63,192 nt of DNA from positions 1 to 63,192 of the IMG/VR virus record IMGVR_UViG_3300049261_000006. One strand, 5' to 3'. Under the pieces are notes generated by a model. The model did no database searches and was not told the DNA's origin. It saw only the letters and a list, made by a program, of their open reading frames with translations. The position numbers were made by a program, and so were the translations under genes. How positions within the stretch are numbered: position 1 is the stretch's first letter; each line of letters opens with the position of its first letter. This document shows positions 1-63,192 of this stretch, one piece after another. This stretch comes from a virus (lineage: Duplodnaviria > Caudoviricetes).

Positions 1-139
1 TTATTTTCAAATTGTTAATAACTTTTCGTATTTGAATAAATTAATATATAATAAAGTTTATATTCAAATTATAAAATATATAAATAATTCAATATTTAGC
101 AAAAAGTCATTTTTCAATATTCCAAATAAGCATCTGGCA

Positions 140-326
140 GAATTTTTTATTGTAACCAAGTTTGAATGTAAAAGTGCCTCTTGGAATTTTTACTAAAAAC
201 CAAAGTTTGAATATAAGCGAAAGATGCATGCGCCGTACGCCGTAGCTATTAAGTTCAATAGAAAAACACTTTGCTACTACACTGCTAAAGTGCCTGCCGG
301 GAAATTTACTATAAACCAAAGTTTGA
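140..326 (+). repeat. Three imperfect ~27-bp direct repeats (GGAAT..TACTA.AAACCAAAGTTTGA) around a GC-rich core; candidate packaging (cos/pac) region
   Basis: Copies at ~140-165, 183-210 and 300-326; core with CGCCGTA x2 at ~230-244; lies upstream of the terminase genes. Confidence 0.4.
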
Positions 327-352
327 TCATAATCACAACGTATAGACTAAAT

Positions 353-386
353 AAAAAAAGCACCACATTGCTGTAGTGCCTTTCTA
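353..386 (-). terminator. Intrinsic terminator on the minus strand
   Basis: Minus strand reads GCACTAC-AGCAAT-GTGGTGC-TTTTTTT. Confidence 0.55.
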
Positions 387-469
387 TTTCCATGCCAGAA
401 GTGCCAGTGCTAATATAAACCACTGATTAATCTGAAAAATAAATTTTTTATAATCATATCTATTTATTA

Positions 470-477
470 TAATTTTG
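470..477 (+). promoter_or_regulatory. Bacteroidota -7 promoter box (TAATTTTG)
   Basis: Matches TAnnTTTG just upstream of ORF 485; the same box occurs at 2504-2511 (before portal) and 24525-24532. Confidence 0.5.
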
Positions 478-484
478 TTTCACT

Positions 485-718
485 ATGGGCACAATTATTG
501 AAGGTATGACTATTAAGGAGATTAAGAATGGCAATCTCTTAGTCAGGTTTCACGTTGAAGATTTGGTAGACGCGTTACAGTCTATTGAAAAAGCACCAGA
601 TGGCACAGTCACCTGTGTTGCTAATAAGCGTGAACACGTGTCTGAGAGGGGTCACACTCACTATAAGCCTGCCGTATCCACGTACAAAAAAGATAAAACT
701 AATGGCGATAAAGTATAA
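485..718 (+). CDS. Hypothetical protein
   Basis: 77-aa ORF downstream of a -7 box, overlapping the next gene. Confidence 0.6.
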   Translation: MGTIIEGMTIKEIKNGNLLVRFHVEDLVDALQSIEKAPDGTVTCVANKREHVSERGHTHYKPAVSTYKKDKTNGDKV

Positions 719-1040
719 AGACTGGGATGACTACCTAGCCAACCGGCCTGCGCCGAAGAAGTTAGGTGCCCCTAAGAAACCACCCGGTACCCCACCTACC
801 AGACAGCCGAAAAAGCTAGAAGAAGAAGAAAAGTTAGTACAGCGCCTCAAACAATTTGATGAAGCGGCCTTCCGGGCGCTCCGCATCGGGCTTGCTACCA
901 ACCAATTTGCATTCGTCAAATTATTCTTTGAATACCGGTTTGGTAAACCTACTGAGAATATCGATATGACCAGCCAGGGCGAAAAAATTGACGCGGTCCA
1001 AATCTTCAAGCTGCCCGATAATGATAGAAGCGAAAACTGA
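702..1040 (+). CDS. Putative terminase small subunit
   Basis: Immediately upstream of and overlapping TerL; Lys/Pro-rich N-terminus and FEYRFGKP..IDMTS.GEKI C-terminus typical of small-terminase-position proteins; start taken at ATG 702. Confidence 0.6.
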   Translation: MAIKYKDWDDYLANRPAPKKLGAPKKPPGTPPTRQPKKLEEEEKLVQRLKQFDEAAFRALRIGLATNQFAFVKLFFEYRFGKPTENIDMTSQGEKIDAVQIFKLPDNDRSEN

Positions 1041-2502
1041 TCTGAAGGTAATCACGCCGCAGAAGGGATACCAGATGAAAGTCTTGTCGTCGCCGGCTGA
1101 TATTGTCATTGGTGGAGCTGCCGCTGGTGTAGGTAAGACCTATTCGCTACTACTGGAATTTCTACGGCATATTGACAATAGAAATTGGGGTGGTGTGATC
1201 TTTAGGCGCACGTCGCCCCAGATTAAGAACGAAGGTGGTCTCTGGGATACTAGCCAGAACATTTATCCGTATGTGGGCGCCAAGCCGCGTGAATCGTTTT
1301 TGGAATGGCAATTCCCGACTGGTTGCAAACTCAAATTTTCTCATCTTGAACATGAAAAAAACAAACTCGACTGGCAAGGGTCACAAATCCCGTTCATCGG
1401 TTTCGACGAGCTTACACACTTCACAGAAACCATGTTCTTCTACCTCCTATCTAGAAATCGTTCGGTGTGTGGCGTCAAGCCATACGTACGTGCGACTTGC
1501 AACCCCGACCCGGATAGCTGGGTGGCCAAACTTATCGAGTGGTGGATTGACCAAGAAACCGGCTTTCCGATAAAGAAACGCGATGGTGTGATCCGTTGGT
1601 TTATGAGGTCCGGTGGTGACTACATCTGGGGTGATACCAGAGAAGAAGTAATGGAGAAAGGCTGGTATCTGATACAGCCGATGATAGAAGAATCAGGATT
1701 AAGGGCTGAGGATTTCATAAAGAGTCTTACTTTTATATCTGGTTCGATATACGATAATAAGGCATTGCTGAGTGTAGACCCTGGCTATTTAGCCAATTTG
1801 AACGCACAAGATGAGCAGTCTAAGCAACAACTATTACACGGCAATTGGAAGATAGTACTGAACGAAAATGACATCTACGATTACGCCTGGTTCGTAGGTA
1901 TGTTTGAGAATGTCTATGAGGTAGTACGTAAAGAACGCTATATTACGGCTGACATCGCATTGAAAGGTTCGGATAAATTTATCGTCGGCGTGTGGTATGG
2001 ATTTGAGTTGATTGACATACTTATAATGGACAAGTCTGATGGTAAAGAAATTATCGATGGTATACAGTCAATGGCCAAGCTACACAAAGTGGCAAACCAC
2101 CATATCTGCTACGACAACGACGGTGTGGGTGGCTTCATTGATGGTTTTATCGTTGACGCCGTACCGTTTGTTAATAACGCACAGGCCGAAAATAAAGAGC
2201 AGTACTACAATTTGAAAACACAGTGCTACTACAAAAGTGGCGACCGGGTTAATAAGGGTGAGTACAAGGTAAGTCACAAAGTGGCTACCACGATGTATGA
2301 TAAAGACAAAACAGTCAGGCAGCAGATGATTATTGAGCGCCGTGCTATTAAGCGCGACAAACCAGATATGGACGGTAAGCTCAGAATTATTAGTAAGGCT
2401 GAAATGAAGGTCATTGCTGGTGGTTCACCAGACGTTATGGATATGTTCATGATGCGTGAGAAATTTGAGTTAGAAGACCCGGGTGAATGGGACATATGGT
2501 AA
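1021..2502 (+). CDS. terL: Terminase large subunit
   Basis: Walker A GGAAAGVGKT, Walker B IGFDELTHF, RATCNP motif, nuclease ITADIA and SPDVMD. Confidence 0.95.
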   Translation: MIEAKTDLKVITPQKGYQMKVLSSPADIVIGGAAAGVGKTYSLLLEFLRHIDNRNWGGVIFRRTSPQIKNEGGLWDTSQNIYPYVGAKPRESFLEWQFPTGCKLKFSHLEHEKNKLDWQGSQIPFIGFDELTHFTETMFFYLLSRNRSVCGVKPYVRATCNPDPDSWVAKLIEWWIDQETGFPIKKRDGVIRWFMRSGGDYIWGDTREEVMEKGWYLIQPMIEESGLRAEDFIKSLTFISGSIYDNKALLSVDPGYLANLNAQDEQSKQQLLHGNWKIVLNENDIYDYAWFVGMFENVYEVVRKERYITADIALKGSDKFIVGVWYGFELIDILIMDKSDGKEIIDGIQSMAKLHKVANHHICYDNDGVGGFIDGFIVDAVPFVNNAQAENKEQYYNLKTQCYYKSGDRVNKGEYKVSHKVATTMYDKDKTVRQQMIIERRAIKRDKPDMDGKLRIISKAEMKVIAGGSPDVMDMFMMREKFELEDPGEWDIW

Positions 2503-2538
2503 ATAAATTTGTGCATTACAGCATTTTAAAAATCCAAA

Positions 2539-3969
2539 ATGAATTTAATTGAAAAAGCAGTAAGTTTATTACCATTTCGTAATTTGGTACCAGACCCTAC
2601 CAGCAACCAAGTAATGATGGCCATGCAAGCCGGGGCCAGGCAAGATAGTTGGTTCAAGAATATGTTAAGCAAAGCGTTCAGCAGCTACATATCCGGTGAC
2701 TGGAAAATGGATGATTATATTACTAAGGGCTATGGTGGCAATACTGCCGTGTATACCTGTGTCAATATGATTACCAACAATTGCTCCCTGCCTACATTTA
2801 AGGTGTATGACGTCAGAGACGTTAAGAAGCATCTGCAGATAAAGGCATGGACTGGTGCTTCAGCCACAGCAGAAAGCATAGTACGTGCCCAGATGCTTAA
2901 AGAGATGGTATATTCTGAGAATACGGTACACCCGATGAATATACTGCTCGATAAGCCTAACCGGTATCAAACCCAGGCGGAATTTATCCAGACGTGTGCT
3001 GGTTTTAAGCTCATAACCGGCAACCGCTTCATGTTTGTCAATAAGCTGAACGCCGGCGCCAATGAAGGTAAGCCCACTGAGTTGTATAACTTGCCGCCAC
3101 AGCACATGACCATCATCGCTGACCGGCATATGTTCTCGGTGCTGGAATACCAATTCTTAGTAAATGAACAGCGCTTCATACCAGCAGAATATATACTACA
3201 TTCCAGGTATCCTAACTACGAATTTGACCAATACGGTAGTCATCTCTGGGGCATGTCGCCATTGCGTGCCGGTCGTCGTACGGTTACCCTTAGTTCTGGT
3301 GCAGAAGACCGTAGCGTGATCCTAATGGACACTGGTGGTGCTTCTGGTCTTATCTACAAGCGTGATGCTAAGATAGAACCAGACCCGGTTAAAAAGGCGC
3401 AGATCCGACAAGAACTTAATGAGACTATCAATGGCCGTGACTCAGCTGGTACGATCGCTATGGCCAATGGCGATATGGGATATATCAAGTTTGGCATGAC
3501 GGCCGCAGATTTGTCGCTTATTGAGTTAGAGAAATTCGCGAATGAAAAAATCGCAGGTCTGTACCGTATACCACCTGGATTACTACAAGCCTCGGCCAAT
3601 GCGACTGACAATAATATTGCGGCCTGGAACAAGCAGGTAATTACCAGGGCTGTTATCCCAGAACTTAACTCGATCCGCGAGGATTTGAACATGGTAGCCA
3701 AGATGTATGGCGATAACATATACATCGACTATGACCTATCAGTATTTCCAGAACTACAAGAAGATATGGCTGCTATCGCTACCAGGCTGGCCAACATGCC
3801 ATATTACACCTACAATGAAAAACGTGTCATGACCGGCGGCGATAAAGATCCAGATAATAAACTGATGGATAAATACTACGTAACTAGCAATACGATACCA
3901 CTGGAAATGGCTGGTACTGAGCAAATTCGTAGTGAGTTAGATAAATTTGACCCAGATGAGGAGAAGTGA
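2539..3969 (+). CDS. HK97-family portal protein
   Basis: AVYTCVNMI, LLDKPNRYQT, LITGN, GMSPL and IAGLYRIPP motifs; follows TerL. Confidence 0.93.
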   Translation: MNLIEKAVSLLPFRNLVPDPTSNQVMMAMQAGARQDSWFKNMLSKAFSSYISGDWKMDDYITKGYGGNTAVYTCVNMITNNCSLPTFKVYDVRDVKKHLQIKAWTGASATAESIVRAQMLKEMVYSENTVHPMNILLDKPNRYQTQAEFIQTCAGFKLITGNRFMFVNKLNAGANEGKPTELYNLPPQHMTIIADRHMFSVLEYQFLVNEQRFIPAEYILHSRYPNYEFDQYGSHLWGMSPLRAGRRTVTLSSGAEDRSVILMDTGGASGLIYKRDAKIEPDPVKKAQIRQELNETINGRDSAGTIAMANGDMGYIKFGMTAADLSLIELEKFANEKIAGLYRIPPGLLQASANATDNNIAAWNKQVITRAVIPELNSIREDLNMVAKMYGDNIYIDYDLSVFPELQEDMAAIATRLANMPYYTYNEKRVMTGGDKDPDNKLMDKYYVTSNTIPLEMAGTEQIRSELDKFDPDEEK

Positions 3970-4147
3970 TTTAGAACATGAACTGATGAAGATCGCCCGG
4001 GTAAAATATCCGATACTCCCTGGTGATTGCCCAAGGACTATATCCAGGAAAGGAAAAAACATGCTGATGTTTGTCCATTCACTAATGCCTATATTTGCTA
4101 ATCTCACTGACGCAGAAATATTCGATAAGCTAGAAAAAATTAAGTGA
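3947..4147 (+). CDS. Hypothetical protein
   Basis: ORF overlapping both neighbours. Confidence 0.5.
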   Translation: MTQMRRSDLEHELMKIARVKYPILPGDCPRTISRKGKNMLMFVHSLMPIFANLTDAEIFDKLEKIK

Positions 4148-4365
4148 TCATGAACGAATATGCAGTACAACACCTACAAAAAATTGTCAAAGACAAAAAG
4201 TTGTTTTTGAAAATAGCACAAGCTGATTTAGTTGGTGCCAAAGAAAAAGTGGCAACTGAAGAAGAAAAGATCTTGGTGCTAGAATCAGACATTAGAAAAC
4301 TAGAATATACTATTAGTCAACTTTCACCTACTACTGAGCCACTACCAGATCCAGGAAATTACTGA
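4144..4365 (+). CDS. Hypothetical coiled-coil protein
   Basis: Heptad-rich ORF coupled to the next gene. Confidence 0.55.
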   Translation: MIMNEYAVQHLQKIVKDKKLFLKIAQADLVGAKEKVATEEEKILVLESDIRKLEYTISQLSPTTEPLPDPGNY

Positions 4366-5150
4366 TGACCGAAGCACAGCGTAAATATCATGCTCGTAGG
4401 TTCGATAAGCTAATGCGGGCATTAGAAGAGAAGTATGTAGTGCAAGTATACGAGGTGCTCCGTAGGCAAATACGGCGCGTCTCGGATGAGTTAAAGTACT
4501 ACGGCATAGATTATGCCCGCCGGATGCTAGACCGTCCAGAATGGGACCAGGAAATGACTGGTGTCATACAGAAAATGTACGTGACTGCCGGTCTTCAGCG
4601 TGCTAACCAGTCCTATGATGAAATTCGGCGTATCAAGCCTACTACTAAGGCACGTACGTTTGGCTTTAATAAGGAGTGGACTGAGCGCATAATTCAGTAT
4701 TTTAGAATACATCTACTAGAATCTGTAAATAACATATCAGTTACTACCAGGAAACAAATCCTAAGTATCATTGAGCAAGGTCAGCGTAAGGGTTGGTCAG
4801 TGCAAGAAATGGTGCTTAGAATCAACGATAAACTCCGCATGAAAAACCGGGCTCAGACAATAGTACGTACTGAGTCAGTCAAAGCCGCTAACAACGGCGT
4901 ATTTTTGTCAGCTGAAGTATATGATTACGTAGTTGACAAGGAATGGATCAGCGTGAATGACCGCCGTAGACGTGCTAGCCATGCCGTGTTGGAAGGCCAG
5001 GTCCGCGAAGTGAACGAACCGTTCTCTAACGGTCTTATGTTCCCAGGTGATCCAAATGGTTCAGCAGATGAAACTATCAACTGTCGTTGCAACATAGTTT
5101 TAGTGCCACGCAGAGATGAAAATGGTGATCTCATACTAAAAAATAATTAA
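4365..5150 (+). CDS. Minor head / head morphogenesis protein (Mu gpF / SPP1 gp7-like)
   Basis: RAQTIVRTE, KEW...D.RRR.SH and MFPGDP...ETINCRC motifs. Confidence 0.9.
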   Translation: MTEAQRKYHARRFDKLMRALEEKYVVQVYEVLRRQIRRVSDELKYYGIDYARRMLDRPEWDQEMTGVIQKMYVTAGLQRANQSYDEIRRIKPTTKARTFGFNKEWTERIIQYFRIHLLESVNNISVTTRKQILSIIEQGQRKGWSVQEMVLRINDKLRMKNRAQTIVRTESVKAANNGVFLSAEVYDYVVDKEWISVNDRRRRASHAVLEGQVREVNEPFSNGLMFPGDPNGSADETINCRCNIVLVPRRDENGDLILKNN

Positions 5151-5200
5151 TTTTTGTTATTTAATTGAGAAAAAGCCATAATTTTATAAAATTATAAGCT

Positions 5201-5485
5201 ATGGAACATTATCAAGTGTTGAAGAGTATGTGGTATAAGGGCTATGTTTTCTTGTTCTCAAAAAAGGGCGGGAAAGGATTCTGGTCAAACCACAAATGTG
5301 AAAACAAGTTGAATGGTATGTTTGCTTACGCCAATGCATTTCAATCCGCCCACAACATACAATGTGCGGCCTTATACCAACTCGCGCTTAAAGAAGATGC
5401 AGACGAAGCACTGAAAGAACAACACACCGTTCAAGAAATTGATGATAGGATACAAGAGTCAAAACAAATCATTAAGAGTCTTTAG
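5201..5485 (+). CDS. Hypothetical protein in head module
   Basis: 94-aa ORF after an AT-rich spacer. Confidence 0.55.
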   Translation: MEHYQVLKSMWYKGYVFLFSKKGGKGFWSNHKCENKLNGMFAYANAFQSAHNIQCAALYQLALKEDADEALKEQHTVQEIDDRIQESKQIIKSL

Positions 5486-5501
5486 CAACCACTAAGTATC
5501 A

Positions 5502-6179
5502 ATGTACAAATGTTACAAGTCTGAAATAAAAGACCTGGACGATAAGACTGGTATTATCACTGTCGCTGCTAACGCATTCGGCAATGTTGATTCAGACGAC
5601 GACATCTCCATGGAAGGATCGTATACCAAGACGATCAAAGAAAATTTTAACCGCCTGCGTTGGTTTTATAATCACGACAAAACTATTTTGTTGGGAGTAC
5701 CGTTAGAGGCCAAAGAAATGTATCCCCATCTCCAGGTGCGCGGTCAAATCAATCTTAAAAAAGAAATCGGCCGCGATGTCTATGAAGATTACAAGCTCTA
5801 TGCTGAGCACGGGAAAACTTTGGAACATTCCGTCGGTGTCAACCCCGTCAAGAGAGACACCGTTGACAAAAGAAAGGTATTGGAATGGAAATGGTGGGAA
5901 TACTCCACGCTTAGCTCATGGGGTGCTAACGAAAATACTCCAATGCTTGATATTAAGAGCCTATCAGACGCAAGAGAAGCAATCGAGTGGTTAGAAACCA
6001 AATTGCGTAAGGGCAACTACACTGACGAAAGATTTTCCAAAATAGAACAACAGTTAACTAATTTGAAAACACTCTGCACTGAGCCGGTCATTACCACTCA
6101 GCAAGTAGAGCCGAGCAATAGTGGGCTGTTAGATGTATTTAAAAATTACACTAACAATTTAAACTCGGTCTACAAATGA
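5502..6179 (+). CDS. HK97-family prohead protease
   Basis: AFGNVDSDDDI, YNHD, EHSVG and WEYS....GAN motifs. Confidence 0.92.
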   Translation: MYKCYKSEIKDLDDKTGIITVAANAFGNVDSDDDISMEGSYTKTIKENFNRLRWFYNHDKTILLGVPLEAKEMYPHLQVRGQINLKKEIGRDVYEDYKLYAEHGKTLEHSVGVNPVKRDTVDKRKVLEWKWWEYSTLSSWGANENTPMLDIKSLSDAREAIEWLETKLRKGNYTDERFSKIEQQLTNLKTLCTEPVITTQQVEPSNSGLLDVFKNYTNNLNSVYK

Positions 6180-7432
6180 CAGCAGAAGAAAAAGCAGAAC
6201 TCCAGAAAAGTCTGGACGCACTGAAAAATGGCTTGGAGACAGCCATCACAGAAAAAGCGAAAGCAGATTTCGCAATCCAGATTAAAGCGCTGGAAGACAA
6301 ACTGAAATCCATCGACAGTATTACTGCTAAGAATACTGAGCTCGAAGGTGAAATCACTAAGCTGAAAACAGCTAATGATAAGAACCAAATCTGGATTGAC
6401 AAAAAAATTAAAGAAGAAACTGACCTGGGTCAAAACATTGCTCATAAGGATGCGAGCTTCGGTACTTTACTCGGCAAAGGATTGTCTGACAACCTGGCTA
6501 AGTTGAAAAAGTACAAAGAAGGCGATGCACGTGGTTTTGTGATTGAAATCACTAAGGCCGTGGGTGATATGAGTATGTCGAATTTGACCGGTTCTTATTT
6601 TATTGAGCCTGCCAGGGTGCCAGGTATTGTGACTGCTCCATACGAGCCGCAGCACATGCGCGACTTTTTACCGGTAGGTAATACCACATCCAACGTGATT
6701 CGTCACGTGCGCCATAACGGCGGTGAAGGTGGACCTGCCATGACTGCAATGGCCGCAGCCAAACCGCAAATGGACGTGGATCTTTCTATTGAAGATGCGC
6801 CTGTGCGTAAAATTGCGGTGTACTTCACCATTCCTGAGGAAATGATCGAAGATATTCCTTACCTGCAATCATTCCTTACCCAAATCGGTATGGAAGAACT
6901 TGCAGTTGAAGAAGATCAGCAAATTATTTATGGCGATGGTACCGGCCAGAATCTTACTGGTCTTTATACTGCGGGTACTGCATTCGCAGCAGGTACTTCT
7001 ATAGTTGCTGCTCCAAACAGGTTTGATGTATTGCGTGCTGCGCGTAAGCAAGTGCGTAACTCTAAAATTGGTGGACCATTGGTTGCAATGGTATCGCCCG
7101 ATGATTATTTCTTGATGACGTCTACCAAAGACGACAACGGTAATTACTTGTTCTTGTCTAACTATGGTGTAAACTTAGGTCAGCAAGTAGGAGTACAGAT
7201 CGTGGAGCATACTGCTATTGAGACCGGTGATTTCCTGGTATTCCAACCGCGTGCAGCTATGATTTTTGATCGTTCTGGTACTTCTATCAGGTTCTACGAT
7301 CAACATGCTGATAATGCAATCAAAAACTTAATCACAATCGTGATTGAGAAAAGGTTGGCACTGCCGATCTACCGCCCTGCGGCTATCATCAAAGGAGAGT
7401 TTGCTACTGCGATCACCGATATTACTTCTTAA
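6176..7432 (+). CDS. Major capsid protein (HK97 fold with N-terminal delta domain)
   Basis: Coiled-coil N-terminus, RKIAVYFTIPEEMIEDIP, EDQQIIYGDGTG, KDDNGNYL, IEKRLAL. Confidence 0.95.
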   Translation: MTAEEKAELQKSLDALKNGLETAITEKAKADFAIQIKALEDKLKSIDSITAKNTELEGEITKLKTANDKNQIWIDKKIKEETDLGQNIAHKDASFGTLLGKGLSDNLAKLKKYKEGDARGFVIEITKAVGDMSMSNLTGSYFIEPARVPGIVTAPYEPQHMRDFLPVGNTTSNVIRHVRHNGGEGGPAMTAMAAAKPQMDVDLSIEDAPVRKIAVYFTIPEEMIEDIPYLQSFLTQIGMEELAVEEDQQIIYGDGTGQNLTGLYTAGTAFAAGTSIVAAPNRFDVLRAARKQVRNSKIGGPLVAMVSPDDYFLMTSTKDDNGNYLFLSNYGVNLGQQVGVQIVEHTAIETGDFLVFQPRAAMIFDRSGTSIRFYDQHADNAIKNLITIVIEKRLALPIYRPAAIIKGEFATAITDITS

Positions 7433-7460
7433 TTTGGCCGTGGTCATGTATCTATAAATA

Positions 7461-7490
7461 GAGAGGGGTCGCCGCATAGGGGACTCCTCT
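7461..7490 (+). terminator. Hairpin after capsid gene (probable terminator or attenuator)
   Basis: AGAGGGGTC...GACTCCTCT stem; second stem AAAGGGAG...CTCCCTTT at ~7528-7555. Confidence 0.5.
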
Positions 7491-7571
7491 TAACTCCTAA
7501 AGCTAAGACATATAATTGTAAAATCATAAAGGGAGCGGCTAAGAACCCTCCCTTTATTCAATCTGTTAAAA

Positions 7572-7865
7572 ATGGTAACCATCAAGGCAAAACAAACTAT
7601 CAGAGGTGAATACGGCACACTTAGAAAAGGCCAGGTTGCGCAGGTTAAAAATAGTACTGCAAAAGACTTAGGCGATCTTGTAGAGATCGTTGATGAGTCG
7701 GATGTAGAAGAGCCTGAGGAATCCGGAAAAGAAACTTCTAAAGAAAAAAAATCATCTGTTAATATCAGAGAGGGTGAGTCCGTAAAAAAGGTATCCAAGG
7801 AAATGACCAAAGAGCTTGAAAAAGCAAAGGGTAAGAAAAATAAAGACGACATCAGCCTGGATTAA
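7572..7865 (+). CDS. Small head-associated protein (Lys/Glu-rich)
   Basis: Located between capsid and head-tail connector genes. Confidence 0.6.
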   Translation: MVTIKAKQTIRGEYGTLRKGQVAQVKNSTAKDLGDLVEIVDESDVEEPEESGKETSKEKKSSVNIREGESVKKVSKEMTKELEKAKGKKNKDDISLD

Positions 7866-8476
7866 TGAGCTATAATTCATCATATGGGTATCGTAACCGG
7901 CATCAGCCGGCGTATAATGCAGTGCTGGATCATCTGTTCACTGAGATAGACACCGTAGAACCGGTGACACTTACTGACGTCAAGCAGCATCTTAACATGG
8001 TGTTCGATACAGCTGGATCAGAAGAATTTACAGACGACGATTCATATCTTACGAAGCTCATCACCAGGGTTCGGGCACTTATAGAAAAGGCTACCGGATT
8101 ATCGCTAGTAGGTAAAACCGTCCAGGCCATGCTTAGGAATGAGAAGGGTGACATAGAATTGCCTTTCGGGCCGGTACGTGATGATTCGACCTACTTAGTG
8201 GTAGACAATGAAGAAGTGACCCTAGATGAGTCAGATTACAAGCTGGTCGGTCTACAGTTTAAGAAATTAAAATATCCCAGGTACGACGAGATATATGTAA
8301 CTTACCAGGTAGGTTATACCGCAGATAATATACCACACGATCTCAAACAAGCCATATTAGAAGAAATTGCGTTCAGATATGAAAATCGCGGTGCCGGTTT
8401 AGACGATGCACCTAGCTTATCGAAGTCAGTCCAAGTGCTAATTGAAAATCATGCTCGTGGCGGATGGCTAATATAA
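7865..8476 (+). CDS. Head-tail connector (HK97 gp6-like)
   Basis: EPVTLTDVKQHL, DDSYLTKLI, IP.DLKQAIL..IAFRYENRG. Confidence 0.9.
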   Translation: MSYNSSYGYRNRHQPAYNAVLDHLFTEIDTVEPVTLTDVKQHLNMVFDTAGSEEFTDDDSYLTKLITRVRALIEKATGLSLVGKTVQAMLRNEKGDIELPFGPVRDDSTYLVVDNEEVTLDESDYKLVGLQFKKLKYPRYDEIYVTYQVGYTADNIPHDLKQAILEEIAFRYENRGAGLDDAPSLSKSVQVLIENHARGGWLI

Positions 8477-8805
8477 TTACAGCAGGTAAACTTACGGATT
8501 TTTGTTCTATTGAAAATCCAGTAAAAACAGCAGATGACGCAGGTGGGCACAGCGAATTGTTTGAATATTATGTGCGTACAAAATGCCTATTTGTTAAAAA
8601 AGAAGGTTTTCGGGCTACCACCGAAGGTTATGATCGTATCATTTCAGAATACACTGCTTACATATTTTGGCGTCATGATTTTGATACCAATATAACCAAA
8701 GATTCAAGATTTGTCTGGAACAACCGTATTTTAGCGATAGTGGATTTTTCCAGGTATGAAAAGAATAAAAAGTTATTGAAATTTGTATTAGTAGAAGGAA
8801 CTTAA
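8464..8805 (+). CDS. Head closure / head-tail adaptor (SPP1 gp16-like)
   Basis: AGKL...SIENP...DDAGG motif; synteny. Confidence 0.8.
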   Translation: MANIITAGKLTDFCSIENPVKTADDAGGHSELFEYYVRTKCLFVKKEGFRATTEGYDRIISEYTAYIFWRHDFDTNITKDSRFVWNNRILAIVDFSRYEKNKKLLKFVLVEGT

Positions 8806-8806
8806 T

Positions 8807-9385
8807 ATGCCAGTACGTATCCAGGTAACCGGTATAAATGATTTGGCCAGGACTTTAAATCTCCTGCCAATTAAGATGAGATCAGGTATGAAAGCCGAGA
8901 TTCACGCTGGTGCTTTGGAAATACAGAAATTGGCAATTAAAGACGCGCCAGCAGATAATTCAGAATTGAGGCGTAAAATTGTGGTAATACCCGGAGATTT
9001 ATCACAATCCGTAGTGGTACAAGTAGATTACGCGGCATACATGGAGTGGGGTACGAAAAGCGAGTTCCGGGTAGAACAACCAGACATAGCACCTTATGCA
9101 GCTACGTTTAAAGGGCCAGGACCAAAAAGTGCAGGTAATTTTAACGAGAATATTTTAGCGTGGGTAAAACGCAAACAGATAGGAGTATTGAGACAAGGAC
9201 CAGCTACTTATAGCAGAAAAGCAGCCGGTAAAAAAGCAACAGAACAACGACAGAAAACTGCGGCATTTTTTATCGGTAAGAGCATAATACAGAATGGTGT
9301 AAAAGCTCATCCGTACTTTTTTAAGAATGTGTTCTTGGTTAGAGATAAGTTATTTGATAGGATGCTTAAACTAAAAACAAAGTGA
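8807..9385 (+). CDS. Tail completion protein (HK97 gp10-like)
   Basis: DAPAD.SELR, YAAYMEWGT and AHPYFF motifs. Confidence 0.85.
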   Translation: MPVRIQVTGINDLARTLNLLPIKMRSGMKAEIHAGALEIQKLAIKDAPADNSELRRKIVVIPGDLSQSVVVQVDYAAYMEWGTKSEFRVEQPDIAPYAATFKGPGPKSAGNFNENILAWVKRKQIGVLRQGPATYSRKAAGKKATEQRQKTAAFFIGKSIIQNGVKAHPYFFKNVFLVRDKLFDRMLKLKTK

Positions 9386-9834
9386 AAGATTACGATTTAC
9401 CACTTCGCAAAGCATATGTACAAGCACTTAGTGCGGGTTCAGGCATTGTATATGAAGGTAACACAATACCCATATTTGATTCTAAGATGGAATATAGGAT
9501 GACTGAAAATGATATTTCTATTAGAATTGCCGGAGTAGAAGGAGAAGATAAAGGAGTTAAGGCTGCGTGGATGAAAAACGCAAATATAACTATTGACATA
9601 GTGCAGCGCATGAAAAGTGCGACCCAGTTAAAGGTAGTAGATACAATTTCAGATTTGATAACACAAAAATTGTTTCCAACACCAAGAACAAACACGCTAC
9701 AAATTGAAACAGGTTTCAGACTGCAGTGTCCAAAATACCGGGCAAGCAAAATGTTTCCATTGCAAACACTACAAGAAGGTGGGTGGATGCTAGTAAAAAG
9801 TCTCGTATTTTCTAACATAATAATTCAAAATTAA
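9382..9834 (+). CDS. Putative tail terminator
   Basis: Position between gp10-like gene and tail tube; size 150 aa. Confidence 0.65.
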   Translation: MKDYDLPLRKAYVQALSAGSGIVYEGNTIPIFDSKMEYRMTENDISIRIAGVEGEDKGVKAAWMKNANITIDIVQRMKSATQLKVVDTISDLITQKLFPTPRTNTLQIETGFRLQCPKYRASKMFPLQTLQEGGWMLVKSLVFSNIIIQN

Positions 9835-10284
9835 ATGGCAACAACAGTAGACGCAACCAACGTCGTGTTTCAGTACTCTACCGTTCTTACACCTGAATCG
9901 GCGGTGTGGAAGACTGTAGTCTGCGAAACCGATAGTTCAGCCGACCACGCGGTTAACGTGCAAGAAACAAAAACGAAGTGCGGTACGTTTACCTCGGTAG
10001 ATACGCCCACCAATTCAATCACTGGTAACGGAGTAGTAAATGCAGTACCAGCATCAGACGAAGCATCTTACAAAGAACTTTTGTCTTTGCTAAATAATAA
10101 AACTGTAGTTTTGGGCCGTTATCTTAACTTGGACGATGGTGTACTCAATGATGGAGATGCTATTTTTATGCAAGGCCAGGGCCGGATCAGTTCACTCGGT
10201 TCTTCTAATACAGAAGGCGATCTACTGAAATTCAGCTACGGTTTTACATTTAATGGTGCACCGCTGCTTACACCACCGGCCTAG
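9835..10284 (+). CDS. Major tail tube protein
   Basis: Beta-rich 149 aa with TKTKCG, GQGRISSL and FSYGFTFNG pattern; synteny. Confidence 0.8.
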   Translation: MATTVDATNVVFQYSTVLTPESAVWKTVVCETDSSADHAVNVQETKTKCGTFTSVDTPTNSITGNGVVNAVPASDEASYKELLSLLNNKTVVLGRYLNLDDGVLNDGDAIFMQGQGRISSLGSSNTEGDLLKFSYGFTFNGAPLLTPPA

Positions 10285-10350
10285 TAATTACTGGCTAGTA
10301 ATAGCTATTCAACCTATGCTTTTTTAACCTTCGTTTAAATTTATATTAAG

Positions 10351-10701
10351 ATGTCTCAAAGTTTAACTCTTTCGATTTACGGCCGCGAAATTTCAATTGA
10401 TCTTAACTTCGGATTACTTAGAAAAGTAAAATCGATGATTGGCGGCCGTGATCCTTTTTCAGTTATCACATCCAGCGATGCTGTTGATTTAATAGATTTT
10501 TTCGAAACAATTGTAAAAGCAGGTGTGGAAACGCAACACGCCGGTGCCATACCTGCTGACACAATTACACGTTGGGTAGAAGAAGAAAACTCAGACGTGC
10601 AACAGATTATCAGCTACATGAATGACATTGCCATCGCATATGGATTTGGTAAAAAAGTAAAACCAAAAGACGGTAAGGAGGACTCGGCCGACACACAGTG
10701 A
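10351..10701 (+). CDS. Tail assembly chaperone (G)
   Basis: Located between tube and tape measure genes. Confidence 0.7.
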   Translation: MSQSLTLSIYGREISIDLNFGLLRKVKSMIGGRDPFSVITSSDAVDLIDFFETIVKAGVETQHAGAIPADTITRWVEEENSDVQQIISYMNDIAIAYGFGKKVKPKDGKEDSADTQ

Positions 10702-10723
10702 TGAGAAGCTGACATTTGAAGAT

Positions 10724-11083
10724 GTGATCAGCATCGGCTTTGGAGTACTAGGTTTGCACCCATGGGAATTTGATAGATACTACATGGATGAATTTAACCT
10801 TAAGTTGAAAGGCTTTTATGATCATCAGCACAGTGTTCAGAAACTTAATTACCGTCATATGCGCATTTTATTCTGGCAAAGTACCAGGGTCCATTTGCAA
10901 CCGAAAGATCAGCGCAAAATGGATAAGTACATGCCAGATATTTACGAAAAAGCAAAATTGGTAGATAAAGATGCTGAGAAAAAGAAAGTAGCAGATGTAT
11001 TGGCCAGAGCCAAAAAAGCTAATGAGAAATTCAATCTCTTACTTGCGAATAAACTAAAGAACTCAGATGGCCGATCAGTATAA
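10724..11083 (+). CDS. Tail assembly chaperone (T part, possibly frameshift-fused)
   Basis: LTFEDVISIGFGVLGLHPWEF pattern; frame is open from 10661. Confidence 0.65.
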   Translation: MISIGFGVLGLHPWEFDRYYMDEFNLKLKGFYDHQHSVQKLNYRHMRILFWQSTRVHLQPKDQRKMDKYMPDIYEKAKLVDKDAEKKKVADVLARAKKANEKFNLLLANKLKNSDGRSV

Positions 11084-14000
11084 TATAGGAGTCAAGCTAA
11101 GCGGTAGTATTGATAACTCTCTTAAAAAATCCATCAATGAATTGCAGGCTGAGATTAAAAACCTGCAAAACCGTTTAGGTGATGAATTTGACTTATCTGC
11201 CATTGCTGATCTGAATCTTCAAATCAAGGCTGCCCAAGCCGAAGTACAAGCCCTTAAATCTTTCACAGGTTTAGGGACTCCATTTGTTGCTGCACAAGAG
11301 AATGCTAATGATCTCTCTGACGCAATTGCCACTATTATATCTAAGGCCGCAGAAGCAGGCCGCGCTATAGGTACTCTCAGTAATGCTAAACCAATTACGG
11401 ATATAGTACCGCCACTTGCAGCCCTGTCTGCGAGTGAAGCTGCTATGCAGCGCTTATCAGTAATCATAAGTCAAACTAGTAAAAACGCTGCTGAAGCAAA
11501 AGGAGAACTGTCATCTCTTTCTACTATACGTTTTCCATTAGGTGACGTAGAACAATACCGGGCACAAGTAGCCAGGCTCAAACAAGATTTGGCCACTGGA
11601 TTTGCACCACAAATTTCACAAACACAAGGTGCTAATACCGCAGTAAGTACTGCGCTGAAACAAGACATTGCAAATGTCAATCAGCTGAATACTTCGCTGC
11701 AAGAAATGATTACTAACGCTACCAACGCCAGGTATGCGTTAATTGCTGCTTCACAGTTTCAATCAGCGGGTCAGCAACAAGTAAAGGTAGTAGTACCATT
11801 TGACGAAATTGCGGCTGGTCAAGCCGCAATAGCGCGTCTCAATGAATCCATAAATCAGTTAGGTGTTACTGCTGCGCAAAGCACGGTAAAGCTAATGGCA
11901 CTGGGTAATGCCAGGTTTCCACTTACCAGCATAAATGCATACGCTGCTAAGGTATTTGAAATAAAAAAGCAGATTGACGGCGGTTTAACCCCTAAACTCA
12001 CCGAAGCAAAACTTGATCCGCGACTTAGCCCGCGTATTACTGCTGATCTTAAGAAAAGTTTGGTTGACCTAGAAAATCAAGCCAGACGATTCAGGGAAGG
12101 CATGAACCTGTCTAAAAGCACTGAAAGTATCACTAGGTACGGCAGGGCATTAGCAGAGATTGAGAAGCGCATGGCTACTATCAACAAGGCGGCTGGCAAA
12201 GGTGCCAATGCTTATGTGCAGTTAGCCAAATCATCTGACACTGCGAACTATGCATTGACCAACGTAGGTCGTGTGATCCAGGATGCGCCATTTGGATTGT
12301 TAGGTATTTCTAATAATATCAACCCGCTAGTAGAAAGTTTCCAGCGTTTACAACTGCAAGCAAAGGAAACTGGCAAATCAGTAAGCTCACTTATTGGCAA
12401 ATCTTTGGTAGGATTTGGCGGTATTGGACTTGCCGTATCTGCAATTACGTTTGCAGCAGGTGGTGGTATTACGCAGTTGAAAAAGTTCTTTGCGCAATTT
12501 GGTGACGCGAATGAGGATATTACTAATGCTAAGAAGTTCTTAGAAGAACTTAAGGACAGCATGGACATTCGGTTTGAGGCTGTTGGTTCTGTGCAAGGTG
12601 AAATTGCAGAAGTACAAGCCTTGATAAACGTGGTTAAGGATGAAACTGCTGCAAAGAATGATCGTTTAGCTGCAATTCAAAGATTGACTGATATAAATGA
12701 ATCTTATTTTGGTGATTTAACACTAGAAAAAAATTCATTAGCACAGCTTACTAAGATACAAGAAGATTATACTAATGCGCTTATTGCACAAGCTGCTATA
12801 AAAGGATTTTCAGATGAAATCTCTAAGTCCGCAGTAGAATTGTTCAAGCAAAAACAAGCGCTAAAAGAAGCGGCAGTTGCGCAAGATGCGGCTAAGCAAA
12901 ATCTAAGAGCATTACAAGAAGAATACAAGAATTTCAACAAGACCAGCGGTATAAATCTTAACGTTGCCACTGCTTCAGCAGCCGATGCCAGGATTGGTAT
13001 TGCTAGAGATGAAGTAAATAAAACTACTAAGGTATATCAACAGCTATTAGAAGTAGTAGGACAAAATGAAACTGCATCTAAAGATTTAAAAAATGCCTTA
13101 CAAGAATCAGTCAATGAATCATTAAAACTTAAACCGCTTACCGACAACAAACCTGGTGCCAAAGGACGTAGCAAAGCTGATGTTGATCCATTAAAAGAAG
13201 AGCTTACCCAACTAAAAGAAATACAGAAAGTACGCCAAGAGCTAATAGAAGAAGCCAAGAAACCATTTAGAACAGAAGTAGACGCTACTGGTAAACAACT
13301 ACCACAAGTACTGGCTGAACAAACTACTGAATTAAGTAACCGATTATCTAAAGCACAACAAGATGCTGCTGAACTGCTCAAGACTAGCGAAAGGATATTT
13401 CAGATCGAGACGCAAATTGCGATACGCGACCAAGCGAAAAACAAAATAAGTCAATCAGACTTAGATGCACAATTACGCGGTTTTCAACAAGACTACCAAA
13501 AAGCGTTGGATGCGTATAACATGTTTTTTGAAGTAACCGCAAATCTTAAAACTTCCTATGTCAGTGATTTACCAGACAAAACGACGATTGCCGAAGCAAC
13601 GGGTCTTGAAAGTGGGATTACGATTGACACACCGCTTACGATCTATATGCGTCTTACTTCGGTAGAAACCAGAGATGCGATTAAGAATGCTAAGAAGGAA
13701 CTGGACCGCATGGTCAAAGAATTTAAGGACATGACGGCCAGGGCAGTTTCTACTGGTTTATCTGGCATCGGCGAAGGTATCGGTAATCTAGTTTCTGGCG
13801 ATGGTGCTACCGGGTTTATAGAACCATTTTTGAATGCGCTAGCCGATGGCTTGGTACAATTAGGTAGAGCTACTATAGAATATGGTGTAAAATTATTGCT
13901 GCTTAAAAAGACGTTTGAAGCAACACGTAATTTCTTAAATAGCAATCCTGCAGTATTGATAGTAGCAGGTGTGGCCGCAGTAGCAGCCGGTGTAGCACTA

Positions 14001-14243
14001 AGAAATTCATATGAGAAGAAAGCAAAATTTGCAGATGGTGGTGTGGCACAAGGACCATTATCCGGGTACGATGTAGAATTACACGGCCGGGAAATGATTA
14101 TACCAATTGGAAAATTGAATGGTATGCCTACACATTCAGATAAGACTGGCGCTGGTGTGGTAATTTTACCATCGCTGGAAATTCGTGGCGATAGATTAAG
14201 AGTGATGTTGAAGAATATAGAAAAACAAAAACAAAGAAGCTAA
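11067..14243 (+). CDS. Tape measure protein
   Basis: 1058 aa, Ala/Gln-rich helical; IQDAPFGLLGISNNINPLVESF; C-terminal FADGGV..GP motif. Confidence 0.92.
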   Translation: MADQYNIGVKLSGSIDNSLKKSINELQAEIKNLQNRLGDEFDLSAIADLNLQIKAAQAEVQALKSFTGLGTPFVAAQENANDLSDAIATIISKAAEAGRAIGTLSNAKPITDIVPPLAALSASEAAMQRLSVIISQTSKNAAEAKGELSSLSTIRFPLGDVEQYRAQVARLKQDLATGFAPQISQTQGANTAVSTALKQDIANVNQLNTSLQEMITNATNARYALIAASQFQSAGQQQVKVVVPFDEIAAGQAAIARLNESINQLGVTAAQSTVKLMALGNARFPLTSINAYAAKVFEIKKQIDGGLTPKLTEAKLDPRLSPRITADLKKSLVDLENQARRFREGMNLSKSTESITRYGRALAEIEKRMATINKAAGKGANAYVQLAKSSDTANYALTNVGRVIQDAPFGLLGISNNINPLVESFQRLQLQAKETGKSVSSLIGKSLVGFGGIGLAVSAITFAAGGGITQLKKFFAQFGDANEDITNAKKFLEELKDSMDIRFEAVGSVQGEIAEVQALINVVKDETAAKNDRLAAIQRLTDINESYFGDLTLEKNSLAQLTKIQEDYTNALIAQAAIKGFSDEISKSAVELFKQKQALKEAAVAQDAAKQNLRALQEEYKNFNKTSGINLNVATASAADARIGIARDEVNKTTKVYQQLLEVVGQNETASKDLKNALQESVNESLKLKPLTDNKPGAKGRSKADVDPLKEELTQLKEIQKVRQELIEEAKKPFRTEVDATGKQLPQVLAEQTTELSNRLSKAQQDAAELLKTSERIFQIETQIAIRDQAKNKISQSDLDAQLRGFQQDYQKALDAYNMFFEVTANLKTSYVSDLPDKTTIAEATGLESGITIDTPLTIYMRLTSVETRDAIKNAKKELDRMVKEFKDMTARAVSTGLSGIGEGIGNLVSGDGATGFIEPFLNALADGLVQLGRATIEYGVKLLLLKKTFEATRNFLNSNPAVLIVAGVAAVAAGVALRNSYEKKAKFADGGVAQGPLSGYDVELHGREMIIPIGKLNGMPTHSDKTGAGVVILPSLEIRGDRLRVMLKNIEKQKQRS

Positions 14244-16726
14244 TGGCATACGGTATACAATATCAAGTTTTTTATAATAATGAACAGAACCATGAAGTAT
14301 TAATACTGCTTGCCAAAAAAGATACTGAAGCGGCTGCCACTCCTGGTACTTTCGAAGTCTTAGAACATACTATGACTGATGATACTGAGGATGATGTGAT
14401 TATTACCAGAGAGGTAGAACTAATAATTGACGCCACAGATGATACTACGGTCGACCGCGATACTTTTATGGTAGGTACTTCAGACGAATGGTGGATGATT
14501 ATCTACGTAGAAAGCCATGCTGTATTTGAGGGATTTGTGATACCTGAGTTCGGACATACACCAATGTTGGATAAACCTTACCCGGTAAGGATCAAAGCTA
14601 CTAATTCGCTAAAGCTACTAAAGAACGTAGCACTCACTCGGCATGACGGGACGGCCTTTAGTGGCATTAATCCGCTAATCGAGTATATTTCTGCATGTCT
14701 AAGTAAGACGCTCTTAAATGGCATCTCTGATGATATAGGGATACCGCTTAGGATATATTCTTCCCTTTACAACCCGTTAATGCTGTCCAGAGATGAAGAT
14801 ATTACCTCTGATATGTATCAGCATACCTATTTGGACTACCGGGCATTTAAGGATGACGCATTGAAATTTACCAATTGCTACGACGTCCTTAAGTCCATAT
14901 TACAAGAGCACAGCATTCTATTTTACTGGAACGGCAGGTGGGTTATAAAGCAGACTTCAGAATTTCAATATGCACCAGGCGGTATTTACTATACTGAATA
15001 CGACAATGAGGGAAACGTACTCAGTGGAGTAAGAGATGATGAAGGAGTCGCCACGGTCGGTAGCATAGCCTTAAATTATCCTATCAACGAAGATGCTGAA
15101 ATATCTGCTAAGTTTGCTATTAAAACTTCTAAACTGGTATACGAGTATAAAGTATTCTCAGAATTGCCAAATAACAATAGGTTTGAATATGGTGATTTGG
15201 TAGCACAAGGCCCTATGGCTGATATTTATGACTATAATAACAATGACAATTTTACTGAGATAATTGGTACTTACAAAACATTTAAAATACGTGATTGGAC
15301 ATATGGTATAAATACTGGTCCTACTAGTAATAACAATTTGCCGGTAATGTACCCAACTTCCGATATACCACTCAGAAGGTCAATATACGACATATATGGC
15401 CGCGAGATTACCAGAGAATTGATGTTGCCGTCTAGCAGTCCAGGTGAGCGGTGGTTACAATCCTCGCCAATACCAGTAAAAGCAGGGGCTAGATTTACTT
15501 TGTCGTTTAATTTTAGAACTGAAGTTGATACCGGCGGTGCCAGTACATTAAACTTAGCCAGAGTTTATATATGGAACCCGGTGCACCAGAAATATTCCAT
15601 GGCGATGCAAGATGATTGGCAGATCGCCAAATGGTTTAAGACTGATGGTGGCATGGCCCAAAAGGCAGTAGTGAGTAACTGGACTGGTGGAGATGACATG
15701 TCAAAGTACAGATCATACAACATCGATTCTGGTGTGATACCGATTGACGGCATCATGTATATAGTACTTGAAAATTCTACATTTGGATACGGCGGTACCA
15801 CCTGGTATTTTTCCGGATTTAATTTTGAATATCATCCTTACATAGCGGGTGGTTACATACCAGTAAAAGGCGACTATTATTCACATACTCAGAACGCTAA
15901 TATTGATGCTAGTGAGCGTCAAACATTTTTATCAGATTCTACTGAAAGAATAATGAAGGGTGCCATGTTATTAGCATCTGGTGAGGCCACAAAACCGAAC
16001 TGGCGTAGGCATGGGCTGAATGAAAGTGCGCATTTCAAAGAACTTTTAAACCTGGATTATTTTAACCGTAACTATCGTAGATTTCGTAAAGTAGAAGGGT
16101 CATTTACGTCTACAGAATTTGAACCTATTACTGATCAGCTCAATAAACAACCGTTGAGCTATCATAAAAATTATCTATTTTTGGATTTCGATACTCCACG
16201 GGAATTTAGATTAATACCACCGCTTACACAAGACCTGGGGACCGGCAATATCACTGCCGTATTTGAAGAAGTTAAAGCTAGTGATAATACAGTAAATTTA
16301 CCAGTAACCCGCGACCGAGTACTGCAAGGTATTATAGCCGCGATAAATAATACTACAAATTCTCAGTGGGATGAATTTGCACAAGCACCTGGGGTCGGTA
16401 CTCCTGGGTTTAAACCGATTGCAGCGCTATTTCCAACATTTGCAGGCAGCTATTTTGTACAAACTGATTTAGACGCAGTAGTAACAGCATCTGCAAGTGC
16501 TAATGGTGCAGGTAATTCGCCGTATATGGTAGTAAATGGTTCAGCTGTTACCACTGGTAGTACGTTGGCTTGGTTACTTTCTATAGGACCAGATGTAGCA
16601 GTGGGTAATAGGTTTACGATTACTATATACGGTCACAGCGTAACCTATGAATTGACTGCAGGAGTTATAGCAGTAGATGGAACTACAGTACCGGATTCAA
16701 AAGAATTTAATTATATTTTTGAATGA
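14243..16726 (+). CDS. Tail tip / baseplate hub protein
   Basis: 827 aa immediately after the tape measure; beta-rich. Confidence 0.7.
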   Translation: MAYGIQYQVFYNNEQNHEVLILLAKKDTEAAATPGTFEVLEHTMTDDTEDDVIITREVELIIDATDDTTVDRDTFMVGTSDEWWMIIYVESHAVFEGFVIPEFGHTPMLDKPYPVRIKATNSLKLLKNVALTRHDGTAFSGINPLIEYISACLSKTLLNGISDDIGIPLRIYSSLYNPLMLSRDEDITSDMYQHTYLDYRAFKDDALKFTNCYDVLKSILQEHSILFYWNGRWVIKQTSEFQYAPGGIYYTEYDNEGNVLSGVRDDEGVATVGSIALNYPINEDAEISAKFAIKTSKLVYEYKVFSELPNNNRFEYGDLVAQGPMADIYDYNNNDNFTEIIGTYKTFKIRDWTYGINTGPTSNNNLPVMYPTSDIPLRRSIYDIYGREITRELMLPSSSPGERWLQSSPIPVKAGARFTLSFNFRTEVDTGGASTLNLARVYIWNPVHQKYSMAMQDDWQIAKWFKTDGGMAQKAVVSNWTGGDDMSKYRSYNIDSGVIPIDGIMYIVLENSTFGYGGTTWYFSGFNFEYHPYIAGGYIPVKGDYYSHTQNANIDASERQTFLSDSTERIMKGAMLLASGEATKPNWRRHGLNESAHFKELLNLDYFNRNYRRFRKVEGSFTSTEFEPITDQLNKQPLSYHKNYLFLDFDTPREFRLIPPLTQDLGTGNITAVFEEVKASDNTVNLPVTRDRVLQGIIAAINNTTNSQWDEFAQAPGVGTPGFKPIAALFPTFAGSYFVQTDLDAVVTASASANGAGNSPYMVVNGSAVTTGSTLAWLLSIGPDVAVGNRFTITIYGHSVTYELTAGVIAVDGTTVPDSKEFNYIFE

Positions 16727-17427
16727 ACTTAGACGGATTAATATTAGGTGAAAATATGGTGCTGATGCTCTACAAAGGTGGAGAATACGTGCCATATGCC
16801 TGTGCTACTGAAGTTTCTATAGAAACTAGAGTAGAAACCAAAAAAGTACGCACGCTGGGAGATGGTAAATGGAATAAACCACGCGCACAAAGTTGGAGTT
16901 ACGGCATATCAGTATCAGGCCTGTTACTCATAGACGGTACTAAATTTACGTCGTGGGATTTTCAAAATGCATTAATGGGTGGCGGTCTCATAGATTTTAG
17001 AATGGTATTCGAAGATCCTATAACTACATTAGTGAAAGTAATGCAAGGAAAAGCACTACTTACTAGCAGTTTATTAGCTGGTGCTTCAACCGGGTTTGCT
17101 ACCGGTGATTTTGACTTAGAAGGCGATGGTGCGTATGAATTATTAGATTCAGTTCTTGGTTGCAACGCCGGTATTGACTTTGTAAGTGTAGGTACTATAC
17201 TAGATGGAGTGCCTGGACAAGCCATAATACATTATGAAGGTGCCCACGACCATGTTAGAATAGATTATGAAATAGACGGCGGCGGTCGTCAATCAGTTTT
17301 TGGTACAGCGCCCAACGGATTTATATATGTTAACGATATGTACGGAGAGCACGTATTAGTAATAACACCCATTTGTGAAAATGGTGAGGACGGACAATCA
17401 CTTACAGAACCATTTATAATAGAATAA
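16723..17427 (+). CDS. Tail-tube-like protein with C-terminal beta extension
   Basis: ACATEVSIET..ET.......GKW....SYGISVSGL...GKALLTS...FDLEGDG matches the tail tube pattern. Confidence 0.65.
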   Translation: MNLDGLILGENMVLMLYKGGEYVPYACATEVSIETRVETKKVRTLGDGKWNKPRAQSWSYGISVSGLLLIDGTKFTSWDFQNALMGGGLIDFRMVFEDPITTLVKVMQGKALLTSSLLAGASTGFATGDFDLEGDGAYELLDSVLGCNAGIDFVSVGTILDGVPGQAIIHYEGAHDHVRIDYEIDGGGRQSVFGTAPNGFIYVNDMYGEHVLVITPICENGEDGQSLTEPFIIE

Positions 17428-17430
17428 AGC

Positions 17431-20400
17431 ATGAAAAAAATCATACTGTTTTTATTGATTTCTATGACAGCTATGACTGGAGTAAAAGCACAGAGTGCAA
17501 ATCCATTTCCTAGCCTGGACAGTTTAATAAAATTTACTAATAAGTGGATACGTAATAACCAAGCCGACGCATTTACAAATCTACGGCTTAATAATATATT
17601 AATTGGGCTGTCGATGTTTTCTAAAACGTCGTATGGTGGTCAAGTAGTATCATTTACCAGGGTTGGTGATACGCTTCGTATTACTACCTTAGATTCTACT
17701 AAACACGATGTAGTTTTTGAAAATGGCGCATTAGGTACTGATCTTTCTTATACCAGGAATGGTACTACTGTTACAGTACTTTCGTCTTCAGGTATAGACG
17801 TGATATTGCCGCCAGTAACACAAAGCAGCGCGGGTGTGGCTACTGCATTAGATAAGCAAGCTATAGATAGCTCGACATCACTGCAAAGGTTACGTGATTC
17901 GTTATTAGAAGTAGTACACGTTTACGATACTGCTGCCATGCTTGCTGGGTACATGAGAAAGGATTCTGTGCCTGCTAAATTTACGCCAATAGCAGGCGAT
18001 AATATAGTAATAAGCGGTGCTTACCCTAACTTGATATTTACTGCAACAGGCGTGGTAAAATATACTGATACTTCTAGTATGTTTACTGCATACAGAACTT
18101 TAATTAATACTAAAATTTCTGACATACAAGGATTGATACGTGGCGATAGTACTACTATAACTACTACCGGCACTGGTACTGCTGGTGATCCGCTCATACT
18201 TACTTCTGTAGGTGGCGGCGGTGGTGGCACCATCGGAGTAGTATATGGTGTAACCAATAGAATTACTGTCACAAACGGTACTACTACTCCAACAGTAGAT
18301 ATATCTGCTGCATATGCAGGTCAAAATACTATTACTATACTAGGTACTGTAGGTACTGGCACATGGCAAGGTACTCCTATTACAAATGCGTATCTTGCGA
18401 ATAGTACTATAAGTTTTGCTACTCCTGGTACGTCTGGTACTGCACCAAACTGGTCAAGCTCACCAGTATCGCTTGGCGGTACCGCAACTCTTCAGATACC
18501 AATGGCTAGTGCTACTGGTGTAGTTGCTGGTTTAATTAGCAAATCACAGTATGATATATTAAATGCAAAGATAGGTGCATCTGATACTACCGGTAAATGG
18601 ATTAGTAAGTTATACCGTAGTAACGATTCAGTATATGCACAAATTGGCGGTTCATTAGTATACCAGTATAAAGATTCAGTAGGTGCAGGTAGCGGCGGCG
18701 GTACAGTGACACAAGTAAATACTGGTTATGGATTGTCAGGTGGTCCAATTACTGATACCGGCACTGCTATAGTAGATAGTGCCACCTTAGCACTTAAATT
18801 TTTACGTCGTGCAGATAGTATTACAGGATACGCAACTCCATACGATTTAACACTAAAACAAGACGCACTAGGATATATACCAGAAAACTTGGTCAATAAA
18901 AGCACCAATCCTAGTTTGGGTACTAGCAATACACTATACCCATCGCAGAATGCAGTTAAGAGTTATGTAGATGCAGGTTTGGCTCTAAAACAAAATTCAC
19001 TTTCACTTACTAATGTCGGTACTTCTGGCGCTGCAACGTTAGTAGGTTCAACTTTAAACATACCTATATACTCTGGTACTACTTATACAGCAGGTGTGCG
19101 GTTAACACTTACGGGTAATCAATTCAACGTAGATACTGCCGCGCTATTAGGACCATATCAAACCGCGTTAAATACGCGTGTAAGATATGCTGATACTACT
19201 AGCATATTAAGTACCTATCAAACTGCGCTAAATACTAAACTAAATAATATTACGGGCTATCTTAGCGCCGGTAGTAATGTTACAGTTACTGGGCTTGGTA
19301 CACTGGCAAGCCCGTACGTAATAGCATCATCTGGTGGCGGCGGTGGTTCATACATTTTTACACCGGCTGATTTTAACGAGGCAGGTTCTACTATCTCGCT
19401 AGATTATACTAATGGACAGAAAGCTACTACCTCCTTAAGTGGTTTTTTAGCCGCGTCAGACTGGAACATATTTAATAACAAACAAAATGCCATAACTACC
19501 GGCACAACTGCACAATACCTACGCGGTGATTTATCACTTGCTACTTTTCCAACTAACGTCTCAACATTTACTAACGACGCTGCATATCTGACTAATATAA
19601 CCGGTAAACTTACTGCTGGCAGTGGTATAAATGTTACTGGGTCGGGTACTACCGCAGCGCCATATATAATTAGTTCAAGCGCGCTCGGACTTTCAGCTGG
19701 TGATAAAGGAGACATTACTGTCGTAGATGCAACCAATTGGAATATTGATGCGTTAGCAGTAGGCAACGCCGAAATAAACGACGTGGCTTGGAGTAAAATT
19801 ACGTCAGTGCCTACGGATCTAGTTTATACTAACGCTACACAAACGCTGATTAATAAGACACTTACTTCGCCTAAAATAAACGTTGGTACCGATGCAACTG
19901 GCGATATGTACTACCGTGACGCATCAGGAAACCTCGTACGGTTAGGTATTGGTTCTAGTGGACAAGTTATTAAGGTAGTGTCTGGCCTGCCAGGATGGGC
20001 CGCAGATGCGACTAGTGGCGGCGGTGGTGCTACACTGGCAGACGGCGATTACGGGAGTGTAACAGTAAGCGGTACTGGTACTGCAATAAATATAGATGCC
20101 GGTGCAGTAGCAAATTCGCAGTTAGCCAATATGGCAACTCTTACTATTAAAGGCAATAATACCGGCGGTACTGCAGCGCCACAGGATCTGACAGTTGCAC
20201 AAGTGAATGCAATACTCCCAGTATTTACGTCGTCATTAAATGGTTTAGTGCCATCAAGCGGTGGCGGTACTACGTTCTTTCTACGCGCAGATGGTACATG
20301 GGCAGAGCCAGCAAGTGGATATTCTTTTGAAACAAATGATTTCAATGGCACAACTACTATTTCAATTGACTACGCCAATGGTCAAAAAGTAACTGGTAGC

Positions 20401-23400
20401 GTTCCAGGATTTTTGACCTCAGCGGATTATACCACACTAATGGCAAAACAAAATGCCATAACTACTGGTACTACTGCACAATATCTAAGAGGCGATTTAT
20501 CACTTGCTACATTTCCGACTACAGTATCAACATTTACTAATGATGCGGGATACTTAACTAATATTACCGGTAAATTAACCGCTGGTACAAATGTAAGTGT
20601 GACTGGACTAGGTACGACTGCATCGCCATACGTAATAAATTCTACTGCGAGTGGTACTGGTACAGTTACTAATTTTGCATTTACTAACGGTAATGGTTTT
20701 ACTGGCTCAGTAAGCACTGCGACGACTACTCCTACTTTATCGTTAGTATTACAAGATGCTGATGCTGGTGGTACTATAAAAGGTCAAGCAGGATTTACTG
20801 CAGCAGATTTTAATGCTGCGTCTGGTATTATATCCATGGATTGGACCAATACACAAAAAGCAAATGGTTCTCAGTCAGGTGCGTTGTCATCTACAGATTG
20901 GACCACATTTAACGGAAAACAAGGTGCTATAACAGTTACCAACGTAGGTACTTCTGGTGCTGCTACTTTAATTGGCAATACACTTAACATACCGATATAT
21001 AGCGGTGGTAGTAGTGCAGGTTTACCTCCTGGTGGTACTGCAGGTCAAATATTATCTAAAATAAATTCTACTGATTATAACGCACAGTGGATACCATACC
21101 CAACATTTAATGTATTTGCTGGATACGGAATATTAATTGACGGAGAAAATAATATATCACTAGATACCTCAGCAAGTAGTGATGTTTATATGCAACGTGG
21201 TAATCTAGTTGCAGGAGCAAATATCACTATCACTCCATCGGGTAATCAATATGTAATAGCTTCTACAGGTGGCGCGGGCGTAACTGATGGTGATAAAACA
21301 GATATTACTGTTTCAGGTTCTGGTGCTGTGTATACATTAGATCCTGGAGTACCTGCAACAAAGTTAGCAGATGGATCAGTTAGTAATGATGAATTACAAT
21401 ATATAAATACGCTTGCTAGCAATGCGCAAACTCAAATCGATGGTAAGAATTTTAATTTAGGTTGGCTTGATGCTGAAAATTATGGCGCAAGAGGAGACGG
21501 TAAAGACCTTAATTCAGTAGCAATAACAAGCGGGGATGCTACACTAACCTCTTCTGGTGCTTCATTTACTTCTGCTGATATTGGTAAAACTATTCGAGTT
21601 GATCAAGCTGGTTCATCAAGCGGAGATTTGGTTACTACTATTGCTTCTATAAACAGTAGCACAAGTATTGAACTGGCGGCTAACGCAAGTACTACTGTAT
21701 CAGGCGGTCATGCTGTTTATGGAACAGACAATACTACTCCGCTGCAGAATGCAATTAACGCAGCAGCGGCAACTACCTCAGCAGGCACTAAAACAGTTTT
21801 CCTAAGAAATGGAATGTACTTAATATTCGGCGCGCCGGTTACGTCAGTAAGTGGCGTAAATCCAAATGCTCAGCTCTATATACCTTTTAATAGCATAAGC
21901 AATACTATTACTTCACCATCGGTTAATATAGTTGGAGAAACACCGCCTAACTTATTTATAGATTTTCAAGCAAACAGCTTCCCAACAAATCAGGGTGTGG
22001 TCATTCGTTCTACGAGGTTAGATGCTGGTGCGAATATATTTGGTACGCCATGGGAGACTATGGTTTACGGAGATTATAATTACACTCATCTGCACATGGA
22101 AAACATTACCATCAGAGCAAGAAGTTTTACTGGAACTTCTCATGTTGCTCCGCAAATGTCTGCCTTGAAAATGGGTAAAATATCAATGCTTACAACTAAA
22201 AATTGTCGCTTTGATACTGAAAGTCCAACATACTATTCAGTTACACCGAATAGCTCCACAGTAGGTATACAAACTCCGCGACACAATAATGCCGATTTGA
22301 GTTACCATGAAAATATAGTGGTGCAAGGGTATTATGATGGCGTGGACGCAGGAGAAAATTCCAACTTCGTTAACCTGACTACGATGGGTAACTGGAACGG
22401 TGTTAAATTAAACACCATACATCATGCTGCTAAATTTTCAAGAGCTTCGATAAATTTAGCAGTTAATAATATTTATATAGAAGGACAATCATTTTTTGCT
22501 TTTGATCTAGCAGATTTTGAAGATTGGGGTGTGGGCGGAACAGGCGGATTTTGGTTCGACAATGTGTACGATCTTTATGATGCAAGCCCGGGAAATTCCC
22601 AAGGTCACATAAGATACCAACGCGTTGTTGGCGGTGTAGGATATGAAAATGATGTATTTGTAAAAAATTCTACTGCTTCAACATTTTCAATTGTACCTAT
22701 TGGCGGTGGCGGTGGAGATCTAGATGCTACACTAGCACTCGGTAATACTTCCGACGATAAAATGATACTTTCTGGATCTCTTACTACTGATGCAAAATTA
22801 AGGGTAGGATCTATGGAATTTCAACCGTTTGATGTAAATAACGGATTCATATCAGAAAATTTATATTATAATGGAGCGAATTTTATAAGAAGAGCTGCTG
22901 GTTTTGGAGCACTACAGTATAGTTATAAAGGAAGTTATTGGATTTCATCAGCTGATAGCGCAGCCGCTGGAAGTACAGCTACGGTAAATAAAAATTTTGA
23001 GGTAACACAAGGTGGCCAAATAAGATCTGGCCCTGCTACTACACTCAATCCTTCTTTTATAGACCCAATTAATTTTGTAAGTTATCCATTTTCTGGGAGC
23101 GGAACTGTATTTTATGGACAATCTACAGATGCTACAGCTCGCACCCAATCTATTCTGAGCAATTTGGGAGGAGGTACTACAGGTACAGCCTGGGCTGATA
23201 ACTTTATTACTACTATGGTTAACGGTAAATCGTATGCTAGCGATAACTACTTAAATGATGGAGAAAATGACGATAGCTTAGCTGCAATAATAGCACAAGG
23301 CGGAGATATAGGTAGATTCAGTATTGGTATGTATAACGAAAAGCCGATGTCTTTAGTAACAAATAACAGAGAGCGCTTAGTAATTAAAGGAGATGGAGCT

Positions 23401-24483
23401 ATAATTTTACCTCCTTATGCGGGTTTTGGTACTCAAAATTTAGCTGTCGATAATGATGGAAATTTAGTATTTGGTTCTGGTGGCGGCAGTTCTTCTCTTA
23501 CTAATATGTATATAGGATTTGGCAACGGATCAAATGAATTAAGTGGCGCATCCACATTTACATTTGATAATAGTACTACAAAGATTCTGGAAGTAAACAG
23601 TTCTGCTAACTCAGCAGGAGCAGCAGTATTGGCACTTGAAACCGATGCAGGCACATCTTATATACAAATGTATGGATCTGCTACGTCAACCTATGAAAAT
23701 TTGTCTTCAGCCGGAATGAATTTCTATAATACTACTACTGGAGGTATAAATTATCTAAATGAAAATAGTAGCGGAAAAATTAGTTTTCAAGTTGGTACAG
23801 GAGACCCGCAATTATCATTAAATACTTCTGGAGTAACTATAAATTCTGGATCAAATTCATTTACGCTACCTGTTGTAAGATCTGGTGTTAATGGATATGT
23901 GCTAAAGGGCAATACAGACGGTGGTGTTTATTGGGGAGTAGATGATACAGGTAGCGGCGGATTTTCGGACCCTTTAACTACAAATGGAGATATTATAACT
24001 AGAATATCTGGCTCAACAACAAGGTTAGCAGCTGGAACTGCATCATACGTACTTACTAGCAATGGTGCTGGTAACAATATTAGTTGGCAGCCAGTACCAG
24101 GTAGTGGACAAGATGCACAACACTATACATTATTTGGTACTACTTCTGGAACGTCAACGCTAGATGTAAGCGGATCTGTACCGGTATCAAATGGTGAATC
24201 TGGATATTTCGAGGTTACTGTGTATGCAATTAATTCAACTAGTAGTAGTTCTTGGACTTATAAATATCGTGTTCCATATTTATCTACGAGTTCTTCAACA
24301 ATAACTTTTGGTACAGTAGTACCAGAGTCATCAGCAGAGGTAGTAGGATCAGGCGGCATGGCAGGATCTACATTAGATCATGGATATAATGGTAGTGGTG
24401 ACATGATATTTGCATTTACAGCAGGTGAAACATCAGCAGTAAGAATTGAAATTAAGAAATATGTAGTAAGTTGGGCTGGATAA
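17431..24483 (+). CDS. Giant Gly/Thr/Ser-rich tail fibre or adhesin with beta-helix (pectate-lyase-like) domain and N-terminal signal peptide
   Basis: 2350 aa; MKKIILFLLISMTAMTGVKA|Q; internal repeats; YGARGDG...DNTTPLQNAINAA...VFLRNGMY beta-helix start. Confidence 0.8.
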   Translation: MKKIILFLLISMTAMTGVKAQSANPFPSLDSLIKFTNKWIRNNQADAFTNLRLNNILIGLSMFSKTSYGGQVVSFTRVGDTLRITTLDSTKHDVVFENGALGTDLSYTRNGTTVTVLSSSGIDVILPPVTQSSAGVATALDKQAIDSSTSLQRLRDSLLEVVHVYDTAAMLAGYMRKDSVPAKFTPIAGDNIVISGAYPNLIFTATGVVKYTDTSSMFTAYRTLINTKISDIQGLIRGDSTTITTTGTGTAGDPLILTSVGGGGGGTIGVVYGVTNRITVTNGTTTPTVDISAAYAGQNTITILGTVGTGTWQGTPITNAYLANSTISFATPGTSGTAPNWSSSPVSLGGTATLQIPMASATGVVAGLISKSQYDILNAKIGASDTTGKWISKLYRSNDSVYAQIGGSLVYQYKDSVGAGSGGGTVTQVNTGYGLSGGPITDTGTAIVDSATLALKFLRRADSITGYATPYDLTLKQDALGYIPENLVNKSTNPSLGTSNTLYPSQNAVKSYVDAGLALKQNSLSLTNVGTSGAATLVGSTLNIPIYSGTTYTAGVRLTLTGNQFNVDTAALLGPYQTALNTRVRYADTTSILSTYQTALNTKLNNITGYLSAGSNVTVTGLGTLASPYVIASSGGGGGSYIFTPADFNEAGSTISLDYTNGQKATTSLSGFLAASDWNIFNNKQNAITTGTTAQYLRGDLSLATFPTNVSTFTNDAAYLTNITGKLTAGSGINVTGSGTTAAPYIISSSALGLSAGDKGDITVVDATNWNIDALAVGNAEINDVAWSKITSVPTDLVYTNATQTLINKTLTSPKINVGTDATGDMYYRDASGNLVRLGIGSSGQVIKVVSGLPGWAADATSGGGGATLADGDYGSVTVSGTGTAINIDAGAVANSQLANMATLTIKGNNTGGTAAPQDLTVAQVNAILPVFTSSLNGLVPSSGGGTTFFLRADGTWAEPASGYSFETNDFNGTTTISIDYANGQKVTGSVPGFLTSADYTTLMAKQNAITTGTTAQYLRGDLSLATFPTTVSTFTNDAGYLTNITGKLTAGTNVSVTGLGTTASPYVINSTASGTGTVTNFAFTNGNGFTGSVSTATTTPTLSLVLQDADAGGTIKGQAGFTAADFNAASGIISMDWTNTQKANGSQSGALSSTDWTTFNGKQGAITVTNVGTSGAATLIGNTLNIPIYSGGSSAGLPPGGTAGQILSKINSTDYNAQWIPYPTFNVFAGYGILIDGENNISLDTSASSDVYMQRGNLVAGANITITPSGNQYVIASTGGAGVTDGDKTDITVSGSGAVYTLDPGVPATKLADGSVSNDELQYINTLASNAQTQIDGKNFNLGWLDAENYGARGDGKDLNSVAITSGDATLTSSGASFTSADIGKTIRVDQAGSSSGDLVTTIASINSSTSIELAANASTTVSGGHAVYGTDNTTPLQNAINAAAATTSAGTKTVFLRNGMYLIFGAPVTSVSGVNPNAQLYIPFNSISNTITSPSVNIVGETPPNLFIDFQANSFPTNQGVVIRSTRLDAGANIFGTPWETMVYGDYNYTHLHMENITIRARSFTGTSHVAPQMSALKMGKISMLTTKNCRFDTESPTYYSVTPNSSTVGIQTPRHNNADLSYHENIVVQGYYDGVDAGENSNFVNLTTMGNWNGVKLNTIHHAAKFSRASINLAVNNIYIEGQSFFAFDLADFEDWGVGGTGGFWFDNVYDLYDASPGNSQGHIRYQRVVGGVGYENDVFVKNSTASTFSIVPIGGGGGDLDATLALGNTSDDKMILSGSLTTDAKLRVGSMEFQPFDVNNGFISENLYYNGANFIRRAAGFGALQYSYKGSYWISSADSAAAGSTATVNKNFEVTQGGQIRSGPATTLNPSFIDPINFVSYPFSGSGTVFYGQSTDATARTQSILSNLGGGTTGTAWADNFITTMVNGKSYASDNYLNDGENDDSLAAIIAQGGDIGRFSIGMYNEKPMSLVTNNRERLVIKGDGAIILPPYAGFGTQNLAVDNDGNLVFGSGGGSSSLTNMYIGFGNGSNELSGASTFTFDNSTTKILEVNSSANSAGAAVLALETDAGTSYIQMYGSATSTYENLSSAGMNFYNTTTGGINYLNENSSGKISFQVGTGDPQLSLNTSGVTINSGSNSFTLPVVRSGVNGYVLKGNTDGGVYWGVDDTGSGGFSDPLTTNGDIITRISGSTTRLAAGTASYVLTSNGAGNNISWQPVPGSGQDAQHYTLFGTTSGTSTLDVSGSVPVSNGESGYFEVTVYAINSTSSSSWTYKYRVPYLSTSSSTITFGTVVPESSAEVVGSGGMAGSTLDHGYNGSGDMIFAFTAGETSAVRIEIKKYVVSWAG
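19480..20586 (+). repeat. Intragenic duplication of a 47-aa fibre module (19480-19620 and 20446-20586)
   Basis: KQNAITTGTTAQYLRGDLSLATFPT.VSTFTNDA.YLTNITGKLTAG twice, 45/47 aa identical. Confidence 0.9.
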
Positions 24484-24553
24484 TCTTTCAGGTTAATTTT
24501 AATCTGAAGTTGGGTTAAATTTATTAAATTTGTTACTTAAAATTATAGATAAG

Positions 24554-24883
24554 ATGAAAAAGTTAATCGTTAGTTCAGCTCTTTGTTTATTCAGTATTTT
24601 AGCAGTTGCGCAACAAAAACCTGTGACTACTCAGACACAGCCGGCAGCGCCGCAACAATTTTTAATTAAGCTAACAGTAGATCAGTTAAATGCAATTTTG
24701 CAGATAATTGAAGATGCACCGATACCTGGACAAACCAGGCGTGAAATTAGTGGAGTCTTACGTGATCAGGCTATTGCACAGCTGCCAAAACAACCAGGAA
24801 CTACTACACAGGCACCAAATAGTACAACCCCTGCTCCTGTATCCAAAGAAAACAATTCTAAAAAAGAAAAGGATAAAGACTAG
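24554..24883 (+). CDS. Secreted hypothetical protein
   Basis: Start ATG 24554, signal peptide MKKLIVSSALCLFSILAVA|QQ; -7 box at 24525-24532. Confidence 0.65.
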   Translation: MKKLIVSSALCLFSILAVAQQKPVTTQTQPAAPQQFLIKLTVDQLNAILQIIEDAPIPGQTRREISGVLRDQAIAQLPKQPGTTTQAPNSTTPAPVSKENNSKKEKDKD

Positions 24884-24907
24884 TAATTGGTTTAAACTAC
24901 CGCAATA

Positions 24908-25351
24908 ATGATACCTACTATTTTAATTTATGTATTAGATGATGACCACGATATATTAGAAGATATACGTATAGCTTTTAATGTTGCTGGTATTAAAGAC
25001 TATAGACTTTTTACAAATGTAGAGGAGTTCTTAGAAAGTTTTAATGCTGATGTGCATATTGCGGTAGTTGATTATTATCTTGGTGATCTTACTGCACCAA
25101 AAATAATGAAACAAATACGACAAAAAAATCCGTGGTGTTTGGTTACTATGATTTCTGGAGTTGAAAACCCTAAAGCGATTACGGCTTTTTTAAATAGCGG
25201 CGGCAATAAATTTTTATATAAGGGCGAGCCTAATTTTGATTTGTTACTAACTGAATATGTAACAGAACAGATACAGCAAACCCGAGATCGCATTTTATTT
25301 TTCGATAGGTTAAGTAAACCCAGTACTATGACATATGAGCAAGACACTTGA
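24908..25351 (+). CDS. Stand-alone response-regulator receiver (CheY-like) protein
   Basis: IYVLDDD acidic pocket, AVVDY phospho-acceptor, MISG, FLYK conserved Lys; no output domain. Confidence 0.85.
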   Translation: MIPTILIYVLDDDHDILEDIRIAFNVAGIKDYRLFTNVEEFLESFNADVHIAVVDYYLGDLTAPKIMKQIRQKNPWCLVTMISGVENPKAITAFLNSGGNKFLYKGEPNFDLLLTEYVTEQIQQTRDRILFFDRLSKPSTMTYEQDT

Positions 25352-25619
25352 AAAGTTCTTGGAGATAATAGCCATGTGGGGTGTGGCTGCCATCAGTGTT
25401 ACAGGATTTAGTAAGGGCATAGCTGAGATTTTTAAAGGCCGTATGAAAAACAGTAAGAACCTCGAGCAGGCACTGAAAGATATTACGGAATTAAAGTCTG
25501 AAATAGCTAACTTAAAAACTGAAAACGCAAACCAAGAACGAAAAATATTATCCCTAGAAAACGACTTTAAAGACACCTTTAAAGATTTTATCAAAATTTA
25601 TTTTAAACCTCAAAATTAA
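25335..25619 (+). CDS. Single-TM coiled-coil protein (holin/antiholin-like)
   Basis: N-terminal hydrophobic helix plus heptad repeat; overlaps the REC gene. Confidence 0.55.
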   Translation: MSKTLEKFLEIIAMWGVAAISVTGFSKGIAEIFKGRMKNSKNLEQALKDITELKSEIANLKTENANQERKILSLENDFKDTFKDFIKIYFKPQN

Positions 25620-25624
25620 ATGTT

Positions 25625-25909
25625 ATGGATTCAATTAAAGTAGAACCGGTTCCTGAAAATTTAGAACCAGTCAAGCAAGTTACTTCTGAACAATTTTCTA
25701 TTAATTGGCGCGATGTGGGCCGCGGCGCAATTGTAGCAGTGTTGACAGCGATACTAGCAAGCGTGCAACAAGCACTAAGCACAGGCGGATTTGAAGCCAT
25801 AAAATGGGTAGAGGTAGTATTACCTTCTGGCGTACTTGCTCTTGTATCCTATCTTGGACTTCAATTTGGTAGTGCTACAAAAACCATAAGGATTTACAAA
25901 AAAGTATAG
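25625..25909 (+). CDS. Putative holin
   Basis: 94 aa, two hydrophobic helices, basic C-terminus, located in lysis cassette. Confidence 0.7.
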   Translation: MDSIKVEPVPENLEPVKQVTSEQFSINWRDVGRGAIVAVLTAILASVQQALSTGGFEAIKWVEVVLPSGVLALVSYLGLQFGSATKTIRIYKKV

Positions 25910-25951
25910 TGGCCTTTTTTATTTAAAAGTTAAGCTAATTCAACTAAATTT

Positions 25952-26671
25952 ATGGACACTACGCCTACCAAACAAGAAATAACTATAAAGCAAGGTATTC
26001 CAATTTGGAGTATCCTTGCTTTATTAGCAATAGGAATATTTTTATTTTTCTATTTGAAAGGTTGTAAGGGAGATAAGCAACCAGACATAGTCTATGTAAA
26101 AGCAGATTCAGCGCTACAAGAAGAGCTGCGTAGGTCTAGAGACTCGATATTTTTCTACAAACAATATAAGTGGCGGTCCGATATACAAAACCAGGAAATT
26201 CAGAACGCGAAATCTGCTATCTTAGATTTAACGCGTACCATAGTACGCATGGAGTCAGATATTTTACGCCCTATCGTAATCACTGATTCAGCTGATTGCA
26301 AAGAACTTGTAAGTAAAGTAAACAGTTATATTGACACATCTATTAGGTATAGACAAATAGTAAAAGACCAAACTGTTAGTTTTGAAACTACTCTGCTATA
26401 TGAGCGCAGACATTCAGAATCGTTAAAAAGATTACTGGATTCTTGTAGAGCAGTAATTGGTGTTGTAGCTCCTGCCATAAAAGAGCTGAAACCTAAAAGT
26501 GAATTTTATCTCGGAATCATGGGTGCTACAAATCTGGGATATGTATTTGCTGGACCAGAAATAATTTATAAAGATAAGCGCGATCGTATGTACCGTTTCG
26601 GATATGGTGTGGGTAATTCCAACCCGTGGTATTCTATAGGAATTGCAACTAAAATTAAATTGAAACGATGA
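25952..26671 (+). CDS. Putative spanin-like protein
   Basis: N-terminal TM ending LKGC, long coiled coil, C-terminal amphipathic beta strands. Confidence 0.55.
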   Translation: MDTTPTKQEITIKQGIPIWSILALLAIGIFLFFYLKGCKGDKQPDIVYVKADSALQEELRRSRDSIFFYKQYKWRSDIQNQEIQNAKSAILDLTRTIVRMESDILRPIVITDSADCKELVSKVNSYIDTSIRYRQIVKDQTVSFETTLLYERRHSESLKRLLDSCRAVIGVVAPAIKELKPKSEFYLGIMGATNLGYVFAGPEIIYKDKRDRMYRFGYGVGNSNPWYSIGIATKIKLKR

Positions 26672-26754
26672 GTCCTAGCACAATTGGATTGGCATTAGCT
26701 TTTATATTATTCTTGGTTTGGGTATGGGTAACATTTGATAAACGTGAAAGATGA
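26668..26754 (+). CDS. 28-aa single-TM microprotein (MSPSTIGLALAFILFLVWVWVTFDKRER)
   Basis: ATGA overlaps with both neighbours; not in the ORF track. Confidence 0.55.
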   Translation: MSPSTIGLALAFILFLVWVWVTFDKRER

Positions 26755-27647
26755 AACAAATACTTGCATGGATATTAGGATTATTTGGTGGTGGTAAAAG
26801 AAAGCCACCGCCTGTTATAGTAGTACCACCTCCAGTAGAACCAGAAAAGCCACCGCCTGTTATAGTAGTACCACCAAACCCATTACCTGACCGACGCCCA
26901 ATTGGCATGATTATGATTGCCGAATGGATAGAGCCTTTTATACCCGGTGATTATCGCTGGAAATTACTAGGACAATATCAATTCAGTAGAGAGGCGTTGT
27001 TAGCTCATGGAGAGGAGTGCGTAAAGTATATGAAGTACGTCAACGCACAAGCGATGATACTGTGGAATAAAGAAGGCGAGGAATATTGGAAGCCGGTAAG
27101 TTATATCGGTGATCCACGAATTGAAAACCCAGATATTGATCCATTCATTAACGAATTTTTTGAATTGTTCAAAGACTTTAAAAAAGGTGTTTGTCTCCGC
27201 CCTGACATTTACTATGATGCTGTACACTATTCTACAGCAGACCCGGTTGCTGATCTAAAAGCTAAAGCTACATATGCTAAAGATAAGTGGGGTTGTACTA
27301 TTTTTTATGTTGACAGTAATAAATTTGTCCAACCATATATCGACAATACTCTAGGACACGGTGGTCCACTGCCTGCTTCTGTATTTATTGAATTAAATAA
27401 AGAAATGCCTGGTTGTACATTTATACCAGAACATAGCACTCCTGAATACTATCCTCATGTCCCGATTTGGACGAGTGGAACTAACAGCCCAGATGGTGCC
27501 GTTGTCGTAGGCGCGGTTAACGGAGGACATGATATAGCGTCTTTTGTTGCCAAAGGAAATATTCCGTTATTCGAGGCCTGGTGGAATGAAACAGTAGTAC
27601 TTAATAAAATTAAAGACGCGTATGATAACCTTACCAGAAAAGTATAG
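26751..27647 (+). CDS. Hypothetical protein with Pro-rich linker and possible glycoside-hydrolase-like domain
   Basis: KPPPVIVVPP duplicated (30-bp exact repeat at 26801-26830 and 26846-26875); GVCLRP, FYVDS and FIPEH motifs. Confidence 0.55.
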   Translation: MKQILAWILGLFGGGKRKPPPVIVVPPPVEPEKPPPVIVVPPNPLPDRRPIGMIMIAEWIEPFIPGDYRWKLLGQYQFSREALLAHGEECVKYMKYVNAQAMILWNKEGEEYWKPVSYIGDPRIENPDIDPFINEFFELFKDFKKGVCLRPDIYYDAVHYSTADPVADLKAKATYAKDKWGCTIFYVDSNKFVQPYIDNTLGHGGPLPASVFIELNKEMPGCTFIPEHSTPEYYPHVPIWTSGTNSPDGAVVVGAVNGGHDIASFVAKGNIPLFEAWWNETVVLNKIKDAYDNLTRKV

Positions 27648-28161
27648 CTATCTTACCGGTCCTGGCATGCCATTTATCATCCAGGAAGGACTTAAGCTAT
27701 ACGGTGTCAAAGAGATCATAGGTAGGACTCATTCTAGCATTATTCTAGGATGGGCAAAGACACTGGGCATAGATAATATCTATACTAATGATGAAATGGC
27801 CTGGTGTGGCCTCTCTCATGCCGTAGTGTTACTCCGGGCAGGTAAGCCGGCTGAGCTACGTGGATATGATATACTAAGGGCTTTAAAATATGCCGAATAC
27901 GGCATAGAAATTGCAGCCCCTGGTTTAGGCGATACGCTGGTATTTATCAGGCCAGGTGGCGGCCATGTAGGAATATACGTCGCAGAATCAAAAGATACAT
28001 ATCACGTAATGGGTGGTAACTCCTCCAATACTTACAAGATAGTAGAAATAGAAAAAAGAAGACTGGTCGCCGCGCGTACACCGTTATATAAAAATCGCCC
28101 GTTAACTGCCATACCGATGTATGTAAGTTCTACTGGTATCATCAGTAAAAATGAATCCTAA
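27622..28161 (+). CDS. Endolysin, TIGR02594-type CHAP/NlpC-P60 peptidoglycan hydrolase
   Basis: DEMAWCG (catalytic Cys), GGGHVG (His), MGGN. Confidence 0.85.
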   Translation: MITLPEKYSYLTGPGMPFIIQEGLKLYGVKEIIGRTHSSIILGWAKTLGIDNIYTNDEMAWCGLSHAVVLLRAGKPAELRGYDILRALKYAEYGIEIAAPGLGDTLVFIRPGGGHVGIYVAESKDTYHVMGGNSSNTYKIVEIEKRRLVAARTPLYKNRPLTAIPMYVSSTGIISKNES

Positions 28162-31100
28162 TGCGTATTGAAAAAGGCACGATATATAAATTATCAACTA
28201 ACTTAAACCTTACTGAAGTTTTATATGTTGATGGTACACTAGAATTTGATAATACAAAAAATGTTACAATTACCACTACCAAGAATGTAATTGTTACCGG
28301 TAAAATTATAAGTGATCTACGTAGTCAACCTGATCTTATCCACAAAATTTATTTTAAGGACGTCGATATGAATAAGTTTATCGGTGGCGGTACTGAGCCA
28401 CTCGATAGTGACGTCGGTTTATGGTTAATGGGCGCAGGTACTGCGGATTTTAAGGGCGCACATAAAACAGAATACACTAACAGCAAAGGCAGTATTCCAG
28501 CAGGCGCTAAAAGCATACCAGTCGTTGAAAAAAACGGATGGAAAATTGGAGATAAAATAACTATATGGTCTGGTGATGTTAAGCCGCAACTTGGCTCCAG
28601 GTTTTGGGACAGTGCGTCTAAACAATACCTAGATAATTATCTCGATTGTATTGAGCGTAGAACAATCACTGGTTTCTCTGGCGACCAAGTATTATTTGAT
28701 ATAGCACTTAGGTTTAAACACGAAGTATTTGTCGCAGAAGATGGCACCTTGTTTTATCCATATGTTGTTAATGAAACGCGCAATATAAAAGTACATGCTG
28801 CAGAAGGTAAACGTTCGCACATTTTTGCGTGCGCACATAGCCACAATTCAGATGGCACAACTGCCCACAATGTGATGAAGCAGACTTTCATGGATGTAGA
28901 GATATACTACATGGGAGTACGAAAATTTCAACCAGGCGGTGCCGGCGCGGTCAAAGGAATAGACGATATTGTTACTGGTAGATATGCGCTACACTTCCAT
29001 CACGCTGGAGACGGTACCAACGGATCCATAGTTCAAAGCTGTTCATTTCATGATAATGGTGGTCGTTGTGCAGTGCCACATATGGCTAATGGTATTTCGT
29101 TTATTCGCAATACTATTACGTTTAACTTAGGTGACGCGATGTGGTGGGATTTTCAGGAGATGAGCCACAATATAAAATATCATCAGAATATGCTGGTAGG
29201 TATTTTATGGGATGGCGTGCAATTAGGTGGTACTGCAATACTACTAGGTATAGGTGACAATAACGACTGTACTGAGAACATTTTAATGTACGCTAACCAA
29301 GGTGATGTCGATGGATCTGGCGCAATACAGTGGACTACTGATAATGAAGGTGTATGGAAGACACATAAAAATATTATCTTCTGCTGCCATAATGCAGATT
29401 GGACCTGGCAGAATAGCGGGCGTGCGCATGACATAGTAGATCAAATAGCGGTTAACTGCGTATTCGCACTAACACATGGTGCGTATGGTAACTTGTATGT
29501 ATACATAAATATGAGGTGTTATAATAGCGCGGTGAAAATCAGAGCATCTGGACCTACATTTATTCGCTGTCTCTTTGATGGTATGAATAAATTAAATGAG
29601 TTGGTATATGCACAAACCTCTGCGGTAGAAGGACCCAATAAAATACAAGAATGTACCTTTAAAAATGCACCTAACGGAATAATACTAGATGTATATCCAC
29701 ACAACGAAGAAAATGCGAAATGGCGTACTGTTGAACTAGTTAATAATAAATATATAAACGTTAACCGTAAATACCAAATTATCAGATCTAACGGTGGAAG
29801 TTATCCGGGTATAGTGCCAGGATGCGCAATATATACTCAAGAAGGAGATGTTGCAAAGAAAATAGTACCGATGGCCACTGAAACTACTATTGGTAAATTT
29901 GCACCAGATAAATATGGTACAGGCGATGGACTACGCACAGAGATCTTTAAAGGCATGAATTTTGAAACGAAAGTTCAAGATCATATCAGGGCGTTAGTAC
30001 GTGAAGAAGATTGGCGCGTACAATACCCAATGTTCCCTAATGGTGCTAATTATAAATTCTTAATGCCAGATAAGGTTAATCAGTATCCATTCAGTTTTCG
30101 TTATACTGGCCAGGTACAACCATATTTTACAGGAGCACACCGGTTCAGGTTATATGGTGGCAGTGGATTTAGATTGTGGATAGATAATAAATTGGTAATT
30201 GATTCACCTGGCAATAAGCATGATAACTCAGAATTTGCAGATTCACCGCTAATTACGTTAACCGCACTTCAAAAATACAACATAAAAGTAGAAGTGTATG
30301 AGCCAGGAGATCGCAATATGGGTATTAAGCTCATGTGGGAATTACCAGGTAAATTTACGCTTCGTGATGTAGAAACTAGTCAACTATATTCTTTAACCGG
30401 AACTATCCCACCGATAGATCCACCAATTGATCCACCAGTGGTAATAACAGCAAATGCAGGAGCAGATTTTAAACTTACAGGCACAGTAGGAACATTAGAC
30501 GGTACAAAAAGTATTGGTACACCTACTAAGATAAATTGGTATCATGATTCTGGGCCAACTGGTTGGAATATAGTAGATCAAAACGCACTTAAAACTGAAA
30601 TAAATAGATTAGCCGCAGGTGCACATGGATTTCGTCTTAGGCTACAAGACGCAACCGGCGCAGTAAGTGAGGACAGAATTACGGTCACCGTAGAGAGCCC
30701 TGCGCCACCTTCTTTTAGCAACAAAGAATTATCGCAGCAGTTTATTAAGCAAGGATGCCCGACTGGCCAGGTGGGCTCCGTAGTCACTTATACGGTGCCC
30801 GCAGGTAAGTATACTGCCTCCACTCAGGCATTGGCCGATGGTATGGCACAGAATGATGTAAATCAAAATGGGCAAAAACACGCCAACGATACCGGTACTT
30901 GTATTACTATTGTACCGCCACCGGAATTTGGCAATAAGCTAGTAAGCCAGGAATTTACTAAAAACGATTGTGCAACTGGAGAAACTGGTACTAAGGTCAC
31001 GTATGTAGTACCGGCCGGTAAACATACCGCTACTACTCAAGCAGCTGCTGATAAATTAGCACAAGATGACATCGCTGCCAACGGGCAAAAACGTGCGAAT

Positions 31101-31199
31101 GAGATGGGCACATGTACTAAGCCAGAAGACCTTAATAAAAAAATAGCTAAGATAGTAATTCATTTTACTGATAATACCGAGCAGGAATTTGTACCTTAA
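28161..31199 (+). CDS. G8-like / beta-helix / PA14 / PKD-like / 2x DUF5977 multidomain carbohydrate-active protein
   Basis: GRYALHFHHAGD beta-helix start, FSFRYTGQVQP...GFRLWIDNKLVID (PA14), ANAGAD (PKD-like), two F.N...SQ.F.K..C...GSVVTY.VPAGK...ADxxAQ.D...NGQ..AN..GTC repeats. Confidence 0.7.
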   Translation: MRIEKGTIYKLSTNLNLTEVLYVDGTLEFDNTKNVTITTTKNVIVTGKIISDLRSQPDLIHKIYFKDVDMNKFIGGGTEPLDSDVGLWLMGAGTADFKGAHKTEYTNSKGSIPAGAKSIPVVEKNGWKIGDKITIWSGDVKPQLGSRFWDSASKQYLDNYLDCIERRTITGFSGDQVLFDIALRFKHEVFVAEDGTLFYPYVVNETRNIKVHAAEGKRSHIFACAHSHNSDGTTAHNVMKQTFMDVEIYYMGVRKFQPGGAGAVKGIDDIVTGRYALHFHHAGDGTNGSIVQSCSFHDNGGRCAVPHMANGISFIRNTITFNLGDAMWWDFQEMSHNIKYHQNMLVGILWDGVQLGGTAILLGIGDNNDCTENILMYANQGDVDGSGAIQWTTDNEGVWKTHKNIIFCCHNADWTWQNSGRAHDIVDQIAVNCVFALTHGAYGNLYVYINMRCYNSAVKIRASGPTFIRCLFDGMNKLNELVYAQTSAVEGPNKIQECTFKNAPNGIILDVYPHNEENAKWRTVELVNNKYINVNRKYQIIRSNGGSYPGIVPGCAIYTQEGDVAKKIVPMATETTIGKFAPDKYGTGDGLRTEIFKGMNFETKVQDHIRALVREEDWRVQYPMFPNGANYKFLMPDKVNQYPFSFRYTGQVQPYFTGAHRFRLYGGSGFRLWIDNKLVIDSPGNKHDNSEFADSPLITLTALQKYNIKVEVYEPGDRNMGIKLMWELPGKFTLRDVETSQLYSLTGTIPPIDPPIDPPVVITANAGADFKLTGTVGTLDGTKSIGTPTKINWYHDSGPTGWNIVDQNALKTEINRLAAGAHGFRLRLQDATGAVSEDRITVTVESPAPPSFSNKELSQQFIKQGCPTGQVGSVVTYTVPAGKYTASTQALADGMAQNDVNQNGQKHANDTGTCITIVPPPEFGNKLVSQEFTKNDCATGETGTKVTYVVPAGKHTATTQAAADKLAQDDIAANGQKRANEMGTCTKPEDLNKKIAKIVIHFTDNTEQEFVP

Positions 31200-31226
31200 C
31201 ACCATCACAATAAAAACAACTATCTT

Positions 31227-33551
31227 ATGGCAATGACTGATGAAGAATTAGACGATTTTATATCTACGTATTTTGGAACAGCCTCAGACGCTTTTGGCAA
31301 TAGCAGAATGCGAACTGTTCTTCGTGAGATCGTTGCAGATCAAAGCGAAAGTAGTGATTCAACCGGGGCATATTATGAAACGCGCGCTGACCTATTAACC
31401 GTGCGTCCAACTAGCAATACGCTCGCAGAAACGCTTGGATATTATGCAGCCAACGACGGTGGTGGCGGTAATTATTTTTACGATACAGAAAGTTTAGAAA
31501 CCTCAGATGGTTATACGATTATCACACCAACTACAGGTACCGGGGCCGGAAGATGGAAACTATTAATTACTGGAAACTATTTAAACGCACGCTGGTTTGG
31601 TGCAACAGGAGATGGCGACACAGATGATACTGTGTCACTTCAAGCGTTTCTAACGTACGGTACATATATACGGCGTGGTATGCGCCTAGAATGGCCTAAT
31701 GGTGTTTGTAAAACAACTGACACACTAACGATCGGTCAGGAAACTACACCATTCGACCCTTATAACGAAAATTCATTCTATTTATACGGTGCCGGTATTT
31801 CGTCTGATCCGAATCAAGCAACTCCGGACGGTAATCCTGGCACACAAATAAGATACTACGGCAGCTCAGTAGAGGCTATCATTTCCCTTCGCCGAGGCGT
31901 TTCCAGATACCAAGTGATGGAGGGATTTACCGTTGTATCAAATACCCGCGGAGCGGCTGACCACGGTATCCTATGGGATGATACAAGATTTAGTATGCCC
32001 ACATTAACAAGGGTACATTCACAAGCATGTAATAATTGCTTTTCTGTTGTGAGGTCTACCGGACTAAACGGAGAGTTTATCACATTTAATAAGTGTGGCG
32101 GTACAGGCGTACAGCGGTACTTTTATATGAATGATAACGAATTGACCGGTCAATCATTTGGACATAAGTTTACTCATAACAACATGGGAGTAGATGATGG
32201 AGGTACGTTATTTGAACTCGGAGGTAACGCCCTTGGATTTGGTATTACTCTTATAGACTGTCATTCATCAAGCATTGGAAGTTCAGCAGAGGTCAGTGCA
32301 CTACTTTCAGCTGGCACTTTGCAAGGAGTTACATTCCTTAAGAACAACGGCATCAGCGGATATTTCACAGATATAGACGGAAGGCATGAACATGTAAGTA
32401 CTATTATTGATAATTACTCTTCGAGCTACAACGAAGCAGGAAGGATAACTTTTATAGGAACTGAGTTCGATGGTATGATGAGCACAGTTGCGCGTCCTGT
32501 TATCAGAACTACAGGTGGTTTTGCTGGCAACTATGCCGTATCTTTTGAAAAGTGTAGCTTAAATAGGTTTGGTTTCGGTTATGAAGAGGACAGTGTTTTT
32601 CATATATCGCTTAGTCACATTGACGCAACAAAGTGGAAATTTAAAGATACACTGATAAATTTCTATTCGGTTGATATTGGCCAGACATGGTTCAGTAGAA
32701 TTGAATTTGAAGACTGTGACATGCCGACTGGCGGAAGAGTGCAAACAATTTCAAATCTTACCGAAAGGGTAAAAGACCTCAGTACTCGTTCATCAATTAG
32801 TAATATAAGACAAGCACAAGGCAGACCCAGGAACTTATTAAGACATTCAGGATTTACGGTTGATAGCGTAACTGCACCCGCGCCATGGGTGCAAAGTGCC
32901 CCGTTTGCAGCAACTGTTAAAGCATTTCCGCACGCAGATGTTGCATCGTGGACATCTTCTCCTAACGCAAGGTTAATAACCTTGGCTGCAGGCGCATATG
33001 TCTATCAAGATATTGACGAAATAAATTTTCAAACTGGTAATCCTCACCAACCACTGTCCGGTCTTGTTACTGGATATTTTCAATGCCAAATTGGATTTAA
33101 TGGCGTAGAACAGTATACTATATTCGAATTATCGTTAGAAAATTCAGTAACTGGTAGAATATATCAAAAACGGCGGTTTAATTCGCCGGACCACGAGGTG
33201 ACATATAACGTTAATATGGTAGCGGTAGATACCGACCAAGCAGATTCACAAAAACTTCGTTTGCGTATTGCTTGTGTTTCTGGAACACCAACTGGACTGC
33301 GTTTATTTTCACCTATGATCACCGAAGATCCTTATACAGTATACGCGCCAACAGGTGCAGATCCAGTGGACTTTGTGCACTCATGGGATTTGAATACAGA
33401 ATTAGTTAGAGTGGATGGACGTTTCCAATTGCCATCTAAGCCGGATGCACAGGCTGGTGTATCAGATTTGCGCGGCGGCAAAATGTATTGGAATGGTACT
33501 GCACTTAAGGTATGGGATGGTTCAACCTGGAAAACAGTTACAATAAGTTAA
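31227..33551 (+). CDS. Tailspike / depolymerase with beta-helix
   Basis: GYYAANDGGGG..GRWK..NARWFGATGDGDTDDT motif; C-terminal MYWNGTALKVWDGSTW. Confidence 0.8.
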   Translation: MAMTDEELDDFISTYFGTASDAFGNSRMRTVLREIVADQSESSDSTGAYYETRADLLTVRPTSNTLAETLGYYAANDGGGGNYFYDTESLETSDGYTIITPTTGTGAGRWKLLITGNYLNARWFGATGDGDTDDTVSLQAFLTYGTYIRRGMRLEWPNGVCKTTDTLTIGQETTPFDPYNENSFYLYGAGISSDPNQATPDGNPGTQIRYYGSSVEAIISLRRGVSRYQVMEGFTVVSNTRGAADHGILWDDTRFSMPTLTRVHSQACNNCFSVVRSTGLNGEFITFNKCGGTGVQRYFYMNDNELTGQSFGHKFTHNNMGVDDGGTLFELGGNALGFGITLIDCHSSSIGSSAEVSALLSAGTLQGVTFLKNNGISGYFTDIDGRHEHVSTIIDNYSSSYNEAGRITFIGTEFDGMMSTVARPVIRTTGGFAGNYAVSFEKCSLNRFGFGYEEDSVFHISLSHIDATKWKFKDTLINFYSVDIGQTWFSRIEFEDCDMPTGGRVQTISNLTERVKDLSTRSSISNIRQAQGRPRNLLRHSGFTVDSVTAPAPWVQSAPFAATVKAFPHADVASWTSSPNARLITLAAGAYVYQDIDEINFQTGNPHQPLSGLVTGYFQCQIGFNGVEQYTIFELSLENSVTGRIYQKRRFNSPDHEVTYNVNMVAVDTDQADSQKLRLRIACVSGTPTGLRLFSPMITEDPYTVYAPTGADPVDFVHSWDLNTELVRVDGRFQLPSKPDAQAGVSDLRGGKMYWNGTALKVWDGSTWKTVTIS

Positions 33552-33567
33552 TTCAACAATTTATAGT

Positions 33568-34110
33568 ATGGTACAAGCAGAAATTAAACTTACAGCTGCA
33601 GTAGTTTCGGTATTAGTAATTGCAGTAATTTTATCTAATTTACCGAAACGTCGTAGACGTAATAAAACAGACGAACAATTTTATTTTTTATCACAGCAAA
33701 ACGCAATTATCATGACACAAGTAGAACAACTTAAACAAGCATCTACAGAACTGAGAGCTGAAGTAACTAACCTTCAGGGCGCATTGGACAAAGAACAAGA
33801 CCAAGTATCCAGGTTGTTACAAATCAATCGCGATACTGAAACCAGGTTAAATGAGACTATTGCAAGCCTGCAAAAACAATTGGCAGATGCTACAGATCCA
33901 GAAGCATTGCAATCTGTAATTGATGATCTTAACGCAACTAAAGATGCATTAAGAAATACAAAAGCAGATTTGGAAACAACAGTTGATGTAGCTGAAGAGC
34001 CACCAGTAGAAGAACCACCTGTAGAAGGTGAACAACCACCTACTGATGAACCTGTAGTGGAAGAGCCACCTGTAGAAGAAACTAATCTAAGCCGCAGACG
34101 TCGTTCTTAG
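33568..34110 (+). CDS. TM plus coiled-coil protein with Pro/Glu-rich tail
   Basis: N-terminal TM followed by RRRR, long heptads, EEPPVEE repeats. Confidence 0.65.
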   Translation: MVQAEIKLTAAVVSVLVIAVILSNLPKRRRRNKTDEQFYFLSQQNAIIMTQVEQLKQASTELRAEVTNLQGALDKEQDQVSRLLQINRDTETRLNETIASLQKQLADATDPEALQSVIDDLNATKDALRNTKADLETTVDVAEEPPVEEPPVEGEQPPTDEPVVEEPPVEETNLSRRRRS

Positions 34111-34138
34111 TTATATATGGGTTAGTAAGAGTTAAATT

Positions 34139-34170
34139 AAAACCACTCATTTCCATGGGTGGTTTTTTTT
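34139..34170 (+). terminator. Intrinsic terminator ending the late operon
   Basis: AAAACCACTCAT-TTCC-ATGGGTGG-TTTTTTTT. Confidence 0.85.
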
Positions 34171-34185
34171 ATCTATATTTGCTGT

Positions 34186-34263
34186 TACTCATTAGTAGTT
34201 ATGTAGAATATGTTTTATTAAGTTTTATTGTCGAAGGACCATTTCCATGGTCCTTTCTCTTTT
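34186..34263 (+). ncRNA. Candidate small RNA (own TATATTTG promoter and terminator)
   Basis: -7 box at 34174-34181; hairpin AAGGACCAT-TTCC-ATGGTCCTT at 34234-34255 plus pyrimidine tail; no ORF. Confidence 0.5.
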
Positions 34264-34264
34264 A

Positions 34265-34334
34265 TACTAAGAAGCCTCGATAGAAATCGAGGCTACCAAA
34301 CACGATACCCATATTATTACGGCAAAATCGCCGA
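34265..34334 (-). ncRNA. Candidate convergent small RNA / terminator of the tRNA operon
   Basis: Upstream TTATCTATATTAGCTGTT is 17/18 identical to 34169-34186; hairpin AGCCTCGAT-TTCT-ATCGAGGCT at 34273-34294. Confidence 0.4.
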
Positions 34335-34355
34335 ACAGCTAATATAGATAATTAT

Positions 34356-34428
34356 GGTGATATACCGGATTCGAACCGGCGCCATATGGACCACAACCAT
34401 GCATGCTAACCGCTAACACCAATACCAC
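34356..34428 (-). tRNA. tRNA-His(GUG)
   Basis: Cloverleaf GTGGTAT/ATATCAC, loop TT-GTG-GT, GGTTCGAATCC, discriminator C; CCA not encoded. Confidence 0.9.
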
Positions 34429-34430
34429 AG

Positions 34431-34501
34431 TTTTCGCGACTGGGTTCGAACCAATACCATTAGATCCAAATTCTAATATGCTACCGTTGCACTACGCGAA
34501 A
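34431..34501 (-). tRNA. tRNA-Gln(UUG)
   Basis: TTTCGCG/CGCGAAA acceptor, TTAGA-AT-TTG-GA-TCTAA, GGTTCGAACCC. Confidence 0.88.
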
Positions 34502-34567
34502 AAAAATGAAGGTTCCTCATGCGCAGCACGTTAATACTGCGCGCGAGTATACCTACAACTAAGCTCG

Positions 34568-34639
34568 TAGAGTAGACAGGATTCGAACCTGCGCAGTCTT
34601 GATCCCAAATCAAGGAGCCTACCGTTGGCCTACTACTCT
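34568..34639 (-). tRNA. tRNA-Pro(UGG)
   Basis: AGAGTAG/CTACTCT acceptor, CTTGA-TT-TGG-GA-TCAAG, GGTTCGAATCC. Confidence 0.9.
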
Positions 34640-34644
34640 AAATG

Positions 34645-34672
34645 AAAAACCCCACACAACGTGCAGGGCTTC
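34645..34672 (-). terminator. Attenuator terminator directly upstream of tRNA-Pro
   Basis: Minus strand GAAGCCCTGCAC-GTT-GTGTGGGG-TTTTT. Confidence 0.75.
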
Positions 34673-34694
34673 GTATAGTTATACAGCAATGCAC

Positions 34695-34745
34695 TCAGAT
34701 GGGAATATCCGGTTGCGGTTGCTGATGTATGTTAATAATTTTCAT
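34695..34745 (-). CDS. Leader peptide MKIINIHQQPQPDIPI
   Basis: ATG 5 nt after a TATATTTG box; six consecutive His/Gln/Pro codons matching the downstream tRNAs. Confidence 0.75.
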   Translation of the reverse strand: MKIINIHQQPQPDIPI

Positions 34746-34750
34746 GAGAG

Positions 34751-34758
34751 CAAATATA
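34751..34758 (-). promoter_or_regulatory. Bacteroidota -7 box (TATATTTG) for the tRNA operon
   Basis: Perfect TAnnTTTG; no clear -33 element. Confidence 0.7.
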
Positions 34759-34771
34759 GTACAAAAATTAT

Positions 34772-34833
34772 TTTGAAAATATTTTAAAATAAATTTTTTT
34801 ATATGGATAATATTATATTATTTTACTCCATCA
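34772..34833 (+). promoter_or_regulatory. Repeated early/middle promoter element (62 bp identical to 45742-45803)
   Basis: Exact duplicate; related copies at ~36594-36660, ~49511-49557, ~50198-50257 and weaker ones at ~36385, ~40250 and ~51070; always intergenic before gene blocks. Confidence 0.75.
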
Positions 34834-34855
34834 ATACAAACTTAATAAAACAAAC

Positions 34856-35182
34856 ATGCCCAGACCGCTTACACTGTCAAAATTTAAAACTGACATCGAA
34901 TATATCTTACCTGGTGTAACACTGGATGTGCTCAAGAGCAGCAAGGATAAATTTCACGCTTCAGTAGAAATTCAATTCGGTAATGGTCTTAATATAGTAG
35001 ATGTTGACCTACAAACAGCGTGTGAAACAATTGAAGACGTAGTAAAAGAATTTAATAAACGTGATTATCTACACATGTTGTTAAAAAAACCCAGTGGCGA
35101 TTTTATCTTGTTTATTACTTATCTTCGCAACCCGGTACCAGTATCTACCCAGAATTTATCATTAATAAAATACATACCATGA
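34856..35182 (+). CDS. Hypothetical protein
   Basis: 108-aa ORF after promoter repeat and A-rich leader. Confidence 0.7.
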   Translation: MPRPLTLSKFKTDIEYILPGVTLDVLKSSKDKFHASVEIQFGNGLNIVDVDLQTACETIEDVVKEFNKRDYLHMLLKKPSGDFILFITYLRNPVPVSTQNLSLIKYIP

Positions 35183-35496
35183 ACGTTAAAGCTAAATCAC
35201 TAGAACAATTTTTTGCAGATCACGTATTGCCAAAGGACGCGTCAACTGAAAGGAGAATGGATTCAAAATACGGCCGTTTTTTGACTAAAGAATTTTTCGT
35301 ACGTAAAGAGAAATTTAATGACCAAAACATTATGTTCCAGTTAGAAGACCGTACCTACGAAACAAATCAATTGGTTATGATAAATATGAACTACGACATA
35401 TTGCCGTATGACGATATACATTTCAGAGCGTTGCACAGAGATACATTCGTAGAAATGGCAGATCCGGCAACGGAATCAACAGGACTAAAATTTTAA
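35179..35496 (+). CDS. Hypothetical protein
   Basis: ATGA-coupled ORF. Confidence 0.7.
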   Translation: MNVKAKSLEQFFADHVLPKDASTERRMDSKYGRFLTKEFFVRKEKFNDQNIMFQLEDRTYETNQLVMINMNYDILPYDDIHFRALHRDTFVEMADPATESTGLKF

Positions 35497-35577
35497 ACCA
35501 CATATGCTGGGCTCAATGTATGATGTCGACCGGTAGACGAAAAATGCGGCGGGCCCAGTTCTTTTAAACCTTAAACC

Positions 35578-35697
35578 ATGAAAAAATTAATCGTAATACT
35601 TTTAATCACTATCTTTGCCAGCAGTTGTGTAGTATCAAAATACGATTGCCCGGGCAGTAAGATGGTAGGTTGTCAAGGATATAAACCAAGATATTAA
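35578..35697 (+). CDS. 39-aa lipoprotein (MKKLIVILLITIFASS|CVVSKYDCPGSKMVGCQGYKPRY)
   Basis: Type II signal peptide with Cys17; not in the ORF track. Confidence 0.65.
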   Translation: MKKLIVILLITIFASSCVVSKYDCPGSKMVGCQGYKPRY

Positions 35698-35778
35698 TAT
35701 TTTCGTTTGGCGGCCGACGGGGAACATCGGCCAAATTACGGATTGATCCAGGTTGGTAGTCTTACCGACCTGCTTTTT

Positions 35779-35850
35779 GGAGATATAGCTCAGTTGGTAG
35801 AGCAGCGGACTGAAAATCCGTGGTCCCTGGTTCGATTCCAGGTTTCTCCA
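35779..35850 (+). tRNA. tRNA-Phe(GAA)
   Basis: GGAGATA/TTTCTCC acceptor (one mismatch), GCGGA-CT-GAA-AA-TCCGT, GGTTCGATTCC. Confidence 0.92.
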
Positions 35851-36006
35851 CTCAGACGGTTTGAATCCGTTGGTTGGCCGACAATCTTGATGAAGGAGAG
35901 TTAGGCAGTTTAACTCACAAGGAAAGGAGATCATAGAACTCCAAAGTACTTGATACCAGTACTGCAGGTAGGTGCAGGGCCTGACGCGCGGGAAAGACCG
36001 CGACAC
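35851..36006 (+). ncRNA. Candidate structured RNA between tRNA-Phe and tRNA-Lys
   Basis: GC-richer spacer made almost entirely of consecutive hairpins (GACGG/CCGTT, GAGTTA/TAACTC, GGAG/CTCC, AGTACT/AGTACT, CAGG/CCTG, CGCGG/CCGCG). Confidence 0.45.
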
Positions 36007-36080
36007 GTCTTCTTAGCTCAGCTGGTCAGAGCACTACACTTTTAATGTAGGGGCCGATGGTTCGAATCCATCAGGGGACA
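36007..36080 (+). tRNA. tRNA-Lys(UUU)
   Basis: GTCTTCT/AGGGGAC acceptor, CTACA-CT-TTT-AA-TGTAG, GGTTCGAATCC. Confidence 0.92.
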
Positions 36081-36093
36081 CAAATTTATAGAT

Positions 36094-36384
36094 ATGAAAA
36101 GACATAGTAAATTGTTGTTGATAGTACTTATAATATTAATGTTAGCAGTACCGTATATGTGCTCAGCACAAACTGATAGTTTACTAAGTAATAGTCAGTG
36201 GACTACTTATAAGCGCGATACCATATTAGTATTAGTACTGCGCGTGCGCAATAAACCTGGTTATGTGCCACATACATGGGAGTGTTATAAAATAATCAAA
36301 CGCAATAATTATGTTTTTGAAGTGGAATACATAGACAAACAAAAGAAACCTATGCCGGATTTTAAAATAATTACTGAGCTATAA
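36094..36384 (+). CDS. Secreted hypothetical protein
   Basis: Signal peptide ending CSA|Q. Confidence 0.65.
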   Translation: MKRHSKLLLIVLIILMLAVPYMCSAQTDSLLSNSQWTTYKRDTILVLVLRVRNKPGYVPHTWECYKIIKRNNYVFEVEYIDKQKKPMPDFKIITEL

Positions 36385-36431
36385 TTTTTTAATTTAAAAA
36401 TATAATATTATCTTTATAAGAAAAGTTTTAT

Positions 36432-36596
36432 ATGGCAAAGAAGAAAACCGTGCACAAGGCTAATACAGCCATTACCCTAGACCCCACTGTTCTTGACGCT
36501 GGTAAAAAGAAAGCACACAAATTAATCCTTAGCTTTTCTGGCTATGTAGAAGAACTAATAAAATCAGATACTGAAAAAAAGTTTAAAAAAATCTGA
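36432..36596 (+). CDS. Ribbon-helix-helix DNA-binding protein (54 aa)
   Basis: NTAITLDPTVLDAGKKKAHKLILSFSGYVEELIK fits the Arc/CopG pattern; not in the ORF track. Confidence 0.65.
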   Translation: MAKKKTVHKANTAITLDPTVLDAGKKKAHKLILSFSGYVEELIKSDTEKKFKKI

Positions 36597-36755
36597 AAAT
36601 AAATTTTTTAGTTCGATAATATTATATTATCTTTACCGTATCAATACAAACTTAATAAAAACAATTTTTCTGAATGAAACCGCATGACGCACGTTGCTTG
36701 ACTATATATCTCAGCATAGCAACTATTACTATCATCTTATTTACAGTAGCATATT

Positions 36756-37016
36756 ATGAACATACTCGCTAAGGCAGATGAGATCGTTAACCAACGGTCT
36801 GAAGAAAAAGAACGTGAATATGGGCCAATGAATGAATCCATAGAACGGGCCGCAGTCATAGCATCTGAAATGAGAGGTATAACACTAACCGCTAACGATG
36901 TATTTGCAGTTATGATAGCAATTAAGTTATCACGCATCTCATTCTCAGATAAAGAAGATAGTTTCCTAGATGCAGTCGCCTATATGGGTGCCTGGAACAA
37001 TTATAAACGACAATAA
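36756..37016 (+). CDS. DUF6378-like protein
   Basis: ILAKADEIVN.R..EYG...IKLSR....EDSFLDAVAY motif. Confidence 0.7.
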   Translation: MNILAKADEIVNQRSEEKEREYGPMNESIERAAVIASEMRGITLTANDVFAVMIAIKLSRISFSDKEDSFLDAVAYMGAWNNYKRQ

Positions 37017-37029
37017 AAACTTAAAAACC

Positions 37030-37491
37030 ATGTCAAAATTTGCAAAGCGTAGTACGCTAGAATTGAAAAAATTGCTCGAAAGTAAAAAGACATCTGAAGC
37101 AGATGTAAAAGACATCGTGGCCATACTAAAAAAACGTAATGCCGCACCAGTAGTAGCTGAAATCCCTGAAGAGGACAATGAAGACGAAGCAACACTGGAA
37201 GTCGATGAAGACCTGCTTGATGAAGAAGCCGAAGCCGAAGAAAAAGAGGCGAAAAAAGATTTTGTCAAGCCAAAAACTAAAGCTGGTAAAAAAGAAGTAA
37301 AGGCCATCAAGAAAAAAGATAAGGTTAAAAAAGTGCGCAAGATCCGGCCTGACGCAAAAGCCAGCATGAAGTTGGACCTGGAACCGCTGTTTAAAAAAGG
37401 CTGGACCAGTAAAGAAATTTTTGATCACTTCGAAGAAAAATATAAAATCGAAAGCATTCGTTGGTATGCCTGGAAACGTAAGCAAATATGA
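37030..37491 (+). CDS. Highly charged protein (acidic then Lys-rich blocks)
   Basis: Start at ATG 37030 after an A-rich leader. Confidence 0.65.
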   Translation: MSKFAKRSTLELKKLLESKKTSEADVKDIVAILKKRNAAPVVAEIPEEDNEDEATLEVDEDLLDEEAEAEEKEAKKDFVKPKTKAGKKEVKAIKKKDKVKKVRKIRPDAKASMKLDLEPLFKKGWTSKEIFDHFEEKYKIESIRWYAWKRKQI

Positions 37492-38012
37492 CGTACGAAC
37501 CACGCAAAATGATCTACATACAGCGTGAGTACGCGAATAAACCCGGTACTCACCGCTATGAACTACTAGTAGATTGGCCAAGAGATAAAAGCATACCTAC
37601 TAAACGAATATACTTTGTAGGGCTGAATCCATCATATATCTATAATCATAAAGTAGGACCAACACTACTTAGGATGATTAACTTGGCCACTCTATGGGGT
37701 TATAACGCGGTAGGGTTGATAAATGTGTATTCTAATATTACACCATACCCACGTGACCTAGTCTTTAACCCAGTAGAACACCTTAAAAACCTGGATCATA
37801 TATTGACATTAGAACGTGATATACCAATAGTATTTGCGTGGGGTAACAGTCCTGTTAAGACCAAAATAGAACCAGGTGAGATCATATCGCACTTTACTAA
37901 TCCGCAGTGCCTGGGCTATAATTTTGATAAAACACCAAAGCACGTACTAACATTATCTGTTAACACACCATTAATACCATATAAACCATATGTCACTAGA
38001 AACGATGGATGA
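37488..38012 (+). CDS. DUF1643 family protein
   Basis: FVGLNPS, PTLLRM...WGY, INVYS, IVFAWG, CLG..PKH motifs. Confidence 0.8.
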   Translation: MTYEPRKMIYIQREYANKPGTHRYELLVDWPRDKSIPTKRIYFVGLNPSYIYNHKVGPTLLRMINLATLWGYNAVGLINVYSNITPYPRDLVFNPVEHLKNLDHILTLERDIPIVFAWGNSPVKTKIEPGEIISHFTNPQCLGYNFDKTPKHVLTLSVNTPLIPYKPYVTRNDG

Positions 38013-38799
38013 GCACATACAAGAGCTACGGCTCAAAAAGAAACACTATAATACGACAGACCTGGACCCAGAGAGTACATTTGAGCGGCACGTATTTCAC
38101 CGGGACTTCCTGGCACATTTTCACCGGTGGAGTCATATCTTAAAGGTTGCCAAGAAAGACGACATCATAGTGGACTTTGGTTGTGGTTCTGCTAATCTTG
38201 CCGAGGTGTTGTATCGTAACCGGTTTAAGCCAAAAAAATATACCGGGTTTGATATACGTGAAAAGACCATTGCTATTGCCAAAAAGAAATTTGAAAAGGT
38301 GCCATGGGTGCATCTACGCACCGCGGACCTATTAGATGACGATCTGGATATGGGCTGGTCTAGCCTTAATGCAGATAAGGTCGTGTCATTCGAGGTCATA
38401 GAACATGTAGGAAAACAAAACGTAGACACGTTCCTGCAGAATTTCCGTGATTGTGGCCACTCAGACGCGACTTACTACCTGTCCACGCCCAACTACGACG
38501 AGAAAGTAGGTGCTGCGGACAATCATACCTATGACTCCGGCGATGGCCGCGGCAAAGCCGTACAGGAGTTCGAACATTTGGAATTGAAACATCATATCGA
38601 AAAGTATTTTGAAATTGCCGACATGTACGGTACCTTTGCCAGCGTCAAGGACTATAAGAAATTAATGAACCCGGCTGAGTTACAAATCTATACCCGACTT
38701 TCTCAGTACTATGATTCTAACGTGGTATCCAATTTAATGGCACCACTATTTCCATCACAATCCCGTAATACCTTATGGGTACTTAAACAAGGCATATGA
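37990..38799 (+). CDS. Class I SAM-dependent methyltransferase
   Basis: IVDFGCGS (motif I), YTGFDI, VVSFEVIEHV, YLSTPN. Confidence 0.9.
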   Translation: MSLETMDEHIQELRLKKKHYNTTDLDPESTFERHVFHRDFLAHFHRWSHILKVAKKDDIIVDFGCGSANLAEVLYRNRFKPKKYTGFDIREKTIAIAKKKFEKVPWVHLRTADLLDDDLDMGWSSLNADKVVSFEVIEHVGKQNVDTFLQNFRDCGHSDATYYLSTPNYDEKVGAADNHTYDSGDGRGKAVQEFEHLELKHHIEKYFEIADMYGTFASVKDYKKLMNPAELQIYTRLSQYYDSNVVSNLMAPLFPSQSRNTLWVLKQGI

Positions 38800-39236
38800 A
38801 AATATTGAAAATACGCGACGTTAAAACACCGTCAAGGGGCACACCTGAAAGTGCAGGATTAGATTTTTATGTACCAAATGATTACATGGAAATAAATATT
38901 TGGCCAGGCGGTAGCAGACTTATACCCTCAGGTATAAAAGCAGCAGTGCCAAAGAATTTTATGCTCTGTGCCTTTAACAAATCCGGGGTGGCTACAAGAC
39001 AAGGATTACAGGTTGGTGCGTGTATAGTAGATTCAGATTACCAAGGTGAAATTCATCTTCATGTTACTAACATAAGTACGACCAGCACAGTCATAGTTCC
39101 AGGACAAAAATTAGTGCAGTTCGTACTACTGCCAGTGTTGTATTCGGAAGTAGAAGTGGTTGATGATGTTGAGACACTATTTCCGGAAGTAACTATACGT
39201 GCAGAAGGTGGATTCGGTTCAACTGGTGTGGTATGA
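38796..39236 (+). CDS. dut: Trimeric dUTPase
   Basis: AGLDF, KSG, IVDSDYQGEI, LVQ and RAEGGFGSTG motifs. Confidence 0.93.
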   Translation: MKILKIRDVKTPSRGTPESAGLDFYVPNDYMEINIWPGGSRLIPSGIKAAVPKNFMLCAFNKSGVATRQGLQVGACIVDSDYQGEIHLHVTNISTTSTVIVPGQKLVQFVLLPVLYSEVEVVDDVETLFPEVTIRAEGGFGSTGVV

Positions 39237-39628
39237 CACATGAGTCGTATTTAGCGATAGCAGATATTATTGCCACACACAGTAAGGCACTTAGAAATAA
39301 GGTCGGTGCCATATTAGTGAAAAACAATAATATCATCAGCATGGGCTACAATGGTACGCCATACGGGTTCGATAATAACTGTGAAGATGATAACGGCAAT
39401 ACAGTACCAGAAGTAGTTCATGCTGAGCTAAATGCGATTATTAAATGTGCTAAGGACGGTATATCATGCGACGGTGCAACTCTCTATTGTACTTTGTCAC
39501 CGTGTATCGACTGTGCCAAGATCATAGTACAATCAGGTATTAAACAAGTAGTGTACAAAACTAAATATAGATTAACTGATGGATTGGAATTACTGGGACA
39601 ATACGTTGAAGTTTTACAATGCCAATGA
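39233..39628 (+). CDS. dCMP deaminase family protein
   Basis: VGAILV, GYNGTP, HAELNAI and SPCIDC zinc motifs. Confidence 0.92.
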   Translation: MTHESYLAIADIIATHSKALRNKVGAILVKNNNIISMGYNGTPYGFDNNCEDDNGNTVPEVVHAELNAIIKCAKDGISCDGATLYCTLSPCIDCAKIIVQSGIKQVVYKTKYRLTDGLELLGQYVEVLQCQ

Positions 39629-40241
39629 CGCATTTACATTTTGGTATGATAAAATACTATTCTATGGCAGAACTGAAAAGGATACCAAATTTCTGCATAA
39701 CATAGGATTTTATATGCTGGTGCCGTCAGATAATAAAATTACAGTGCCATGGCGCAATTGGAGCGAAAGCTATGCCAAACGCGAATGGGCCTGGTATGAA
39801 AGCAAAAACCCGGATGCGCGTGAGATGGCAAAATACGCACCACTGTGGAAAACTATGATGGACGCAGATGGCCATGTCAATTCTAACTACGGTTATCAAT
39901 GGCATCGTAATAATCAGTTGGACCATGTCGTAAATCTATTAAAGAAAGATCCTGGCACGCGACGTGCGGTAATTACTATCTACGATGGCAAGGAGCATGA
40001 ATTGCATTCACTAGACACGCCGTGTACGCTCACTATTGGATTTAGAATAGTAGATAAACGTCTGTGTATGACTGTTAACATGCGTAGTAATGATCTGATC
40101 TATGGATTTTGTAATGATCAATATTGTTTTTCACAGTTACAAATCTTAATTGCAAAAGAATTAGGTGTGCAGATAGGTAGCTATTTTCATTTTGCAACTG
40201 ATCTGCATATTTATAAAAAACACTGGGAAATGAAGAAATAA
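39579..40241 (+). CDS. Thymidylate synthase / dCMP (hydroxy)methylase superfamily protein
   Basis: YGYQW, DPGTRRAV, PC (catalytic Cys), MRSNDLIYGFCND, DLHIY. Confidence 0.88.
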   Translation: MDWNYWDNTLKFYNANDAFTFWYDKILFYGRTEKDTKFLHNIGFYMLVPSDNKITVPWRNWSESYAKREWAWYESKNPDAREMAKYAPLWKTMMDADGHVNSNYGYQWHRNNQLDHVVNLLKKDPGTRRAVITIYDGKEHELHSLDTPCTLTIGFRIVDKRLCMTVNMRSNDLIYGFCNDQYCFSQLQILIAKELGVQIGSYFHFATDLHIYKKHWEMKK

Positions 40242-40317
40242 TTTATCATTCATAACATTATATTATTTATTTTTACTCTCCACATTTTTCTCTTATTATT
40301 AATTAAAAACCCACACA

Positions 40318-40755
40318 ATGGACATTAACATTAAAGTTAGCGGCAGTATCACGCTTGAAGCAGGAAATTCACTTTTATCAGCACTTGCAACAGCAGGATG
40401 GGGGCCAAATAAATCTACGGCTTCGGAACCAACAACCAAAGAAGACGAAGACCCAAAACCAGCGAAGAAAGAAAAGACAGCAGCCAGGCCAGTTAAAAAA
40501 GAAGTGGTTGAAGACGACGAGGACAATAAAAACCTCGATGACGAAGAAGAAGCAGATGAAAAACCAGCACCTAAGCCGGCTAAAAAAGGTGGTACTAAAG
40601 CAGATTTGCCGGCCATCAGAGCACTGGTAAAAGAAAAGCGCGAGGATTACAAGGATGAAATTAAAGCACTCCTAAAAGATTACAAAGTAACATCACTGGG
40701 TGACCTGGATGAAGAAGACTACGGCGCATTCTTTGACGCAGTAAATGCGCTCTAA
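40318..40755 (+). CDS. Small replication-module protein preceding DUF2800
   Basis: Low-complexity linker plus C-terminal IKALLKDYKVTSLGDLDEEDY helical domain; synteny. Confidence 0.7.
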   Translation: MDINIKVSGSITLEAGNSLLSALATAGWGPNKSTASEPTTKEDEDPKPAKKEKTAARPVKKEVVEDDEDNKNLDDEEEADEKPAPKPAKKGGTKADLPAIRALVKEKREDYKDEIKALLKDYKVTSLGDLDEEDYGAFFDAVNAL

Positions 40756-41963
40756 TGAAAAAAGCCCACGCAAAACTCTCTCCCTCAGCAGCAGAACGTT
40801 GGATGACGTGTACGCCATCAGCTAACTTTGAGTTAAAATTTAAAGAGACTACCAGCGTATATGCTGCTGAGGGAACACTTGCGCACAAATTAGGTGAACT
40901 ACTCATACGGCAAAAACTTAATTTAATTACAACTATGAAGTTCAATAAAGAACTTCAAGTAATTAAAAAGCATGAGCTCTATGAAGATACAATGCTTGAA
41001 TTTTGTGATGATTACGCCAATTTTGCAGTAGAAAAGTTTTCAGAAGCGTTAGCAGACTCAGACGACGCCATGATTATGCTCGAAGAGTCGTTGGATATGA
41101 GTAAATGGGTGCCAGACGGATTTGGTACTGGTGACGTAGTAATTGTGAGTGACTTGGTATTAAGATTAATCGATTTGAAATATGGTAAGGGTAAACCAGT
41201 AACGTGTGAGAATAATAAACAGATGATGTTGTACGCGCTGGGTGCGTTAGAACAATTCGACTATATCTACGATATACAAGAAGTAGAACTGACAATATTT
41301 CAACCGCGCATTAATAACACTGCCACCTGGAGAATTAGTGTGGAAAAATTACGGGCGTGGGCCGACGGTGAGTTGATGGAAAAAGCGCAACTGGCAGATA
41401 AAGGTTTAGGTGAGTTTGTACCAGGTGATCATTGCCATTTCTGTCGTGCCAAAGCAAAATGTAAGGCACTACATGATTATAACATGGAAATTGCGCAATT
41501 CGATTTTGCGGCAGGTGAGGAAATATCCGACGATGATTTAGTATTTATTATGAGCAGAGCCCAGATGTTTACGAACTGGATTAACTCACTACAAGATTTT
41601 GCATTAAAACAAGCATTGAACAGCGGTAAAAATTGGCCGGGCTATAAAGTGGTACAAGGCACGGCGAGGAGAAAATATTTGGACCCGGATAAGGTGATAC
41701 AGAAACTGTTGAAAGAGGGTTTCAAAGAAGATGTTATAACCCGGCCAATACAACCGCTGCCAATTACTGAGATGGAAAAGGCAATCTCTAAAAAAGATTT
41801 TGCCCGCCTGTTACATGATTTGGTAATCATACCAGATGGCAAACCTACATTAGTACCGGAGACTGATAAGCGACCGGCATATAATTCGGTACAGAAAGCA
41901 CAAGAAGATTTTGATGATGATTATCTGGCACAAATAAATGGTGATCCAGATAGATTTGATTAA
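40755..41963 (+). CDS. DUF2800 Cas4-like PD-(D/E)XK exonuclease
   Basis: HAKLSPSAAERWMTC, GTLAH, FGTGD, IDLKYGKG, QMMLYALGA, HCHFCRAKAKC. Confidence 0.92.
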   Translation: MKKAHAKLSPSAAERWMTCTPSANFELKFKETTSVYAAEGTLAHKLGELLIRQKLNLITTMKFNKELQVIKKHELYEDTMLEFCDDYANFAVEKFSEALADSDDAMIMLEESLDMSKWVPDGFGTGDVVIVSDLVLRLIDLKYGKGKPVTCENNKQMMLYALGALEQFDYIYDIQEVELTIFQPRINNTATWRISVEKLRAWADGELMEKAQLADKGLGEFVPGDHCHFCRAKAKCKALHDYNMEIAQFDFAAGEEISDDDLVFIMSRAQMFTNWINSLQDFALKQALNSGKNWPGYKVVQGTARRKYLDPDKVIQKLLKEGFKEDVITRPIQPLPITEMEKAISKKDFARLLHDLVIIPDGKPTLVPETDKRPAYNSVQKAQEDFDDDYLAQINGDPDRFD

Positions 41964-41990
41964 CATTGTTGACAACTAAAATTTAATAAA

Positions 41991-42551
41991 ATGACAGAAA
42001 AAAAGTCACCCGCAACAAAGGTACGGACCGGGTTAGTACGGTTTAGCTATCTCAATGCGTTTCGTCCTACGGCGATGGAAGAAGGTGGAGTATTAAAATA
42101 CTCGGTATCTTTGATCATACCCAAGAAAGACAAAGCGCAATTAAAAGAAATCCAGGCTGCTATCAATGCCGCCAAAGAAAATGACAAAGGCAAATGGGAC
42201 GGTAAAATACCCGCCAAATTGCGCAACCCGTTGCGTGATGGTGATGAAGACCGGCCAGAAGATCCAAATTATGCCAATTGTTATTTTATTACTGCATCAT
42301 CTACTACTAAGCCAGGTATAGTAGATAAGGACCGCAATCCTATCACTGATGAAGATGAAATCTACAGTGGTTGCTATGGACGTGCGACTATTAACTTCTT
42401 TGGTTATAAAGCCAAGGGCAATATTGGTATTGGTGCCGGTCTGCAGAATTTACAGAAGATAAAAGACGGCGAGCGCCTGGGTGGACGTGCCAATGCAGAA
42501 GATGATTTCGATGATGAATTTGAATTGGACGACGACGAAGATTTCGGTTAG
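41991..42551 (+). CDS. DUF2815 single-stranded DNA-binding protein (gp2.5-like)
   Basis: VRFSY, KYSVSLIIPK, PLRDGD, IYSGCY, GLQNLQKIKDGERLGG, acidic tail. Confidence 0.92.
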   Translation: MTEKKSPATKVRTGLVRFSYLNAFRPTAMEEGGVLKYSVSLIIPKKDKAQLKEIQAAINAAKENDKGKWDGKIPAKLRNPLRDGDEDRPEDPNYANCYFITASSTTKPGIVDKDRNPITDEDEIYSGCYGRATINFFGYKAKGNIGIGAGLQNLQKIKDGERLGGRANAEDDFDDEFELDDDEDFG

Positions 42552-42571
42552 TAGCAAGCAATAGTAACAAC

Positions 42572-42604
42572 AAGCGGAGGAGACCATTAGCCTCCGCTTT
42601 TTTT
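42572..42604 (+). terminator. Intrinsic terminator
   Basis: AAGCGGAGG-loop-CCTCCGC-TTTTTTT. Confidence 0.8.
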
Positions 42605-42616
42605 AATTAATTTGAT

Positions 42617-42946
42617 ATGATACTTACTACTGAACAAAAAATTGCAGGCTATCAATATGCCTTATCTAGATTACAAACCTATGAAGAAGGTCGCACACCT
42701 GGTATCTGTCCTAGGTTAATACGTTGGATGATAGAAAATGTAGCACATCCAAAATCGTGGACTACTGCAGATGAGGTGCGTACTGCATTTCCAGAATTTT
42801 ATGCCCTTGATGATGGTATGCGCTATTCGGCACTACCAGGGTTCTGGTGGGCACCTACTGATATTGAAATAAGACAAAAAATTTTAATTGACATCATAAC
42901 ACTACTACAGCATGAACAATCTCAAATACACACCAGCGCTGAATGA
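42617..42946 (+). CDS. Hypothetical protein (ICPRL/FPEF/WW paralog family)
   Basis: Motifs shared with ORF 51690 and weakly with ORF 60038. Confidence 0.7.
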   Translation: MILTTEQKIAGYQYALSRLQTYEEGRTPGICPRLIRWMIENVAHPKSWTTADEVRTAFPEFYALDDGMRYSALPGFWWAPTDIEIRQKILIDIITLLQHEQSQIHTSAE

Positions 42947-43127
42947 CTTTGACAAAATGCCGTATGGTCAGCATAAGGGTAAACGCATGGATGAAGTACC
43001 AGCCCAATACCTGCTTTATATACTGGAAAACCATGATCTAACCCGACAAGAAGCAGTCAAAAAATATATTGTTGCAAACCAGGATACATTAATACGCCAA
43101 GTCAATTGGTCTAAAAAATATAGATAA
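42912..43127 (+). CDS. DUF3820-like protein
   Basis: MPYGQHKGKRMDEVPAQYLLY motif. Confidence 0.75.
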   Translation: MNNLKYTPALNDFDKMPYGQHKGKRMDEVPAQYLLYILENHDLTRQEAVKKYIVANQDTLIRQVNWSKKYR

Positions 43128-43318
43128 TGATACTACTAACGATCGTAGCCACATTTTTATATTCGATAGGTTATTTATTGATGCTGCATATTATAGATGA
43201 TATGATGGTAAAAGACAAAGAATATCACGGTGTTAAATTCAAAGATTGGATACCGACTGTATGTGCTATACTATGGCCATTTTTTGCAATCATATTACTG
43301 AAAAAAGATAAAGATTAA
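43127..43318 (+). CDS. Small membrane protein
   Basis: Two hydrophobic helices, ILWPF; coupled to both neighbours. Confidence 0.65.
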   Translation: MILLTIVATFLYSIGYLLMLHIIDDMMVKDKEYHGVKFKDWIPTVCAILWPFFAIILLKKDKD

Positions 43319-45297
43319 TGGATACATTAAATGTGGACATAGAGACGTTTTCATCTAACGGTATTGATGGTGGTGTGTATAAGTATGTAGAAGCAGAAGA
43401 TTTTACTATACTGATGATTGCGTATTCATTTAATTATGGCCCTACTAAAATAATAGATCTTACTAAGCAGTCAATGCCGCGAGAATTAATAGATTGGTTG
43501 CTAGATAAAAAAGTTTTAAAGATAGCGTATAGTGCTGCATTTGAAATAGAATGTCTATATAAATATCTCGGAATTGAAAAATGGTATGAAAATTGGTATA
43601 CACAATGGGAATGTACCATGGTGCGCGGTGCAATGATTGGACTGCCCATGGGCTTGGATGCAGCTACTAAGGCTATCAATTCTACACATAAGAAAGACCC
43701 AAAGGGAAAACAATTGATCCGGTATTTTTGTATCCCCTGTAAACCTACACTGCAAAACGGTTTTCGTACTCGTAATTTCCCAGAGCACGCGCCAGATAAA
43801 TGGCAAGAATTTTTAACTTACTGCGTACGTGACGTAGATGCTGAAAAATCAATTTCAATATTAGCGCGTAAAATACCTATCACGCCTACTGAACGACAAC
43901 TGTGGTATTTGGACCAAGAGATAAATAGGCGCGGCGTAGTCATAGATGTGGACTTAGCCGAAAATGCGATAGATTTTGACATACGTTTTCATGCTGAGTT
44001 AGTAAGTGAATTAAAGCAACTTACCTTTGTTACTAATCCAAATTCTGCGGCACAGTTAAAAAAATGGTTAAGTCCATTAATGCCATTTTCAAATACTGAT
44101 GCACTTACAAAAGAAAATATTCCGGCCTTATTACAAGATGTAGATGATATGGAATATGAGGATGGACATAAGATAAAACGTGTCTTGAAATTGCGCCAAG
44201 ACATCTCTAAAACTAGCGTAAAGAAATACGCTAAGATGATAGACTCCATGTGCAGCGATGGCAAGGTCAAAGGCATGTTTCAATATTATGGTGCTGGTCG
44301 TACTGGTAGATGGGCCGGCCGTGGCGTACAATTACACAACTTACCGCGCGGCGTATTAGAAAAACAAGACCTGAATTTTGCGCGTGAATTGATCAGGTCA
44401 GGTGAGTACAAAGTATTTAAATGGTATTACAACGCGCCAAGTGCGTTATCAAGTTTGATACGTGCTGCTTTTATACCGCGCAAAGGATATGTATTAGGAG
44501 TAGCAGACTATTCAGCAATTGAAGCACGCATCATTGCCTGGATAGCAGGTGAGAAATGGCGATTAGAAGTATTCAAGACACATGGATTGATATATGAAGC
44601 ATCAGCTGCCAAGATGTTTAATATACCAATAGAATCTATTGACAAAAAATCTGAATATCGTACCAAGGGTAAAATCTCAGAACTGGCATTGGGTTTTGGT
44701 GGTGGCCCTGATGCCTTAATGCGCATGGCCAAATCTACTGGTGCCAAGTTAGATGAGAAGGGACTACCCAAACTAGTTAAGATCTGGCGTAATACGAATC
44801 AGAAAATAGTAAATTTGTGGCGACATACCAACGAATGTGTAATTAAGGCAGTCGAGACAGGTCAGAGGATCACAATAGGGTTTAATACGGACTGCTTTGT
44901 CGAGCATGGCATTTTATTCATAAAACTGCCGTCAGGCCGTAGATTGTCATACTATGCGCCCGAGATACGCGAGGGTAAGTATGGTCCATCACTTACTTAC
45001 ATGGGACTAAACCAGGAGACCAACCAGTGGGTAAGAATATTCACATACGGTGGTAAACTAATCGAGAATATCGTACAGGCAATTGCACGCGACATATTGG
45101 CACACGGTATGTTGATGTTGAAAAAAGCAGGCTACGACATAGTGCTGCATGTCCACGATGAAATTGCCGCGGAGTACCAACCTGGCGGTGAGAAAAGCGC
45201 AGCAGATATGTGCCGTATTATGTCAATACCGCCAGACTGGGCACGCACATTACCATTAGGTGCAGAAGGTTTTGAAACTAACTATTATAAAAAATAG
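43318..45297 (+). CDS. Family A DNA polymerase with 3'-5' exonuclease
   Basis: VDIETFS (ExoI), YCVRDV, RTGRWAG..QLHNLPR, ADYSAIEAR (motif A), RTKGKISELALGFGGG (motif B), HVHDE (motif C). Confidence 0.96.
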   Translation: MDTLNVDIETFSSNGIDGGVYKYVEAEDFTILMIAYSFNYGPTKIIDLTKQSMPRELIDWLLDKKVLKIAYSAAFEIECLYKYLGIEKWYENWYTQWECTMVRGAMIGLPMGLDAATKAINSTHKKDPKGKQLIRYFCIPCKPTLQNGFRTRNFPEHAPDKWQEFLTYCVRDVDAEKSISILARKIPITPTERQLWYLDQEINRRGVVIDVDLAENAIDFDIRFHAELVSELKQLTFVTNPNSAAQLKKWLSPLMPFSNTDALTKENIPALLQDVDDMEYEDGHKIKRVLKLRQDISKTSVKKYAKMIDSMCSDGKVKGMFQYYGAGRTGRWAGRGVQLHNLPRGVLEKQDLNFARELIRSGEYKVFKWYYNAPSALSSLIRAAFIPRKGYVLGVADYSAIEARIIAWIAGEKWRLEVFKTHGLIYEASAAKMFNIPIESIDKKSEYRTKGKISELALGFGGGPDALMRMAKSTGAKLDEKGLPKLVKIWRNTNQKIVNLWRHTNECVIKAVETGQRITIGFNTDCFVEHGILFIKLPSGRRLSYYAPEIREGKYGPSLTYMGLNQETNQWVRIFTYGGKLIENIVQAIARDILAHGMLMLKKAGYDIVLHVHDEIAAEYQPGGEKSAADMCRIMSIPPDWARTLPLGAEGFETNYYKK

Positions 45298-45301
45298 CAA
45301 T

Positions 45302-45505
45302 ATGGAATCACTTATTGAAGCAAGAAAAGAAGCGTCAGAAATAAGAACCACTGTTGAAAAATTAGTAAAAGATTTTAATTGGAAATATCCAGAACTAACA
45401 CTCTCAGTATCCGCAGAAACTACTAATGAAGCGGTGTATACAAAAGGGGGAATAATGATTTCTTACGCTCTTAACTGTGACTATTCTATAGCTGTTAAAA
45501 AATAA
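45302..45505 (+). CDS. Hypothetical protein
   Basis: ATG 45302 immediately after the pol stop. Confidence 0.6.
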   Translation: MESLIEARKEASEIRTTVEKLVKDFNWKYPELTLSVSAETTNEAVYTKGGIMISYALNCDYSIAVKK

Positions 45506-45509
45506 TCTA

Positions 45510-45746
45510 ATGGAACGCAAAGGCTTTTTAAAATCGCTAGCTACATTGGTAATTGCACCCAAGGCAATTGCGGTTACGTTAGCTGATGCGGTTACGTTAG
45601 CTGAACCGACTACTAAGAATGAATTTGAAAAAGCATTTACTCGCAGTCTGCCACAGTTCATGAAAAACAGCGTATACTATCAAATATCACCTGAAATGTT
45701 AGAAGATATTCCGTACCTAAAAAGCTATCTAGAAGAAATAATTTGA
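45510..45746 (+). CDS. Mini-protein with Tat-like N-terminus and capsid-like C-terminal peptide
   Basis: MERKGFLKSL; 18-bp tandem duplication at 45569-45604; VYYQISPEMLEDIPYLKSYL resembles MCP. Confidence 0.65.
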   Translation: MERKGFLKSLATLVIAPKAIAVTLADAVTLAEPTTKNEFEKAFTRSLPQFMKNSVYYQISPEMLEDIPYLKSYLEEII

Positions 45747-45829
45747 AAATATTTTAAAATAAATTTTTTTATATGGATAATATTATATTATTTTACTCCA
45801 TCATCAATCACAATTAAAACTTAAAAAAC

Positions 45830-46120
45830 ATGTCAAACACACCAATGAATCCGATGGAGCTATTAGCAAGATTGTTATCCGGCAACATGACACGTGACGA
45901 AATTAACGAGCACGTTGAAAATGAAATGGTAAAATCCATGGACCAAGAAATCCGGGAAATTATCCGCACGTATTTAAAAGAGTTCGCCCAGGATGACCGC
46001 ACTTTAACAGGTACACTTACCTACGAACTTGCATACGACCCGGCTACCGACCAAAACAATATCAAGGTAAAAGCCAGGTTAGAAGCTGGTCCAAAAAAAG
46101 TCCCAGCAAAAGAAAATTAA
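45830..46120 (+). CDS. Hypothetical protein
   Basis: First ORF after the 62-bp promoter repeat. Confidence 0.7.
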   Translation: MSNTPMNPMELLARLLSGNMTRDEINEHVENEMVKSMDQEIREIIRTYLKEFAQDDRTLTGTLTYELAYDPATDQNNIKVKARLEAGPKKVPAKEN

Positions 46121-46141
46121 AAAAGTGTAAATTTAAACCCG

Positions 46142-46168
46142 AGTAAGCCGGGACACTACCGGCTTACT
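46142..46168. terminator. Perfect 10-bp hairpin
   Basis: AGTAAGCCGG-GACACTA-CCGGCTTACT; no strong U tract. Confidence 0.45.
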
Positions 46169-46183
46169 TAAAAACCTAATTTC

Positions 46184-46477
46184 ATGAAAAGTATAATTAT
46201 ATTGCTTGGTGCCTTAGCACTAATACTTACCGCGTGCACTAAGACGGTAGAACCAAGAGTGTACTGGGATGTATCCATAAAACAAAATTTGCCAACGCTT
46301 GAAGCAGTAGCGTATAATTCCAAATCTACTAATCTTAAATACTTATGGATTGTCAACGGCATTAAGACTGAAGGCAAAACCGTATCACTAGGTGCTGGTA
46401 GATCTGAAGTGCAATTAGTAGTATTCGATGATAAAGGCAATTCTATTGCAGAATATATAAATATTATTCGACCATGA
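46184..46477 (+). CDS. Lipoprotein
   Basis: MKSIIILLGALALILTA|C lipobox. Confidence 0.75.
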   Translation: MKSIIILLGALALILTACTKTVEPRVYWDVSIKQNLPTLEAVAYNSKSTNLKYLWIVNGIKTEGKTVSLGAGRSEVQLVVFDDKGNSIAEYINIIRP

Positions 46478-46779
46478 AACTACTATTAATTTTGTTGCTG
46501 TGGTCGGTTAGACTACAAGGACAAGAAGTGGTTATAGACCATCCGTTTAAATCGTTAGCCGAACTAGACTCATTTATGCGTGCACATCCGCCGGTTAAAG
46601 CACGCAACCGTGAATCAGACGAATTACTAAGCCTAAAGATAGTGCGCACTGACGTAACCGCAATAGCTTTTTATAAAACCGGATACAGACTAAAAGGAAA
46701 ATATTATTACTTCGACCGCAAAAGAATTAAGCCACTGCCCAAACATTGGATCGTATGGGATTGGAGGGTCATTAATTAG
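46474..46779 (+). CDS. Secreted hypothetical protein
   Basis: Signal peptide ending LQG|Q. Confidence 0.65.
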   Translation: MKLLLILLLWSVRLQGQEVVIDHPFKSLAELDSFMRAHPPVKARNRESDELLSLKIVRTDVTAIAFYKTGYRLKGKYYYFDRKRIKPLPKHWIVWDWRVIN

Positions 46780-46808
46780 TTTTCTTCACTTTTAAATATA
46801 AAAATCAA

Positions 46809-47213
46809 ATGAAACGACTATTATTTTTGTTGGCATTGCCAATCATGTTTTCTTTTGCCATGCCGCCGGTAATCCAGGATGATGTAAAAAACAATTGGGT
46901 CTATGAACTTGTAAAACCTGATGTTAAAAAAGTACGGATGGACGAAGCCACAGTTATCAGTGCAGAATGGGTGCAGGTAAACAGTGTGATTCACGTCTTC
47001 ATCGAATGTCCACCAGCTAATTACGACAGAGCAATTTCAGTGAAAGCCTACTATTATCACAGCGCTTTTCCAGGTACGCCAAAATGGCGAACATTTACTG
47101 CAACTAATGCATTTGTAGGTGCTAACGTGTCCTCATTTACAGTAGTGGTGTATGTCACAGGCGTGCCCAACGGCGGTTATTGTTCCGGGGCGCAGGTAAC
47201 TGCATTCGGTTAA
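46809..47213 (+). CDS. Secreted hypothetical protein (beta-rich)
   Basis: MKRLLFLLALPIMFSFA signal peptide. Confidence 0.7.
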   Translation: MKRLLFLLALPIMFSFAMPPVIQDDVKNNWVYELVKPDVKKVRMDEATVISAEWVQVNSVIHVFIECPPANYDRAISVKAYYYHSAFPGTPKWRTFTATNAFVGANVSSFTVVVYVTGVPNGGYCSGAQVTAFG

Positions 47214-47227
47214 AACGATCTGCAAAT

Positions 47228-47289
47228 TGCCGCGAAATATTTAGTATAGGTAATGAGACTATATTCATATAAAGTAGCGGCATTTTTTT
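47228..47289 (+). terminator. Long interrupted hairpin with U tract
   Basis: TGCCGC...AGTATAG/CTATATT...GCGGCA-TTTTTTT. Confidence 0.5.
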
Positions 47290-47308
47290 ACCTATAAAAA
47301 TAAAGCTA

Positions 47309-47497
47309 ATGAGTACTACGCTAGAACAAATGTCTTTAGCTGAATTAAATCAACTCTATGAATTTTGTCGTATAAAAATTCAAATGCAAGGTGACAACAA
47401 AGCACTATTTATAAAAGAATACATAGAAGCAGAAATTAACTATCGTATAGATACTATTTACCGCGAGATAAAAACTGAGCAAACTGCAGAAATATGA
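47309..47497 (+). CDS. Hypothetical protein
   Basis: First of a chain of ATGA-coupled ORFs. Confidence 0.6.
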   Translation: MSTTLEQMSLAELNQLYEFCRIKIQMQGDNKALFIKEYIEAEINYRIDTIYREIKTEQTAEI

Positions 47498-47679
47498 GCA
47501 ACTATACTACTATAGATCTTACCAGAGATAAGGCACTTACAATAATTCATTCTGAATTATTTCAAGTCATGCAAAAGATACACAAGATGGACAACGAACA
47601 GTTGGCTAATACGTTGTTTGCACTTACCAGTACGAACGAAGATTCAAAATTTTACCACAATAATTTTATAGTTAAATGA
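47494..47679 (+). CDS. Hypothetical protein
   Basis: ATGA-coupled. Confidence 0.6.
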   Translation: MSNYTTIDLTRDKALTIIHSELFQVMQKIHKMDNEQLANTLFALTSTNEDSKFYHNNFIVK

Positions 47680-48008
47680 GCTTACAAGGTAAATATGTTA
47701 AGTGCCGACATTTTGAAAATCACCGCGAATGTTGCAAATGGATAAACGAACAGAACAAAAAAACTGAACTCAATATCGTATCTATTTGTCATAAGATCGG
47801 TAACGCGCAATCAGTGATGTTGTATTATACCATCACGCCTGGTATAGAAAATCAAGACATAAAGTTAAAATTCTTTATTAACCACATAGAGTTAGTAAAT
47901 TGGTTAAACGTGGAAATTCAAAAGCGACCCCTGTGTGTACTGAATATTTGCTATAAGGTGGAGCGGGAAAAAAATGGTGTACTGTATTACTATTACGACG
48001 AAATATGA
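47676..48008 (+). CDS. Hypothetical protein with internal duplication
   Basis: F.NH.E...W.N...K..L....IC.K......LYY motif occurs twice. Confidence 0.65.
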   Translation: MSLQGKYVKCRHFENHRECCKWINEQNKKTELNIVSICHKIGNAQSVMLYYTITPGIENQDIKLKFFINHIELVNWLNVEIQKRPLCVLNICYKVEREKNGVLYYYYDEI

Positions 48009-48262
48009 CCAGAGAATCCATAATAGCTAGGCAGGAAATAGATTGTAACTGCAATGACTGTATACATATGTGCCGTCAACTTGATAAATACATAGAATTT
48101 GACGTAATGCATACTAACAATAAAGGTCAAGTTACTAGCCCATCATTTAGGATTAATTACGGCTGGTGTAACAAATTTTTAAAAGACGTTTCATTTATAC
48201 CTAATACCTGCCAACTGGATACACAAAATTGTTTTGTACATAGAAGAACTAACCAACCATGA
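48005..48262 (+). CDS. Cys-rich hypothetical protein
   Basis: DCNCNDC...YGWC...PNTCQ...CFVHR. Confidence 0.7.
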   Translation: MTRESIIARQEIDCNCNDCIHMCRQLDKYIEFDVMHTNNKGQVTSPSFRINYGWCNKFLKDVSFIPNTCQLDTQNCFVHRRTNQP

Positions 48263-48564
48263 AATATTTATTGATTATCTTATTATTTATTGGTTGTACT
48301 AAATATGATTCAGATGACACTATCGCGTCAGATGAATACAAAATAACAGTCACACAAATAAAGGATATGGTACAGATTACATGCGTACCAGTAGTAATAA
48401 AAAAATATGCCCGTATAATAGAAGTAGTAAGTATCCATGAAGATGAACGGCACAGGCATACTATTTATATTGGTAGTGATGTTACCACAGCTAAAACTAC
48501 GTATTGGACTAATAAACCACTGACCAGATACTACATAGTATTTTTCGGTACATATTCAAAATAA
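48259..48564 (+). CDS. Lipoprotein
   Basis: MKYLLIILLFIG|C lipobox. Confidence 0.7.
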   Translation: MKYLLIILLFIGCTKYDSDDTIASDEYKITVTQIKDMVQITCVPVVIKKYARIIEVVSIHEDERHRHTIYIGSDVTTAKTTYWTNKPLTRYYIVFFGTYSK

Positions 48565-48569
48565 TAATA

Positions 48570-48941
48570 ATGGAAAATAAACAATTAACGCCGGAGGAAA
48601 TACTGCATAAACACTTATTACGGGATACTGTAACAGGTTATCAGTGGATGCATATTCTTAGCGCTATGAACGAACAAACCGCTGCCCTACAAGCGCGGGT
48701 GAACCAACTTAGCCAATATGTTGCAGAGCAGGAGCAATCATGGGAAGATCGGGAGAATCAGGCTATACTACTTCAGGCTGAATTGTCAGATGCACAAGCG
48801 CGGGTGGTGGAGTTGGATGGGGATAAGGAACAACTTCACAGGCTACCGTCTTTTGTTGCCAAAGGAAATATTCCGCTATTCGAGGCCTGGTGGAATGAAA
48901 CAGTAGTACTTAATAAAATTAAAGACGCGTATGATGGGTAA
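48570..48941 (+). CDS. Coiled-coil protein with C-terminus duplicated from ORF 26751
   Basis: Ends in SFVAKGNIPLFEAWWNETVVLNKIKDAYD. Confidence 0.65.
   Translation: MENKQLTPEEILHKHLLRDTVTGYQWMHILSAMNEQTAALQARVNQLSQYVAEQEQSWEDRENQAILLQAELSDAQARVVELDGDKEQLHRLPSFVAKGNIPLFEAWWNETVVLNKIKDAYDG
48847..48935 (+). repeat. 89-bp dispersed direct repeat (partner 27538-27626)
   Basis: 88/89 identical; single synonymous T/C at 27567/48876. Confidence 0.95.
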
Positions 48942-49303
48942 TGACGTACATTGGTACACCCGACCATACGCTGATTTTATTACTAAGTTTAAAAAGATAC
49001 CAGATGGCAAACTCTAATCGTAAGGAAAAAGCATTCAAGGCAGTAAACAAAAAAGTACAACGGATATTAGAAGAAGATCTAACTGATGATGAAATTATAA
49101 TTGCAGTGATGAACGCCATTGCCGAACTACGCGATGTGGTAAGTGATACTATCACTGAAGAAGATGTACGGGCATGGGCGTTGGACAATGACCGCATGAT
49201 TATCAGCCTACACTTACGTACCAAGCGTGAGAAGTTGATAGATTTCATTAGCAAAGAAATATATCCACTACAACAAGACCGTGACGTATTTTTAATCTAT
49301 TAA
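48941..49303 (+). CDS. Hypothetical protein
   Basis: ORF; true start may be the internal MANSN. Confidence 0.6.
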   Translation: MTYIGTPDHTLILLLSLKRYQMANSNRKEKAFKAVNKKVQRILEEDLTDDEIIIAVMNAIAELRDVVSDTITEEDVRAWALDNDRMIISLHLRTKREKLIDFISKEIYPLQQDRDVFLIY

Positions 49304-49313
49304 AATATATACC

Positions 49314-49475
49314 ATGAGTGACTGGAAACAAGACTATATATTAGCGCAAGATGCAAAAAAGCAATTGGTAGAAGTATTTCCACCGGCACAATACCAGGAT
49401 ACTAAGGACGGTAACAAATTAGCTATCGTATGGGACGCACTTAGCCGGTTAGAAGAAATCTCGATGCAACGGTAA
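49314..49475 (+). CDS. Hypothetical protein (53 aa)
   Basis: MSDWKQDYILAQDAKKQ...; fills the intergenic gap; not in the ORF track. Confidence 0.55.
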   Translation: MSDWKQDYILAQDAKKQLVEVFPPAQYQDTKDGNKLAIVWDALSRLEEISMQR

Positions 49476-49585
49476 TTTTGCATAGTAAAATTTTGCATAG
49501 TAAAATTGCTGAAAAAAAATTTATTTTTTAATTTGAATAATATTGTATTATTTTACTGCATTATTCAAACTTTAAATTTTTATTT

Positions 49586-49786
49586 ATGACAGACAGAGAC
49601 GTGGTATTATTGACCAATTCAGTTCAACTATTATTGGTAGGTACCCCTGGATCACTACGTAAGAAATACGTAGATGATTTAAAAGACATGTATGAGCAGT
49701 TGATGTCACTAAAGCACGTGACAGATGACGACTTAGAAGCCGTGCATCCATGTACTACCCAAATCCTGGAAGATATACGCAACTAA
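49586..49786 (+). CDS. Hypothetical protein
   Basis: Follows a promoter-repeat copy. Confidence 0.6.
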   Translation: MTDRDVVLLTNSVQLLLVGTPGSLRKKYVDDLKDMYEQLMSLKHVTDDDLEAVHPCTTQILEDIRN

Positions 49787-49843
49787 GCGTATGCGGCAAT
49801 TAAAAATATTGCCGCTATTAAAAATTAGCTAATAGCTTACCAT

Positions 49844-50191
49844 ATGAAATACACACGTGAAAATTTTGTACTCCTCATAATTGTCTTCACCTACATAATT
49901 TTATTGATAGATACCAAGGTATTGGAGTCTCCAATAATTACTGGCCAAGGCACCATCGGTGATCCATATAGAATAATAGATACCGTACCAAAGCAGGATA
50001 CTGTTGCGTTCGATAGTTCAATAGTATCTAGCGGCGGTGGTATAGTATGGTTCATAGAGGATAATGATATTGACTACGGAGCTGATGGTACTGTGAAAGT
50101 ACACTACGACGATACTACATACATTTTTAAACGCAGCAAGAAACGACTACTACGCAGAGAAGATTTTGACAATGGTTTGTTAAGTCAATAA
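49844..50191 (+). CDS. Membrane-anchored hypothetical protein
   Basis: N-terminal TM; ITGQGTIGDPYRI resembles the GTGTxxxPY repeats in the fibre. Confidence 0.6.
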   Translation: MKYTRENFVLLIIVFTYIILLIDTKVLESPIITGQGTIGDPYRIIDTVPKQDTVAFDSSIVSSGGGIVWFIEDNDIDYGADGTVKVHYDDTTYIFKRSKKRLLRREDFDNGLLSQ

Positions 50192-50286
50192 ATATTTTTG
50201 AAAATATTTGAAAATAAATTTTTTAGTTTGAATAATATTGTATTATTTTACTTCATCAATCAAATAAACAATAAAACTAAAAAAAC

Positions 50287-50499
50287 ATGAAAACCTACAA
50301 AGTCGAAATCGAAATGCAAGTAGCTGAATCTTGGATACAAGATGGATTCAGACTCGAAGACAAGCAACAATTAATAGAAGATAAATTGGGTTGGTTGTTG
50401 CCCTACGCCGAAAGCCACGAATTTAAGGTAAAAGTGACTAAAATAATCCCACCAGTATTTACGCTTGGTGAATTAGAAGAACTTGGTTTAATTTCCTAA
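50287..50499 (+). CDS. Hypothetical protein
   Basis: Follows a promoter-repeat copy and A-rich leader. Confidence 0.65.
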   Translation: MKTYKVEIEMQVAESWIQDGFRLEDKQQLIEDKLGWLLPYAESHEFKVKVTKIIPPVFTLGELEELGLIS

Positions 50500-50502
50500 G
50501 TC

Positions 50503-51045
50503 ATGGGTACTAAAAAAATTGACATAAAAGGTAAGCACTATGGAAAGCTCCATGTGCTTACCACTTGGATGAGTACGGCCGGTAGAAAATCAAGATGGTT
50601 ATGCATGTGTGAATGTGGTGAGAGCAGAGTAGTACTAAGTGAACATCTGAGAAATGGCACTGTTACTAGCTGTAAAACATGCATGCCCAATAAAAATAAA
50701 AGCCACGGACTCAGTAAGAGTAGTACCTACATCTCATGGAGCAACATGATACAGCGCTGCACTAATCCGAACCACGACAAATATCATCTATACGGCGGCC
50801 GGGGTATTACCGTAGATCCACGGTGGTTAGAATTTAAGAACTTCTACGACGATATGGGTGACCGCCCAGCAGGCATGACACTGGATAAGATAAATAATTT
50901 CAAAGGATATTCGAAAGATAATTGCCGTTGGGCCGATTTATCTACACAGAACAGTAATAGAAGACCCTGGACACGCGTAGAAGACTTCGAAGACGTGGTT
51001 AATAATAACCAGTATAAACCGATAGACGGCGCAGAAGAGTTCTAG
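50503..51045 (+). CDS. HNH-type homing endonuclease
   Basis: WLCMCECG, W.NMIQRC.NP...Y..YGGRGI.V..RW..F.NFY.DMG.RP..TLDKINN..GYS..NCRWA. Confidence 0.88.
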   Translation: MGTKKIDIKGKHYGKLHVLTTWMSTAGRKSRWLCMCECGESRVVLSEHLRNGTVTSCKTCMPNKNKSHGLSKSSTYISWSNMIQRCTNPNHDKYHLYGGRGITVDPRWLEFKNFYDDMGDRPAGMTLDKINNFKGYSKDNCRWADLSTQNSNRRPWTRVEDFEDVVNNNQYKPIDGAEEF

Positions 51046-51122
51046 AATGAGTCCTAACAATGTTAATAAAAAAATTTTTCTACTAAATAATATTATATTA
51101 TTTTTATTATCTTAAAAAAAAT

Positions 51123-51276
51123 GTTTAGGTAGATGAGCGGTAAATTCCGGAGACGAAGTGCTCCGAATAATCCGTAAAATTAGATATTGCGGGGCACTGC
51201 AATTTTTAACTAGCGGGGAAAAATTAAAATAATGGACGCGTTGTTTTAATCGCAGGTTCGAATCCTGTCCTAAACA
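51123..51276 (+). ncRNA. tRNA-like RNA with non-canonical anticodon loop and 86-nt variable region
   Basis: Acceptor GTTTAGG/CCTAAAC, class II-type D arm, CGGAG/CTCCG stem, T arm GCAGG-TTCGAAT-CCTGT. Confidence 0.75.
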
Positions 51277-51302
51277 CAAATCATATACTAAAATTAATAC
51301 TA

Positions 51303-51461
51303 ATGAGATTTAACGATATTCACGACCAATCTGAACCAGAATTTGAGCATGACGAATATGAAGACATGACACCATTAGGTGTGATACCCACAGCGCTAAT
51401 TATCATAGGGTGCTTAATACTCTTTGCAGGAATCATATTTTCCATATACATAAATTTATAA
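51303..51461 (+). CDS. Small membrane protein (52 aa; acidic N-terminus, C-terminal TM)
   Basis: MRFNDIHDQSEPEFEHDEYEDMTPLGVIPTALIIIGCLILFAGIIFSIYINL; not in the ORF track. Confidence 0.55.
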   Translation: MRFNDIHDQSEPEFEHDEYEDMTPLGVIPTALIIIGCLILFAGIIFSIYINL

Positions 51462-51465
51462 CGCT

Positions 51466-51693
51466 ATGCCACGCAAAAATGCTAACTACGCAAAAATCAA
51501 ACGCGCCAAAAATGGCACATATTATTACACGCTGCACAACGGCGGTAATCATGAAAATATTGGTACCAATAAGGAAATCAATGATAAGATGGATATATTG
51601 GAAACCATAGTGAATAATTTTCCAGGTTGGAAGATAATTGACACTACTGCCAAAGACTACGAAGATACTAACCCTATAAACTCACACGAATGA
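51466..51693 (+). CDS. DUF1508/YegP-like protein
   Basis: IKRAKNGTYYYTL...NHENIGT motif. Confidence 0.6.
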   Translation: MPRKNANYAKIKRAKNGTYYYTLHNGGNHENIGTNKEINDKMDILETIVNNFPGWKIIDTTAKDYEDTNPINSHE

Positions 51694-52532
51694 CCACACT
51701 TACCGATAATCTCCGATTAGAAGCATATACATGGGTACTACATGATATATGCACAGCAGATGAAAATACTGGGTTAACTATATGTCCCAGGTTAAAAAAA
51801 TGGCTGATACAAAAACACGTACCGTTAGAATTATTACCATTTAGTAATGTACTTGAAATATTTCCGGAATTTGCAGACCAGCGTCCTAGTAGTAAAAAAG
51901 TAGATGATACGTGGTGGCCAATAGATGAATTAGGTCCCAGAATAAATGCACTAGTCCAAGCCATTATACGTGTAAAAATAAAAATAGCACCTAGAATATT
52001 TCGTCCCAACATGGGCATGTATACTAACGATACACAGGTATTTGACAGTTGGAAATATAATCCACTGTATAACCCAAGAAAAGTGACTGGTGAAGATGAT
52101 GCCGTATATGCCGAGTTGAAAAAATCCTACGAAGAAACAAAAGAAAACTGGAATAGGTCCTGCGAAGAAAATCGCGTGTTGCAAGCAGAAAGTAAAAAAA
52201 TAAAAGCCAATTTAGAATGGCATAGTATGATGTATAACAAGATGCTAGACCAAAATACCAGGTTAGAAAAATTAGTAGAAGCACAACGTACTGAATTGGA
52301 CAAAAAAGATGAATCAGGACACTGGGAAAAAGAATATAAATTGGCGCGGAATTTATATAACGCACAGGTAGAAAAAACTAACGTATTGAAAGCGACACTA
52401 ACAACACTTCTAAAGGTAAATTCAGATGCACAAGTCCAAGTTAATAAAGCAGTTGAAAGATATAACATTAGCACAAATGCCGGGACTCAGAGATTGGGAG
52501 ATAGCACACCTGATGGAACTCATCGCTACTGA
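51690..52532 (+). CDS. ICPRL/FPEF/WW-domain protein with coiled-coil tail
   Basis: N-terminal domain paralogous to ORF 42617. Confidence 0.7.
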   Translation: MTTLTDNLRLEAYTWVLHDICTADENTGLTICPRLKKWLIQKHVPLELLPFSNVLEIFPEFADQRPSSKKVDDTWWPIDELGPRINALVQAIIRVKIKIAPRIFRPNMGMYTNDTQVFDSWKYNPLYNPRKVTGEDDAVYAELKKSYEETKENWNRSCEENRVLQAESKKIKANLEWHSMMYNKMLDQNTRLEKLVEAQRTELDKKDESGHWEKEYKLARNLYNAQVEKTNVLKATLTTLLKVNSDAQVQVNKAVERYNISTNAGTQRLGDSTPDGTHRY

Positions 52533-52629
52533 GGTACGACTCGGCATCGGTTTATACATCGACATGACAGAAGAAGGTAGTTATAATAAACAAGCTGCCA
52601 TAACCTCTATATTAAAAAGATACCAATGA
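52426..52629 (+). CDS. Hypothetical protein
   Basis: ATGA-coupled to the next gene; overlaps the previous gene by ~107 nt. Confidence 0.5.
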   Translation: MHKSKLIKQLKDITLAQMPGLRDWEIAHLMELIATEVRLGIGLYIDMTEEGSYNKQAAITSILKRYQ

Positions 52630-52973
52630 CTAAAGAAGAAAAGCTCAGGCTAGCCGTGCCAGGCAGCGAAGTACAAGACCAATTTGGTAATATTTACGTC
52701 GTAGAACGCATCAACGGCAATTGGCTAGATGTTATATCACCGGATTCACGATTTCACACCTCATTCTGGATAGATAATGACAAATGGTCACCAGTTATTA
52801 AGCAAGATAGCGAAGAAGATGAGTTGGACGACGCGTACGACATGGAAACTGAACTGCCCATAGATGAAGTAAGCCAGGCCTATAAACTCGGCTTTGAAGC
52901 AGGCTGGCTAGCGCATAATCAATCATTAATTAACCAGTCAATACTAGACGACCACTTAAAAAAATTGCCATGA
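52626..52973 (+). CDS. Hypothetical protein
   Basis: Coupled ORF; AYKLGFEAGW motif. Confidence 0.65.
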   Translation: MTKEEKLRLAVPGSEVQDQFGNIYVVERINGNWLDVISPDSRFHTSFWIDNDKWSPVIKQDSEEDELDDAYDMETELPIDEVSQAYKLGFEAGWLAHNQSLINQSILDDHLKKLP

Positions 52974-53431
52974 TAGTACAAGTAATAAAATGTCAAAAGA
53001 AAACATTTTGGTACGATGATTTTATAAATTCATATTTTGAAGTATTATCAGTAAATAAAAATGAAGGAGTAGAAGTACATGTACCAAATCAAGTAGGTAT
53101 GGGTTCTGAAACAGGATTTATAGGATGGGGCGATTTTTTTATCGTGCCATGGAATACGAAAGTAGACATGGTATATAGTCCTTTTCAAAATGACACAGAC
53201 AACAAAGTAATAAATACTGAGACTAAAAAAAGTAAATGGCATGCTGCACAGCCGTTTTATCCAAACTATAAGAAACCAAAGAAAGGTATGGACTACTTAG
53301 TCTTGTTAGAAGATGAATCCATGAAAATTGCGATATACCAAGATGATAAAACTTGGCGGATATCACCATATATTCATGATAGTCGAAAAGTAGTATATTA
53401 TCGCAAACTTCCAAAAACTCCCTTCTCATGA
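52970..53431 (+). CDS. Hypothetical protein (DUF551-like C-terminus)
   Basis: KW....P.K...YLVL...IAIY....W......VVYYRKLP. Confidence 0.6.
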   Translation: MIVQVIKCQKKTFWYDDFINSYFEVLSVNKNEGVEVHVPNQVGMGSETGFIGWGDFFIVPWNTKVDMVYSPFQNDTDNKVINTETKKSKWHAAQPFYPNYKKPKKGMDYLVLLEDESMKIAIYQDDKTWRISPYIHDSRKVVYYRKLPKTPFS

Positions 53432-53652
53432 TCCACATTGAAAAAGTCGAACATCATCGTAATTACCACGTAGAGGGTAGTGTATTACCGCACCGGGTAC
53501 ACACCGGTAGCACCATTACTATAAACATCGGTGCTAACAAGGCCGAGCAAAAATTAATTGCTAAACTGCTAGACCGGTTGCAAGCACACGCCGAGCGGTT
53601 GAAAGATCAGCACGATACCAATTTAAACGAATGGGCTAAAAACGCAGATTGA
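53428..53652 (+). CDS. Hypothetical protein
   Basis: Coupled ORF. Confidence 0.6.
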   Translation: MIHIEKVEHHRNYHVEGSVLPHRVHTGSTITINIGANKAEQKLIAKLLDRLQAHAERLKDQHDTNLNEWAKNAD

Positions 53653-53653
53653 T

Positions 53654-53854
53654 ATGCCAGATTACAAAATCAAAATCAAAGAAAGTGACGTCAAACATAG
53701 CGTAATGAGTTTTGCAATGCAGAAGAAATTACCGGCACAGTTAAGTGCTATGAAAGTATCAGAGATTATAAATTTTCTATCTGAATTTACACGTCATCTC
53801 AACGAGGATGATAAATATAACCAGTATTTTGGATTACAAGATAAGGAGGAATAA
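53654..53854 (+). CDS. Hypothetical protein
   Basis: Tightly packed ORF. Confidence 0.6.
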   Translation: MPDYKIKIKESDVKHSVMSFAMQKKLPAQLSAMKVSEIINFLSEFTRHLNEDDKYNQYFGLQDKEE

Positions 53855-53857
53855 ATT

Positions 53858-54193
53858 ATGGACGCAGCAGAATATGACAGGCAAATTGAAAATTATGAAT
53901 CTCAGATAGACAAATTAAAATCAACTATACGGGATTTAGAAATTGCGCTAGACCATAACTGTCCTTACTGTGATGGTAGAGGATTTGTAGTAGGTTGGGA
54001 AAATTCAATGCCTAATTGTCGTGAATGTGGTGGACTAGGATATATAGAATATGTACCTAAAAAGGATTATGATAAGGTCATGAAGTTATTGAAATTAGAA
54101 CTTAAAAAATTTTATGACCGTGAACGAGAAATTCCTATGAGTTTTGATGACTATCTGATTTATTACTGCAAAGAACATCACGTAAATTTATAA
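53858..54193 (+). CDS. Zinc-finger protein (DnaJ-type CxxCxGxG x2)
   Basis: CPYCDGRG and CRECGGLG. Confidence 0.75.
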   Translation: MDAAEYDRQIENYESQIDKLKSTIRDLEIALDHNCPYCDGRGFVVGWENSMPNCRECGGLGYIEYVPKKDYDKVMKLLKLELKKFYDREREIPMSFDDYLIYYCKEHHVNL

Positions 54194-54198
54194 TCAAC

Positions 54199-54456
54199 AT
54201 GGGATACGAACCGTTAAAATACGAGTCAGATGAATTTAGCATATTGATTCGTGAATACGTATATACAGATGAACAAAATAATCCAGGTCGTAAATATACT
54301 CATGTGTTACCTGGTCCAGACGATATTACCGCGTTAGTAGTATATTACGACCATGTTCATAGATTTAAAAGTCATTACGAATATATTCGCATAGAAACTT
54401 ATCTAACTGGAGTAATATTTTCAAATGTAACCGACAAAATAAAAACCAAACTATGA
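54199..54456 (+). CDS. Hypothetical protein
   Basis: Tightly packed ORF. Confidence 0.6.
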   Translation: MGYEPLKYESDEFSILIREYVYTDEQNNPGRKYTHVLPGPDDITALVVYYDHVHRFKSHYEYIRIETYLTGVIFSNVTDKIKTKL

Positions 54457-54926
54457 TCAATAAAAATATTACCCTGCTGAAAGACGTAGTAGAATTTTTA
54501 CCACCTACTCTAAAGACAAATGCGCAACAGTACTTAAATGATTTGGAAGATAATTTCAACAATCTAATTAAGGAACTGGACGCTACCTATCAAAACTGTG
54601 TATACCCGTATGTGCCGGCTGAGATGATGAGTATTTATAACTACCGGCCCAGGCCAGACGCACAGCGCATTTGCCATCTCAACATAGATGACCGGTTTAT
54701 ACTACTCGGCCGCGAACAAATAGTCTTACACGTAGACGAGACACATATCTATTTTACTGCATATAAAGATGGCATGCCGAAATCTTATGAGAAAACGTAC
54801 GTCGGCGATGGCCAAAGAAAACCAGGTAATTATGCACGCTACATAAGAGTTAACTACAAACCAAATGCCAGTAGCCGTTATGACTCTGTAGGCAAGAAAA
54901 GTCAGCAGATAATTCAGATTTTATAA
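54453..54926 (+). CDS. Hypothetical protein
   Basis: ATGA-coupled ORF. Confidence 0.65.
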   Translation: MINKNITLLKDVVEFLPPTLKTNAQQYLNDLEDNFNNLIKELDATYQNCVYPYVPAEMMSIYNYRPRPDAQRICHLNIDDRFILLGREQIVLHVDETHIYFTAYKDGMPKSYEKTYVGDGQRKPGNYARYIRVNYKPNASSRYDSVGKKSQQIIQIL

Positions 54927-54972
54927 TAACGTATATTCGCAGACACGCCTAACATAAAGCCACAGATTGGTT

Positions 54973-57675
54973 ATGATATTACATGATGGACTGCTAGATA
55001 TCGCGGTCGGTAAATACCGTCGTGATAAACACTGGAAAAACAAAGAAATACTATGGTCAGGACTAATACAGCAACTTAAGAAAACTACCCGCACCCGGGA
55101 AACTTACCTGGAATATACTAAATCCAAAAAGGAACGCCAAGACGAGATCAAAGACGTCGGCGGTTTTGTAGGTGGATTTATCAATGGTGGCAGACGTAAG
55201 AAAAACGCTGTCCTGCACCGTAGTATGCTCTCGCTAGATATTGATTTCGGTACCTTAGAAATCTGGGAAGACTACGTAATGACCTGGGGCCGGGCTGCAG
55301 TACTCTACTCAACACATAAGCACTCACCAGACAATCCACGTCTCAGACTTATCATACCGCTGTCCAGGCCGGTATTCTCGGACGAATATACAGCCATCGG
55401 CAGAAAGGTGGCAGGTGAACTCGATATCGAAGTGTTCGACCCAACCACCTTCGAACCCTCTAGGCTTATGTACTGGCCATCCACGTCGAAAGACGGGGAA
55501 TATATCACGAAAATCCTAGACGCGCCCTGGATGGACCCGGATGAGGTCCTGGATATGTATAAAGACTGGCGCGATAGTAGCCAATGGCCGGTATCAGAAA
55601 AACAAGCAAAAAAGTTAGTTCGTGACATAAAACAACAGGCCGACCCGACTGAAAAGCCAGGACTAATAGGTGCCTTTTGTAAGGCATACACCATACAAGA
55701 CGCGATAGATACATTTCTCAGTGACATCTACGAGCCGGCTGGTGAAAACGGCGATGGTGTGAGATACACTTACAAACCTGGGTCGACAACTGCGGGCGTA
55801 GTAGTATACGATGATATGTACGCGTATTCGCATCACGGTACTGACCCAGCGGGTGGTAAGCTATGTAACGCATTTGACTTAGTCAGGCTACATAAGTTTG
55901 GTCTGAAAGACCCAGAAGATGCGGAGTTCGAGGATTTGAAAGGTGGGCAACTACCATCATTCAAATTAATGCAGGAGTTCGCGGCAAAACAATCCGCAGT
56001 AAAAGAAACATTGATCACCGATCGTCTTACAAATGCTATGTCAGATTTCGACGACGATTACCAAATTGAAGAAGATGGAGATAATAAACAGTCGTTGGGA
56101 CAGCAACAAAGGAAAGCAGATAGTATTCAAAATTCGTCTAAGCAAAAGGCAAAGAAGAATGCGGTATCTACACGAAAAGAAGATGGAGAAGTATTGGGCG
56201 AGGATAGCGAGGAGTCTGAACCAGATGGAACAGAACACACAGCCACTACTGGAGAGCTTCGCAAGACTAAACCAGGAAACAGAGAATCTATTAAGCCGGA
56301 CACCGAAAATCTGAAAGATAAGAAATGGTATAAGAAGCTGGACGTAAATGCCAAGACTGGTATATGCTTATCTACGATCCATAACGTGGCCGTCATACTG
56401 GAGAATGATCCAAACCTCAAAGGTAAATTCAAATATGATGAGTTCAAGCAACAGAAGATACTTACCGGTAATATTATCTGGCGCAAGGACCCAGTAACGG
56501 ATCTAAACCGCGAGATACGCGACGACGACGAAGAAAACCTCATCAAATATATCGAACACTATGGCATCAAATCAAGACCCGACATCTCAACCGCATTCGC
56601 CACTCATATACGTAGCCATGCCTTCCACCCGGTTAGAGATTACCTGGAACGGCTCACATGGGATGGTACTGACCGGATCAGCCGTTTATTTGTGGAATAC
56701 CTTGGCGCCGAGGAATCCCCATACACTATTACTGTTACGCGCAAAATCCTCGTTGCGGCAGTGGCGCGCGTATTTCGGCCCGGGTGCAAGTTCGACAATA
56801 TACTGGTATTGGTCGGCAAGCAGGGTATTGGCAAATCCACACTCATCAAAAAACTCGGGCGCCAATGGTTCAGTGACTCGTTCAGTTTCTCCATGATACA
56901 TTCTAAGGAAGGCGCCGAACAACTGATGGGTGCCTGGCTCATCGAGATAGGTGAACTTGCCGGTATGCGTAAGGCAGATATCGACATCGTCAAACACTTC
57001 GTCGGTAAGGCAGAAGATTCTTTCAGACCAGCATACGGCCGTAACAAAATCACATTGCCGCGGCAAAGCATATTTTTCGCATCTACTAATAATATGGATT
57101 TCTTACGCGACCCGACTGGTAATCGGCGCTTTTGGCCGATACAATCCCAATACGCGGAGCGTACTAAGGACCCGTTCAAAGACCTGAATAGTGATGAAGT
57201 AGATCAAATATGGGCACAGGCAGTAGAACTATATCAAGATGGTGAGACACTACACTTAGATAATTATATGGAATCGGTAGCAAATAAGGTACAAAAAGAA
57301 CACATGGAGCAAGACAGTAAATATGGCTTGATAGTTGAATACTTAGATACCTTGCTGCCTACACAGTGGAGGCAGATGAGTCTTAATGAACGACGCGGTT
57401 GGCTGCAAACAAAGGACGACGAAGATGTGATAAGCGAAAAAGGTAGTGTAGAACGTACAAAAGTTTGTGCCCTAGAGATATATTGTGAGCTGTTTGGTGG
57501 TACTACAAAAGACATGGACCGGGTAAAAATGAGAGAAATAAACGACATACTACGGCAGGTGCCGGGATGGAAAGAGGAGAAAAAAGCCGCGAAATTTAAA
57601 ATTTATGGTGTGCAAAAACTTTTTGCGAAAATCGACAATTGGGTAGAAAATTTGCTAAATAAAGTAGAAAAATAG
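54973..57675 (+). CDS. Primase-helicase (AEP-type N-terminus plus VapE/VirE SF3 helicase)
   Basis: KDVGGFVGG, LSLDID, STHKH, RLMYWPS; FHPVRDYL, GKQGIGKST (Walker A), IEIGEL, FRPAYGR, DPTGNRRFWP. Confidence 0.93.
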   Translation: MILHDGLLDIAVGKYRRDKHWKNKEILWSGLIQQLKKTTRTRETYLEYTKSKKERQDEIKDVGGFVGGFINGGRRKKNAVLHRSMLSLDIDFGTLEIWEDYVMTWGRAAVLYSTHKHSPDNPRLRLIIPLSRPVFSDEYTAIGRKVAGELDIEVFDPTTFEPSRLMYWPSTSKDGEYITKILDAPWMDPDEVLDMYKDWRDSSQWPVSEKQAKKLVRDIKQQADPTEKPGLIGAFCKAYTIQDAIDTFLSDIYEPAGENGDGVRYTYKPGSTTAGVVVYDDMYAYSHHGTDPAGGKLCNAFDLVRLHKFGLKDPEDAEFEDLKGGQLPSFKLMQEFAAKQSAVKETLITDRLTNAMSDFDDDYQIEEDGDNKQSLGQQQRKADSIQNSSKQKAKKNAVSTRKEDGEVLGEDSEESEPDGTEHTATTGELRKTKPGNRESIKPDTENLKDKKWYKKLDVNAKTGICLSTIHNVAVILENDPNLKGKFKYDEFKQQKILTGNIIWRKDPVTDLNREIRDDDEENLIKYIEHYGIKSRPDISTAFATHIRSHAFHPVRDYLERLTWDGTDRISRLFVEYLGAEESPYTITVTRKILVAAVARVFRPGCKFDNILVLVGKQGIGKSTLIKKLGRQWFSDSFSFSMIHSKEGAEQLMGAWLIEIGELAGMRKADIDIVKHFVGKAEDSFRPAYGRNKITLPRQSIFFASTNNMDFLRDPTGNRRFWPIQSQYAERTKDPFKDLNSDEVDQIWAQAVELYQDGETLHLDNYMESVANKVQKEHMEQDSKYGLIVEYLDTLLPTQWRQMSLNERRGWLQTKDDEDVISEKGSVERTKVCALEIYCELFGGTTKDMDRVKMREINDILRQVPGWKEEKKAAKFKIYGVQKLFAKIDNWVENLLNKVEK
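56075..56314 (+). CDS. Candidate overprinted gene within the primase linker (79 aa)
   Basis: Alternative-frame ORF coincides with the low-complexity linker. Confidence 0.4.
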   Translation: MEIINSRWDSNKGKQIVFKIRLSKRQRRMRYLHEKKMEKYWARIARSLNQMEQNTQPLLESFARLNQETENLLSRTPKI

Positions 57676-57678
57676 CAA

Positions 57679-57912
57679 AAATAGGTAACGAATATTTGAT
57701 CGTTACCTATTTGTTACGTTTTCGTTACACTTCAATAATAAGGCCTGGCTTAAATTAGATGAGAAAAGGTAACGAAGTAACCAAATTATATATAAGACTT
57801 TTAATAGTAAATATAGTAATATCATATATAGGAAATATATAATAACGTAGCTTTTTAAAAATCTCTAGAGACTAGAAGGGAAATTTCGTTACTTCGTTAC
57901 TCGTTACCTTTT
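57679..57912. repeat. GTAAC/GTTAC iteron-like repeats; probable replication origin
   Basis: 13-bp inverted repeat AAATAGGTAACGA/TCGTTACCTATTT; GGTAACGAAGTAAC and GTTACTTCGTTACTCGTTACC flank an AT-rich core just after the primase gene. Confidence 0.6.
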
Positions 57913-57939
57913 TGAATTGAACATAAAAATGTATGGAAA

Positions 57940-58221
57940 ATGGAAAAAAGAATTGAAGATAAGTTAGGCAGGGCAGTAAAGAAGCGAAATGGACTCGCGG
58001 TGAAGTTTATAGGTACGATGACCGGGTGGCCAGATAGGAAAGTGTTAATGCCAGGTGGTAAAGAATATTGGGTTGAACTCAAGGATCACAAAGGTGTGCT
58101 GAGCGAAAGACAAAAATATGTGCATAAGCAGCTATTAGGATTGAATATAAAGGTATGGACAATTTTTAATGACGAACAGCTGAATAAATTTTTAAACTAT
58201 GTTGATGCTAACCAGAAATGA
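57940..58221 (+). CDS. VRR-NUC domain nuclease
   Basis: EKRIE, GWPDR, WVELK, LSERQ. Confidence 0.9.
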   Translation: MEKRIEDKLGRAVKKRNGLAVKFIGTMTGWPDRKVLMPGGKEYWVELKDHKGVLSERQKYVHKQLLGLNIKVWTIFNDEQLNKFLNYVDANQK

Positions 58222-59584
58222 TTTTTATCCATACCAGGAACATGGAGTTGAACATATCTTAGACAATCCAGCGTGTGGGTTGTTTTTGGAGATGGGTTTA
58301 GGTAAGACGGCAACTTCGTTGACGGGCATCGATATACTGATGAATGATATGTTAGAAGTTGACCGGGTGCTGGTAATAGCACCCAAGCGGGTAGCGGAGT
58401 CAGTATGGGAAGAAGAAGCAAAAAAATGGGAGCATTTAAGACATTTGAAATTTGCAAAGATATTAGGTACTGAAGCACAGCGACTGACAGCGCTCAGGAG
58501 TAAGGCAGATATTTATTTGATCAATAGGGAGAATGTAGCATGGCTGGTGGGGTTTTACGGCAGTAAATTTCCGTTTGACATGGTAGTGATAGATGAGCTG
58601 AGTAGTTTTAAGTCAGCAAAGTCGATTCGGTTTAAGGCACTGCGTAGAGTACGGCCACAGGTGAAGCGGGTGATAGGATTGACTGGCACACCAGCACCCA
58701 ATGGTATGATTGACCTGTGGAGTCAGATGTACTTGTTGGATAAGGGTGAACGGCTAGGTAAGACATTGACTGAATACCGGGATAACTATTTTAAACCTGG
58801 TAAACGTAAAGGTGAAGTGATCTATACATATGATTTGAAGACTTCGGAATATGAAAGTTTAATACATAAGAAAATTTCAGACATCTGTATCTCCATGAAG
58901 AGTAAAGACTATTTGAAATTGCCCAAGCGAATAGACCGGAATATCGACGTCCGGTTTCCAAAAAAGATCATGGATTTATATGAGCAGTTCGAAGAAGATC
59001 AGGTCATGGCATTACGCGACCAGGAAATTACGGCAGTGAACGCGGCGGCACTTACTACGAAGCTCATGCAGTTCGCCAATGGGGCCATTTACGACGACGA
59101 CAAAAAGTACCATGAAATACACCAAGAAAAGCTAAAAGCGTTAGAAGAAATTGCAGACGTGAGCAACGGGAAGCCCCTTTTGGTGTTCTATACGTTTAAA
59201 CATGATGTAGAACGCATTCTGGCATACCTTAAATCTTATAAACCAGAAAAGCTAACACAGCCTACACAAATAGACCGGTGGAACAAAGGTGAGATCCCTA
59301 TCATGCTCGGGCACCCAGCCAGTATGGGCCATGGTCTTAATCTGCAGGCTGGGGGCCACAACATTGTTTGGTTTGGGTCCACATACAGTTTGGAACTATA
59401 CCAACAGGCTATAGCACGGCTAGACCGACAGGGTCAAAAATTTTCGGTGATAAATAACAGGCTACTAGCATATGGCACTATTGACGAGGCCATCGTGAAC
59501 AGCACGACTAAGAAAGCCTATAGCCAAGACATATTGATGGATGCGGTGAAAGCGAGAATGAAAAAATACGGAGTTTATATTTAA
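58199..59584 (+). CDS. SNF2-family helicase
   Basis: LEMGLGKT, VVIDELS, LTGTP, GHGLNLQ, QAIARLDRQGQ. Confidence 0.93.
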   Translation: MLMLTRNDFYPYQEHGVEHILDNPACGLFLEMGLGKTATSLTGIDILMNDMLEVDRVLVIAPKRVAESVWEEEAKKWEHLRHLKFAKILGTEAQRLTALRSKADIYLINRENVAWLVGFYGSKFPFDMVVIDELSSFKSAKSIRFKALRRVRPQVKRVIGLTGTPAPNGMIDLWSQMYLLDKGERLGKTLTEYRDNYFKPGKRKGEVIYTYDLKTSEYESLIHKKISDICISMKSKDYLKLPKRIDRNIDVRFPKKIMDLYEQFEEDQVMALRDQEITAVNAAALTTKLMQFANGAIYDDDKKYHEIHQEKLKALEEIADVSNGKPLLVFYTFKHDVERILAYLKSYKPEKLTQPTQIDRWNKGEIPIMLGHPASMGHGLNLQAGGHNIVWFGSTYSLELYQQAIARLDRQGQKFSVINNRLLAYGTIDEAIVNSTTKKAYSQDILMDAVKARMKKYGVYI

Positions 59585-59595
59585 AAATAATTTAT

Positions 59596-59778
59596 ATGAA
59601 AATCAAATTAATGATATTGGCCCTTGGCCTAGCGATGTTGATAATGGCATATAGTGCCTTCGCCTTTGTTGAGTGGGCCGTAGACCCAGCTAAGTGGAGC
59701 TGGTTTAGCAGGATGTTAATGGTTTTCATAGGGTGGACTATAGGGAGCTTAGTTTATAAACTGTGGAAGACAAAATGA
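59596..59778 (+). CDS. Small membrane protein
   Basis: Two hydrophobic helices. Confidence 0.6.
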   Translation: MKIKLMILALGLAMLIMAYSAFAFVEWAVDPAKWSWFSRMLMVFIGWTIGSLVYKLWKTK

Positions 59779-60012
59779 TTACACTTTCTTTATTGTGTTA
59801 ATCACTTCATCACCGATCCATTTTACTATACCATAGTAAGTATCTTCGCCATCTGAGAAGTGATGAACACAAAAACAGTCGTGGTAGTCAGTTTTATTTT
59901 CGGCGGCGTAGTGTTTGATAGAAGCACCGATAGAATCGCGGTCATGAAAATAAAATGGTTTAGGCTCTTCAGCTATCAAGTCTAAATCTTTGTTGTAATA
60001 ATTGTACTGCAT
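59779..60012 (-). CDS. Hypothetical early protein
   Basis: Start taken at ATG 60012 after a junction repeat. Confidence 0.6.
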   Translation of the reverse strand: MQYNYYNKDLDLIAEEPKPFYFHDRDSIGASIKHYAAENKTDYHDCFCVHHFSDGEDTYYGIVKWIGDEVINTIKKV

Positions 60013-60037
60013 AAAAAAGGTTTCTACTGATGGGGCT

Positions 60038-60292
60038 CTATTGAGCAATGAAATTTTCTTTGTATGCCATTTTTAAATGATCAATCGTCCATTGTTCCGG
60101 CTTAGTATTAAAGCCAGCCAGCTCCGGAAACAGGTACGGCAATGAAGATATGAGCACCGACATCTGTTCTTGTTGATTCAAATACCGGCAGAGGATAATA
60201 GGAATGTAGGTTTGATGTGGATTGGTTGCAGTAGGTGTGTAGGTTTTGATTGTGTGTTCAATGGCTTTGGCCTTGATGTTTTTAGGTAACAT
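60038..60292 (-). CDS. Hypothetical early protein
   Basis: ORF bounded by junction repeats; contains LFPEL. Confidence 0.65.
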   Translation of the reverse strand: MLPKNIKAKAIEHTIKTYTPTATNPHQTYIPIILCRYLNQQEQMSVLISSLPYLFPELAGFNTKPEQWTIDHLKMAYKENFIAQ

Positions 60293-60341
60293 AGCTTGAG
60301 TATTATGAATTAAAAAAAAAGGTTACTACTGGTAGGGCCTA

Positions 60342-60560
60342 TTAGTTAAAATCAATTGAACCATCCCATGCTTCAAATTCTAAGATGGCATCCACGTCAA
60401 TTTTAAGAGTAGTCCGCAGTGTATACTTATCGCGTGGTGATATATTGTTGAAGTAACCCACTGGGAGCACTTCTAGGGGCACGCTGTTGAAGTAAGTAAT
60501 CTCATCATCTTCATTGTAGGTGACAGTAGCATTGATCGAATTGAGTCTAAAGGTGTTCAT
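60342..60560 (-). CDS. Hypothetical early protein
   Basis: Stop abuts a junction repeat. Confidence 0.65.
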   Translation of the reverse strand: MNTFRLNSINATVTYNEDDEITYFNSVPLEVLPVGYFNNISPRDKYTLRTTLKIDVDAILEFEAWDGSIDFN

Positions 60561-60724
60561 TGTAGTATTTTTATGTTGGTGATGATATAACCGTGTACAG
60601 AGACATAGAAATCAAGATGGGTACCGAGTATTTTGAGTGAGTCGGCTTCGTAGGGATATTCCTTAGGCTCTCCTTGGAGACCACCATACCCATCAGATTC
60701 GTAGTAAGTGATGATGAAGTTCAT
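60557..60724 (-). CDS. Hypothetical early protein (55 aa)
   Basis: MNFIITYYESDGYGGLQGEPKEYP...; ATGA-coupled; not in the ORF track. Confidence 0.6.
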   Translation of the reverse strand: MNFIITYYESDGYGGLQGEPKEYPYEADSLKILGTHLDFYVSVHGYIITNIKILQ

Positions 60725-60779
60725 AAAAAGGATCATTTGTGGAGGGCCCTTTATTGGGCACCTCCGTTTGAATGGATAA

Positions 60780-61205
60780 TTATTTGATTACTTCTACCAG
60801 TGATGGAGCACACCGGACCTTACCTCTTGAAGATGATAAGAGGAGATTCTTCACCTTCTTCTCGACCACTATACAGTCACCATACTTGGCAATTAGGAGT
60901 ATGTCTTTGAATCTGACAGTATCACCAATTTTAAAGTCATCCTTAGAAGGTGCCTTTATGTCATAATTAGGCCATAGTTTTGAGAGTGTTTCCGGTACAC
61001 AGAGTGCATCCATGGCGGTGCCTAAGGTGCCACCTGTATTGATATGGTTATTGACAAAGGTGGTCATCTTATTGAATGCTGCGTGGTTCATGCCTTGGCC
61101 AGTGATGCCGTTCCGGCCATGTCGGTATTTACCGGCGGGTGTGAACAGTGTGATGGAGTCAAATTGAATGTCGAGACGGACTTCGTTTTTCTTAAACTTT
61201 TGCAT
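60780..61205 (-). CDS. Hypothetical early protein (C-terminal SH3/KOW-like)
   Basis: FKIGDTVRF..CIVVEK; own AT-rich promoter-like region at 61220-61275. Confidence 0.7.
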   Translation of the reverse strand: MQKFKKNEVRLDIQFDSITLFTPAGKYRHGRNGITGQGMNHAAFNKMTTFVNNHINTGGTLGTAMDALCVPETLSKLWPNYDIKAPSKDDFKIGDTVRFKDILLIAKYGDCIVVEKKVKNLLLSSSRGKVRCAPSLVEVIK

Positions 61206-61267
61206 GATTATTAAGTTTTATTGTTTAGTAAATATAGGACTTTTGTTTGAATATAAAAAATATATTT

Positions 61268-61510
61268 TCAATATTTTTTCAATTTATTTCCTTCCCATTT
61301 GTAGGTAATATAGGAAAATTTAATTTCTCCGTCCCAGTCAGAATACGGCATTGTAAGTATGCATTCACACTGAGTAAAATCCACCTTAGCGAGCACGGCA
61401 AGTGAGTGGATGGAGGTACCTATTGCCAATTCAGATAATGGTTCAAATGAATCTGGACGGTCATCTTCTCCGATTAAATTTCCGACGCTGTCAAAATATT
61501 GGTATAGCAT
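61268..61510 (-). CDS. Hypothetical early protein
   Basis: Start taken at ATG 61510. Confidence 0.6.
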   Translation of the reverse strand: MLYQYFDSVGNLIGEDDRPDSFEPLSELAIGTSIHSLAVLAKVDFTQCECILTMPYSDWDGEIKFSYITYKWEGNKLKKY

Positions 61511-61562
61511 AAAAAAGGTATTATTGAATGGGTGTAAAAAAGGATCATTTGTGGAGGGCCTA

Positions 61563-62015
61563 TTAGATTTTATAGTACATATCACACAAAATACCATTGG
61601 TTTTATCCAATGAATATTGGTTAATCCCTATCTTTTGACCGGTTATTTCGAAGAATTTCTGTTGATCATTAGAGACATTCTGGACTATCCTATTCCAATC
61701 TTTTTGTGTCATGTAGCGATATCCATCTTCTTTAAACGGTTTCCTAGTGGACACCATTTTAAGTTTAAACCAGATCGGTAGACCATCGTGGCGGTAGTAG
61801 TCCGAGTCGTTACGGAGATATACTTCCGGTTGAAAAGATTCTACTTCAAACCTAATGGCCTTAAAACCTTTCTGGATGAGTTCGAAATTTTGGACAAAGT
61901 GTTCTAAACATTTCTTTTTTAATTCAAACCCAAGAGTGATATTGTCAATTTGACTTTGAATCTTTTTGACTTCATCTTGATGATTTTTGGTCAAAATATC
62001 CATGTAATTAATCAT
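61563..62015 (-). CDS. Hypothetical early protein downstream of hammerhead 1
   Basis: 150-aa ORF. Confidence 0.7.
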   Translation of the reverse strand: MINYMDILTKNHQDEVKKIQSQIDNITLGFELKKKCLEHFVQNFELIQKGFKAIRFEVESFQPEVYLRNDSDYYRHDGLPIWFKLKMVSTRKPFKEDGYRYMTQKDWNRIVQNVSNDQQKFFEITGQKIGINQYSLDKTNGILCDMYYKI

Positions 62016-62031
62016 AAAAAAAAATGTTTTT

Positions 62032-62089
62032 AAGTTGTGACAGGTAAGTGAATACCTGTTTCGTCCTATGAGGTCTCATCAGACAACTT
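62032..62089 (-). ncRNA. Type I hammerhead ribozyme (HH1)
   Basis: AAGTTGT-CTGATGA-GACCT CAT AGGAC-GAA-ACAGGTA TTCACT TACCTGT-C-ACAACTT; GUC cleavage site; one A-A mismatch in stem II. Confidence 0.85.
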
Positions 62090-62120
62090 TGGAGAGAAAA
62101 AAGGTTACTACTGGTAGGGC

Positions 62121-62312
62121 CTAAAATTGTTCCACTTCTGTTATTCGATCCGTGAGTGCTTCAAGGAAGTTTCTTACTCTTTGTAAGTCCTCTTCATCCA
62201 CATAACCGGTTTCGAACATTTCCATTTGTTCAGTTAAATCTGTCTTAATTACTTTAAGAGTTTCTAGATTCAAGAGTTCTAACAACTCATAAGACGCAAG
62301 TATACATTTCAT
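62121..62312 (-). CDS. Hypothetical early protein
   Basis: Acidic helical ORF between junction repeats. Confidence 0.65.
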   Translation of the reverse strand: MKCILASYELLELLNLETLKVIKTDLTEQMEMFETGYVDEEDLQRVRNFLEALTDRITEVEQF

Positions 62313-62348
62313 ATTTACAATTTTTTAAAAGGTTACTACTGGTAGGGC

Positions 62349-62525
62349 CTATGAACCTATCCAAATTTCTTCAATATCTTCAATGTTGTTTAAAACTTTG
62401 TGGACTTCATTTCCACTGGTGAGATTATCACAATAATTTTCTAAATCTTGTGCGATTTTAGATAATGTTTCTTTGGATAACAATGGGAGAATTTCATCCC
62501 ATGTTAATTTGGACTTTCTTTCCAT
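62349..62525 (-). CDS. Hypothetical early protein (58 aa) downstream of hammerhead 2
   Basis: MERKSKLTWDEILPLLSKETLSK...; TAG stop is the start of a junction repeat; not in the ORF track. Confidence 0.65.
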   Translation of the reverse strand: MERKSKLTWDEILPLLSKETLSKIAQDLENYCDNLTSGNEVHKVLNNIEDIEEIWIGS

Positions 62526-62542
62526 TTTAAAAAGGTTTTATT

Positions 62543-62594
62543 GTGTGTGACGTGCATGGGCACGTTTCGTTGACTGACAACTCATCAGACACAC
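62543..62594 (-). ncRNA. Type I hammerhead ribozyme (HH2)
   Basis: GTGTGT-CTGATGA-GTTG TCAGT CAAC-GAA-ACGTGC CCAT GCACGT-C-ACACAC; all stems perfectly paired, intact core. Confidence 0.92.
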
Positions 62595-62619
62595 TTAAAA
62601 AAGGATCATTTGTGGTACC

Positions 62620-62820
62620 CTATTCCCAAAAGAAGTCAGGTTCAACGGTTTTTTCCGTTATATTGTATCTGTTCCATGTATTCTTAAAAGTCCAATGTAG
62701 TTTATACTCATCGCGACTAAGAGTACCTATTAGTTCGTAGTACTGGTATAATGTATACCCATGGTACTTGGATGAGTCAGTTATACAGTCGTACACTTGA
62801 CCGTCGATTTTGACTTTCAT
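62620..62820 (-). CDS. Hypothetical early protein
   Basis: Start taken at ATG 62820 (MKVKIDGQ). Confidence 0.65.
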   Translation of the reverse strand: MKVKIDGQVYDCITDSSKYHGYTLYQYYELIGTLSRDEYKLHWTFKNTWNRYNITEKTVEPDFFWE

Positions 62821-62833
62821 ATTTAAAAAGGTT

Positions 62834-62935
62834 TTATTGTGCGATGACTGATAAACACTGTAAAAGTCCAATAAATCCAACAGAAAGAATAATGATCACC
62901 TTTACATCATCAGATGTGTAGTTTAACTGTTTCAT
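62834..62935 (-). CDS. 33-aa hydrophobic microprotein
   Basis: MKQLNYTSDDVKVIIILSVGFIGLLQCLSVIAQ; first ORF of the leftward operon. Confidence 0.5.
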   Translation of the reverse strand: MKQLNYTSDDVKVIIILSVGFIGLLQCLSVIAQ

Positions 62936-62939
62936 TTTT

Positions 62940-63130
62940 AAAGTTTTAATTGTTATTTGTTACTGTAAATTTAAACAAAAAGTTTGAAAGTAAAAAGTTT
63001 TTTTGTAATTATTTTTATTTATTTTTTACTTTTTAATTATTTGTTTTTGAATTATTTAATTGTTATTTGTTATGTAAATATAATCAAACAATTTGAATTA
63101 AAAAAATATTTTTATAATTATTTTCAAATT
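62940..63130 (-). promoter_or_regulatory. Tandem AT-rich early promoters of the leftward operon
   Basis: Two copies of TTCAAA..TA(A/T)ATTTACA..TAACAAATAACAATTAAA; a related element precedes ORF 61205. Confidence 0.5.
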
Positions 63131-63192
63131 ATTTTAAATAAATAGTTATTAACATTTTCAATTTAAATTTTTTACTTTCAAACTTTTAATAT

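Follow-up and report, generated by a model that had tools for sequence, protein, structure and literature searches.

Codon-matched leader ORFs and predicted attenuators in front of phage tRNA genes

The presence of tRNA genes in phages has long called for an explanation, and compensation for codon usage, replacement of host tRNAs that are lost in the course of infection, and escape from tRNA-cleaving defences such as anticodon nucleases have been proposed. The tRNA arrays of mobile elements have been termed a putative anti-defence system (PMC12803027), and studies of phage and plasmid tRNA arrays deal with the same cargo, namely tRNA clusters, but address the function of the tRNAs and not the control of their transcription. 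The locus described here raises the question of what decides when such genes are transcribed. It is found in the viral record IMGVR_UViG_3300049261_000006, whose 63,192 nucleotides were analysed as a whole and are referred to as the window. Based on sequence features and modelled folds, we consider it likely that a leader-peptide (ribosome-mediated) transcription attenuator gates the tRNA-Pro, tRNA-Gln and tRNA-His genes of this phage.

Layout of the tRNA locus and its leader

All features of the unit were placed on the minus strand by sequence inspection and ARAGORN, and they follow each other in the 5' to 3' direction of this strand as a TAnnTTTG box, a 16-codon ORF, a hairpin with a U-run and the genes for tRNA-Pro, tRNA-Gln and tRNA-His. 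ARAGORN and Rfam agreed on tRNA-Pro (anticodon tgg, 34567–34639), the predicted first regulated gene, on tRNA-Gln (anticodon ttg, 34430–34501) and on tRNA-His (anticodon gtg, 34356–34428), the last gene of the unit. The spacer between tRNA-Pro and tRNA-Gln (34502–34566, minus strand) folds into a stable hairpin with a U-run behind it (−24.9 kcal/mol, z = −3.8) and may serve in RNA processing or as a further terminator. A further hairpin on the minus strand, obtained by folding 34260–34355, lies 3' of tRNA-His (34273–34294) and probably marks the end of the tRNA transcript, and beyond it the terminator scan and folding indicated two potentially bidirectional hairpins at 34233–34256 and 34139–34166. 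Hairpins with a U-run are also present 5' of tRNA-Gln and of tRNA-Phe in the window, with no matched leader at these sites. An Rfam scan of 33000–37000 (E ≤ 1) returned five tRNAs and two weak matches to plastid families, which were antisense to tRNA genes.

The leader ORF consists of 16 codons and a TGA stop codon (34695–34745, minus strand; ATG at 34743–34745, TGA at 34695–34697) and was also selected by an automatic choice of the closest ORF 5' of the terminator. It is not preceded by a Shine-Dalgarno sequence and would be near-leaderless. The first-pass annotation had proposed that six consecutive His/Gln/Pro codons match the three downstream tRNAs, and this was borne out by the sequence together with the ARAGORN and Rfam predictions: leader codons 7–12 (34710–34727, minus strand) comprise one His, three Gln and two Pro codons, all of which the downstream tRNAs can read with their anticodons gtg, ttg and tgg. 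The probability of the run was 1e-5 for this one ORF under a null of independent residues and 1.5e-3 under an empirical null admitting any frame within 200 nt, and the leader's own tRNA set ranked first of 11 sets. The accompanying caveat that the peptide also contains five Ile codons, with no tRNA-Ile following, stands.

A promoter-like −7 box that conforms to TAnnTTTG, the Bacteroidota consensus (34751–34758, minus strand), lies 5 nt 5' of the leader ATG, as had been claimed. The box alone is no commoner than chance: 79 occurrences were counted in the window, compared to an expectation of 72.7 ± 8.2. Promoters of the Bacteroidota type usually have a −33 TTTG as well, preceding the −7 element by about 19 nt. 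No TTTG was found at this distance from the window box, and the sole one nearby is located 3 nt upstream of it; two units of another phage (L015a and L015b, see below) show TTTG, 19 nt and then the box. The gap between a similar box and the first start codon downstream is 3–5 nt in phi38:1, two units of phi17:2, L015 and Gundel_1, and 20–31 nt in L012, L014, L129, L015a and the Ala unit of phi17:2.

Alternative folds and the proposed switch

Folded to its energy minimum, the 106-nt leader combines a 1:2 stem with the terminator (−29.6 kcal/mol, z = −3.2, 1 of 200 shuffles as good). Segment 1 (34719–34724, minus strand) lies within the control codons and is predicted to pair with 34684–34689 when no ribosome is present. 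The terminator-like 3:4 hairpin (34645–34672, minus strand) contains 12 pairs including G-U pairs and a loop of 3 nt (about −15 kcal/mol), with the core stem at 34650–34668 and a run of five U at 34645–34649; it was not listed by a simple consensus terminator scan. As stated in the first-pass annotation, it ends 5 nt before tRNA-Pro. In the 2:3 antiterminator (34661–34694, minus strand), 34685–34694 would pair with the 5' arm of the terminator (34661–34672), leaving a small hairpin in between. Its 5' strand can form 8 bp and begins 16 nt after the last control codon and 1 nt past the stop codon, in agreement with the claim that segment 2 directly follows the stop codon. The three mutually exclusive pairings postulated initially are therefore all present in the folds, and their modelled register fits a ribosome-operated switch.

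As long as the 3' arm of the terminator is not yet transcribed, the nascent RNA folds best into the antiterminator (−10.8 kcal/mol). When the ribosome was modelled as masking 13 nt past the A-site codon, a mask chosen by us, the predicted energy of the antiterminator was −14.2 kcal/mol with codons 5 or 7 in the A site, −10.8 kcal/mol with codons 9 or 11, −7.3 kcal/mol with codon 13, −2.3 kcal/mol with codon 15 and about 0 at the stop codon. The number of terminator 5'-arm bases paired upstream in these models was eight for A-site codons 2–12, seven for codon 13, three for codons 14–15, and zero or one for codon 16 and the stop codon. The stability of the antiterminator is modest compared to shuffled sequences (9 of 300 as stable). 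Because the full-length minimum-energy fold retains the terminator at most modelled ribosome positions, the switch must be a kinetic one.

From these elements we envisage the following course of events. The TAnnTTTG box would direct host RNA polymerase to initiate at the ATG or slightly upstream of it, and a ribosome would translate the 16-codon leader as the polymerase advances. If His, Gln and Pro codons are decoded fast, the ribosome would reach the stop codon and cover the strand starting 1 nt beyond it, which would allow the terminator hairpin to form and stop transcription about 100 nt into the transcript, before tRNA-Pro. If charged tRNA-His, tRNA-Gln or tRNA-Pro is scarce, the ribosome would linger on codons 7–12 and leave this strand free to pair with the 5' arm of the terminator, resulting in read-through of the polymerase into the three tRNA genes. 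With the new tRNAs, the leader would be decoded faster and the switch would close again, which amounts to negative feedback on decoding capacity. The shortage could originate from a mismatch to the codon usage of the host, from a loss of host tRNA during infection or from a tRNA-cleaving defence. The anatomy is also accounted for by a simple feedback between supply and demand, without the candidate counter-defence circuit suggested at first. The initial assignment of a trp/his-type attenuator sensing the decoding of His, Gln and Pro codons is supported by the predicted folds, their register and the codon match across phages described in the following.

Codon-to-tRNA match in other phages

The arrangement of box, short matched ORF, antiterminator, terminator and tRNA genes recurs in the metagenomic phages L005, L012, L129 and L015, in the cultured Cellulophaga phages phi38:1, Calle_1 and phi17:2, and in Tenacibaculum phage Gundel_1. 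In L012/L014, L005/L011 and L129, a box, a short ORF containing a run matched to the array and, a few nt before the first tRNA, a terminator with a U-run were found. L015 contains three units (a, b and c), of which unit b has all seven amino acids of its array within 10 codons. One unit of phi38:1 shows 13 consecutive codons that are all drawn from the six amino acids of the array, and its second unit matches as well; both units are present in Calle_1. The two phi38:1 units lie at about 35,250–35,600 and 38,000–38,350 of the phage record. Phage phi17:2 contains three units, the first two arrays of which resemble those of phi38:1 (the units are referred to, in alphabetical order, as Ala, Pro and Tyr), and Gundel_1 contains one unit with a matched leader. 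The run in L129 retains a Trp codon, and no tRNA-Trp was found in its array. The leaders of other phages, like that of the window, carry residues outside the run that do not correspond to the array. The tRNA-Pro of the window belongs to a type, defined by its acceptor and T-arm, that is common to the first tRNAs of the L005, L012, L129 and L015b units; it was not found among 185,579 species genomes, and by sequence this shared type appears to be phage-only. A scan of viral contigs for a T-run followed by the first 8 nt of tRNA-Pro retrieved 117 stretches, one of which was L005. Analysis of the 116 new loci with ARAGORN showed 115 chance matches in AT-rich DNA, and the sole real tRNA was that of L129.

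The rule of taking the ORF with the stop codon nearest to the terminator picked ORFs in other frames in L005, L015b and the Pro unit of phi38:1, and it was replaced by a frame-agnostic score for the statistics across phages. This score considers any frame within 200 nt and was compared to a null of 6610 segments of real sequence. With all failures included, 7 of the 11 units reached p < 0.05, and the Fisher p was 1.1e-7 over all of them, or 2.1e-5 without the three phi17:2 units; these values apply to units that were chosen while being looked at and to score penalties set by us, and the empirical p values of single units are only 1e-2 to 1e-3. The leader's own tRNA set ranked first in five of the 11 units and second in two more, behind one identical and one overlapping set. 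The four non-significant units were L015a (0.084), L015b (0.35), L015c (0.55) and the Phe/Lys cluster of the window (0.81). A covariation of leader codons with tRNA content had been set beforehand as a test of the proposed attenuator, and it was observed in at least five phage lineages, with the Fisher p of 1.1e-7 over the 11 units.

The predicted switch geometry also recurs: in 12 of 12 units examined, the 5' arm of the terminator pairs upstream when the modelled ribosome is inside the run, and 0–2 arm bases are paired when it is at the stop codon. At later codons, the arm regains some upstream pairing in the phi17:2 Tyr unit and, to a lesser extent, in L015b. Using the best-scoring ORF of each unit, which was our choice, none of 300 shuffles was as stable as the antiterminator in L015a, phi38:1 Pro, phi17:2 Tyr and Gundel_1, compared to 1 of 300 in L015c and phi17:2 Ala, 3 of 300 in phi17:2 Pro, and 2 of 300 in L015b (none with the stall set at codon 11). 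The antiterminators of L012 (43 of 300) and L005 (40 of 300) were not significant.

The codon-matched design in front of phage tRNA genes is not universal. No matched leader was found at the Phe/Lys cluster of the window (p = 0.81), and we rejected this cluster as an instance of the same switch: the upstream 39-codon ORF (35578–35697) resembles a small lipoprotein signal and is not enriched in Phe or Lys codons. The design was not seen in two or three further sub-arrays of phi38:1, in LoVEphage, in the crAss-like cr130_1, in Flavobacterium phage immuto, at the Pro array of Gundel_1, in L009 and L010, or in any of the three proteobacterial phages examined, and the gaps within the arrays of L012 and L005 revealed no further leader units.

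The features of the window could also arise if a chance, untranslated ORF happened to lie beside a plain terminator serving as an insulator against stray minus-strand transcription, or if the hairpin were a structured 5' leader aiding the processing or stability of the pre-tRNA, the codon run being a coincidence in either case. This explanation gains from the hairpins with U-runs that precede tRNA-Gln and tRNA-Phe without a matched leader (p = 0.81 at the latter cluster), from the chance-level frequency of the TAnnTTTG box, from a leader with no Shine-Dalgarno sequence and only 5 nt between box and ATG, and from the empirical p of the six-codon run of only 1.5e-3. Relatives of the window phage that might show conservation of the ORF were not found either: a DNA search of the phage collection with 34300–34900 gave no match, a search of viral contigs with the neighbouring proteins (108, 180 and 174 aa) gave none, and a 43-nt tRNA-Pro pattern had no matches. 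However, a chance ORF leaves unexplained why short ORFs at the same position are enriched in codons of their own array in at least five other phage lineages, and why the strand pairing with the terminator arm begins just 3' of the matched run in each case. Moreover, the terminator 5 nt away leaves no room for a separate promoter in front of the first tRNA, and the tRNAs must therefore arise by read-through. We regard coincidence as improbable.

Alternatively, the leader may be translated and act otherwise, by shielding the RNA from Rho or RNases, by affecting pre-tRNA processing or through a function of the peptide itself, in which case the codon match would reflect the use of phage tRNAs and not sensing. 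The C-terminal halves of the L005, L012 and L129 leaders are conserved at the peptide level, which favours such a role, as do the continuation of the L015a ORF for about 30 codons beyond the matched run and the annotation of several such ORFs as hypothetical proteins in phage records. Yet this conservation, in L005 and L012, falls on the very sequence that pairs with the terminator arm, and where phi38:1 and phi17:2 have the same tRNA set, their leaders agree in composition but not in order, which argues for selection on the codons and not on the peptide. A canonical hairpin with a U-run and a competing pairing are also present in every supporting unit, and we judge a different action of the translated leader to be very unlikely. 

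With regard to attenuation, we see a slightly better than even chance that Bacteroidota phages possess a general class of tRNA-demand sensors, in which each sub-array would be preceded by a leader written in its own codons and by an antiterminator and terminator, and would be transcribed only when the decoding of these codons falters. Such sensors would respond automatically to a loss of host tRNAs, including that caused by anticodon nucleases.

Relation to known attenuators

To our knowledge, all leader-peptide attenuators described so far regulate either enzymes of amino acid biosynthesis or aminoacyl-tRNA synthetases. The thr and ilv leaders sense more than one amino acid, and pheST with pheM represents a leader-peptide attenuator in front of aminoacyl-tRNA synthetase genes. 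The trp, his, pheA, leu, thr and ilvGMEDA attenuators of Proteobacteria likewise have their control codons in a run within a short ORF (in part after PMC2965389). They share with the phage unit the 1:2, 2:3 and 3:4 pairings, an intrinsic terminator and an outcome decided by the position of the ribosome, which in the phage case is modelled. Whereas these systems regulate enzymes and feed back on an amino acid pool, the phage unit has tRNA genes behind the terminator, and its products would feed back on decoding speed. It further differs from them in being phage-borne and near-leaderless behind a Bacteroidota-type box, and the related phage leaders would monitor up to six or seven amino acids.

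A His leader precedes hisS paralogues in bacilli (PMC2965389). In the pheST and hisS attenuators, a part of the translation apparatus is likewise regulated by stalling on cognate codons, but these control the charging enzyme, whereas the phage unit would control tRNA genes and would do so for several amino acids jointly. T-box riboswitches also sense the supply of charged tRNA and switch between terminator and antiterminator; unlike the phage leader, they bind uncharged tRNA directly and need no translation. A T-box or another known RNA family was rejected for this locus, as none appeared in the Rfam scan of 33000–37000. An attenuator at E. coli tRNA-Phe genes was considered as a possible precedent and also rejected, as the upstream region of pheV contains no leader ORF. 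No description of a demand-sensing control of phage tRNA transcription was found in the literature searched. Codon-matched attenuation is thus known in kind, and tRNA genes as its target are probably new.

If the attenuator operates as proposed, the supply of tRNAs in these phages would be set by demand instead of being constitutive, and the leader sequences would reveal which codons matter to each phage. Leader-peptide attenuation would extend to tRNA targets, to viruses and to Bacteroidota, and would include single leaders that monitor as many as six or seven amino acids. The switch would be testable in culture, using Cellulophaga baltica with phi38:1 or phi17:2, or Tenacibaculum with Gundel_1; RNA-seq of C. 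baltica infected by phi38:1 has been published (PMC5335546). Several phage genes now recorded as coding for hypothetical proteins would be re-annotated as leader peptides.

Leader, tRNA genes and their setting

The unit on the minus strand of the window consists of a promoter-like TAnnTTTG box found by sequence match (34751-34758), a start codon 5 nt behind it (34743-34745), a leader ORF of 16 codons with a TGA stop at 34695-34697 (34695-34745), and a hairpin with a five-U tail, supported by sequence and folding (34645-34672), with 5 nt between it and tRNA-Pro(tgg) (34567-34639). This gene is followed on the same strand by tRNA-Gln(ttg) (34430-34501) and tRNA-His(gtg) (34356-34428), and all three were called by ARAGORN and Rfam. 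The layout upstream of tRNA-Pro had been proposed in a first-pass annotation made from the sequence alone, and it matches the sequence base for base. Leader codons 7-12 (34710-34727, minus strand) are consecutive putative control codons, one for His, three for Gln and two for Pro, and every one of them is readable by the anticodons tgg, ttg and gtg of the downstream tRNAs. The TAnnTTTG box alone is not evidence, as the motif was found 79 times in the window vs. 72.7 expected; TTTG at the usual -33 distance from the box is absent. Between tRNA-Pro and tRNA-Gln, the 65-nt spacer (34502-34566, minus strand) folds into a stable hairpin (-24.9 kcal/mol, z = -3.8) with eight U in a row behind it; this may be a second terminator within the unit, or else a signal for processing.

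The window, a virus record of 63 kb, is complete and has its genes almost all on the plus strand. On one side, the tRNA unit is flanked by the end of a tail-gene block, and on the other by a promoter-like repeat, both on the plus strand. This AT-rich element of about 40-70 nt is present in three copies (34770-34835, 45730-45800 and 50190-50260; 90-91% identity over 35-41 nt), the first of which is divergent from the tRNA leader. Copies 1 and 2 lie directly 5' of plus-strand genes starting at 34856 and 45830, and the third lies between plus-strand genes, one ending at 50191 and the next starting at 50503; the phage probably uses the element as a promoter at all three places. The large terminase is nearest to those of phages of Bacteroides and Phocaeicola (35% identity), soil metagenomes contain DNA of the phage itself or of near kin, and no close relatives were found in the collections searched.

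Match of leader codons and tRNA arrays

The acceptor and T arm of the tRNA-Pro are unusual; they recur in other viral and metagenomic contigs but gave no exact match among 185,579 bacterial and archaeal species, represented by one genome each. From its sequence, this tRNA type looks like a phage-only tRNA lineage. Using tRNA similarity, we also found cultured phages for comparison. The same layout recurs in these loci: a TAnnTTTG-like box is followed by a short ORF and then by a hairpin whose U-run stops a few nt short of the first tRNA, and in each ORF there is a codon run that matches the amino acids of the tRNAs behind it. Five units resemble the window in having the first start codon 3-5 nt behind the box, a spacing that suggests near-leaderless transcripts. 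One contig, L015, contains three units (a, b and c), two of which (L015a and L015b) show a full promoter of TTTG, 19 nt and TAnnTTTG, and in the L015b leader a minimal covering window of 10 codons takes in each of the seven amino acids of the array, Trp, Cys and His among them. A single leader family precedes three different arrays in the contigs L012/L014/L013, L005/L011 and L129; one variable position in it is Gln, Arg or Leu, and Arg occurs only where the array has tRNA-Arg(acg). A counter-example to strict matching is L129, which keeps a Trp codon in the run with no tRNA-Trp found in its array.

Among cultured phages, Cellulophaga phage phi38:1 has 13 consecutive codons all drawn from the six amino acids of the array behind them (Pro, Glu, Gln, His, Leu, Arg), and the counterpart in phage Calle_1 has 14 array-matched codons in a row; a second unit in both phages precedes Lys, Ile, Gly, Met, Asp and Thr. 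Cellulophaga phage phi17:2, which belongs to a different genus from phi38:1, has three units, and Tenacibaculum phage Gundel_1 has one. For the Pro/Glu/Gln/His/Leu/Arg set, the phi17:2 and phi38:1 leaders are equal in composition and different in order, which points to selection acting on the codons rather than the peptide.

For the window ORF alone, the run has p = 1e-5 under an independent-residue model with His, Gln and Pro making up 9% of residues. Under a harsher empirical null, in which the top-scoring run over 200 nt, whichever of the three frames it lies in, is compared with thousands of real 200-nt segments, p is 1.5e-3. We applied this null to 11 units (window Pro, L012, L015a/b/c, two of phi38:1, three of phi17:2, and the Phe/Lys cluster of the window), and seven reached p < 0.05. 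The others were L015a (0.084), L015b (0.35; 3.8e-3 on a set-coverage measure), L015c (0.55) and window Phe/Lys (0.81). With these failures counted, the Fisher combined p is 1.1e-7, and it is 2.1e-5 without the three phi17:2 units, the first two arrays of which resemble those of phi38:1. The covariation of leader codons with tRNA content across phage arrays, set as a comparative test by the first-pass annotation, is borne out. When each of the 11 leader regions was scored against all 11 tRNA sets, the own set ranked first in five and second in two more, once behind an identical and once behind an overlapping set.

Modelled ribosome switch

The free 106-nt leader of the window folds into the 1:2 stem and the terminator, both as previously claimed (-29.6 kcal/mol, z = -3.2; equalled by 1 of 200 shuffles). 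To model the switch, nascent RNA was folded without the 3' arm of the terminator, and the ribosome masked everything up to 13 nt past the A-site codon, a footprint which is our assumption. The predicted antiterminator (2:3 pairing) begins where it had been placed, right after the stop: the strand at 34685-34694 starts 1 nt past the stop codon and pairs in silico with the terminator 5' arm. Eight arm bases are paired upstream for A-site codons 2-12 (-10.8 kcal/mol at codons 9 and 11), seven in a weaker structure at codon 13 (-7.3 kcal/mol), and 0-1 at codon 16 and the stop, with an energy of about 0. The minimum-energy fold of the full-length leader retains the terminator at most ribosome positions, so the switch would have to be kinetic, as it is in the trp attenuator.

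This register recurs in all 12 units examined: the 5' arm pairs upstream while the modelled ribosome is within the matched run, and only 0-2 arm bases are still paired with the ribosome at the stop codon. We compared 11 units, leaving out the phi38:1 Lys unit, with 300 shuffles each of the intervening sequence. Antiterminators as stable were obtained in 0/300 for L015a, phi38:1 Pro, phi17:2 Tyr and Gundel_1, 1/300 for L015c and phi17:2 Ala, 2/300 for L015b (0/300 with the stall set at codon 11), 3/300 for phi17:2 Pro, 9/300 for the window, 40/300 for L005 and 43/300 for L012. Some upstream arm pairing returns at later codons in phi17:2 Tyr and, more weakly, in L015b, and the L015a ORF extends about 30 codons past its matched run.

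Probable attenuation logic and neighbouring observations

The sequence anatomy, the alternative pairings with their register and the match of leader codons and arrays across lineages are shown here, and sequence and modelling together make it likely that the window unit represents leader-peptide attenuation of tRNA transcription. For such a system, we infer a transcription start, leader translation, ribosome-polymerase coupling and conditional read-through. The signal would be the decoding speed of the array's own codons and the output the tRNAs, which together would constitute negative feedback on decoding capacity. Counter-defence is one possible use of this putative sensor; a sensor of such kind cannot distinguish tRNA loss from lack of an amino acid. 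The logic of the trp, his, thr and ilv leaders is that of leader-peptide attenuation. The phage tRNA leader shares it with these and with leaders before synthetase genes and shows the structural features of the family in silico, but differs in the class of gene regulated. Among the leaders before synthetase genes is a His leader upstream of hisS paralogues in bacilli (PMC2965389). No description of tRNA genes under leader-peptide control, whether in phages or in other settings, was found in the full-text literature searched, the scope of which excludes older scanned or subscription papers, and the phi38:1 transcriptome paper makes no mention of such control in its passages on tRNAs (PMC5335546).

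The matched-leader design is absent from the Phe/Lys cluster of the window, LoVEphage, crAss-like phage cr130_1, Flavobacterium phage immuto, the loci L009 and L010, the phi38:1 sub-arrays Val-Arg and Phe (Ser-Ser-Asn is weak), and all three proteobacterial phages examined (Acinetobacter Acibel004, Sinorhizobium ort11 and Pseudomonas ZC03). In the window, tRNA-Phe and tRNA-Lys lie directly behind a terminator-like hairpin; upstream is a plus-strand ORF of 39 codons (35578-35697) with a lipoprotein-like signal, followed by two hairpins, the second of which (35749-35772, plus strand) has a T-run 6 nt before tRNA-Phe. The design is also absent from the Pro array of Gundel_1 (locus L141), where an HNH endonuclease gene (3293-3859) occupies the place of leader and terminator in other phages and ends inside the annotated tRNA-Pro heading this second array.

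Annotated as hypothetical proteins, gp066 of phi38:1 (locus L016, 1254-1361) and gp077 of phi17:2 (locus L019, 4443-4562) are the leader ORFs of two tRNA units. In phi38:1, ARAGORN also calls a tRNA-Pro and a tRNA-Glu that are not annotated and lie under the CDS annotated as gp071 (4142-4300). For Calle_1 (locus L018), ARAGORN positions are 53 nt below the locus coordinates of the annotation table (e.g., tRNA-Lys, 5507 vs. 5560). Directly after terminators, tRNA-like sequences missed by ARAGORN were found in Gundel_1 (2562-2705; two sequences with 27.8 and 25.7 bits in the Rfam tRNA model, threshold 29) and phi38:1 (about 1440-1520 and 2925-3015), and their anticodons, read by eye, would be Tyr and Trp, and Cys and Tyr, respectively. 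ARAGORN likewise does not call tRNA-like genes in L006 (1730-1865) and L007 (5810-5945, minus strand) that have the same acceptor and T arm as the window tRNA-Pro but carry an extra 60-70 nt or so mid-gene; an intron or some other interruption of the tRNA may account for this.

Follow-up and report, generated by a model that had tools for sequence, protein, structure and literature searches.

Two predicted type I hammerhead ribozymes just upstream of start codons in a leftward operon of small orphan genes at the end of a 63-kb phage genome

The window analysed here, meaning the whole stretch of 63,192 bp, corresponds to a complete virus record (linear, with a CheckV completeness estimate of 100%). 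Its plus strand encodes a terminase, a portal, an HK97-type capsid and a tape-measure-like protein, and also a DNA polymerase, a primase-helicase and an SNF2 helicase. The right end is occupied by an operon of small genes running in the opposite direction, none of which was assigned to a family in comparisons of all 11 with PHROG and Pfam. Two candidate hammerhead ribozymes, hereafter HH-A and HH-B, lie on the coding strand of this operon, each in a gap between genes and shortly before a start codon. The operon and the genes next to the two elements are as follows:

59779 to 62935, minus strand: 11 small ORFan genes forming a leftward operon where the linear record ends on the right; the remaining genome is read rightward
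62620 to 62820, minus strand: 66-aa ORFan gene upstream of HH-A, with its TAG stop codon at 62622-62620
62349 to 62525, minus strand: 58-aa ORFan gene downstream of HH-A, without PHROG or Pfam family and forming a singleton cluster
62121 to 62312, minus strand: 63-aa ORFan gene, without PHROG or Pfam family
61563 to 62015, minus strand: 150-aa (or 146-aa) ORFan gene downstream of HH-B, without PHROG or Pfam family

The genes flanking the hammerheads are singletons without homologues. A paralogous relationship between the 58-aa and the 63-aa genes was considered and found to be unsupported (BLASTP E 26). The sequencing runs listed as containing the stretch are of soil-metagenome DNA only, with no RNA run among them. 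Elsewhere in the genome, the plus strand carries a 2350-aa ORF (17431-24483) past the tape-measure region that has no PHROG or Pfam match, and the interval 34356-36080 contains five tRNA genes, of which the minus strand carries three and the plus strand two.

A Shine-Dalgarno-like word was present at positions -20 to -5 in only 3 of the 54 plus-strand ORFs of at least 100 aa, and the regions upstream of these ORFs are A/T-rich and G-poor. Both features are consistent with a Bacteroidota-like host, one that probably does not use Shine-Dalgarno sequences. Sigma-70-type promoters occur at a frequency no higher than in shuffled sequences, and no convincing terminator was found in the operon. Three similar promoter-like repeats were noticed on the minus strand, at approximately 63098-63050, 62988-62940 and 61252-61212, each composed of TTCAAA, about 11 nt, TAtATTTAC and then an AACAA-rich segment; two stand in tandem ahead of the first operon gene and one ahead of the gene at 61205, a placement suggesting that the region comprises at least two transcription units. 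The assignment of a Bacteroidota-like host rests on the scarcity of Shine-Dalgarno words and on these promoter-like repeats, with their putative TAnnTTT-type box. On the plus strand, the non-coding stretch preceding the first rightward gene contains two to three repeats of about 46 nt (171-432; AAAGTGCCT ... ACCAAAGTTTGA), spaced by 116 and 104 nt.

The two hammerheads were delineated by reading the sequence and with a structural descriptor:

62543 to 62594, minus strand: HH-A, type I hammerhead, stems of 6, 4 and 6 bp
62594-62589 with 62548-62543, minus strand: HH-A stem I, 6 bp (GUGUGU/ACACAC)
62588-62582, minus strand: HH-A CUGAUGA
62581-62569, minus strand: HH-A stem-loop II, 4 bp with a 5-nt loop
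62568-62566, minus strand: HH-A GAA
62565-62550, minus strand: HH-A stem-loop III, 6 bp with a 4-nt loop, followed by GUC
62549, minus strand: HH-A C17, with the predicted cut at 62549/62548
62032 to 62089, minus strand: HH-B, type I hammerhead, stems of 7, 4 plus a mismatch, and 7 bp
62089-62083 with 62038-62032, minus strand: HH-B stem I, 7 bp
62082-62076, minus strand: HH-B CUGAUGA
62075-62063, minus strand: HH-B stem-loop II, with G-C, A.A (10.2/11.2), C-G, C-G and U-A
62062-62060, minus strand: HH-B GAA
62059-62040, minus strand: HH-B stem-loop III, 7 bp with a 6-nt loop, followed by GUC
62039, minus strand: HH-B C17, with the predicted cut at 62039/62038

In both elements the 5' strand of stem I is followed by CUGAUGA, hairpin II, GAA, hairpin III, UC and the 3' strand of stem I. 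The topology is that of type I, stem I being open and stems II and III closed by loops. The type I core (C3 U4 G5 A6 N7 G8 A9, G12 A13 A14, the A15.1-U16.1 pair and a residue other than G at position 17) is present in each, as are standard pairs at the positions adjoining it (1.1-2.1, 10.1-11.1 and 15.1-16.1); the A.A of HH-B is not core-adjacent. All three stems differ in sequence between HH-A and HH-B, with pairing retained. Of the loop II positions showing little or no variation in a hammerhead alignment (A2), namely U18, A20 and U22, HH-A retains all three and HH-B only U18 and A20. The tertiary contact between loop II and stem I is needed for fast hammerhead cleavage at cellular magnesium concentrations.

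When applied to the genome, the descriptor identified only these two type I sites, compared with three in total over 300 dinucleotide shuffles under lenient thresholds. A covariance model (R1) was derived from a set of 10 unrelated phage hammerheads of IMG/VR that share the commonest geometry, none of them from the analysed genome. Searched against the 63-kb genome with filters off, R1 scored 51.4 bits for HH-A (E 3.6e-17) and 40.8 bits for HH-B (E 5.2e-13); the next-best match reached 11.1 bits, leaving HH-A and HH-B as the only credible ones, and a positive-control search of the genome returned the same two. Among 87 R1 matches from the analysed genome and 99 sampled loci, HH-A ranked 35th and HH-B 52nd. 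Pairing in the R1 family alignment amounted to 97.8% of cells, against 59.8% after shuffling and 33-37% with the partners slid, and its covariation score was 0.865 against 0.175, which strongly supports the structure for the family as a whole, with the caveat that model fitting produced the alignment and a core pattern served to choose the loci. A weak type II hammerhead-like descriptor match was also seen on the plus strand at 4204-4267 (CUGAAGA, A-rich 5-bp stems); it is without R1 support and is probably due to chance.

Rfam was far less informative. At the gathering threshold, a search of the whole genome yielded five tRNAs only and no hammerhead (the RF00163 cut-off is 34 bits). With E values up to 10, the interval 61500-63192 gave nothing for HH-A, and matches of HH-B to Hammerhead_3 (25 bits) and to the RAGATH-1 hammerhead (22.3 bits); for the remainder of the operon, E values up to 1 brought no match to any RNA family. 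In a control set of 20 loci with about 28 descriptor-positive type I hammerheads, four RF00163 matches were obtained, at 25.1-30.5 bits, none reaching 34. With none of the hammerhead matches in these 20 loci reaching Rfam gathering, a sub-gathering result is a weak and uninformative test of the two elements. The permuted reading of HH-B implied by Hammerhead_3 pairs a neighbouring repeat (element A, below) with a strand of stem III and has mismatches; the type I reading is preferred because it provides seven perfect pairs in each of stems I and III. HH-B resembles the RAGATH-1 hammerhead (RF03152) in the GAC...GGAC ends of its stem-loop II, and its assignment to that family was rejected (E 0.76; gathering score 56.3; the family's upstream hairpin unmatched). 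Judged by sequence, descriptor and R1 together, HH-A and HH-B are genuine type I hammerheads. The original prediction had described two such ribozymes on the coding strand with intact cores, different stems and cuts at 62549/62548 and 62039/62038; strand, cores and differing stems are upheld by these data, and the predicted cut positions agree with both the sequence reading and the descriptor. It had also noted an A-A mismatch in stem II. This mismatch exists; it belongs to the ribozyme predicted to cut at 62039 (HH-B) and not to the first-listed one, to which it had been ascribed.

Cleavage at the predicted positions would leave the following leaders:

62526 to 62548, minus strand: leader A, 23 nt separating the predicted 5'-OH end from the ATG at 62525, beginning with ACA, without G, A/U 18/23
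62016 to 62038, minus strand: leader B, 23 nt to the ATG at 62015 (35 nt if the start is at 62003), beginning with ACA, without G, A/U 20/23

The final 17 nt of leader A recur ahead of the gene starting at 62820. The genome being nearly free of Shine-Dalgarno words, an unstructured, A/U-rich leader could plausibly act as a start signal. The gene calls on the record place the start of the 58-aa gene at 62525 and give the gene after HH-B as 146 aa, with its ATG at 62003, 12 nt later than the first ATG, which would lengthen the leader to 35 nt; the 150-aa form is unrecorded. A U run directly before the ATG is a habit of the operon's genes and favours 62015 as the start. Thus, the two A/U-rich leaders starting with ACA are as had been described, and the claim that both are 23 nt long holds for the first ATGs (62525 and 62015) and fails for the second leader if the recorded start is used. 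Two short complementarities were noticed by eye on the minus strand: loop II of HH-B (UCAUA) with UAUGA at the downstream start codon (62013-62017), and loop III of HH-A (CCAU) with AUGG at the downstream start codon (62522-62525). Being this short, they could have arisen by chance.

The original prediction had further proposed a fixed leader length and called for a survey of the spacing in related phages. IMG/VR was sampled with a generic core pattern, and at least 126 stretches gave 80 distinct descriptor-positive type I hammerheads among the matches listed. An ATG-initiated ORF was found within 200 nt for 72 of these 80 among the matches listed, and none for the other 8. For the 72, again among the matches listed, the distance from cut to ATG has a median of 27 nt (interquartile range 23-41, range 10-194); it is 45 nt or less in 57 cases and 18-30 nt in 36, the commonest values including 26 nt (9 cases) and 23 nt (5 cases). 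For 62 of the listed matches an upstream ORF was found, and in 29 of them only 0-9 nt separate its stop codon from the ribozyme. The sampled distances and stop codon positions indicate that stop codon, ribozyme, short leader and start codon, in this order, make up the normal phage layout. A search of the literature brought to light no measurement of cut-to-start spacing for phage hammerheads. The identity, position and strand of the two motifs, and the typical layout in which they stand, are shown by the analysis, and their spacing of 23 nt sits in the mode of the sampled phage distribution.

The survey revealed no constant distance, and a fixed leader length is not supported by it in the form proposed. 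Selection for a leader of exactly 23 nt, yielding standardised and stabilised mRNAs, would account for both first ATGs standing precisely 23 nt past the cut. Among the matches listed, the probability that two random draws are equal is 0.043, or 0.057 when the 61 distances of 60 nt or less are considered, so that equality by chance is expected at about 4-6%; and in the five listed contigs with two or three hammerheads, the distances of two hammerheads from the same contig come within 2 nt of each other in 6 of 11 pairs. Against this, none of these 11 pairs among the matches listed is exactly equal, the sampled distances spread from 10 to 194 nt with 23 nt in only 5 of 72, the interval from the end of stem I to the ATG is 17 nt for HH-A and 16 nt for HH-B, and the recorded call of the second gene gives 35 nt. 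We consider such selection distinctly improbable. The equal spacing is most readily understood as the ribozyme being packed tightly against the ribosome-binding region, and not as a fixed 23-nt rule; the exact match should not be taken for a design rule, and the case is in itself ordinary.

No relatives of the stretch were found at the DNA level in the phage collection. The 150-aa protein has no relatives in the phage collection or in IMG/VR and finds only itself among 5.8 billion clusters. Relatives of the SNF2 helicase, at most 63% identical, were recovered from 80 IMG/VR and 80 metagenome loci. No credible hammerhead was present in these 160 loci (2.19 Mb scanned, the analysed genome included), and R1 matched none of five whole relative records. 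Six weak descriptor rows, at five places in the helicase-relative loci, have stems of 3-6 bp and lack CUGAUGA; they were read as chance. The absence of hammerheads from the distant relatives examined suggests that HH-A and HH-B are sporadic acquisitions. This sporadic distribution, together with the singleton character of the flanking genes, is what would be expected if the hammerheads were passengers of mobile small-gene cassettes, each made of a ribozyme and an orphan gene, which may cut while bringing the phage little or no benefit. Tandem hammerheads of other contigs share identical stem I sequences among the matches listed, which likewise suggests copying with cassettes. However, the perfect cores and intact stems of both elements would argue for maintained activity, and the start-adjacent position is the same as in most phage hammerheads among the matches listed. 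A passenger status is, in our estimate, quite unlikely.

The predicted minimum-energy fold contains the hammerhead in neither HH-A nor HH-B. In HH-A, loop II offers a GUCAG to which CUGAU pairs, placing the active fold at +0.9 kcal/mol with a probability of 0.046; in HH-B, the core and one half of stem I are hidden by a larger 5'-proximal hairpin, and the active fold lies at +4.8 kcal/mol with a probability of 0.0002. The competitor hairpins are predicted for both elements in isolation as well as with their flanks. By comparison, the hammerhead is the minimum-energy fold in 72 of the 80 sampled phage hammerheads among the matches listed, where a hammerhead-fold probability lower than that of HH-A was obtained in 3 of 80 and lower than that of HH-B in 1 of 80. 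Nearest-neighbour energies take no account of tertiary contacts in the hammerhead core, and the folding result is accordingly a lead and not proof of slow cleavage. The original prediction had suggested that the ribozyme with the A-A mismatch may be slower. In the folding model, this fits the disfavoured active fold of HH-B, and it also fits the family count: HH-B is alone among 85 distinct family rows in having a non-standard 10.2/11.2 pair.

It seems conceivable that both ribozymes are gated or attenuated: loop II would complement CUGAUGA, the competing hairpin would form first, and cleavage would be delayed or made conditional, with splitting of the RNA timed or triggered. Besides the predicted hairpins and the rarity of so disfavoured a hammerhead fold among the matches listed, this reading can draw on Perreault et al., who in the relevant passage raise regulated cleavage for slow phage variants (PMC3088659). 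On the other side stand the omission of core tertiary contacts from the energies, the difference of 0.9 kcal/mol for HH-A, which is within the error of the model, and the finding of no relatives in which the competitor pairing is conserved. Moreover, two cases could be a coincidence, since a UCA or CAU in any loop is enough for pairing with the core. Gating appears rather unlikely.

Each hammerhead is preceded by a copy of an operon-specific element some 25 nt long. Seven copies were found, all on the minus strand within the operon (60013-62626), falling into two types, GGCCCTACCAGTAGTAACC (A) and GGCCCTCCACAAATGATCC (B), each followed by a T run:

62097 to 62123, minus strand: element A (TAG stop codon, then GGCCCTACCAGTAGTAACC, then T run), ending 8 nt before HH-B
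62325-62351 and 60315-60341, minus strand: identical copies of element A
60013-60039, minus strand: variant of element A
61537-61565 and 60725-60753, minus strand: copies of element type B
62598 to 62626, minus strand: variant B', overlapping a stop codon and ending 4 nt before HH-A

Three exact copies of element A were seen against none expected. The element usually begins on the TAG stop codon of the upstream gene, and the next ATG sometimes adjoins it. It forms no hairpin. A degenerate pattern covering A and B had no matches in IMG/VR; the 21 single matches obtained in GTDB genomes are about the number expected by chance, resemble one another at the fixed positions only and were discarded. 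The element is possibly a regulator site, a nuclease site or a cassette boundary. One could imagine that the competitor hairpins and the 25-nt element together form a timed or factor-triggered switch, in which a bound phage or host factor, or the passage of a ribosome, would set the time at which the operon RNA is split; we regard such a switch as a slightly longer shot than gating by the hairpins.

The reading that we favour, and hold to be reasonably probable, is constitutive self-cleavage. After transcription, the hammerheads would adopt their three-helix junction, and the RNA would be cut behind C17, at 62549/62548 and at 62039/62038. A folded ribozyme bearing a 2',3'-cyclic phosphate would cap the 3' end of each upstream piece; each downstream piece would start with a 5'-OH, and a clean leader of about 23 nt, G-free and A/U-rich, would precede its next start codon. 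Three multi-gene pieces would arise from the operon RNA, with two genes, two genes and the rest; the middle one, between the predicted cuts, measures 510 nt (62548-62039) and carries the 58-aa and 63-aa genes. For the 58-aa and 150-aa genes, the region where translation starts would no longer be attached to upstream sequence, a natural counterpart of the ribozyme insulator. Such cleavage may take place in the cell and may affect stability or translation. The notion that the operon is processed into translation-ready mRNAs of single genes is at odds with the arrangement: two cuts make three multi-gene pieces, a ribozyme stands at 2 of about 10 gene junctions, and 9 of the 11 genes are without one.

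The presence of two hammerheads on the same strand, and the ACA with which both 3' products begin, also call to mind that the pair might excise the 510-nt two-gene segment as a circular RNA, or that ligation by the ribozyme or by RtcB might splice it out. Perreault et al. raise this possibility and, in the same account, state that such products could not be detected (PMC3088659). In addition, the stem I sequences of HH-A and HH-B differ, so a hybrid ribozyme would have only three core-adjacent pairs (counted by eye). Excision or splicing of this kind is extremely unlikely.

Taking cleavage into three linear pieces as the preferred reading, a parallel can be drawn with the early genes of phage T7, where RNase III makes the intercistronic cuts, the enzyme being supplied by the host and a 5' phosphate being left. 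Here as there, a polycistronic phage transcript would be split and the upstream piece would carry a folded 3' end; unlike in T7, the RNA is predicted to cut itself and to leave a 5'-OH. Another parallel is RiboJ, which originates from a satellite RNA ribozyme to which a hairpin was added. As described in PMC6206723, RiboJ is a self-cleaving ribozyme upstream of the ribosome-binding region that renders the leader constant whatever lies upstream, a property that HH-A and HH-B may share; RiboJ is an engineered, synthetic insulator, whereas HH-A and HH-B are natural and lie inside an operon. The cut-to-start figures obtained here make the idea of a natural insulator testable.

The idea of processing by phage hammerheads is not new. 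Passages of Perreault et al. (2011) report that clustered prophage hammerheads cleaved in vitro within native transcripts of about 2 kb, and propose processing of polycistronic phage RNA by such clusters (PMC3088659); a 2019 review repeats this idea and, in the section concerned, calls the role of bacterial and phage hammerheads unproven (PMC6765202). The prophage clusters, as they are described in PMC3088659, resemble the present case in being type I with a consensus core, in occurring as several same-strand copies between small phage genes, flanking single genes or short blocks, and in the proposed cutting of long phage transcripts into shorter mRNAs. The present locus differs from them in its probably Shine-Dalgarno-less host, the 25-nt element preceding each ribozyme and the predicted competitor hairpins, and here cleavage is predicted from sequence. 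In the HHphage of haloviruses HF1 and HF2, the same source describes a hammerhead a few nt upstream of the first gene's start codon in an early polycistronic transcript, with a mapped 5' end near the cut (PMC3088659). That hammerhead is, by this description, a core variant of an archaeal virus, with 13 nt between it and the start codon, while HH-A and HH-B have the consensus core and a distance of 23 nt.

HH-A and HH-B thus add to a known type, that of clustered phage hammerheads between small genes. The locus provides a clean example in a probably non-Shine-Dalgarno host, with two hammerheads separated by 510 nt within an orphan-gene operon, and the survey supplies the field with a number: among the matches listed, the cut falls a median of 27 nt before the next start, often with the previous stop codon adjoining. 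In the course of the sampling, a twister-P1-like match (47.5 bits, cut-off 67.2) was observed on the minus strand of an unrelated IMG/VR contig (L253:560-624), about 210 nt from a type I hammerhead, which fits the known clustering of ribozyme classes.
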